Shown here: one piece after another, positions 1-41,651 of the stretch | Layout of the letters: every line of letters begins with the position of its first letter | Numbering within the stretch: position 1 is the stretch's first letter | Assembly (NCBI RefSeq): GCF_003334335.1 | Contig: NZ_QOWQ01000037.1 | Length of the DNA stretch: 41,651 nucleotides | Direction: 5' to 3' (one strand) | Source of the DNA: Escherichia coli | Lineage (GTDB): Bacteria > Pseudomonadota > Gammaproteobacteria > Enterobacterales > Enterobacteriaceae | Position numbers and translations under genes: made by a program | The notes under the pieces: model-generated | What the model saw: the letters and a program-made list of their open reading frames with translations, nothing else | The model's database searches: none | What the model was told of the DNA's origin: nothing

Positions 1-103
1 GCTGAACTGTTGCTGGAAGACTACAAAGCCTCCCTGAAATATCTCAGCGATCACCCGAAACTGCAGGGTATTGCCCAACAGAACAGCTTTAAACATACCT
101 GAT
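1..103 (+). CDS. gadB: Glutamate decarboxylase beta, 3' end only (last 33 codons; gene starts upstream of window)
   Basis: Frame 1 translates to [33 protein letters not shown] then TGA at 101-103, which I recognise as the GadB C-terminus; gadC follows immediately as in the gadBC operon. Confidence 0.9.
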
Positions 104-122
104 AACGTTTAACGGTAACGGT

Positions 123-148
123 GTCCCGAAACGAACCCGTTTCGGGAC
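123..148 (+). other. Perfect 10-bp stem / 6-nt loop hairpin in the gadB-gadC intergenic region
   Basis: gtcccgaaac-gaaccc-gtttcgggac read directly; not followed by a T-run, so more likely a partial terminator or mRNA processing/stability element than a full terminator. Confidence 0.5.
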
Positions 149-257
149 AATTTCCAAAGTCTGTTCACTGGCATTAGCAACGGAAAATATTGTTCTGAAT
201 ACGCTTCAGAACAAAACAGGTGCGGTTCCGACAGGAATACCGTTTTAGGGGGATAAT

Positions 258-1793
258 ATGGCTACATCAGTACAGACAGGTAAAGCTAAGCAGCTCACAT
301 TACTTGGATTCTTTGCCATAACGGCATCGATGGTAATGGCTGTTTATGAATACCCTACCTTCGCAACATCGGGCTTTTCATTAGTCTTCTTCCTGCTATT
401 AGGCGGGATTTTATGGTTTATTCCCGTGGGACTTTGTGCTGCGGAAATGGCCACCGTCGACGGCTGGGAAGAAGGTGGTGTCTTCGCCTGGGTATCAAAT
501 ACTCTGGGGCCGAGATGGGGATTTGCAGCGATCTCATTTGGCTATCTGCAAATCGCCATTGGTTTTATTCCGATGCTCTATTTCGTGTTAGGGGCACTCT
601 CCTACATCCTGAAATGGCCAGCGCTGAATGAAGACCCCATTACCAAAACTATTGCAGCACTCATCATTCTTTGGGCGCTGGCATTAACGCAGTTTGGTGG
701 CACGAAATACACGGCGCGAATTGCTAAAGTTGGCTTCTTCGCCGGTATCCTGTTACCTGCATTTATTTTGATCGCATTAGCGGCTATTTATCTGCACTCC
801 GGTGCCCCCGTTGCTATCGAAATGGATTCGAAGACCTTCTTCCCTGACTTCTCTAAAGTGGGCACCCTGGTAGTATTTGTTGCCTTCATTTTGAGTTATA
901 TGGGCGTAGAAGCATCCGCAACCCACGTCAATGAAATGAGCAACCCAGGGCGCGACTATCCGTTGGCTATGTTACTGCTGATGGTGGCGGCAATCTGCTT
1001 AAGCTCTGTTGGTGGTTTGTCTATTGCGATGGTCATTCCGGGTAATGAAATCAACCTCTCCGCAGGGGTAATGCAAACCTTTACCGTTCTGATGTCCCAT
1101 GTGGCACCAGAAATTGAGTGGACGGTTCGCGTGATCTCCGCACTGCTGTTGCTGGGTGTTCTGGCGGAAATCGCCTCCTGGATTGTTGGTCCTTCTCGCG
1201 GGATGTATGTCACAGCGCAGAAAAACCTGCTGCCAGCGGCATTCGCTAAAATGAACAAAAATGGCGTACCGGTAACGCTGGTCATTTCGCAGCTGGTGAT
1301 TACGTCTATCGCGTTGATCATCCTCACCAATACCGGTGGCGGTAACAACATGTCCTTCCTGATCGCACTGGCGCTGACGGTGGTGATTTATCTGTGTGCT
1401 TATTTCATGCTGTTTATTGGCTACATTGTGTTGGTTCTTAAACATCCTGACTTAAAACGCACATTTAATATCCCTGGTGGTAAAGGGGTGAAACTGGTCG
1501 TGGCAATTGTCGGTCTGCTGACTTCAATTATGGCGTTTATTGTTTCCTTCCTGCCGCCGGATAACATCCAGGGTGATTCTACCGATATGTATGTTGAATT
1601 ACTGGTTGTTAGTTTCCTGGTGGTACTTGCCCTGCCCTTTATTCTCTATGCTGTTCATGATCGTAAAGGCAAAGCAAATACCGGCGTCACTCTGGAGCCA
1701 ATCAACAGTCAGAACGCACCAAAAGGTCACTTCTTCCTGCACCCGCGTGCACGTTCACCACACTATATTGTGATGAATGACAAGAAACACTAA
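258..1793 (+). CDS. gadC: Glutamate:GABA antiporter (APC family), acid resistance
   Basis: 511-aa ORF, multi-pass hydrophobic protein; sequence recognised as GadC (XasA); lies directly downstream of gadB. Confidence 0.95.
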
Positions 1794-1817
1794 CCATGTC
1801 TGAATGGTTATAAGACA

Positions 1818-1846
1818 AGGGAGCGATAATTCATCGCTCCCTTTTT
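1818..1846 (+). terminator. Rho-independent terminator after gadC
   Basis: agggagcgat / atcgctccct 10-bp stem, 5-nt loop, followed by a T5 run. Confidence 0.7.
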
Positions 1847-1923
1847 CGTGCTTGCTGTCGTATTGACTTAACGGGGATAAGTACGAGAATGAGCGCACAT
1901 CTGTTTACCGGAAACCAGCACAT

Positions 1924-3243
1924 ATGGATATCTGCTCCCGAAACAAGAAATTAACGATTAGAAGACCAGCGATACTAGTTGCACTGGCACTTTTACTGTG
2001 TAGTTGTAAAAGCACGCCTCCAGAGTCCATGGTGACACCACCAGCAGGTTCAAAGCCACCAGCCACGACGCAACAATCGTCACAACCGATGCGTGGCATC
2101 TGGCTGGCCACGGTTTCTCGGCTCGACTGGCCACCGGTTTCCTCGGTTAACATTAGTAACCCCACCAGCCGGGCCCGTGTACAACAACAGGCGATGATCG
2201 ACAAACTGGATCATCTGCAACGTCTCGGCATAAACACGGTCTTTTTCCAGGTCAAGCCGGACGGTACCGCCCTGTGGCCATCGAAAATTTTGCCGTGGTC
2301 CGATCTTATGACCGGTAAGATTGGTGAAAATCCGGGTTACGATCCGCTGCAATTTATGCTCGACGAAGCCCACAAGCGTGGGATGAAAGTACACGCCTGG
2401 TTTAACCCCTATCGCGTATCGGTTAATACGAAGCCCAGTACTATCAGGGAACTGAATAGCACTCTGTCTCAACAACCGGCGAGCGTCTATGTGCAACACC
2501 GCGACTGGATCAGAACGTCTGGCGATCGCTTTGTCCTCGACCCGGGCATCCCTGAGGTTCAGGACTGGATCACATCAATAGTCGCAGAAGTGGTTTCCCG
2601 CTATCCCGTAGATGGCGTGCAGTTTGACGACTATTTCTATACGGAGTCACCGGGTTCACGGCTAAATGATAACGAAACGTACCGTAAATACGGAGGCGCA
2701 TTTGCGTCAAAAGCAGACTGGCGGCGCAACAATACTCAGCAGTTAATTGCAAAGGTATCGCACACCATTAAAAGCATTAAGCCGGGAGTCGAATTTGGTG
2801 TTAGCCCGGCAGGCGTGTGGCGTAACCGATCACACGATCCGCTCGGTTCCGATACCCGAGGCGCGGCAGCCTATGACGAATCCTACGCTGACACCCGTCG
2901 ATGGGTGGAACAAGGATTGCTGGATTACATTGCTCCCCAAATTTACTGGCCGTTCTCACGGAGTGCCGCGCGTTATGACGTGTTGGCAAAATGGTGGGCG
3001 GATGTCGTTAAACCGACCAGGACCCGCCTGTATATCGGTATCGCCTTCTATAAAGTGGGTGAACCTTCAAAGATAGAGCCAGACTGGATGATTAACGGCG
3101 GCGTACCGGAACTGAAAAAGCAGCTCGATCTTAACGATGCTGTGCCCGAAATTAGCGGCACCATCTTGTTCCGTGAGGACTATCTGAATAAACCGCAGAC
3201 TCAACAAGCGGTCAGCTATCTGCAAAGTCGCTGGGGCAGTTAA
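1924..3243 (+). CDS. yddW: Putative lipoprotein, glycoside-hydrolase-like (YddW)
   Basis: 439-aa ORF; N-terminus has a signal peptide ending in a Cys-containing lipobox-like segment (ALLLCSCK); recognised as YddW from position and sequence. Confidence 0.85.
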   Translation: MDICSRNKKLTIRRPAILVALALLLCSCKSTPPESMVTPPAGSKPPATTQQSSQPMRGIWLATVSRLDWPPVSSVNISNPTSRARVQQQAMIDKLDHLQRLGINTVFFQVKPDGTALWPSKILPWSDLMTGKIGENPGYDPLQFMLDEAHKRGMKVHAWFNPYRVSVNTKPSTIRELNSTLSQQPASVYVQHRDWIRTSGDRFVLDPGIPEVQDWITSIVAEVVSRYPVDGVQFDDYFYTESPGSRLNDNETYRKYGGAFASKADWRRNNTQQLIAKVSHTIKSIKPGVEFGVSPAGVWRNRSHDPLGSDTRGAAAYDESYADTRRWVEQGLLDYIAPQIYWPFSRSAARYDVLAKWWADVVKPTRTRLYIGIAFYKVGEPSKIEPDWMINGGVPELKKQLDLNDAVPEISGTILFREDYLNKPQTQQAVSYLQSRWGS

Positions 3244-3260
3244 ACTCCCATTCTTACTTT

Positions 3261-3295
3261 GTAACAAGCCGGTGCTTTACCCACCGGCTTGTTAC
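3261..3295 (+). terminator. Strong hairpin after yddW (14-bp perfect stem)
   Basis: gtaacaagccggtg / caccggcttgttac with a 7-nt loop; downstream T-run is weak, so terminator function is inferred. Confidence 0.5.
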
Positions 3296-3606
3296 CCTCT
3301 TAAACTATCCCACTAATAATCATGCTTACTTAAGTCAAATTAACCACACTTAGTTAAACAGCCATAAATCCCTAATAAAAATGTATGAATATGAAAAACC
3401 ATACGATATTCGCTGTCACCGAAAAATAATTACGATGGGCTATACTCTTCTGAAGAACAGTAGCGTAGATTGAAACTGTCCTAAATCGCTTATTTCTTTT
3501 CAGTATATCTTCATATTTCAGGAGAATATGGTGCAGTTAGTCGATCTCGCACGTTGCGTTTCATTTTGATTCCGTCTGATTTCCCAGCCTTATAAGGGTG
3601 TGAATT

Positions 3607-4989
3607 ATGGAGATGTATTTTAAAAGAATGAAAGATGAGTGGACCGGACTTGTCGAACAGGCAGATCCGCCCATTCGTGCTAAAGCCGCGGAAATTGCCG
3701 TTGCGCATGCTCATTATCTGAGTATCGAGTTTTATCGAATTGTCCGCATCGACCCGCATGCCGAAGAATTCTTGAGTAATGAACAAGTTGAGCGGCAGTT
3801 GAAGAGTGCGATGGAACGCTGGATTATTAACGTGCTTTCTGCCCAGGTTGACGATGTCGAAAGGCTAATACAAATCCAGCATACCGTCGCGGAAGTGCAT
3901 GCCCGCATAGGAATTCCGGTAGAAATTGTCGAGATGGGGTTTCGGGTGCTGAAAAAAATCCTCTATCCGGTGATCTTCTCTTCGGATTATTCCGCCGCAG
4001 AAAAACTTCAGGTCTACCATTTCTCGATTAACAGTATTGATATCGCGATGGAAGTGATGACTCGCGCGTTTACCTTTAGTGACAGTAGTGCCTCAAAGGA
4101 AGATGAAAACTATCGTATCTTCTCGTTACTGGAAAACGCCGAAGAAGAAAAAGAACGACAAATAGCCTCAATACTTTCATGGGAAATAGATATTATCTAT
4201 AAAATCCTGCTGGATTCTGATTTAGGCAGTAGTTTGCCTTTAAGCCAGGCTGATTTTGGCCTGTGGTTTAACCATAAAGGTCGACATTATTTTAGTGGTA
4301 TTGCCGAAGTAGGCCATATCTCCCGTCTGATTCAGGATTTCGACGGTATTTTCAATCAAACCATGCGTAACACCAGAAATTTGAATAACAGAAGTCTGCG
4401 GGTGAAATTTTTATTACAGATAAGAAATACCGTATCGCAAATTATTACCTTGCTGCGTGAATTGTTTGAAGAAGTATCGCGCCACGAAGTCGGTATGGAT
4501 GTACTGACGAAATTACTTAACCGCCGTTTCCTACCGACTATCTTCAAACGCGAAATTGCCCATGCCAACCGGACCGGTACACCGCTGTCAGTGCTGATTA
4601 TTGACGTTGATAAATTCAAAGAGATCAACGATACGTGGGGCCATAACACTGGTGATGAAATTCTGCGTAAAGTCTCTCAGGCCTTTTATGACAACGTCCG
4701 CAGTAGTGATTATGTTTTCCGCTACGGGGGCGATGAATTTATCATTGTTTTGACTGAAGCTTCTGAAAACGAAACGTTACGTACCGCAGAACGTATTCGC
4801 AGTCGGGTGGAGAAAACCAAACTGAAAGCCGCAAACGGCGAAGATATTGCCCTCTCACTTTCCATCGGTGCCGCCATGTTTAATGGTCATCCTGACTATG
4901 AGCGCCTCATTCAAATAGCCGATGAAGCTCTGTATATCGCCAAAAGACGAGGTAGAAACCGTGTTGAACTCTGGAAAGCCAGTCTTTAG
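3607..4989 (+). CDS. dosC: Diguanylate cyclase with globin-coupled haem O2 sensor domain
   Basis: 460-aa ORF; C-terminal GGDEF domain with the GGDEF motif itself (RYGGDEFIIV); size and context match DosC (YddV). Confidence 0.9.
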   Translation: MEMYFKRMKDEWTGLVEQADPPIRAKAAEIAVAHAHYLSIEFYRIVRIDPHAEEFLSNEQVERQLKSAMERWIINVLSAQVDDVERLIQIQHTVAEVHARIGIPVEIVEMGFRVLKKILYPVIFSSDYSAAEKLQVYHFSINSIDIAMEVMTRAFTFSDSSASKEDENYRIFSLLENAEEEKERQIASILSWEIDIIYKILLDSDLGSSLPLSQADFGLWFNHKGRHYFSGIAEVGHISRLIQDFDGIFNQTMRNTRNLNNRSLRVKFLLQIRNTVSQIITLLRELFEEVSRHEVGMDVLTKLLNRRFLPTIFKREIAHANRTGTPLSVLIIDVDKFKEINDTWGHNTGDEILRKVSQAFYDNVRSSDYVFRYGGDEFIIVLTEASENETLRTAERIRSRVEKTKLKAANGEDIALSLSIGAAMFNGHPDYERLIQIADEALYIAKRRGRNRVELWKASL

Positions 4990-5013
4990 ATGCGCCAGGA
5001 TGCAGAGGTAATC

Positions 5014-7413
5014 ATGAAGCTAACCGATGCGGATAATGCCGCCGATGGCATTTTTTTCCCCGCCCTTGAGCAAAATATGATGGGTGCGGTGTTAATTAAC
5101 GAAAATGATGAAGTGATGTTTTTCAACCCCGCCGCAGAGAAGCTCTGGGGATACAAACGTGAAGAAGTCATTGGCAATAACATTGATATGCTGATTCCGC
5201 GGGATTTGCGTCCTGCGCATCCTGAATACATTCGTCACAACCGTGAAGGCGGTAAAGCGCGTGTTGAGGGGATGAGTCGGGAGCTGCAGCTGGAGAAAAA
5301 AGACGGCAGTAAAATCTGGACCCGTTTTGCGCTATCGAAAGTGAGCGCCGAGGGGAAAGTTTATTACCTGGCGCTGGTACGGGATGCCAGCGTAGAAATG
5401 GCGCAAAAAGAACAGACCCGACAATTGATTATTGCCGTTGACCATCTCGACCGACCGGTGATTGTCCTCGATCCGGAACGCCATATTGTGCAGTGCAATC
5501 GCGCATTTACCGAAATGTTTGGTTACTGCATTAGCGAAGCCAGCGGTATGCAGCCCGATACACTCCTGAACATTCCTGAATTCCCTGCCGATAACCGCAT
5601 TCGTTTACAACAGTTGCTATGGAAAACCGCCCGCGATCAGGACGAATTTCTGCTGTTGACGCGCACCGGTGAAAAAATCTGGATTAAAGCCTCTATCAGC
5701 CCGGTTTATGACGTGCTCGCGCATCTGCAGAACCTGGTAATGACTTTCTCGGATATCACCGAAGAACGGCAGATTCGCCAGCTTGAAGGCAATATTCTCG
5801 CCGCCATGTGCAGCAGCCCGCCATTTCATGAAATGGGGGAAATCATTTGTCGTAACATCGAATCTGTACTCAACGAATCGCATGTTTCGCTGTTCGCACT
5901 GCGCAACGGGATGCCGATACACTGGGCGTCATCTTCCCACGGTGCAGAAATTCAAAATGCGCAAAGCTGGTCAGCGACCATTCGTCAGCGTGATGGCGCG
6001 CCTGCGGGGATCCTGCAAATTAAAACCTCGTCAGGAGCAGAAACCAGCGCCTTTATCGAACGCGTGGCAGATATCAGCCAGCATATGGCCGCGCTGGCGC
6101 TGGAACAGGAAAAAAGCCGTCAGCATATTGAACAACTCATCCAATTTGATCCGATGACCGGTCTGCCAAATCGCAATAACCTGCACAATTACCTCGATGA
6201 CCTGGTCGACAAAGCCGTCTCTCCCGTGGTGTATCTCATCGGTGTTGACCATATTCAGGATGTGATTGATAGCCTTGGCTATGCGTGGGCCGATCAGGCA
6301 TTGCTGGAAGTGGTCAATCGCTTTCGTGAAAAACTCAAACCGGATCAGTATCTCTGTCGTATCGAAGGTACGCAGTTTGTCCTCGTGAGCCTCGAAAACG
6401 ACGTCAGTAACATTACCCAAATCGCCGATGAGCTACGGAATGTGGTCAGCAAGCCGATAATGATTGACGATAAACCCTTCCCGCTTACCTTGAGTATTGG
6501 CATCAGCTACGACCTGGGTAAAAACCGCGATTACTTGCTCTCCACTGCTCACAATGCAATGGATTATATTCGCAAGAATGGCGGTAACGGCTGGCAGTTC
6601 TTCAGCCCGGCGATGAACGAAATGGTAAAAGAGCGTTTGGTTTTAGGCGCAGCGCTGAAAGAAGCGATTAGCAATAACCAACTGAAACTGGTTTACCAGC
6701 CGCAAATCTTCGCAGAAACGGGTGAACTGTACGGCATCGAAGCCCTTGCTCGCTGGCACGATCCCCTGCATGGTCATGTGCCCCCTTCACGGTTTATTCC
6801 TCTCGCAGAAGAGATTGGTGAAATCGAAAATATTGGGCGCTGGGTCATCGCGGAAGCTTGCCGTCAGTTAGCAGAATGGCGTAGCCAGAATATTCATATC
6901 CCGGCGTTATCCGTGAACTTGTCGGCGCTGCACTTTCGCAGTAATCAACTGCCTAATCAGGTGTCTGATGCAATGCACGCCTGGGGTATTGACGGCCACC
7001 AGCTGACGGTAGAAATCACGGAAAGCATGATGATGGAACACGATACCGAAATCTTTAAGCGCATTCAGATCCTGCGTGATATGGGCGTGGGCTTATCGGT
7101 AGATGATTTTGGTACGGGCTTTTCCGGATTATCCCGCTTAGTCAGTCTTCCGGTAACGGAAATCAAAATTGACAAAAGTTTTGTCGATCGTTGTCTGACC
7201 GAAAAACGCATCCTTGCCTTACTTGAAGCCATTACCAGCATTGGGCAAAGCCTCAATTTAACCGTCGTGGCGGAAGGCGTCGAAACCAAAGAGCAATTTG
7301 AGATGCTACGCAAGATCCACTGTCGCGTTATTCAGGGATATTTCTTTTCCCGCCCCCTACCCGCCGAAGAAATTCCAGGCTGGATGAGCAGCGTGTTACC
7401 GCTGAAAATCTGA
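5014..7413 (+). CDS. dosP: c-di-GMP phosphodiesterase with haem-PAS sensor (PAS-PAS-GGDEF-EAL)
   Basis: ORF track starts at 4990, but the product begins MKLTDADNAADGIFF at the ATG at 5014, preceded by a gaggta RBS; 799 aa. The dosC stop (4987-4989) abuts the upstream ATG, consistent with co-transcription. Confidence 0.9.
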   Translation: MKLTDADNAADGIFFPALEQNMMGAVLINENDEVMFFNPAAEKLWGYKREEVIGNNIDMLIPRDLRPAHPEYIRHNREGGKARVEGMSRELQLEKKDGSKIWTRFALSKVSAEGKVYYLALVRDASVEMAQKEQTRQLIIAVDHLDRPVIVLDPERHIVQCNRAFTEMFGYCISEASGMQPDTLLNIPEFPADNRIRLQQLLWKTARDQDEFLLLTRTGEKIWIKASISPVYDVLAHLQNLVMTFSDITEERQIRQLEGNILAAMCSSPPFHEMGEIICRNIESVLNESHVSLFALRNGMPIHWASSSHGAEIQNAQSWSATIRQRDGAPAGILQIKTSSGAETSAFIERVADISQHMAALALEQEKSRQHIEQLIQFDPMTGLPNRNNLHNYLDDLVDKAVSPVVYLIGVDHIQDVIDSLGYAWADQALLEVVNRFREKLKPDQYLCRIEGTQFVLVSLENDVSNITQIADELRNVVSKPIMIDDKPFPLTLSIGISYDLGKNRDYLLSTAHNAMDYIRKNGGNGWQFFSPAMNEMVKERLVLGAALKEAISNNQLKLVYQPQIFAETGELYGIEALARWHDPLHGHVPPSRFIPLAEEIGEIENIGRWVIAEACRQLAEWRSQNIHIPALSVNLSALHFRSNQLPNQVSDAMHAWGIDGHQLTVEITESMMMEHDTEIFKRIQILRDMGVGLSVDDFGTGFSGLSRLVSLPVTEIKIDKSFVDRCLTEKRILALLEAITSIGQSLNLTVVAEGVETKEQFEMLRKIHCRVIQGYFFSRPLPAEEIPGWMSSVLPLKI

Positions 7414-7610
7414 CAAATTCCTCTCGCCCGCACTCGCGGGTTTTCATTTAACGTGACACTGTCACTTAAATACTGTGATTTCAGCTACGATTCCGGGAGA
7501 TTCCTTCCTTAACTTCCCCTCTTGCACCAAAACTGCACTACGCTGCACAAATGTTGATCAAAAGTTAAAAAATATAACTTTAAGCCAGCATTCTGGCGCT
7601 TATCCCGGCA

Positions 7611-7626
7611 TGGCATGAGATCTGCA
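7611..7626 (+). promoter_or_regulatory. Candidate sigma54 (-24/-12) promoter for the ddp operon
   Basis: TGGCAT-N7-TGCA with GG and GC 12 nt apart, about 45 nt upstream of the ddpX ATG; fits my recollection that ddpXABCDF is nitrogen-regulated. Not experimentally mapped here. Confidence 0.45.
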
Positions 7627-7670
7627 TAAGCGGAAAGCGCAGCAATTTTTGTCTTATACAGGAACCGTTT

Positions 7671-8252
7671 ATGTCGGATACCACCGAACTGGTTGATTTA
7701 GCCGTAATCTTCCCTGATCTGGAGATCGAATTGAAATACGCCTGCGCTGATAACATCACAGGTAAAGCTATTTATCAGCAAGCGCGTTGTCTGTTACACA
7801 AGGATGCGATTACCGCGCTGGCGAAAAGTATCAGCATCGCCCAGCTGTCAGGGTTACAACTGGTGATTTACGATGCGTATCGCCCACAACAAGCACAGGC
7901 GATGTTGTGGCAAGCCTGCCCAGACCCGCAATATGTTGTTGATGTGACGGTCGGTTCTAATCACAGCCGTGGCACGGCGATCGACCTGACGCTTCGTGAT
8001 GAGCACGGGAACATCCTCGATATGGGCGCAGGGTTCGATGAAATGCACGAGCGCTCCCATGCCTATCACCCTTCCGTCCCGCCCGCCGCTCAGCGCAATC
8101 GGCTGTTGCTGAATGCGATAATGACTGGTGGCGGTTTTGTCGGTATCTCCAGCGAATGGTGGCACTTCGAATTACCCCAGGCAGCGAGTTACCCTCTGCT
8201 CGCTGATCAATTCTCTTGTTTTATATCCCCTGGCACACAGCACGTCAGTTAA
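7671..8252 (+). CDS. ddpX: D-Ala-D-Ala dipeptidase (VanX homologue)
   Basis: 193-aa ORF; recognised as DdpX from sequence, with the zinc-peptidase SxHxxGxAxD motif (SNHSRGTAID). Confidence 0.9.
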   Translation: MSDTTELVDLAVIFPDLEIELKYACADNITGKAIYQQARCLLHKDAITALAKSISIAQLSGLQLVIYDAYRPQQAQAMLWQACPDPQYVVDVTVGSNHSRGTAIDLTLRDEHGNILDMGAGFDEMHERSHAYHPSVPPAAQRNRLLLNAIMTGGGFVGISSEWWHFELPQAASYPLLADQFSCFISPGTQHVS

Positions 8253-8265
8253 TCAGGAAACTGTC

Positions 8266-9816
8266 ATGAAGAGATCGATATCGTTTCGTCCCACATTGCT
8301 CGCGCTCGTCCTTGCCACAAATTTCCCGGTTGCGCACGCCGCCGTACCAAAAGATATGCTGGTGATTGGTAAGGCCGCCGATCCACAAACCCTCGACCCG
8401 GCGGTAACAATAGATAATAACGACTGGACAGTGACCTACCCGTCTTATCAGCGGCTGGTTCAGTACAAAACGGACGGTGATAAAGGCTCAACCGACGTTG
8501 AAGGCGATCTGGCAAGTAGCTGGAAAGCGTCTGACGATCAAAAAGAGTGGACGTTCACCCTGAAAGATAATGCTAAATTTGCCGATGGCACACCTGTCAC
8601 TGCCGAAGCAGTAAAACTTTCTTTTGAGCGGCTACTAAAAATCGGCCAGGGGCCAGCAGAAGCATTTCCCAAAGATTTAAAGATTGATGCTCCCGACGAA
8701 CATACGGTGAAGTTTACCCTTAGCCAACCATTCGCACCGTTCCTCTACACGCTGGCGAATGACGGTGCATCCATTATCAATCCGGCGGTCTTAAAGGAAC
8801 ATGCAGCGGATGATGCTCGCGGCTTCCTCGCGCAAAATACCGCCGGTTCCGGACCATTTATGCTGAAAAGCTGGCAAAAAGGTCAGCAATTAGTTCTGGT
8901 GCCAAATCCGCATTACCCAGGCAATAAACCGAACTTCAAACGGGTATCGGTAAAAATTATTGGTGAAAGTGCCTCCCGTCGCCTGCAGCTCTCCCGTGGC
9001 GACATTGACATTGCCGATGCGCTGCCGGTGGATCAACTCAACGCCCTGAAGCAGGAAAATAAAGTCAATGTGGCAGAGTATCCGTCACTGCGCGTTACCT
9101 ATCTGTATCTGAATAACAGCAAAGCGCCTCTTAATCAGGCGGATCTGCGTCGGGCCATTTCCTGGTCTACCGATTATCAGGGCATGGTTAACGGCATTCT
9201 GAGTGGTAACGGAAAACAGATGCGCGGCCCGATTCCGGAAGGCATGTGGGGCTACGATGCGACGGCAATGCAATACAACCATGACGAAACGAAAGCCAAA
9301 GCCGAATGGGATAAAGTGACGAGCAAACCCACCAGCCTGACGTTTCTCTACTCCGATAACGATCCGAACTGGGAGCCTATTGCTCTGGCGACACAATCCA
9401 GTCTCAACAAGCTGGGCATCATTGTGAAGCTGGAAAAGCTGGCGAACGCCACCATGCGCGACAGAGTGGGTAAAGGTGATTACGACATTGCGATTGGCAA
9501 CTGGAGTCCGGATTTTGCCGACCCGTATATGTTTATGAATTACTGGTTTGAGTCAGACAAAAAAGGTCTGCCGGGTAACCGCTCGTTCTATGAAAACAGT
9601 GAGGTCGATAAGTTACTGCGCAATGCGCTTGCGACCACCGACCAGACGCAGCGTACCCGGGACTACCAGCAGGCACAGAAAATCGTCATTGATGACGCTG
9701 CTTATGTGTACCTGTTCCAGAAAAACTACCAACTGGCGATGAACAAAGAGGTGAAAGGCTTTGTGTTCAATCCCATGCTGGAACAGGTCTTCAATATCAA
9801 TACCATGAGTAAATAA
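8266..9816 (+). CDS. ddpA: Periplasmic dipeptide-binding protein of ABC transporter
   Basis: ORF track starts at 8128 inside ddpX; the real start is the ATG at 8266 (MKRSISFRPTLLALVLATNFPVAHA signal peptide), giving 516 aa. Family 5 solute-binding protein. Confidence 0.9.
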   Translation: MKRSISFRPTLLALVLATNFPVAHAAVPKDMLVIGKAADPQTLDPAVTIDNNDWTVTYPSYQRLVQYKTDGDKGSTDVEGDLASSWKASDDQKEWTFTLKDNAKFADGTPVTAEAVKLSFERLLKIGQGPAEAFPKDLKIDAPDEHTVKFTLSQPFAPFLYTLANDGASIINPAVLKEHAADDARGFLAQNTAGSGPFMLKSWQKGQQLVLVPNPHYPGNKPNFKRVSVKIIGESASRRLQLSRGDIDIADALPVDQLNALKQENKVNVAEYPSLRVTYLYLNNSKAPLNQADLRRAISWSTDYQGMVNGILSGNGKQMRGPIPEGMWGYDATAMQYNHDETKAKAEWDKVTSKPTSLTFLYSDNDPNWEPIALATQSSLNKLGIIVKLEKLANATMRDRVGKGDYDIAIGNWSPDFADPYMFMNYWFESDKKGLPGNRSFYENSEVDKLLRNALATTDQTQRTRDYQQAQKIVIDDAAYVYLFQKNYQLAMNKEVKGFVFNPMLEQVFNINTMSK

Positions 9817-9817
9817 C

Positions 9818-10840
9818 GTGACCTTCTGGAGTATTTTACGCCAACGCTGCTGGGGGCTGGTGCTCGTGGTGGCGGGCGTCTGCGTGATTACGTTTATTAT
9901 CTCGCATCTGATCCCTGGTGATCCGGCGCGGTTACTGGCGGGTGACCGCGCCAGCGATGCTATCGTGGAAAATATTCGCCAGCAACTGGGACTGGACCAG
10001 CCACTGTATGTACAGTTTTACCGCTACGTCAGCGACCTGTTTCATGGTGACCTGGGAACATCCATTCGTACCGGGCGTCCGGTGCTGGAAGAGTTGCGTA
10101 TATTTTTCCCGGCGACGCTGGAGCTGGCTTTTGGTGCCCTGCTGCTGGCACTCCTGATTGGCATCCCGCTGGGCATACTCTCTGCAGTCTGGCGAAATCG
10201 CTGGCTGGATCATCTGGTGCGAATAATGGCCATTACCGGAATCTCCACACCTGCGTTCTGGCTTGGGCTGGGCGTCATTGTGCTGTTTTATGGTCATCTG
10301 CAAATTCTTCCCGGCGGCGGAAGGCTTGATGACTGGCTGGATCCACCAACGCACGTTACCGGCTTTTATCTGCTCGATGCGCTGCTTGAAGGCAACGGTG
10401 AAGTCTTCTTCAATGCGTTGCAACATCTCATCTTACCGGCATTAACGCTGGCGTTCGTTCACCTGGGAATTGTCGCTCGCCAGATCCGCTCAGCGATGCT
10501 GGAACAATTGAGTGAAGACTACATTCGTACCGCCCGGGCCAGCGGCTTGCCCGGCTGGTATATCGTTTTATGTTATGCGCTACCCAATGCGTTGATCCCA
10601 TCGATTACCGTATTGGGTTTGGCGCTGGGCGATTTGTTGTATGGCGCAGTGCTCACCGAAACCGTTTTTGCCTGGCCCGGAATGGGTGCATGGGTAGTAA
10701 CATCAATACAGGCGCTCGACTTCCCGGCAGTGATGGGCTTTGCCGTCGTGGTTTCATTTGCTTATGTGCTGGTCAACCTGGTGGTGGATTTGCTCTATTT
10801 GTGGATTGATCCGCGTATCGGACGTGGAGGTGGTGAATGA
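9818..10840 (+). CDS. ddpB: ABC transporter permease (DppB-like)
   Basis: 340-aa membrane protein starting at GTG at 9818, 2 nt after the ddpA stop. Confidence 0.9.
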   Translation: MTFWSILRQRCWGLVLVVAGVCVITFIISHLIPGDPARLLAGDRASDAIVENIRQQLGLDQPLYVQFYRYVSDLFHGDLGTSIRTGRPVLEELRIFFPATLELAFGALLLALLIGIPLGILSAVWRNRWLDHLVRIMAITGISTPAFWLGLGVIVLFYGHLQILPGGGRLDDWLDPPTHVTGFYLLDALLEGNGEVFFNALQHLILPALTLAFVHLGIVARQIRSAMLEQLSEDYIRTARASGLPGWYIVLCYALPNALIPSITVLGLALGDLLYGAVLTETVFAWPGMGAWVVTSIQALDFPAVMGFAVVVSFAYVLVNLVVDLLYLWIDPRIGRGGGE

Positions 10841-11733
10841 TGCTAAGCGAGGAAACGTCCGCCGTACGCCCACAAAAACAAACGCGATTTAACGGTGCAA
10901 AACTGGTATGGATGCTGAAAGGCAGTCCGCTCACCGTGACCAGCGCAGTCATCATTGTATTAATGCTATTGATGATGATTTTTTCACCGTGGCTGGCGAC
11001 GCATGATCCCAACGCCATTGATTTAACCGCCCGCCTTTTGCCGCCTTCTGCGGCGCACTGGTTTGGCACCGATGAAGTGGGACGCGATCTGTTTAGCCGC
11101 GTACTGGTCGGCAGTCAGCAATCAATTCTCGCCGGATTAGTCGTGGTTGCCATTGCGGGTATGATTGGTTCGCTACTCGGATGTCTATCCGGTGTGCTTG
11201 GTGGACGCGCAGACGCCATCATCATGCGCATCATGGACATTATGCTGTCGATTCCTTCGTTGGTACTGACAATGGCACTGGCTGCCGCTCTCGGGCCGAG
11301 TTTGTTTAACGCCATGCTGGCTATTGCTATTGTGCGAATTCCCTTTTATGTGCGCCTGGCGCGGGGGCAAGCATTAGTTGTACGCCAGTATACCTATGTT
11401 CAGGCGGCGAAAACCTTTGGCGCGTCTCGTTGGCATCTGATCAACTGGCATATTTTACGTAACTCCCTACCGCCGCTGATCGTGCAGGCATCGCTGGATA
11501 TCGGTAGCGCGATTTTAATGGCCGCCACGTTGGGATTTATTGGCCTGGGTGCTCAACAACCGAGTGCTGAATGGGGCGCGATGGTAGCAAATGGTCGCAA
11601 CTATGTACTCGATCAGTGGTGGTATTGCGCATTTCCGGGGGCAGCGATTTTGCTTACCGCCGTCGGGTTTAATCTCTTTGGTGATGGTATTCGCGATCTG
11701 CTTGACCCGAAAGCAGGAGGAAAGCAGTCATGA
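10837..11733 (+). CDS. ddpC: ABC transporter permease (DppC-like)
   Basis: 298-aa membrane protein; ATGA overlap with the ddpB stop. Confidence 0.9.
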   Translation: MMLSEETSAVRPQKQTRFNGAKLVWMLKGSPLTVTSAVIIVLMLLMMIFSPWLATHDPNAIDLTARLLPPSAAHWFGTDEVGRDLFSRVLVGSQQSILAGLVVVAIAGMIGSLLGCLSGVLGGRADAIIMRIMDIMLSIPSLVLTMALAAALGPSLFNAMLAIAIVRIPFYVRLARGQALVVRQYTYVQAAKTFGASRWHLINWHILRNSLPPLIVQASLDIGSAILMAATLGFIGLGAQQPSAEWGAMVANGRNYVLDQWWYCAFPGAAILLTAVGFNLFGDGIRDLLDPKAGGKQS

Positions 11734-12716
11734 CCCAACCCGTTCTGGACATTCAACAACTGCATTTGAGTTTCCCCGGTTTTAACGGTGATGTTCACGC
11801 GCTCAACAATGTGTCCTTGCAGATTAACCGCGGTGAAATTGTCGGTCTGGTGGGAGAATCCGGCTCAGGTAAATCAGTCACCGCAATGCTGATTATGCGT
11901 CTGCTACCGACGGGCAGTTATTGCGTACATCGGGGGCAGATTTCCCTGCTGGGAGAAGATGTTCTTAACGCGCGGGAAAAACAGCTTCGTCAGTGGCGCG
12001 GCGCACGAGTGGCGATGATCTTTCAGGAACCGATGACCGCCCTCAATCCGACACGTCGAATAGGTCTTCAGATGATGGACGTGATCCGCCATCATCAACC
12101 AATAAGTCGTCGGGAAGCCAGAGCTAAAGCGATTGACCTGCTGGAAGAGATGCAAATCCCGGATGCCGTGGAAGTTATGTCGCGCTATCCGTTTGAGCTT
12201 TCAGGTGGTATGCGCCAGCGGGTAATGATTGCGCTGGCATTCTCCTGCGAGCCGCAATTGATTATTGCCGACGAACCGACTACGGCGCTGGACGTCACGG
12301 TGCAGTTGCAGGTACTGCGTTTGCTTAAACATAAAGCCCGCGCCAGTGGAACTGCGGTTCTGTTCATCAGCCATGATATGGCCGTGGTGTCGCAACTGTG
12401 CGATAGCGTTTACGTGATGTATGCCGGAAGCGTAATTGAAAGCGGCGTGACGGCAGACGTTATCCATCATCCCCGGCATCCGTATACCATTGGTTTGCTG
12501 CAATGCGCACCAGAACATGGAGTACCACGCCAGCTATTACCCGCCATTCCAGGGACGGTACCAAACCTCACCCATTTGCCTGACGGCTGCGCTTTTCGCG
12601 ATCGTTGCTATGCGGCAGGTGCACAGTGTGAAAACGTCCCGGCGCTGACAGCGTGTGGTGACAACAACCAGCGCTGTGCCTGTTGGTATCCGCAGCAGGA
12701 GGTTATAAGTGTCTGA
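11730..12716 (+). CDS. ddpD: ABC transporter ATP-binding protein (DppD-like)
   Basis: 328 aa; Walker A GESGSGKS and ABC signature LSGGMRQR; 4-bp overlap with ddpC. Confidence 0.9.
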   Translation: MTQPVLDIQQLHLSFPGFNGDVHALNNVSLQINRGEIVGLVGESGSGKSVTAMLIMRLLPTGSYCVHRGQISLLGEDVLNAREKQLRQWRGARVAMIFQEPMTALNPTRRIGLQMMDVIRHHQPISRREARAKAIDLLEEMQIPDAVEVMSRYPFELSGGMRQRVMIALAFSCEPQLIIADEPTTALDVTVQLQVLRLLKHKARASGTAVLFISHDMAVVSQLCDSVYVMYAGSVIESGVTADVIHHPRHPYTIGLLQCAPEHGVPRQLLPAIPGTVPNLTHLPDGCAFRDRCYAAGAQCENVPALTACGDNNQRCACWYPQQEVISV

Positions 12717-13635
12717 CACGTTATTAACGTTACGCGACGTCCATATCAATTTCCCGGCCCGTAAAAACTGGCTTGGTAAAACTACGGAACATGTTCATGC
12801 CATTAATGGTATTGATTTACAGATCCGCCGTGGTGAAACCTTAGGGATCGTCGGCGAGTCAGGCTGCGGCAAAAGCACCCTCGCACAGCTTTTAATGGGT
12901 ATGCTGCAACCGAGCCACGGGCAGTACATCCGTTCTGGCTCACAACGCATTATGCAGATGGTGTTTCAGGACCCGCTCTCTTCGCTTAATCCGCGCTTAC
13001 CGGTGTGGCGCATCATCACAGAACCGCTCTGGATAGCTAAGCGTAGTAGTGAACAACAGCGGCGAGCGTTGGCAGAGGAGTTGGCTGTGCAGGTGGGTAT
13101 TCGTCCGGAGTATCTCGACCGCCTGCCTCATGCGTTCTCCGGCGGGCAGCGGCAACGTATCGCCATTGCCAGAGCACTCTCTTCGCAGCCTGACGTGATT
13201 GTGCTTGATGAGCCAACCTCTGCGCTGGATATCTCCGTTCAGGCGCAGATCCTCAATTTACTGGTAACGCTACAGGAAAATCACGGGCTGACCTATGTGC
13301 TGATTTCACACAATGTCTCGGTGATACGTCATATGAGCGATCGGGTGGCGGTGATGTATCTCGGGCAGATTGTAGAACTGGGCGACGCGCAGCAGGTGCT
13401 GACGGCACCTGCACATCCATACACCCGATTATTGCTGGATTCCCTCCCCGCCATTGATAAACCGCTGGAGGAAGAATGGGCATTACGTAAAACGGATCTG
13501 CCGGGAAACCGCACGTTGCCGCAAGGCTGTTTTTTCTACGAACGTTGCCCGCTGGCAACCCACGGATGTGAAGTCCGGCAATCATTAGCAATAAGGGAGG
13601 ACGGACGTGAGCTCCGGTGCTGGCGGGCGCTGTAG
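12709..13635 (+). CDS. ddpF: ABC transporter ATP-binding protein (DppF-like)
   Basis: 308 aa; Walker A GESGCGKS and signature FSGGQRQR; 8-bp overlap with ddpD. Confidence 0.9.
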   Translation: MSDTLLTLRDVHINFPARKNWLGKTTEHVHAINGIDLQIRRGETLGIVGESGCGKSTLAQLLMGMLQPSHGQYIRSGSQRIMQMVFQDPLSSLNPRLPVWRIITEPLWIAKRSSEQQRRALAEELAVQVGIRPEYLDRLPHAFSGGQRQRIAIARALSSQPDVIVLDEPTSALDISVQAQILNLLVTLQENHGLTYVLISHNVSVIRHMSDRVAVMYLGQIVELGDAQQVLTAPAHPYTRLLLDSLPAIDKPLEEEWALRKTDLPGNRTLPQGCFFYERCPLATHGCEVRQSLAIREDGRELRCWRAL

Positions 13636-13647
13636 AGATGCTAACAA

Positions 13648-13676
13648 CGCATCAGGCATTCACGCGCCTGACGCGT
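13648..13676. terminator. Imperfect palindrome between convergent ddpF and osmC (probable bidirectional terminator)
   Basis: acgcatcaggc ... gcctgacgcgt: 11-bp stem with one mismatch and an 8-nt loop. Confidence 0.4.
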
Positions 13677-13690
13677 CATCCGGCAATGCT

Positions 13691-14122
13691 TTACGATTTC
13701 AACTGGTAATCCAGCGTAATTTCCGCTTTCAGTACCTGAGAGACCGGGCATCCTGCTTTTGCTTTCTGGATTATGCCGTCAAAGGTAGAGGCATCAATAC
13801 CCGGCACCGCAACTTCACTCTTCAGTGCGATTTTCGTAATCGCAAAACCGGCATCCACTTTATCCAGCGACACATCGGCGGTGGTATCAATCGATGTTGG
13901 CGTGAATCCCGCTTCCCCCAGCATTAATGAAAGCGCCATTGAGAAACATGCGGCATGCGCTGCGCCAATCAGTTCTTCAGGGTTGGTTCCTTTTTCGCCT
14001 TCAAAACGCGTGTTAAATCCATACGGCTGTTGGTTCAGCACGCCACTCTCGGTGGATACTGTTCCCTTCCCGCGTTTGATATCGCCTTCCCAGTGTGCCT
14101 GACCTTTCTTATGGATTGTCAT
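13691..14122 (-). CDS. osmC: Osmotically inducible peroxiredoxin
   Basis: 143-aa ORF recognised as OsmC (OsmC/Ohr family, two conserved Cys). Confidence 0.95.
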   Translation of the reverse strand: MTIHKKGQAHWEGDIKRGKGTVSTESGVLNQQPYGFNTRFEGEKGTNPEELIGAAHAACFSMALSLMLGEAGFTPTSIDTTADVSLDKVDAGFAITKIALKSEVAVPGIDASTFDGIIQKAKAGCPVSQVLKAEITLDYQLKS

Positions 14123-14466
14123 TGTTGCTCTCCTGTGGGCTTAAAAAGGAAATTATAGACTACGTGAGAAACAGCACGAGGATAAGCAGGATATTCCGAA
14201 TAAAATCCGGCGAAAATATTACTTCTGCACTTAAATTAAATTCCCACAATAGATTACCGGGAATATATAACCCAAAAGATATTGTATCAATATTAATCGG
14301 ATCATACCAATCACAATCCCTATGAATATCATGGTGTTAAAATATAAAAATCATCAACCAGGACTAATCTTAACAACGAAGCGGCAAATATTTGCCATGC
14401 TGAATGTGCTTTATAAATCTGCGATCCGTAGCAGACACCATAAATACACAGACACGGAGAATCACT

Positions 14467-14682
14467 ATGTTTACTTATTATCAGGCAGAAAATTCAACAG
14501 CAGAACCCGCTCTGGTTAATGCCATTGAGCAAGGCCTTCGGGCACAGCATGGTGTTGTCACTGAAGATGACATTCTCATGGAGCTGACCAAATGGGTTGA
14601 AGCTTCTGATAACGACATCCTCAGTGATATCTACCAGCAAACGATCAATTATGTGGTCAGTGGCCAGCACCCTACGCTTTAA
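14467..14682 (+). CDS. bdm: Biofilm-dependent modulation protein
   Basis: ORF track starts at 14404; the product MFTYYQAENSTAEPALVNAIEQGL... starts at the ATG at 14467 (71 aa). Divergent from osmC. Confidence 0.85.
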   Translation: MFTYYQAENSTAEPALVNAIEQGLRAQHGVVTEDDILMELTKWVEASDNDILSDIYQQTINYVVSGQHPTL

Positions 14683-14783
14683 GGTGCTATGCTTGATCGG
14701 CAACCTAATTTAGGGGTTTAGCACGTGTTTCTTCGCTACGGCGATGTTGTCCTTAAAACTAGCTACAGGATTGAGGAGTTAAA

Positions 14784-14921
14784 ATGAAATCGAACCGTCA
14801 GGCACGTCATATTCTTGGACTGGACCATAAAATTTCTAACCAGCGCAAAATAGTTACCGAAGGTGACAAATCCAGCGTAGTAAATAACCCAACCGGCAGA
14901 AAACGCCCCGCTGAAAAGTAA
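14784..14921 (+). CDS. sra: Stationary-phase ribosome-associated protein (S22)
   Basis: 45-aa [48 protein letters not shown], found by manual translation (below the ORF-track size cutoff); preceded by a ggag RBS. Confidence 0.85.
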
Positions 14922-14951
14922 TTCATAACCATCAGTCCTCAATGACGATTA

Positions 14952-14988
14952 AACACCATTGCCTGCGCAATGGTGTTTTTGTTTTTAT
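14952..14988 (+). terminator. Rho-independent terminator after bdm-sra
   Basis: aacaccattgc / gcaatggtgtt 11-bp stem, 4-nt loop, then tttgttttt. Confidence 0.8.
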
Positions 14989-15077
14989 CTGCTTTATACT
15001 TGAGGCCGACGCCCTGGCGGTAAAGCAAAGACGATAAAAGCCCCCCAGGGATGGATATTCAAAAAAGAGTGAGTGAC

Positions 15078-16775
15078 ATGGAACCAAAAACAAAAAAACA
15101 GCGTTCGCTTTATATCCCTTACGCTGGCCCTGTACTGCTGGAATTTCCGTTGTTGAATAAAGGCAGTGCCTTCAGCATGGAAGAACGCCGTAACTTCAAC
15201 CTGCTGGGGTTACTGCCGGAAGTGGTCGAAACCATCGAAGAACAAGCGGAACGAGCATGGATCCAGTATCAGGGATTCAAAACCGAAATCGACAAACACA
15301 TCTACCTGCGTAACATCCAGGACACTAACGAAACCCTCTTCTACCGTCTGGTAAACAATCATCTTGATGAGATGATGCCTGTTATTTATACCCCAACCGT
15401 CGGCGCAGCCTGTGAGCGTTTTTCTGAGATCTACCGCCGTTCACGCGGCGTGTTTATCTCTTACCAGAACCGGCACAATATGGACGATATTCTGCAAAAC
15501 GTGCCGAACCATAATATTAAAGTGATTGTGGTGACTGACGGTGAACGCATTCTGGGGCTTGGTGACCAGGGCATCGGCGGGATGGGCATTCCGATCGGTA
15601 AACTGTCGCTCTATACCGCCTGTGGCGGCATCAGCCCGGCGTATACCCTTCCGGTGGTGCTGGATGTCGGAACGAACAACCAACAGCTGCTTAACGATCC
15701 GCTGTATATGGGCTGGCGTAATCCGCGTATCACTGACGACGAATACTATGAATTCGTTGATGAATTTATCCAGGCTGTGAAACAACGCTGGCCAGACGTG
15801 CTGTTGCAGTTTGAAGACTTTGCTCAAAAAAATGCGATGCCGTTACTTAACCGCTATCGCAATGAAATTTGTTCTTTTAACGATGACATTCAGGGCACTG
15901 CGGCGGTAACAGTCGGCACACTGATCGCAGCAAGCCGCGCGGCAGGTGGTCAGTTAAGCGAGAAAAAAATCGTCTTCCTTGGCGCAGGTTCAGCGGGATG
16001 CGGCATTGCCGAAATGATCATCTCCCAGACCCAGCGCGAAGGATTAAGCGAGGAAGCGGCGCGGCAGAAAGTCTTTATGGTCGATCGCTTTGGCTTGCTG
16101 ACTGACAAGATGCCGAACCTGCTGCCTTTCCAGACCAAACTGGTGCAGAAGCGCGAAAACCTCAGTGACTGGGATACCGACAGCGATGTGCTGTCACTGC
16201 TGGATGTGGTGCGCAATGTAAAACCAGATATTCTGATTGGCGTCTCAGGACAGACCGGGCTGTTTACGGAAGAGATCATCCGTGAGATGCATAAACACTG
16301 TCCGCGTCCGATCGTGATGCCGCTGTCTAACCCGACGTCACGCGTGGAAGCCACACCGCAGGACATTATCGCCTGGACCGAAGGTAACGCGCTGGTCGCC
16401 ACGGGCAGCCCGTTTAATCCAGTGGTATGGAAAGATAAAATCTACCCTATCGCCCAGTGTAACAACGCCTTTATTTTCCCGGGCATCGGCCTGGGTGTTA
16501 TTGCTTCCGGCGCGTCACGTATCACCGATGAGATGCTGATGTCGGCAAGTGAAACGCTGGCGCAGTATTCACCATTGGTGCTGAACGGCGAAGGTATGGT
16601 ACTGCCGGAACTGAAAGATATTCAGAAAGTCTCCCGCGCAATTGCGTTTGCGGTTGGCAAAATGGCGCAGCAGCAAGGCGTGGCGGTGAAAACCTCTGCC
16701 GAAGCCCTGCAACAGGCCATTGACGATAATTTCTGGCAAGCCGAATACCGCGACTACCGCCGTACCTCCATCTAA
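15078..16775 (+). CDS. maeA: NAD-dependent malic enzyme
   Basis: ORF track starts at 15051; the product recognised as MaeA/SfcA begins [23 protein letters not shown] at 15078 (565 aa). Confidence 0.9.
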
Positions 16776-16908
16776 GCCTGCGCCCGGTAGTGAAGGCTAC
16801 CGGGCTATTTCCCTCTCCCTTTTTCAGATCTCATCCATACTGGGTAGTGGCGAATAAATCTCATTTGCCTCACCTGCTATGCAGAACATCATCCGAAAAG
16901 GAGGAACT

Positions 16909-17919
16909 ATGAAGGCTGCAGTTGTTACGAAGGATCATCATGTTGACGTTACGTATAAAACACTGCGCTCACTGAAACATGGCGAAGCCCTGCTGAAAAT
17001 GGAGTGTTGTGGTGTATGTCATACCGATCTTCATGTTAAGAATGGCGATTTTGGTGACAAAACCGGCGTAATTCTGGGCCATGAAGGCATCGGTGTGGTG
17101 GCAGAAGTGGGTCCAGGTGTCACCTCATTAAAACCAGGCGATCGTGCCAGCGTGGCGTGGTTCTACGAAGGATGCGGTCATTGCGAATACTGTAACAGTG
17201 GTAACGAAACGCTCTGCCGTTCAGTTAAAAATGCCGGATACAGCGTTGATGGCGGGATGGCGGAAGAGTGCATCGTGGTCGCCGATTACGCGGTAAAAGT
17301 GCCAGATGGTCTGGACTCGGCGGCGGCCAGCAGCATTACCTGTGCGGGAGTCACCACCTACAAAGCCGTTAAGCTGTCAAAAATTCGTCCAGGGCAGTGG
17401 ATTGCTATCTACGGTCTTGGCGGTCTGGGTAACCTCGCCCTGCAATACGCGAAGAATGTCTTTAACGCCAAAGTGATCGCCATTGATGTCAATGATGAGC
17501 AGTTAAAACTGGCAACCGAAATGGGCGCAGATTTAGCGATTAACTCACACACCGAAGACGCCGCCAAAATTGTGCAGGAGAAAACTGGTGGCGCTCACGC
17601 TGCGGTGGTAACAGCGGTAGCTAAAGCTGCGTTTAACTCGGCAGTTGATGCTGTCCGTGCAGGCGGTCGTGTTGTGGCTGTCGGTCTACCGCCGGAGTCT
17701 ATGAGCCTGGATATCCCACGTCTTGTGCTGGATGGTATTGAAGTGGTCGGTTCGCTGGTCGGCACGCGCCAGGATTTAACTGAAGCCTTCCAGTTTGCCG
17801 CCGAAGGTAAAGTGGTGCCGAAAGTCGCCCTGCGTCCGTTAGCGGACATCAACACCATCTTTACTGAGATGGAAGAAGGCAAAATCCGTGGCCGCATGGT
17901 GATTGATTTCCGTCACTAA
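16909..17919 (+). CDS. adhP: Zn-dependent alcohol dehydrogenase (propanol-preferring)
   Basis: Product begins [14 protein letters not shown] at the ATG at 16909, after an aaaggagga RBS (336 aa); CGVCHTD and GHEGxG motifs. Confidence 0.9.
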
Positions 17920-18064
17920 GAGGCCTTTGCTGCGACTGCCATGTTCGGGTCGCAGCATCGCACACTCTCCAACATGAAATGGCTAAATGGATTATTGTTG
18001 CGTAGGAAGGAACAATAATGATAGTGTTCCCAGTGAAGGAACGCTACTGAGAGTAAAGACACTA

Positions 18065-18349
18065 ATGAAAATGGCCAATCATCCCCGCCCGGGGGACATT
18101 ATTCAGGAATCACTGGACGAACTTAATGTCAGCCTGCGCGAGTTTGCCAGAGCAATGGAAATTGCTCCCTCAACGGCAAGCCGATTGCTGACAGGAAAAG
18201 CAGCTTTGACGCCAGAAATGGCGATTAAACTTTCCGTGGTGATCGGCAGTTCGCCGCAAATGTGGCTGAATCTGCAAAACGCCTGGAGTCTGGCAGAGGC
18301 AGAAAAAACAGTGGATGTGTCGCGATTACGCCGTCTGGTTACGCAATAA
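18065..18349 (+). CDS. yddM: HigA/XRE-family helix-turn-helix protein (orphan antitoxin-like)
   Basis: HTH segment [34 protein letters not shown]; the start at 18065 (MKMANH, 94 aa) is chosen over the ORF-track start at 17987. No toxin-sized partner ORF fits between adhP and this gene. Confidence 0.7.
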
Positions 18350-18735
18350 AAAAATGGCACTTTATAAAGCGCCATTTAGAACTGATGACAAACGCAACAT
18401 TGCCTGATGCGCTACGCTTATCAGGCCTACACGTTCACTGCAATCTATTGGATTTGAAGGGTTTTCATGCCGGATAAGGCGTTCACGCCGCATCCGGCAT
18501 GAACAAAGCCTACGTTGTCTACAATATGAAAATGACGCCTTTTACAGCGCCATTTGAAACTGATGACAAACGCAACATTGCCTGATGCGCTACGCTTATC
18601 AGGCCTACACGTTCACTGCAATCTATTGGATTTGAAGGGTTTTCATGCCGGATAAGGCGTTCACGCCGCATCCGGCATGAACAAAGCCTACGTTGTCTAC
18701 AATATGAAAATGGCGCCTTTTACAGCGCCATTTTC
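18350..18735. repeat. Tandem duplication (2 x ~178 bp) of a BIME unit, each with two REP palindromes and a terminator-like hairpin
   Basis: REP 'gcctgatgcgctacgcttatcaggcctac' at about 18402 and 18580; REP 'gccggataaggcgttcacgccgcatccggc' at about 18469 and 18647; the units are near-identical by eye. Flanking hairpins aaaatggcgcc-ttttacag-cgccatttt sit between convergent yddM and fdnI. Confidence 0.9.
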
Positions 18736-18755
18736 AGCTTAAAGTTCAAAAGAGA

Positions 18756-19409
18756 TTATATCCCTTCTTCACTCTCTTTTTTCGCTTCTGCCTTCTCGAT
18801 TTCACGATACCAGCGCGGATGGTGTTTCTTCGCCCAGCGACGACTTACCTTCCCTTCGATCATCCCTTTAATCGATCCTTTCACCCAAAATGCCATATAC
18901 ATATGGATCAGGATGGCGTGGATCAGGATGATACCCGCAGCCGCGTGGATCAGCAGGCTGTAGCGAACAACCTGCATCGGGAAGTACTGCGCAAAGTACG
19001 GACGCCAGATAATCACCCCGGTCACCAGCAGCACGAAAATCATGCTCATGATCGACCAGAACATCATCTTTTGCCCGGCGTTGTACTTACCGACATCCGC
19101 CACTTTATGCTCATTGCCTTTCAATACTTCGACAATGTTCAACAGCCACGGAATATCTTTCTTATCCGGGATGTTGTGATGCACAAAACGCACAAACATA
19201 AACATCAGTGCGACGAAAATCGCAATGCCGAAGAACGGGTGCAAAATGCGTCCCATCTGCGGCGTACCGAAGGTTTGCGTCAGCCATTGCAGCGTCGGGA
19301 AGAAGAACGAAATCCCGGACAGCGCCACCAGGAAGAAGCAAATCACCACGGTCCAGTGACAGGCGCGATCAATAAATTTGGTGCGCACAATCATTTTCGA
19401 CTTACTCAT
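18756..19409 (-). CDS. fdnI: Formate dehydrogenase-N gamma subunit (cytochrome b556)
   Basis: ORF track starts at 19451; the recognised product begins [19 protein letters not shown] at 19409 (217 aa); multi-pass membrane protein; 8-bp overlap with the fdnH stop. Confidence 0.9.
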
Positions 19410-20286
19410 GATGATCCTCCTCGTCATCGTCCACTTCCTTATTCGGGCCAATACCGATGTAGTGGAAAATCAACCCGGCAAAAGTGGCAATAAAGCCAGC
19501 CGCTGCCAGCGGTTTCAACGCGCCTTTCCACAGGCTTACCGAGGTGTCGATCTTCGGATCTTTCGGCAGACCGTGATACAGCTCCGGCTGATCGGCGTGA
19601 TGCAGCACGTACATAACGTGCGTACCACCGACCCCTTCCGGGTTGTAGACGCCAGCATGTTCGTAACCACGCGCTTTCAGTTTCGCCACGCGCTGTTCCG
19701 CCAGCTCCAGCATCTCCTTCTTGGTGCCGAAGTGGATAGCCCCGGTCGGACAGGTTTTCACACAAGCCGGTTCCTGGCCGACGCTGACGCGATCGACGCA
19801 GAGCGTGCATTTATATACCCGGTTATCCTCTTTGTTGAGGCGCGGAATATTAAACGGACACCCGGCAATGCAGTAACCACAGCCGATGCAGTTTTCCGAC
19901 TGGAAATCGACAATCCCGTTAGCGTACTGAATGATTGCACCAGCAGACGGGCACGCCTTCAGGCAGCCGGGATCTTCACAGTGCATACAGCCGTCTTTAC
20001 GGATCAGCCACTCCAGCTTGCCGTTCTGTTCGGTTTCGCTAAAGCGCATCACCGTCCAGGACTTGGCGCTCAGATCGGCGGGGTTATCGTAAACCCCGAC
20101 GCAGTGCCCCACTTCATCACGGATGTCGTTCCACTCCGAACACGCCACCTGACAGGCTTTACAGCCGATACAGGTGGAAACGTCGATAAGTTTTGCGACT
20201 TCTGCTTTGTAATCACGCACCTGAGAAGGCGGCGTGATGGAGTTAGTTGCGGACCTTTTGATAATGTCCTGCGTTTCCATAGCCAT
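19402..20286 (-). CDS. fdnH: Formate dehydrogenase-N beta subunit (4x[4Fe-4S])
   Basis: 294 aa; several CxxCxxCxxxC ferredoxin motifs and a C-terminal hydrophobic anchor. Confidence 0.95.
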
Positions 20287-20298
20287 CTGTTCGCCCCC

Positions 20299-41651: not shown

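Follow-up and report, generated by a model that had tools for sequence, protein, structure and literature searches.

Stem-loops placed between two cistrons of a single message can stabilise the mRNA, as described for the REP hairpins of Escherichia coli malE-malF, for Rhodobacter capsulatus pufBA-pufLMX and for papBA. Leaky attenuators, which also lie within operons, are defined by a U tract that follows a stem. In E. coli, U-poor stem-loops have in addition been found to define steady-state 3' ends by blocking the exonucleases PNPase and RNase II (Dar & Sorek 2018, PMC6061677). The strongest of the acid-resistance systems in E. coli has at its core the gadBC operon, whose products are a glutamate decarboxylase and an antiporter and which is also a common cloning target for the production of GABA. 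Work on its regulation has dealt almost exclusively with the promoter, and we found no literature on a gadB-gadC terminator, hairpin or processing site.

Here we describe a stem-loop, hairpin 1, in the spacer between gadB and gadC. Like the intercistronic stabilising stem-loops, it stands between two cistrons, has no U tract and is accompanied by an RNA 3' end at the foot of its stem; in addition, the product of the upstream cistron is needed in larger amounts in those operons, as it is for gadB. Unlike the malE-malF type of REP hairpin, hairpin 1 is a unique sequence present in single copy, and for gadBC an effect on half-life or on the ratio of the two products is a proposal. With intra-operon leaky attenuators it shares a G+C-rich stem, a tetraloop and a 3' end a few nucleotides past the stem, but where these elements have their defining U tract hairpin 1 has 3 nt, which are not conserved. 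The protective 3' stem-loops of Dar & Sorek (PMC6061677) resemble it in being U-poor, in their terminator-like stability and in the precise Term-seq 3' end directly downstream; hairpin 1 differs from them in lying inside an operon, approximately 105 nt upstream of a translated gene. A further difference from these stem-loops of Rho-dependent or processed transcripts is that the spacer is not C-rich (C 20 and G 25 of 109 nt). Hairpin 1 is an ordinary and well-known kind of element that will not surprise a specialist; we found no paper describing it, though the 3' end next to it already stands in a published table. As set out below, it very probably determines a gadB-only transcript, whether by protection or by leaky termination.

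A perfect 12-bp hairpin in the gadB-gadC spacer

The stretch of DNA that was analysed (the window, 41,651 nucleotides) carries the last 102 nt of gadB followed by gadC, digH (yddW) and dosC. Its gadB-gadC spacer of 155 nt is identical to the spacer between b1493 and b1492 of E. coli K-12 MG1655, in which gadB (b1493) occupies 1570645-1572045 on the minus strand and gadC is b1492. The features discussed in the text are collected in Table 1. A first-pass annotation of the window had reported a perfect 10-bp repeat, gtcccgaaac-gaaccc-gtttcgggac, at 123..148 between the gadB stop codon and the gadC start codon. Both the sequence and its location proved to be exactly as claimed. The stated stem length held only in part, since the 10 bp are present but one more pair forms at each end, giving a stem of 12 bp closed by an AACC tetraloop. 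An inverted-repeat search of the window likewise returned two arms of 12 nt, 100% complementary and 4 nt apart. The hairpin starts 19 nt past the gadB stop codon and lies 109 nt ahead of the gadC ATG.

Table 1. Features of the gadB-gadC region, in window coordinates.
Feature	Position	Strand	Description
gadB 3' end	1..102	+	Stop codon TGA at 100-102; Reading frame and translation (...QNSFKHT*) agree with the C-terminus of GadB; MG1655 b1493
Tandem AACGGT, two copies	111..122	+	Directly 5' of the hairpin 1 stem; U122 pairs with A149; read from the sequence
Hairpin 1	122..149	+	12-bp stem, arms 122-133/138-149, core 123-132/139-148; loop AACC at 134-137
Hairpin 1 tail, AUUUCC	150..155	+	In vivo RNA 3' end at U153 (Term-seq)
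Conserved spacer remainder	153..257	+	Predicted helices 152-156/181-185 and 222-243; Shine-Dalgarno AGGGGGA at 247-253
Hairpin 2	190..214	+	Perfect 10-bp stem, TTGTTCTGAA-tacgc-TTCAGAACAA
gadC, glutamate/GABA antiporter	258..1793	+	Downstream cistron; ATG at 258
Operon-end terminator	1817..1847	+	Stem 1817-1827/1833-1843, then U5; RNA 3' end at C1847; T-tract score 4.0

The folding energy, which the first-pass annotation had named as a check, supported a stable structure. RNA folding of positions 118-153 gave a dG of -20.7 kcal/mol (z = -4.83), and none of 200 dinucleotide shuffles was equally stable. The entire spacer is unusually structured, with a fold z of -3.27. We calculate that chance would produce approximately 5e-5 perfect short-loop hairpins of 12 bp per 155-nt spacer. 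Perfect short-loop hairpins of at least 10 bp number about 7 in the 41.6-kb window; most of these adjoin the ends of genes or belong to REP elements, and the spacer contains two. As had been noted earlier, hairpin 1 has no trailing U-run. It is followed by AAUUUCC (AAUUUCCA), which contains 3 U only, and a consensus terminator scan made no call there. The homology between gadA and gadB ends at approximately position 106, about 4 nt past the stop codon, and hairpin 1 is thereby confined to the gadBC locus.

Conservation of the stem within Escherichia

The region was present in 5,406 of 5,426 complete E. coli genomes, at one place per genome (median 1). Four alleles, which differ at loop positions 133, 134 and 136 only, account for 5,298 of 5,407 records (98%): GAACCC (3,584 records), GAAGCC (1,105), ACACCC (362) and GCACCC (247). 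A metagenome scan with a conserved 24-mer yielded 14 loci only, with one new loop variant. The sole other E. coli variant sampled has the AACGGT repeat triplicated upstream of the stem (NZ_OZ121084.1), where the repeat abuts the stem; this triplication suggests that the repeat is prone to slippage.

Between Escherichia species the loop sequence varies freely. In E. albertii the stem is kept by means of three compensatory changes, in which U124-A147 has become C-G and both A129-U142 and A130-U141 have become G-C, while E69-like lineages carry a G129.U142 intermediate. Across the Escherichia alignment 94% of cells are paired and 3 of the 12 pairs covary, a level of covariation that was matched in 4 of 500 shuffles. 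Stem stability remains between -18 and -21 kcal/mol in all lineages except Escherichia sp. MOD1-EC7003 (-14.3). Compensatory change had been proposed by the first-pass annotation as a check on the pairing, and the three changes in E. albertii, together with the restriction of E. coli polymorphism to the loop, bear it out. In an antisense RNA each G.U pair would turn into an A.C mismatch, and the sense RNA is therefore the selected molecule. These comparisons indicate that the stem of hairpin 1 is under selection for pairing and not for sequence.

The short U run shows a different pattern from the stem. After the stem, E. albertii has AAACUCC, the E69-like lineages have AAAUUCC and MOD1 has AAUUCC. 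We scored T tracts by a decaying T-weight of the d'Aubenton-Carafa type. The score was 0.9-1.5 at hairpin 1 versus 4.0 at the gadC terminator, and it fell to 0.1-0.4 in E. albertii and the E69-like lineages, in which the stem is still kept. Judged by its lack of conservation, the U run appears to be evolutionarily dispensable, whereas the stem does not.

A repeat of this kind might also have no RNA function at all, being either a relic terminator brought in with a divergent Escherichia gadB or a DNA palindrome for a dimeric protein. The repeat is indeed a perfect palindrome in DNA, and Escherichia GadB is an outlier. The GadB proteins that eight other proteobacterial genera encode ahead of gadC share 79-94% identity with one another but only 57-61% with that of Escherichia. 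Escherichia GadC, in contrast, is an ordinary member at 70-78%. The Escherichia operon thus seems to be a chimera in which gadB has been replaced, and the gadB-gadC junction, which the spacer seems to represent, is probably a gene-replacement scar. However, three compensatory changes combined with loop-only polymorphism show ongoing selection on pairing, the half-sites are not conserved, the G.U wobbles fit RNA only, and RNA 3' ends accumulate at U153. An element without RNA function, which was already disfavoured, is highly improbable on this evidence. A protein operator in particular was rejected, since in E. albertii the half-sites change and the pairing is kept, and G.U pairing is confined to the sense strand.

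An RNA 3' end lies just past the stem in vivo

Published Term-seq data place an RNA 3' end beside hairpin 1. The M63 glucose sheet, for cells at OD 0.4 (Adams 2021, eLife, PMC7815308, Supplementary file 1), gives an end at MG1655 1570594(-) with 33,817 reads and with the flanking sequence TAACGTTTAACGGTAACGGTGTCCCGAAACGAACCCGTTTCGGGACAATTTCCAAAGTCTG. When mapped from the gadB stop at 1570645, this end corresponds to U153 of the window, the last U of AAUUU, 5 nt past C148. The first-pass annotation had offered two roles, attenuation of read-through or a determinant of processing or stability, which a lack of conserved pairing and of transcript ends near 123..148 was to refute. Both checks turned out in its favour, since the pairing is conserved and this end lies 5 nt past the stem. 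The same M63 sheet gives the 3' end of the operon-end terminator at 1568900(-) with 70,553 reads (PMC7815308); under these gad-expressing conditions, the U153 end thus has about half the reads of the gadC terminator end. Both ends are listed in one of the three Term-seq conditions (M63) and are absent from both LB sheets (PMC7815308). The Rho map of that study was made in LB only, where the gadBC ends are unlisted (PMC7815308). Data files from SMRT-Cappable-seq and from Chen 2015 were also searched, and no gadB or gadC entries were found in them.

The 1570594 end carries the label 'orphan' and is not linked to gadB in the published table. In Adams 2021 an end is classed as 'primary' when it lies at most 50 bp from a gene end (PMC7815308), and the label arises because this end is 51 nt from gadB, beyond the 50-bp rule. 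Hairpin 1 now gives this orphan an assignment. The gadC terminator end at 1568900, which is 54 nt past the gadC stop, is likewise an 'orphan' through the same rule.

The main rival to a protective role for hairpin 1 is that it acts as a leaky intrinsic (Rho-independent) terminator, at which polymerase would release a fraction of transcripts at U151-153, on a short AUUU tract, and so attenuate read-through into gadC. The stem is G+C-rich and carries a tetraloop, the 3' end falls exactly at the end of the UUU, 4-5 nt past the stem, and U-poor hairpins may be inefficient intrinsic terminators (Dar & Sorek, PMC6061677). If the two RNAs are equally stable, 33.8k versus 70.6k reads would imply approximately 30% termination. 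Of the two parts of an intrinsic terminator, however, the G+C-rich stem-loop is present and the U-rich tract of approximately 7-8 nt is not: only 3 U are found, preceded by AA, with the low T score and the silent terminator scan given above. Moreover, E. albertii (AAACUCC) no longer has the U run and other Escherichia lineages have a weaker one, while the stem is kept by compensatory change. We consider leaky termination possible rather than likely. Its outcome would be the same in one respect, as a partial terminator would also produce a gadB-only transcript.

Hairpins in the gadB-gadC spacers of other genera and after gadA

A scan based on GadC, with one genome per species, identified 80 loci, most of which have gadB directly upstream. 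No homologue of the Escherichia spacer was detected among these loci outside Escherichia. Outside Escherichia, 54 distinct spacers with a length of 40 nt or more were surveyed for hairpins, using 100 dinucleotide shuffles of each and equal scan steps. The median z of the 54 was -3.1. In 44 of them no more than 5 of 100 shuffles equalled the local hairpin, and in 37, from other Proteobacteria and of unrelated sequence, no more than 1 of 100 did so. The hairpins start at a median of 18 nt past the gadB stop, and within 45 nt of it in 49 of 54. Eight further loci have spacers of 19-37 nt, which leave no room for a hairpin. Since gadBC occurs with spacers under 40 nt at these eight loci, the hairpin would be a tuning device and not a requirement of gadBC.

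The sequences that follow these hairpins bear on the choice between protection and termination. At least 6 U among the 8 nt adjoining the stem were present in 8 of 54 spacers, for example in Yersinia rohdei, Serratia and Comamonas, and the other 46 were U-poor. Textbook terminators are seen in Yersinia rohdei and Serratia (GGGGCGGC...GCCCCGCUUUUUU) and in Comamonas (GGCAUGCCAUUUUUUU), and their presence in analogous spacers counts in favour of a leaky terminator. The lack of a U tract at 46 of the 54 analogous hairpins counts against it and favours protection. When spacer hairpins were compared with post-gadC hairpins in other genera, U-richness (at least 6 U) did not differ significantly (8/54 versus 15/53, Fisher p = 0.10), a comparison confounded by the fact that gadC often precedes further operon genes. 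Five Providencia and Proteus species have two-hairpin spacers, with compensatory changes in 4 and 2 pairs, respectively. The Providencia and Proteus hairpins precede a conserved Shine-Dalgarno sequence, AGGAGAAC.

A comparable structure follows gadA. In MG1655, a 15-bp hairpin (AACCGAAUGCCCAGC...GCUGGGCAUUCGGUU) begins 20 nt past the gadA stop (3666100-3666180, minus strand) and has a U-poor tail, GCUUAUUA. It resembles hairpin 1 in having a strong stem near the stop codon, a U-poor tail and a gene downstream, but it is unrelated to hairpin 1 in sequence. The downstream gene is gadX, which is reported to be partly co-transcribed with gadA. No curated Term-seq end is listed at the gadA hairpin. 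Across the genomes compared, a strong and usually U-poor stem-loop just past the reach of the terminating ribosome thus recurs at the decarboxylase genes of this system, with structure rather than sequence being kept. The recurrence of sequence-unrelated hairpins across Proteobacteria suggests recurrent selection for control of stoichiometry.

Proposed protection of the gadB 3' end

We give roughly even chances to the proposal that, within the gadBC message, hairpin 1 acts as a stem-loop that sets the 3' end of a gadB-only mRNA and shields that end. Under this proposal, transcription would proceed from the gadB promoter and some RNAs would come to end at U153, a few nucleotides past the stem. 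The downstream RNA would first be cleaved in the spacer, or transcription would stop beyond hairpin 1. The 3'-to-5' exonucleases PNPase and RNase II would then trim the RNA back until they were blocked by the G+C-rich stem of 12 bp. The protected gadB segment would outlast or outnumber the gadC segment, and such a gadB-only RNA would account for an excess of the cytoplasmic decarboxylase over the membrane antiporter from one promoter.

Several lines of evidence bear on this proposal. The U run is weak and unconserved while the stem is conserved, which favours processing and protection over termination. RNase III cleavage at hairpin 1 is unlikely, as its stem has just 12 bp. The locus has two traits of a protective stem-loop, in that the transcribed spacer forms a stable structure lacking a U tract and a steady-state 3' end immediately follows it, and the stem-loops described by Dar & Sorek 2018 provide a precedent with the same kind of hairpin. 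Protection is also favoured by the comparatively long life of gadB mRNA, whose half-life in glucose chemostats was 5.3-10.9 min (the gadC entry in the same data is 'NA'; PMC3936743). Against protection, a weak terminator would likewise be expected to leave a 3' end where U153 is, 4-5 nt past the stem on the last U of the UUU. The RNase E-like motifs in the spacer are pattern matches only. On balance, trimming is a likelier origin of the U153 end than termination. Hairpin 1 most likely leaves the cell with more message for the decarboxylase than for the antiporter from one operon, and it may thereby alter the GadB:GadC ratio.

The physiology of acid resistance offers a reason for uncoupling the two genes, since acid resistance by AR1 requires GadA/GadB and not GadC (PMC5217608). 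Upon a shift from pH 8 to 5.5, gadB and gadC changed in parallel (2.13 vs 2.27-fold; PMC7188888), a response that points to a constant ratio and not to a switch that depends on conditions. If hairpin 1 acts as proposed, GadC may be under-expressed from constructs that contain the native spacer. The hairpin should be useful for annotation and for the engineering of gadBC.

The remainder of the spacer and hairpin 2

Positions 153-257 are 91-99% identical across Escherichia species, versus 67-91% at the third codon positions of gadC; between E. coli and E. albertii the values are 92% and 67%, respectively. The identity of this segment above that of gadC third codon positions shows that approximately 105 nt of non-coding RNA are under purifying selection at the level of sequence, a form of constraint unlike that on hairpin 1. 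No homologue of 153-257 was found outside Escherichia, and a covariance-model scan of window positions 1-2000 with Rfam 15 (E <= 10) gave no match in the spacer (103-257). RNAalifold predicted four consecutive helices in 122-257, with one covarying pair, 156/181 (A.C, G-C, A-U). In E. whittamii, E69 and E. albertii the lower half of hairpin 2 has lost its pairing with no compensatory change; conservation is limited to its upper 5-6 bp. Neither hairpin 2 nor the conservation of 153-257 had been noticed in the first-pass annotation.

Two further structural candidates in the spacer were rejected. Read on the minus strand, hairpin 2 is terminator-like and is followed by TATTTTCC; a minus-strand terminator was set aside because neither strand of hairpin 1 carries a T run and no convergent gene ends at hairpin 2. 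An antiterminator-type pairing of the AACGG repeats with CCGUU would comprise about 5 bp only (by eye), as compared with the 12-bp stem.

The conservation of 153-257 raises another explanation, in which the spacer as a whole (122-257) would be a structured element that mainly controls gadC translation or decay, for example through an sRNA, CsrA or RNase E, with hairpin 1 as one of its modules and the U153 end as a by-product. Such a regulator would account for the identity of 153-257 between E. coli and E. albertii, well above that at gadC third positions, and for the four predicted helices with their covarying pair; the Escherichia spacer also contains GGA and RNase E-like motifs, and those of Providencia and Proteus likewise have two covarying hairpins. 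It is nevertheless improbable, given that the spacer has neither an Rfam match nor a homologue outside Escherichia and that the structure of hairpin 2 is not conserved. The parallel response of gadB and gadC to pH argues against conditional control under that stimulus (PMC7188888), and no literature on a regulator of this kind was found. A combined scheme, which we regard as doubtful, would make 122-257 a dedicated structured RNA born when gadB was replaced in Escherichia: hairpin 1 would fix the gadB-only end, and the remainder would be an undescribed region for post-transcriptional control of gadC, a target of an sRNA, CsrA or RNase E. If this were so, GadB, which is alone sufficient for AR1, could be expressed independently of GadC.

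Other hairpins in the window

Two identical REP-type palindromes (TTCATGCCGGATAAGGCGT/ACGCCGCATCCGGCATGAA) are located at 18464-18503 and 18642-18681, 178 bp apart. Classification of hairpin 1 as a REP element was rejected, as it occurs in a single copy per genome and its sequence is unlike that of the REP pairs at 18464-18681. A perfect 14-bp hairpin is found at 3261-3295, 18 nt past the digH stop. A perfect 12-bp hairpin at 14951-14978, beside sra, coincides with a published Term-seq end at 1555766.

Follow-up and report, generated by a model that had tools for sequence, protein, structure and literature searches.

Classical NtrC enhancers, such as those of glnAp2 and glnHp2, carry good TGCACCA-N3-TGGTGCA dyads. 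For the ddpXABCDF operon of Escherichia coli, the sequence ATGGCATGAGATCTGCA was identified by sigma-54 ChIP-seq as site OS16, with ddpX as the downstream gene and a predicted start 34 nt ahead of it, and was marked as a site that EcoCyc had predicted before (PMC4591121). The RegulonDB set of sigma-54 promoters also includes ddpX (PMC3118216). A microarray study of sigma-54 deletion and overexpression revealed that ddpX responds, and reported the same predicted motif, ggcaTGGCATGAGATCTGCATAagcg (PMC2831329). NtrC ChIP-seq in nitrogen-starved cells yielded a peak assigned to ddpXABCDF, for which the authors referred to earlier expression data (Zimmer et al. 2000) as support (PMC4066584). In gel shift experiments, a ddpX probe was bound by purified NtrC and by RpoN holoenzyme, and both together formed a ternary complex (PMC8743547). 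As judged from its primers, the probe covers about positions 7340-7748 of the DNA analysed here. In the same study, gSELEX and RT-qPCR likewise gave evidence for sigma-54 control of ddpX, and nitrogen depletion raised the mRNA of ddpX 104.5-fold and that of ddpF 2.2-fold; its supplement lists the gel-shift primers, though not the sequence of the NtrC box ascribed to ddpX. Earlier publications describe the promoter ddpXp together with its sigma factor, activator, and physiological signal, which makes it a known feature. For E. coli, the present analysis adds nothing new, as ddpXp is catalogued and the idea of D-Ala-D-Ala scavenging is more than 20 years old.

A second described system is found in Burkholderia pseudomallei, where sapR lies next to genes for a dipeptide ABC transporter and a D-Ala-D-Ala dipeptidase. 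When sapR was mutated, these neighbours belonged to the most strongly down-regulated genes (PMC9884982). The term "sigma-54" has no occurrence in that paper.

The window studied here is a stretch of 41,651 nt from E. coli (RefSeq assembly GCF_003334335.1, contig NZ_QOWQ01000037.1), of which positions 7000-8700 match E. coli K-12 MG1655, and many other E. coli chromosomes, with 100% identity. In the matching RefSeq stretch of MG1655, the gene order is gadC, digH, dosC, dosP, ddpX, ddpA, ddpB, ddpC, ddpD, ddpF, and then the convergent osmC; the coordinates of the features are collected in Table 1. DdpX passed the NCBIfam D-alanyl-D-alanine dipeptidase model NF007557 (334.7 bits, cut-off 176) and matched the VanX structure 1R44 (E = 1.1e-20); with the NCBIfam VanX equivalog model it scored 93.9 bits, under the cut-off of 320. 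The ddpABCDF genes (8266-13635) are annotated in RefSeq as a dipeptide-type ABC importer, consisting of a substrate-binding protein, two permeases, and two ATPases, and DdpA matched the NCBIfam DppA, NikA, and OppA models, each below the equivalog cut-off. The original prediction had described a VanX-like ddpX followed by a complete five-gene dipeptide ABC transporter, which RefSeq, NCBIfam, and the 1R44 match bear out. It had also read a sigma-54-type promoter candidate ahead of the operon as fitting the known idea of D-Ala-D-Ala scavenging under starvation or nitrogen limitation, in agreement with the published sigma-54 and NtrC occupancy, gel shifts, and 104.5-fold induction. Within the operon, a gSELEX study of RpoD holoenzyme lists an "internal promoter" for the ddpA/ddpB junction, at about window position 9800 (PMC3946193), and this promoter might help to account for the rise of ddpF by 2.2-fold as compared with 104.5-fold for ddpX.

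Table 1. Features of the ddpX promoter region and operon (window coordinates, except for the last line, which refers to surveyed loci)
Feature	Position	Strand	Basis
dosP coding sequence	end at 7413		ORF list, RefSeq annotation
dosCP intrinsic terminator: stem-loop GCCCGCACTCGCGGGT (hairpin 7426-7441) and T-rich tail	7426-7451	+	terminator scan
Conserved upstream activating block TGCACCAAAACTGCACTACGCTGCACAAATGTTGATCAAAAGTTAA, likely enhancer	7522-7568	+	Citrobacter identity, alignment A1; NtrC assignment presumptive
Spacer between enhancer block and promoter, unconserved, A/T-rich at its 5′ end	7569-7609	+	sequence, alignment A1
Sigma-54 -24/-12 element ATGGCATGAGATCTGCA (17-mer)	7610-7626	+	pattern search, PWM 15.95 bits, identity to OS16, A1 conservation
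Predicted transcription start	7637	+	19 nt downstream of motif centre, 34-nt leader; by convention and from the distances given in PMC4591121 Table 1, coordinates converted
Shine-Dalgarno AGGAA	7660-7664	+	6 nt before ATG, sequence
ddpX, zinc D-Ala-D-Ala dipeptidase, VanX homologue	7671-8252	+	ORF list, RefSeq, NCBIfam, 1R44 match
ddpA	8266-9816	+	RefSeq annotation, ORF list, NCBIfam family matches for DdpA
ddpB	9818-10840	+	RefSeq annotation, ORF list
ddpC	10837-11733	+	RefSeq annotation, ORF list
ddpD	11730-12716	+	RefSeq annotation, ORF list
ddpF	12709-13635	+	RefSeq annotation, ORF list
Example of the motif-regulator layout	L013 2046-2117 (L004-L081, about 2040-2140)		

The pattern TGGCAT-N6-TGCA (TGGCATGAGATCTGCA, 7611-7626, plus strand) has a single occurrence in the window and differs by one mismatch from TGGCAY-N5-TTGCW. 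Its GG (7612-7613) and GC (7624-7625) show the canonical 12-nt offset of TGGCAC-N5-TTGCA, and the end of the element is separated by 44 nt from the ddpX ATG (7671) on the same strand. The element had been placed about 45 nt upstream of ddpX, with a -12 part at about 7624 and a spacer of N7; its presence, its distance, and the -12 position proved right, but the spacer is N6. A sigma-54 position weight matrix (PWM), the check that had been suggested for this motif, was built from the 41 other intergenic, sense-oriented sites that PMC4591121 lists from ChIP-seq in its Table 1, with ddpX left out. The ddpX 17-mer scored 15.95 bits, at the median of the validated sites (range of the 41 training sites 8.8-21.5 bits, median 15.8), and ranked second among the PWM matches on both strands of the window. 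The best match in the window was CTGGCACTACCGTTGCA (32905-32921, plus strand, 16.9 bits), a perfect TGGCAC-N5-TTGCA, which was published as IS19, an intragenic sigma-54 ChIP-seq site within narY, 517 nt before narW (PMC4591121).

The motif by itself is without significance across 41.6 kb. In shuffled windows, 0.365 equal-or-better PWM matches were expected per window, and the exact pattern, with an expectation of 0.25, was matched at least once in 22 of 100 shuffles. When the value from the PWM shuffles is scaled arithmetically to the 257 nt between dosP and ddpX, plus strand only, about 0.001 matches are expected. With 0.25-0.37 matches expected per shuffled window, and with binding not being equal to promoter activity, as was stressed in PMC4591121, the motif might be taken for a chance match, or for a site that sigma-54 binds without ever firing, as is the case for many intragenic ones. 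Hardly any credence can be given to this explanation, which is already contradicted by the promoter distance, the presence of a terminator that belongs to the region upstream of the operon, the conservation across Enterobacterales, and the 104.5-fold induction. The motif is convincing because of its position, its conservation, and the published experiments, and not because of the match alone.

In all probability, the element at 7610-7626 is the sigma-54 (RpoN) promoter ddpXp, which is activated by NtrC-P from 7522-7568 and transcribes ddpXABCDF from near 7637 for the use of D-Ala-D-Ala. Occupancy and induction were established by others, and the quality, position, and conservation of the motif were assessed here; the bases contacted by NtrC, the looping, and the exact start are what we infer from them. 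No experimentally mapped ddpX 5′ end was found in the searchable literature that mentions ddpX. In the proposed mechanism, sigma-54 RNA polymerase would rest on the -24 GG and -12 GC (7610-7626) as a closed complex. Upon nitrogen limitation, NtrC-P would bind and oligomerise on 7522-7568, and a DNA loop across the unconserved spacer (7569-7609) would bring it to the polymerase, where ATP hydrolysis by NtrC-P would lead to promoter opening. Transcription from near 7637 through ddpX and ddpABCDF would then provide the dipeptidase and the importer, and imported D-Ala-D-Ala would be split, to give D-alanine as a nutrient.

The upstream block (7522-7568) is identical to that of Citrobacter amalonaticus at 46 of 47 positions, whereas the flanking intergenic DNA does not align. 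In a 12-genome alignment (A1), this block and the -24/-12 element, with its invariant TGGCA and TGC, were the only invariant islands. The block contains three TGCAC half-sites in the same orientation (7523, 7534, and 7544), whose spacing of 11 and 10 nt places them on one helical face, as well as a GTTAA (7564-7568) that is invariant in A1. In Huaxiibacter, a 10-nt duplication gives a fourth in-phase TGCAC. The first 17-mer of the block (7523-7539) is centred at about -106 from the predicted start, and the best NtrC-like dyad, TGCACAAATGTTGATCA (7544-7560), which agrees with the consensus at 10 of 14 positions, is centred at about -85. A search for NtrC enhancer sites 80-150 bp upstream had been suggested; a conserved block centred at about -85 to -106 was indeed found there, but without a canonical dyad. 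The dyad TGCACY-N5-GGTGCA, with up to 3 mismatches allowed, had no match in 7414-7670, and its matches in the whole window were fewer than in shuffles. Better dyads were observed at a comparable upstream distance in Serratia (TGCCCAAATGTTGTGCA, 11/14) and Raoultella (TGCACCTTCTTTGTGCA, 12/14). NtrC-like dyads with at least 10/14 positions were present upstream in 74% of the loci, compared with 5% of the shuffles, and those with at least 11/14 in 31% and 0.8%, respectively, percentages that, given the shared phylogeny of the loci, are descriptive and carry no probability.

The published NtrC ChIP bin corresponds, after conversion, to window positions 7590-7670, over the promoter rather than over the block. 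This offset was not counted against the model, because glnH, astC, and nac show the same offset in a comparison of the tables from PMC4066584 and PMC4591121. The block is the likely enhancer, and it is most probably bound by NtrC. It is improbable that a different enhancer-binding protein serves this block, or that NtrC works there with a partner. Such a protein would account for the lack of a canonical dyad and for the three direct TGCAC repeats and the invariant GTTAA, which are kept across genera and are not classical for NtrC; however, NtrC bound the fragment in gel shifts and was located there in vivo by ChIP-seq, and more canonical dyads exist at comparable upstream distances in other genera. 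As a separate observation, CTTGCACCAAAACTGCA (7521-7537, plus strand), which is part of the enhancer block, reached 12.85 bits on the sigma-54 matrix, although TG replaces the -24 GG. A CT-rich tract, ATTCCTTCCTTAACTTCCCCTCTT (7500-7522), adjoins the enhancer on its upstream side, and its TTCCT is complementary to the AGGAA Shine-Dalgarno sequence of ddpX. The tract appears reminiscent of the CT-rich "insulator" motifs of some sigma-54 promoters (bioRxiv 10.1101/086108).

The terminator behind dosP sets ddpX apart from upstream transcription, and a simple scan for sigma-70-type promoters in 7300-7760 returned no sites. With dosP closed by a terminator and no sigma-70 site at hand, the operon needs a promoter of its own, for which the sigma-54 element is the sole candidate. 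Lessard et al. reportedly observed, in 1998, an RpoS-dependent expression of ddpX in stationary phase, which counts for a separate sigma-S promoter. In E. coli O157:H7, ddpXA were among the RpoS-dependent genes, with values of 39 and 31 (PMC2907692), and in a cya mutant limited for glucose, ddpX was lowered (PMC4512719). One possibility, which appears less likely than not, is that a separate intergenic sigma-S (or sigma-70) promoter serves stationary phase, and that sigma-54 is one of two inputs, as at astCADBE. The empty scan argues against such a promoter, and the only -10-like hexamers seen by eye, TATAAC (7573) and TATACA (7655), have no usable -35 or would cut the ribosome-binding site; moreover, the effect of RpoS on ddpX may be indirect, or may be exerted via a non-canonical promoter. 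The strong RpoS dependence of ddpXA is unexplained by the sigma-54/NtrC model.

Other elements were sought around the promoter. A comparison by eye for an IHF site in the spacer between enhancer and promoter gave GATCAAAAGTTAA, which has 2 mismatches to WATCAANNNNTTR, and no claim is made for it. The sequence TATACAGGAACCGT is homologous to the ribosome-binding region of Citrobacter ddpX, with a local alignment score that was reached by 8-10 of 500 shuffles. An Rfam scan of 7300-8300 revealed no known RNA element, the one match being to a nematode snoRNA and below threshold, and a repeat search of the intergenic region found short palindromes only. A near-perfect palindrome, TTAACGTGACAcTGTCACTTAAA (7448-7470), lies directly after the dosP terminator and is kept in two other Escherichia loci (L002 and L003); the spacing of its GTGA-N5-TCAC does not fit CRP.

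Within E. coli, the promoter region (7490-7700) was found in 4,275 of 5,426 complete genomes (79%), with at least 99% identity in nearly all. A longer query (7000-8700), which includes the 3′ end of dosP, matched 5,399 genomes, and the comparison of these two counts indicates that about a fifth of E. coli (about 21%) are without the promoter and the 5′ region of ddpX. In one strain (hit H25), a deletion fuses dosC to position 7551, and most of the enhancer is gone.

To place the promoter in a wider context, 80 ddpX loci across Enterobacterales were surveyed, with one genome per species. In 71 of the 80 loci, a sigma-54 motif scoring 12.5 bits or more, such as ATGGCACGCGTCCTGCA, was found upstream of the operon, with a fixed distance to the gene that comes first, whereas about 6 would be expected by chance, according to a rough estimate from the density of PWM hits. 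The E. coli arrangement, with the motif directly before ddpX and with the E. coli sequence, was confined to the two Escherichia loci. In 64 of the 71 loci, the motif is located about 35-90 nt (usually about 55 nt) before an extra ORF that precedes ddpX on the same strand. This ORF encodes a protein of about 288 aa with an RpiR-type helix-turn-helix domain (Pfam HTH_6), which gave a full-length match to the NCBIfam SapR model with 374-400 bits, below the cut-off of 500. A TTGTTA-N6-TAACA palindrome follows the sigma-54 17-mer in 53 of the 71 loci, mostly from the very next base, and its location makes it a likely operator over the start site. Four loci from Erwinia, Pantoea, and unclassified Enterobacterales (L039, L043, L047, and L074, about 2829-2961) have a motif of 13.8-17.9 bits directly upstream of ddpX and no regulator, and three of these four are also without a DdpA homologue. 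The presence of the motif at ddpX loci that lack the regulator, and mostly DdpA, indicates that sigma-54 control tracks the dipeptidase, and not the transporter. The conserved, non-canonical 47-nt enhancer block and the regulator loss proposed below are minor new comparative notes, which, with the wide occurrence of sigma-54 control of ddpX in Enterobacterales, may be of modest use.

Both the regulator gene and the palindrome are absent in E. coli. The occurrence of the regulator layout in several enterobacterial families, together with the linkage in Burkholderia, makes loss in the Escherichia lineage the simplest reading. We lean, if only slightly, towards the view that the ddp promoter of E. 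coli is a reduced form of an ancestral P(sigma-54)-sapR-like-ddpX-ddpABCDF arrangement of Enterobacterales, in which the palindrome would have given regulator-specific, possibly cell-wall-signal-dependent control atop that by NtrC, and from which Escherichia would have deleted both the regulator gene and the palindrome. A search for a remnant of the regulator, by tblastn with the Citrobacter protein, found no match in the window, and only about the last 14 nt before the ddpX ATG, around the ribosome-binding site, could be aligned with Citrobacter. The sequence CAGCAATTT, considered by eye as a remnant of the regulator 3′ end, was unsupported by alignment against shuffles and was rejected. If the proposed loss is true, a potentially lethal D-Ala-D-Ala dipeptidase would be under the control of nitrogen status alone, via a non-canonical enhancer with three TGCAC half-sites. 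The loss of the regulator could also explain differences between species in how tightly an enzyme that destroys a cell-wall precursor is controlled.

Compared with the described systems, the element studied here is the same object as ddpXp of the E. coli ddpXABCDF operon (RegulonDB/EcoCyc, OS16), with an identical 17-mer, gene, and predicted start, and with no difference. With glnAp2 and glnHp2, it shares the -24 GG and -12 GC, the lack of a -35/-10 element, the induction by nitrogen limitation, and activator sites that lie on the same face of the helix some 80-140 bp upstream; in contrast to these promoters, ddpX has three TGCAC half-sites in the same orientation and at best a 10/14 dyad. The sapR cluster of B. 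pseudomallei likewise combines a VanX-like dipeptidase with a dipeptide ABC transporter, and a SapR-like gene of the RpiR family also comes first in most ddp operons of Enterobacterales, whereas both the regulator gene and the palindrome by the -12 element are missing from the E. coli operon. With vanHAX/VanRS of enterococcal vancomycin resistance, the locus shares the homology of DdpX to VanX. However, there are no vanH or vanA partners at the ddp locus, where ddpX is instead linked to an importer, and ddpX is controlled by a nutritional sigma-54 promoter, whereas vanHAX is controlled by a VanRS sigma-70 promoter.

Follow-up and report, generated by a model that had tools for sequence, protein, structure and literature searches.

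yddM of Escherichia coli K-12-type strains, a solitary HigA antitoxin gene at a chromosomal site that carries higB-higA in relatives

The HigB-HigA pair of plasmid Rts1 from Proteus vulgaris (PDB 4MCT/4MCX, 6CHV) is a type II toxin-antitoxin (TA) system whose toxin gene comes first. Its toxin HigB is a ribosome-dependent mRNA endonuclease. HigA alone represses the promoter Phig approximately 211-fold via the two operators O1 and O2, which overlap the -35 and -10 elements (PMC12266136). HigA of Pseudomonas aeruginosa and GraA of P. putida are dimers with a fully folded N-terminal helix-turn-helix (HTH) that recognise palindromes of their own promoters also without the toxin. Orphan antitoxins are abundant in E. 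coli (PMC10790755). The solitary state of yddM in K-12 is already known from the literature: of the TA20 pair ('parE-2/higA-2' of the AIEC strain NRG857c) only the antitoxin is encoded by HS and K-12, while the toxin is found in AIEC/UPEC B2 strains (PMC7232551). The structure of the protein has likewise been solved, under the name 'YddM from E. coli CFT073' (2ICT/2ICP; PMC3968373). Here we compare the yddM locus of one E. coli contig with these systems, with the E. coli population and with orthologous loci of other genera.

The yddM locus and its leader

We analysed a stretch of 41,651 nt (41.6 kb) from E. coli, contig NZ_QOWQ01000037.1 of assembly GCF_003334335.1, which is called the window throughout. 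The neighbourhood of yddM has the E. coli gene order maeA-adhP-yddM-fdnIHG. Approximately 1.2 kb around the gene are 100% identical to K-12-derived strains, and the coding sequence is 100% identical to that of MG1655. The features of the locus are collected in Table 1.

Table 1. Features of the yddM locus in window coordinates
Feature	Coordinates	Strand	Basis and remarks
adhP (alcohol dehydrogenase)	16909..17919	+	ORF list; annotated adhP in matching E. coli records; upstream neighbour
GC-rich hairpin (TGCTGCGAC / GTCGCAGCA) 3' of adhP	17928..17957	+	inverted repeat; invariant in both alignments
Palindromic unit of 29 nt, 9-nt arms ATTATTGTT / AACAATAAT, 11-nt centre; contains O1	17991..18019		inverted repeat
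Putative operator O1, TGTTGC-N7-GGAAC	17996..18013		motif scan; overlaps presumed -35 and spacer
Putative -10 hexamer GATAGT, between O1 and O2	18020..18025	+	position conserved in leader comparison
Putative operator O2, TGTTCC-N7-GGAAC	18025..18042		motif scan; covers presumed transcription start
Deletion-junction region	18045..18064	+	MAFFT alignment versus alternative gapped alignments
yddM, 94-aa HigA-family antitoxin / XRE helix-turn-helix, solitary here	18065..18349	+	ORF, profiles, structure identity
Palindromic hairpin directly 3' of the yddM stop	18352..18377		called terminator-like on the minus strand
REP/BIME array, 178-nt unit x 2.1	18360..18733		repeat and hairpin detection
fdnI (formate dehydrogenase-N gamma subunit)	18756..19409	-	ORF list and cross-genus loci; downstream neighbour

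The open reading frame that ends at 18349 on the plus strand starts at 17987 in its longest form (120 aa) and yields 94 aa from the ATG at 18065. The latter form is the correct gene, because its product matches PDB 2ICP/2ICT over residues 1-94. The 120-aa form was rejected: the HigA profile aligns only from its residue 29, the crystallised protein has 94 residues, and the extension crosses the operators, where the sequence is scrambled by an inversion in two other alleles (L046 and L047, see below).

A reading of this DNA made from its letters alone (the sequence-only reading) had taken the gene for a HigA-type antitoxin and proposed a profile search as a check. This search bore the assignment out. 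Against the NCBIfam model TIGR02607 ('HigA family addiction module antitoxin') YddM scored 93.7 bits at a cutoff of 47.7 (E 4.5e-27), which is approximately twice the equivalog cutoff, with a match that spans model positions 1-80 of 81. Residues 14-65 form a Cro/C1 (XRE) HTH domain (Pfam HTH_3, E 5.1e-9), and the protein shows 100% identity to the solved structure 2ICP/2ICT ('antitoxin HigA'). Further solved HigA-type structures matched by YddM are those from Proteus vulgaris (E 1e-18), P. putida GraA, Coxiella VapI and E. coli YbaQ. The yddM product is a bona fide HigA.

The adhP stop at 17919 sets the start of the gap to yddM, which thus covers 17920..18064. Its length is exactly the 145 nt given by the sequence-only reading, which had considered it too small for a toxin gene; none is indeed present. 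Two small open reading frames of the gap (25 aa on the plus and 48 aa on the minus strand) were rejected as a novel toxin, since they lie across the adhP hairpin and the leader, which diverges fast. The hairpin itself is kept in toxin-bearing and toxin-less alleles alike and is probably the end of the adhP transcript. An intact adjacent toxin gene is missing, such that the window locus is not a complete type II TA module, for which the toxin is defining.

For the detection of toxin remnants we built a HigB profile from 23 distinct HigB proteins. In six-frame translations of positions 17850-18800, which include the gaps on both sides of yddM, and of the whole window the profile scored at most 2.2 bits. 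As positive controls, remnants of only 14-29 aa in strains TR01 and FP75 (see below) scored 20 and 34 bits. A short-word blastn search with five higB genes found nothing above noise in the window, and no HigB-like reading frame was present across its entire 41.6 kb. The remnant search that had been proposed for the two gaps therefore returned no recognisable remnant in the window, and the toxin was found in relatives.

Within the leader of yddM the motif TGTT[GC]C-N7-G[GC]AAC occurs twice at a distance of 29 nt and has no other occurrence in the window. Most enterobacterial loci (L001-L034 and the E. coli loci L046-L053), as far out as Erwinia, Chimaeribacter and Xenorhabdus, have it at the corresponding place 5' of higB or, where yddM is solitary, of yddM, with one background match in all loci scanned. 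Half-site conservation extends across genera, with freely varying 7-nt spacers, a pattern that is the signature of protein-binding sites. All K-12-type toxin-less alleles keep the half-sites; the TR01 deletion allele has O1 only. A sigma-70 consensus scan of the leader called no promoter at threshold, so that the promoter position given here is deduced solely from cross-genus conservation. At the putative -10 position distant relatives read TATACT or TATGAT. A SELEX study of the RpoD holoenzyme reported a site in the adhP-yddM interval (PMC3946193).

The palindromic unit that contains O1 is itself polymorphic. In the toxin-less strains 2013C-4538 and XH988 (L046 and L047, positions ~627-655) the segment between the 9-nt repeats is the exact reverse complement of that in the window and reads GTTGCGTAGGAAGGAAC versus GTTCCTTCCTACGCAAC, i.e. 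a micro-inversion polymorphism inside O1 that preserves the half-sites. A contig of 214 nt attributed to Clostridium sp. CMCC3677 (L035) matches the yddM leader and first 36 codons of E. coli without any difference, both operators included, and is almost certainly E. coli contamination of that assembly.

Downstream of yddM lies a BIME array, as the sequence-only reading had recognised. The repeat contains REP hairpins at 18464-18503 and 18642-18681, in line with the clustered imperfect palindromes of approximately 35 nt that define REP/BIME elements. A third REP copy is located at 35835-35864 (GCCGGATAAGGCGTT(C/T)ACGCCGCATCCGGC, one mismatch), and each E. coli genome has tens of matching places. 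An Rfam scan gave sub-threshold REP-related matches only (REP-derived family naRNA4). The array is highly polymorphic: the 178-nt unit is present twice in the window and once or not at all in other strains. Where it is absent, fdnI begins approximately 50 nt past yddM. Strains AHB4 and MLI108K3 carry an IS200-family insertion at the array site.

higB at orthologous loci and its recurrent loss

To assess the state of the site in the species we used a sample of 5,426 complete E. coli genomes that was searched with the region. In one class of genomes the adhP-yddM interval holds an annotated 'RelE/ParE family toxin'. In strain S1-CAM-04-C this gene is 279 nt long, and its TGA stop shares one nucleotide with the ATG of yddM (TGATG). 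The product of 92 aa is HigB-like (PF05015, E 1.5e-17) and is identical to Rts1 HigB at 52 of 92 positions, the C-terminal YEDYH and the LHPL histidine being aligned. The reversed TA gene order with higB first is thus present at orthologous loci, not in the window.

DNA of higB was found in 1,331 of the 5,426 genomes, in one copy each and always beside yddM; at the nucleotide level approximately 4,095 genomes, including the K-12 types, gave no match. An identical one-base deletion, dG98, is carried by 545 of the 1,331 toxin-bearing genomes and ends the protein after approximately 35 residues. These genomes include ST131, where the NCBI annotation is given as frameshifted. An intact toxin is therefore possible in at most ~786 genomes (14%). 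Intact higB is under purifying selection (omega 0.04-0.11), from which it follows that the ancestral pair was a maintained module.

The state of the site beyond E. coli was obtained from a scan with YddM over bacteria and archaea, each species being represented by one genome. It provided 41 loci, each of which was compared with HigB, AdhP, MaeA and FdnI. Intact higB directly upstream of the yddM homologue and adjacent to fdnI was found in E. albertii, a cryptic Escherichia clade, approximately 13 Citrobacter species, Enterobacter, Pluralibacter and another enterobacterium. Buttiauxella, Cedecea, Chimaeribacter and Erwinia have the higB-yddM pair as well, though in different contexts. In total at least six genera carry higB immediately 5' of the yddM orthologue with the 1-nt overlap, and fdnI is the conserved anchor of the site across genera. 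Since the pair adjoins fdnI across these genera, the paired state is ancestral at the site and the K-12-type allele represents a loss. The sequence-only reading had named orthologous loci that never carry an adjacent toxin as an observation that would speak against it; the toxin is present at many of them.

Gene content upstream of the pair differs between Citrobacter and Escherichia, while the fdnI side is constant. In many Citrobacter loci (L008-L016, positions 1500-3700) maeA is followed by approximately 2 kb without AdhP match and then by higB-yddM-fdnI.

The toxin has been inactivated independently several times. Besides the K-12-type deletion these losses comprise a different deletion in the O157:H7 strain TR01 that kept the last 47 nt of higB, the dG98 frameshift common to the 545 genomes, and a deletion in Citrobacter sp. 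FP75 that left 27 codons. In C. portucalensis higB is frameshifted, and in Xenorhabdus and Chimaeribacter californicus it is present as remnants or absent.

The TR01-type allele, seen in only 1-2 of the 5,426 genomes, has a composite structure (L004, positions 1102-1246). Its flanks and its yddM nucleotides are identical to the toxin-bearing haplotype L001. A K-12-like O1 unit of 29 nt, bounded by the inverted repeat, sits like a cassette between the L001-like flank and the 47 nt from the higB 3' end. The junctions of the unit are the outer ends of the repeat arms, and O2 and the -10 element are missing.

The seven K-12-type toxin-less E. coli alleles in the sample all have the same junction (TR01 being a separate deletion), which fits a single deletion event. 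In the MAFFT alignment the breakpoints are two ATGAA motifs, one in the higB start region and one at the yddM start, such that the old higB 5' UTR would have been fused to yddM by microhomology. An alternative alignment leaves a degenerate remnant of the higB 3' end of at most 20-26 nt (TACTG...CAC-TAA); with the last higB codons being CAC-TGA, four toxin-less alleles have CACTGATG at the corresponding place and the window has CACTAATG. The two alignments cannot be told apart and the breakpoints are ambiguous, though both imply the loss of at least 250 of the 279 nt of the toxin gene. Outside the operators the leader is strongly divergent between toxin-less and toxin-bearing E. coli haplotypes. 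The deletion is therefore old, or the history of the haplotypes is more complex than a single step. The sequence-only reading of yddM as a solitary regulator derived from a decayed TA module thus stands with respect to its TA origin, while decay in place gives way to a deletion that left no protein-level remnant.

Retention and proposed function of YddM

Despite the frequent absence of the toxin, yddM is present in 5,413 of the 5,426 E. coli genomes, in full length in 5,409, while 13 genomes gave no match. K-12 shares an identical YddM protein with several further toxin-less strains, with toxin-bearing B2 strains and with E. albertii. Pairwise dN/dS of yddM against the window is 0-0.16, and the constraint spans the whole protein. 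Among eight toxin-less alleles we counted 10 synonymous and 4 nonsynonymous segregating sites, where neutrality predicts approximately 30 nonsynonymous ones. Toxin-bearing alleles gave 35 synonymous and 2 nonsynonymous sites, and the difference from the 10:4 of the toxin-less alleles had a Fisher p of 0.04 in a small, non-random sample chosen by divergence. The higher nonsynonymous share in toxin-less alleles could reflect partly relaxed constraint. Given the borderline p value and the nature of the sample we do not rely on this difference. One of the very few genomes with disrupted yddM is that of E. coli E6474, in which a Tn3-family TnAs1 transposase gene abuts yddM and the N-terminal third has been removed (L054, positions 1-1687).

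We consider it likely, with a probability of roughly 0.8, that YddM is the antitoxin half of an ancestral higBA pair whose toxin has been deleted, and that it now acts as a self-repressing HigA dimer and stand-alone transcription factor. The scenario would be as follows. An old, vertically inherited chromosomal higB-higA module adjoined fdnI in Escherichia, Citrobacter and relatives. A deletion of approximately 270-320 nt in the K-12-like lineage would have removed higB and spared the promoter, the two palindromic operators and the intact higA, i.e. yddM. By analogy with Rts1 HigA, the nearest homologue that has been characterised, a YddM dimer may bind O1 and O2 over the -35 and -10 elements and repress its own transcription without the toxin. 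Autorepression is the most economical mechanism, because Rts1 HigA alone represses in the absence of its toxin. YddM would then persist as a low-abundance XRE-type transcription factor with few additional chromosomal sites. The occupation of O1 and O2, the repression, the place of the promoter and the reason for retention are all predictions.

Published data on YddM are in line with such a role. A ChIP-exo study confirmed YddM as DNA-binding in vivo in MG1655 (PMC6237786), with which the reading as solitary regulator agrees. CRISPR perturbation led to differentially expressed genes consistent with the binding sites of YddM (bioRxiv 10.64898/2025.12.20.695731). Genetic interactions of yddM with stress regulators have been published, and a Keio yddM mutant exists, whose published phenotype is uncomplemented. 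Taken together with the conservation, these ChIP-exo, expression, genetic-interaction and Keio data favour the view that YddM still serves as a minor transcription factor.

A different reason for retention would be anti-addiction, an idea that has been discussed in general terms (PMC10790755). Here the solitary YddM would be kept mainly to neutralise incoming HigB from a plasmid, a phage or recombination with toxin-bearing E. coli, and would protect from post-segregational killing or from re-acquisition of the toxin. YddM of K-12-like strains is identical residue for residue to the HigB-paired B2 protein, so that its toxin-binding surface is fully preserved, and purifying selection acts across the whole protein. 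YddM is predicted to neutralise a cognate HigB, since B2 strains combine the same protein with a HigB that is intact and selectively constrained. HigBA relatives are present on E. coli plasmids and Stx phages, but they are all distant, with at most 57% identity for the toxin and at most 51% for the antitoxin; no closer plasmid or phage relative was found. Type II TA pairs at such distance are usually insulated from cross-talk. Matches above 90% on plasmids are chromosomes mislabelled as plasmids. The low identities weaken the anti-addiction explanation, and we regard it as unlikely, albeit the foremost of the alternatives. Combining it with the regulatory role, one may speculate that YddM has been taken over as a core-genome regulator with its toxin-binding surface kept for species-wide immunity against higB re-acquisition, the 29-nt O1 unit being a recombination-prone element that repeatedly remodels the promoter; this we consider doubtful.

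That yddM lost any role with the toxin and is slowly decaying would agree with the slightly larger nonsynonymous share in toxin-less alleles, with its occasional disruption (TnAs1 in E6474) and with the 13 genomes that lack a match. Full length in 5,409 of 5,426 genomes, 4 nonsynonymous sites instead of ~30, conserved half-sites and DNA binding in vivo oppose a non-functional relic, which is very improbable and largely refuted by the conservation data. A toxin partner encoded elsewhere in K-12-like genomes could in principle act in trans, as split TA systems are known in other bacteria (PMC10790755). The DNA-level search found higB in one place per genome, always beside yddM, and nowhere in ~4,095 genomes, and the protein-level search, which was confined to the 41.6-kb window, found no HigB-like frame there, such that we give this arrangement hardly any credit. 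The viability of a yddM deletion strain, which exists as the Keio mutant, speaks against it as well. Refuted, finally, is the notion of an ordinary stand-alone XRE regulator that never belonged to a TA module. It would account for yddM standing alone in the window and in approximately 75% of E. coli genomes, but it conflicts with the orthologous loci in at least six genera that have higB upstream with a 1-nt overlap and with a score of twice the HigA cutoff.

The locus is a clean, well-documented case in which a chromosomal TA pair has lost the toxin and kept the antitoxin as a conserved protein that binds DNA. Annotations of yddM should name a solitary HigA rather than a TA module, and the gene provides a simple experimental system for studies on the role of solitary antitoxins.

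Comparison with known systems

The yddM module resembles HigB-HigA of Rts1 in having the toxin gene first, where a toxin is present, and in the sequences of both proteins: the toxin of the orthologous site shares the 52 of 92 residues given above with the Rts1 endonuclease, and YddM is identical to Rts1 HigA at 33 of 81 positions. Two palindromic operators over the promoter are a further likeness, those of yddM being putative. In contrast to the plasmid-borne Rts1 system, the yddM module is chromosomal and vertically inherited next to fdnI. It has putative operators (TGTTSC-N7-GSAAC) and an O1-O2 spacing of 29 nt of its own, and in the window it has no toxin gene. HigA of P. aeruginosa and GraA are structurally close to 2ICP (Z 12.6), but their toxin partners are still present and their operator sequences differ.

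The second solitary HigA-type protein of E. coli K-12 is YbaQ (PDB 2EBY), which is HigA-like with an HTH and matches YddM with E 5.6e-9. K-12 has YbaQ alone, whereas in B2 strains a toxin is present or pseudogenised, and ChIP-exo has likewise confirmed that YbaQ binds DNA. YbaQ differs in its locus and its length of 113 aa and is distant in sequence.

Mobile relatives form a separate group. Stx1a- and Stx2a-converting phages and phage GER2 (H171-H185) carry a HigA relative approximately 50% identical to YddM, which in GER2, the sole annotated record among the phage matches listed, lies beside a gene annotated 'plasmid maintenance system killer'. The Stx-phage higBA is a mobile lineage distinct from the chromosomal one. 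A plasmid record that matches the toxin at >90% (H141, NZ_CP141089.1, 4.94 Mb) is evidently a chromosome filed as plasmid. As the >90% matches include this misfiled chromosome, the plasmid count for the toxin lineage is effectively zero.

YddM/HigA of CFT073 and TA20 of NRG857c are the identical protein at the same chromosomal site; these B2 strains retain the toxin gene, whereas the window carries the toxin-less allele. What the present analysis contributes beyond this published state is how often each allele occurs in the population, which state is ancestral across genera, that remnants are absent, that the layout with two operators is conserved, and that the toxin was lost independently more than once. 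These additions are increments rather than a new kind of thing and leave the current understanding unchanged: the locus takes its place beside TA20, as the allele in which the antitoxin stands alone.

Follow-up and report, generated by a model that had tools for sequence, protein, structure and literature searches.

The intergenic region between the convergent genes yddM and fdnI of Escherichia coli K-12 contains a tandem array that was probably built in two stages: a BIME-1 element would have inserted with duplication of a local hairpin, and the product would then have been amplified by unequal exchange or replication slippage, remaining near-neutral for the cell. A textbook K-12 intergenic region is in this way a copy-number-variable array, which changes the possible overlap between fdnGHI and yddM transcripts. 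The window, that is, the whole stretch of DNA analysed (41,651 nucleotides; GCF_003334335.1, NZ_QOWQ01000037.1), is 100% identical to K-12 genomes and is reversed in orientation with respect to MG1655; a coordinate in NC_000913.3 equals 1570747 minus the window coordinate.

Structure of the yddM-fdnI array

The initial annotation had described two near-identical, head-to-tail copies of a unit of about 178 bp at 18350-18735, located between convergent yddM and fdnI and each composed of a REP palindrome, a spacer, a REP of opposite type and a terminator-like palindrome. All these parts are found, gene annotation agrees with the location, and the coordinates are correct to within a few bases (Table 1). 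The near-identity of the copies is confirmed by self-alignment: Tandem Repeats Finder reports for 18360-18733 a period of 178, 2.1 copies, 97% matches, no indels and a score of 711. In the repeat self-comparison, 18344-18521 and 18522-18699 are 95% identical, and a third, partial copy at 18700-18733 consists of the first 34 nt of the unit. From 18351 to 18733 the block reads Ha, BIME-1, Hb, BIME-1, Hc, in which the three H segments, of 27 nt each, are copies of a local hairpin made of an A-run, a stem-loop and a T-run. Only nine differences separate unit 1 from unit 2; of these, the hairpin accounts for seven when Ha is compared with Hb, and positions 18378-18379 for two, so that the BIME-1 cores, each of 151 bp, agree at 149 of 151 positions. 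The stop codon of yddM (TAA, 18347-18349) belongs to the A-run 5' of Ha, and that of fdnI lies 22 nt from Hc. Since hundreds of independent complete genomes share the two-unit allele, an assembly artefact is rejected.

Table 1. Features of the yddM-fdnI region in window coordinates
Feature	Coordinates	Strand	Remarks
yddM (HigA-family antitoxin/regulator)	18065..18349	+	RefSeq annotation of NC_000913.3 and other genomes; ORF list
Ha AAAATGGCACTTTATAAAGCGCCATTT	18351..18377		left copy of the putative duplicated terminator stem-loop
BIME-1 copy 1, 151 bp	18378..18528	+	repeat comparison; A/B consensus from 120 loci
Parts of BIME-1 copy 1	A 18378-18401, Y REP 18402-18430, L 18431-18468, Z1 REP 18469-18499, B 18500-18528		
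Hb AAAATGACGCCTTTTACAGCGCCATTT	18529..18555		internal junction hairpin
BIME-1 copy 2, 151 bp	18556..18706	+	repeat comparison
Parts of BIME-1 copy 2	A 18556-18579, Y REP 18580-18608, L 18609-18646, Z1 REP 18647-18677, B 18678-18706		
Hc AAAATGGCGCCTTTTACAGCGCCATTT	18707..18733, further T at 18734		right copy of the putative duplicated terminator
rut peak, yddM-sense	18616..18902	+	genome 1551845-1552131, - strand; supplement of bioRxiv 10.64898/2026.03.23.713779
fdnI (formate dehydrogenase-N gamma subunit)	18756..19409	-	convergent with yddM

Judged by its motifs, the repeated element is a complete BIME-1 (RIP/RIB) with A and B end motifs. The Y REP, GCCTGATGCGCTACGCTTATCAGGCCTAC, has exactly two matches in the window, where none is expected by chance. 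The Z REP (GCCGGATAAGGCG...CATCCGGCA) also occurs once in each copy, and the L linker of 38 nt contains CTGCAATCTATTGGATTTG; the assignment to Z1 rather than Z2 is made by context, namely the L linker and the A and B motifs. Motifs A (AGAACTGATGACAAACGCAACATT) and B (GAACAAAGCCTACGTTGTCTACAATATG) match a consensus, TGAGACTGATGACAAACGCAAAATT on the left and GAACAAAGCGCACTTTGTCAGCAATC(TG) on the right, which was derived here from 120 surveyed loci and whose conserved flanks we take to be the published A and B motifs of Gilson 1991. The left flank of each element reads (A/G)(G/A)AACTGATGACAAACGCAACATT and the right flank TGAACAAAGCCTACGTTGTCTACAATATG. A and B are imperfect inverted repeats of each other, with 14 of 24 positions matching. 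The Y REP keeps CTAC (GTAG on the other strand), and the GTAG of Z1, kept in the alleles of O157:H7, E69 and MS 198-1, is replaced by TCAT in both K-12 units. Between the elements at yddM-fdnI and aspC-gloC, a second locus considered below, identity is 86% over 140 nt.

In published descriptions BIME-1 combines Y and Z1 through a long L linker, measures about 140 bp and occurs in single copies. The element described here shares with the known BIME-1/RIP/RIB (Gilson 1991; Oppenheim 1993; Boccard & Prentki 1993; Bachellier 1994, 1997) the inverted Y and Z1, the L linker, the A and B motifs, a length of ~140-150 bp, an extragenic site at the 3' ends of transcription units and presence or absence among isolates, a polymorphism already known ("either present or absent"). 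Known BIME-1 is described as single-copy, whereas this locus is tandem, with two copies in K-12 and 0-4 in the species, and its repeat unit includes the duplicated local hairpin. BIME-2 arrays and those formed by atypical BIMEs are likewise head-to-tail REP pairs of strain-variable copy number, but BIME-2 units are purely BIME motifs (Y and Z2 with S, s, l and r linkers), whereas the units at yddM-fdnI are Y and Z1 with the L linker, spaced by locus-specific, non-BIME hairpins. The initial annotation's palindrome is part of the unit in one sense only: it lies within the 178-bp repeat, but it is outside the BIME family and is single in empty alleles.

Other annotation of the region is sparse. 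A promoter scan of 17800-19200 found none, and Rfam gave only sub-threshold matches, to the REP-derived families naRNA4 and ES036. No REP features are annotated at yddM-fdnI in RefSeq NC_000913.3; EcoCyc has at least one REP pair there, REP120, at NC_000913.3 1552072-1552168 (via the supplement of bioRxiv 10.64898/2026.03.23.713779), which corresponds to the REP pair of BIME-1 copy 2. Two ORFs of 43 and 50 aa on the minus strand within the array are translated REPs and were so treated as spurious. The sole paper found to name both fdnI and yddM concerns a large amplification of the maeA region, unrelated to this repeat.

Empty, occupied and expanded alleles

The alleles that do not have the array suggest how it may have arisen. 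In OkiPb01700 and AR_0013 the yddM-fdnI intergenic region measures 50 bp and holds a single perfect hairpin, CAATAAAAAAATGGCGCTTCTTAAAGCGCCATTTTCAGC. One-unit alleles consist of hairpin, BIME-1 and hairpin, and in the one-unit allele of O157:H7 the two hairpin copies are identical at 27 of 27 positions. The occupied allele equals the empty allele plus BIME-1 plus one extra hairpin, with the element located between stem and T-tract. From these alleles we infer that the hairpin is the site's own original terminator, duplicated upon insertion of BIME-1. The CAATA that precedes Hb and Hc was considered as part of the duplication and ruled out by the B-motif consensus (...CAACAATC), of which it is the end; the duplicated target is therefore 27 nt and not 34. 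The hairpin was also rejected as a part of the mobile element, hairpins being wholly different between loci and each matching the single hairpin of its empty site.

The hairpin of the empty allele is 3 nt away from Ha and likewise 3 nt away from Hc, and it does not combine the two in a chimera, which indicates that the empty alleles represent an old lineage rather than recent excisions. By the same token, today's empty allele does not correspond exactly to the target.

The polarity of the change, insertion as opposed to deletion, was judged from three loci and from the locus-specificity of the hairpins. The second of these loci, aspC-gloC, was reached via the left flank and is also convergent. 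Its occupied alleles, found in 2811 of 5426 genomes, read AGCCCGCTGAAAAGCGGGCT / GAG-BIME-1-...AATCCAG / GCCCGCATTAAAAGCGGGCT / TTTTTT, and the empty ones, in O157:H7 and UTI89, have AGCCCGCTGAAAAGCGGGCT alone, then TTTTTT. At the third, yfcC-yfcD, the occupied allele comes from the divergent strain SCPM-O-B-8794, the only one in which the element was found. Deletion of BIME-1 and one hairpin copy from this allele gives a predicted empty site of 116 nt, and this 116-mer has a single contiguous match in 5384 of the 5426 genomes; K-12 is among these, with AAGAGCCGCAATTGCGGCTCTTTTTT at the site. At uvrB-yvcK no empty allele was established, the source strain being too divergent.

It could be argued that the outer hairpins are independent terminators of two convergent genes which are merely alike, and that the one-hairpin alleles arose by deletion between them. 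Convergent genes often have separate terminators and deletion between short direct repeats is common, but this scheme meets the perfect identity of the O157:H7 copies and an empty-allele hairpin that is no chimera of Ha and Hc. It meets also the single hairpin of yfcC-yfcD in nearly all E. coli, with the element confined to the divergent source strain, and the recurrence of hairpin, element and hairpin, with locus-specific hairpins and exact junctions, in 22 of the 34 loci surveyed (described below). On these grounds it is extremely unlikely.

The number of units was determined with diagnostic short queries against 5426 complete E. coli genomes, a collection whose totals over-represent K-12 laboratory strains. 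The empty site, recognized by a diagnostic 51-mer, is present in 2273 of them (42%), at least one unit in about 2987 (at least 80% coverage of a 1101-nt query) and one unit in about 2000. At least two units are carried by about 943 genomes; this figure is obtained with a query for the internal junction at Hb, which is diagnostic of such alleles, and equals 1267 high-coverage junction matches minus 324 O157-like matches (93.5% identity, Ha variants). Internal junctions number at most three per genome. With the B-flank query, 2504 genomes yield 3485 units and none exceeds 4; four units are found in 1916D6 and YPE10 (762-bp intergenic region) and, by the B-flank count only, in YPE12. Alleles of 0, 1, 2 and 4 units were seen in retrieved sequences. 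With head-to-tail units and copy-number polymorphism in the population, the locus is a variable-number tandem repeat, and the earlier suggestion that it can expand or contract is borne out by the comparative evidence of 0-4 units among the 5426 genomes.

The junctions indicate how the copies may have been gained. Hb, which differs from Hc by 1 nt, is a mosaic in which the Hc body runs into the A motif; at their third junction the four-unit arrays have a GGCGCC (Hc-type) stem, and in O157:H7 Ha joins the yddM-side A-run to an Hc-type body. Such chimeric junction hairpins are what unequal exchange or slippage within hairpin repeats would give. Copy number would change through unequal crossing-over or through slippage during replication, with the 27-nt hairpins as partners at first and whole 178-bp modules later.

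Alternatively, the tandem copies might have been made by TnpA-REP/RAYT through cleavage, priming and strand-transfer amplification instead of homologous unequal exchange. BIME cleavage and recombination have indeed been shown in vitro, and models of local amplification have been proposed (Ton-Hoang et al. 2012, PMC3333891). These models place the junctions at REP or linker cleavage sites, whereas the junctions observed are chimeric and lie inside the hairpin. In addition, 27 nt of the repeat unit are specific to the locus and foreign to BIMEs, the conserved GTAG next to Z1 is gone from both K-12 units, and BIME-1, unlike BIME-2, is described as single-copy. Amplification by this enzyme is accordingly quite improbable, and homologous exchange or slippage is the preferred reading.

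Termination and protein binding

The palindrome had been interpreted as a bidirectional terminator, an interpretation of which only a part stands. A stable GC-rich stem-loop, as expected of an intrinsic terminator, is present, but a U-rich tract following the stem on both strands is not: only Ha passes the scan, on the fdnI (-) strand, and it is the sole canonical terminator call in the block. Ha has an RNA dG of -10.2 (+) and -14.5 (-) kcal/mol, with U7 on the fdnI strand. The weakest stem is that of Hb (-6.4 (+) and -13.1 (-) kcal/mol, 3-4 U). Hc reaches -18.7 (+) and -20.8 (-) kcal/mol, with 4 U on both strands; it alone of the three has a perfect stem (12 bp), visible as the palindrome aaaatggcgcc...ggcgccatttt at 18705-18736, whose arms of 12 nt show 100% complementarity, and it retains the original downstream context TTTTCAGCTT. 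The hairpin of the empty allele, with -16.2 (+) and -17.3 (-) kcal/mol, has U7 on the fdnI strand as against U4 on the yddM strand; since this holds even for the empty allele, the terminator is considered asymmetric.

Insertion would have changed the order in which the transcripts encounter these signals. Each convergent transcript would first meet a hairpin whose U-tract is cut to 3-4 U, and the hairpin with the original tract would be met only at the far end of the array. As a consequence, 3' UTRs could cross REP stem-loops and, if the proximal hairpins leak, the convergent 3' UTRs would overlap, by up to about 390 nt.

The fdnI operon is expressed anaerobically, and fdnGHI is presumably not expressed in the LB and M63 conditions used for Term-seq. 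Curated Term-seq 3' ends from three aerobic conditions (LB/M63) include none at genome 1551900-1552499 (Adams et al. 2021), a count to be read with the possibility that reads in duplicated units are dropped as multi-mapping by some 3'-end pipelines. The yddM-sense rut peak spans the L linker of unit 2 and extends into antisense fdnI; together with a bicyclomycin-sensitive region at 1551402-1552035 it has been tabulated against REP120 (bioRxiv 10.64898/2026.03.23.713779). Adams et al. 2021 (supplementary file 2) list a region of Rho termination in vivo, again yddM-sense and inside antisense fdnI, at window 18862 (genome 1551885). From the rut peak and the bicyclomycin-sensitive and Rho regions it appears that termination on the yddM strand is at least partly Rho-dependent and takes place within or beyond unit 2. 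This is consistent with the reported association of BIMEs with attenuation that depends on Rho (Espeli 2001). The initial annotation regarded transcript 3' ends well outside the block as evidence against its reading, and in the yddM direction the Rho signals supply such evidence.

The proposal that the array binds IHF or gyrase found no support, although such binding is possible. The IHF core WATCAANNNNTTR has no match with one mismatch or fewer in 18340-18740. The best IHF-like site, identified by eye, is ATCCAATAGATTG on the minus strand; it occurs in both linkers and departs from the core at 2 positions, against one in the canonical L. An IHF site is common in BIME-1 L linkers, and the gyrase affinity of BIME-1 is lower than that of BIME-2 (PMC1475751).

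These data bear on the idea of a selected module with tuned copy number, serving as bidirectional terminator, mRNA stabilizer and IHF/gyrase insulator between fdnGHI and adhP-yddM. Where REPs lie between convergent genes, they are reported to occur together with bidirectional terminators and with raised expression of the two genes (bioRxiv 10.64898/2026.03.23.713779); BIME-1 L linkers commonly include an IHF site, and Hc is a highly stable hairpin. Conversely, the 42% of genomes with zero units manage with a single hairpin, which indicates that the array is dispensable. The protein-binding argument is weakened by the two mismatches in the IHF core of both units and by the lower gyrase affinity, and the termination argument by the shortened U-tract of the first hairpin that each transcript meets, by the zero 3' ends mapped in the block (aerobic Term-seq, LB/M63) and by Rho termination beyond the block on the yddM strand. 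A selected module is hence unlikely. Most likely, the array is near-neutral selfish DNA with side effects on 3' ends, and not a dedicated device.

BIME-1 sites elsewhere and a possible route of insertion

Scanning one representative genome per species with the pattern TCAGGCCTAC-N30-45-GCCGGATAAGGCG yielded 120 loci, from E. albertii, Pseudocitrobacter, divergent E. coli, a cryptic Escherichia clade, Citrobacter, Kosakonia and others, and the layout of the element is the same in these loci as at yddM-fdnI. For those outside arrays with recognizable A and B motifs, the 45 nt to the left of A were compared with the 45 nt to the right of B. Of 37 such elements, 25 have a flanking direct repeat; with orthologues removed, the count is 22 of 34 independent full-length loci in other Enterobacteriaceae. 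Controls in which the left and right flanks were taken from different loci give about 4%; at 12 of the 34 no such repeat is detectable. The repeats have a mean length of 20 nt (range 12-39) and fold at a mean dG of -11 kcal/mol, with A-rich sequence before the left copy and T-rich sequence after the right one. In most loci there is no gap between the left copy and A, and 2 nt separate B from the right copy. Hairpins of different loci have unrelated sequences, which argues that each duplication was produced on the spot and that it characterizes BIME-1 sites in general, beyond yddM-fdnI. In some additional loci only the A side has a hairpin, or the two copies have diverged.

The hairpin repeat would be a target-site duplication, with a length set by the hairpin and not by a fixed stagger. 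A possible route would start from an extruded hairpin or cruciform, with one strand cut at one foot and the other strand at the opposite foot before the element is joined in. In its general form, the proposal is that BIME-1 is a mobile element, MITE-like because its A and B ends are imperfect inverted repeats, which inserts at intrinsic-terminator stem-loops by cutting at the hairpin feet, one per strand, and so duplicates the whole hairpin. This generalization is put forward tentatively, and its chances are somewhat below even. If true, it would provide an insertion signature not described before for REP/BIME, would explain the location of BIME-1 and REPs at operon 3' ends, and would create the direct repeats that allow BIME-1 tandem arrays such as that of K-12. 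The spread of REP/BIME is still described as unknown (Ton-Hoang 2012, PMC3333891), and the signature of an element plus an extra local terminator hairpin is a concrete, testable constraint on the insertion mechanism.

Several known systems share parts of this behavior. MITEs such as ERIC/IRU and Correia are alike in small size, non-autonomy, imperfect terminal inverted repeats and flanking direct repeats, but their target duplication is short and of a fixed length set by the transposase, whereas at BIME-1 it follows the hairpin and varies from 12 to 39 nt. To our knowledge there is no cognate transposase for BIME-1. The usual candidate for moving REPs, RAYT/TnpA-REP, belongs to the IS200/IS605 type, whose members do not duplicate the target (PMC3333891). 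REPIN/RAYT and IS200/IS605 systems resemble BIME-1 in the inverted REP hairpin pair as non-autonomous unit, the GTAG/CTAC tags and the hairpin-rich extragenic sites. In contrast to their insertion without target duplication, the whole hairpin is duplicated at the three loci compared above and at 22 of the 34 surveyed, and the K-12 yddM-fdnI copies have lost the GTAG of Z1. A target duplication varying between 12 and 39 nt is not made by Y1 transposases of the IS200/IS605 type, a point that stands against the explanation preferred here.

Class C (IIC) group II introns reportedly insert just after intrinsic terminator stem-loops. Their likeness is in target choice only (the 3' foot of the terminator stem-loop, before the T-tract): they are retroelements that encode a reverse transcriptase and, unlike BIME-1, produce no hairpin duplication. 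REPs of Thermomicrobium and Halothiobacillus have been described as "inserted within small palindromes" (Di Nocera et al. 2013, PMC3733652) and are similar in being REP dimers with a specific palindromic target. That target, however, is a consensus palindrome that recurs and is divided by the REP, whereas the targets considered here are unrelated, locus-specific terminators which are duplicated intact.

In the literature searched, which excluded the founding pre-2000 BIME papers, no description was found of tandem BIME-1 arrays with local hairpin spacers, nor of systematic terminator-hairpin duplication at BIME-1 sites, which those older papers may contain. Relative to this literature, the hairpin-spaced BIME-1 arrays and the hairpin duplication appear to be new, and the BIME-1 family, the local REPs and the polymorphism were already known. 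Should the flanking repeats already appear in older work, what remains is a well-documented but ordinary BIME polymorphism. A second array was detected in Escherichia sp. MOD1-EC7003, where BIME-1 alternates with a 28-nt local hairpin at a period of 182 in at least four copies.

Sequence changes and insertions at BIME-1 sites

In both K-12 copies of BIME-1 at yddM-fdnI, the 151-bp element that contains a Y and a Z1 REP, TCAT stands next to the Z1 REP where the conserved tetranucleotide is GTAG, and this change lengthens the Z1 palindrome, giving arms of 19 nt in each unit. GTAG is retained in the alleles of O157:H7, E69, and MS 198-1. The GTAG to TCAT change thus preceded the duplication of the unit in K-12.

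The terminator between yddM and fdnI is also a target of an IS200/IS605-family element, since in APEC E12049, which carries the empty allele (no BIME-1), a copy of IS200C lies beside the single terminator hairpin, between it and the yddM stop codon. At the aspC-gloC locus of strain 779, IS621, a member of the IS110 family, is inserted within the Y REP and splits the BIME-1 element.

Coordinates of the features described (L numbers are comparison loci from other genomes)
Feature	Position	Strand	Remarks
Z1 REP with adjacent TCAT, K-12 units	window 18463-18503, 18641-18681		
IS200C, APEC E12049	L006 about 651-1360		
IS621, strain 779	L013 about 225-1500		
Second, different REP pair	window 35786-35866		degenerate Y-like unit and Z unit, short 16-nt linker
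yddM and upstream region	window 17920-18349; L004 and L005 28-306		annotation
fdnG longest open frame	window 20299-22710	-	803 aa (ORF list)

Other REP pairs, tandem arrays, and stray matches

The second REP pair of the window resembles BIME-2 in its layout, and neither an A motif, a B motif, nor a flanking hairpin repeat is found at it. Further tandem BIME arrays occur in E. albertii and Escherichia sp. MOD1-EC7003 (L018, L120, L124, and L128). Some of them are spaced by local hairpins or hairpin remnants (period 182 in L124 and 160-168 in L120), and others have no A motif and no hairpin at all (period 130 in the second array of L124 and 124-128 in L128).

Exact matches to the enterobacterial BIME-1 were also obtained on very short contigs of 261-3920 bp (L039, L112-L116, L118, and L119) from assemblies labeled as Desulfosporosinus, a Collinsella MAG, Alkalicoccobacillus, Methylobacterium, and Micromonospora. 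It appears that these contigs entered the assemblies as contamination from Escherichia.

The genes yddM and fdnG

yddM carries the annotation of a HigA-family antitoxin. In B2-type strains, according to genome annotations, a RelE/ParE-family toxin gene lies directly 5′ of yddM and overlaps its start, whereas in K-12 adhP is followed by a gap of a mere 145 bp before yddM, which is thus an orphan antitoxin in this strain. A strong Term-seq 3′ end was reported by Adams et al. (2021) at NC_000913.3 position 1552652 on the - strand (window about 18095). It falls ~30 nt into the yddM ORF, directly past a CCCCGCCCGGGGG hairpin, which suggests that transcripts are terminated prematurely or processed where yddM begins.

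The RefSeq fdnG gene is 3048 nt long (1015 aa), as compared to 803 aa for the longest open frame. This difference is consistent with the in-frame UGA selenocysteine codon that fdnG is known to carry.
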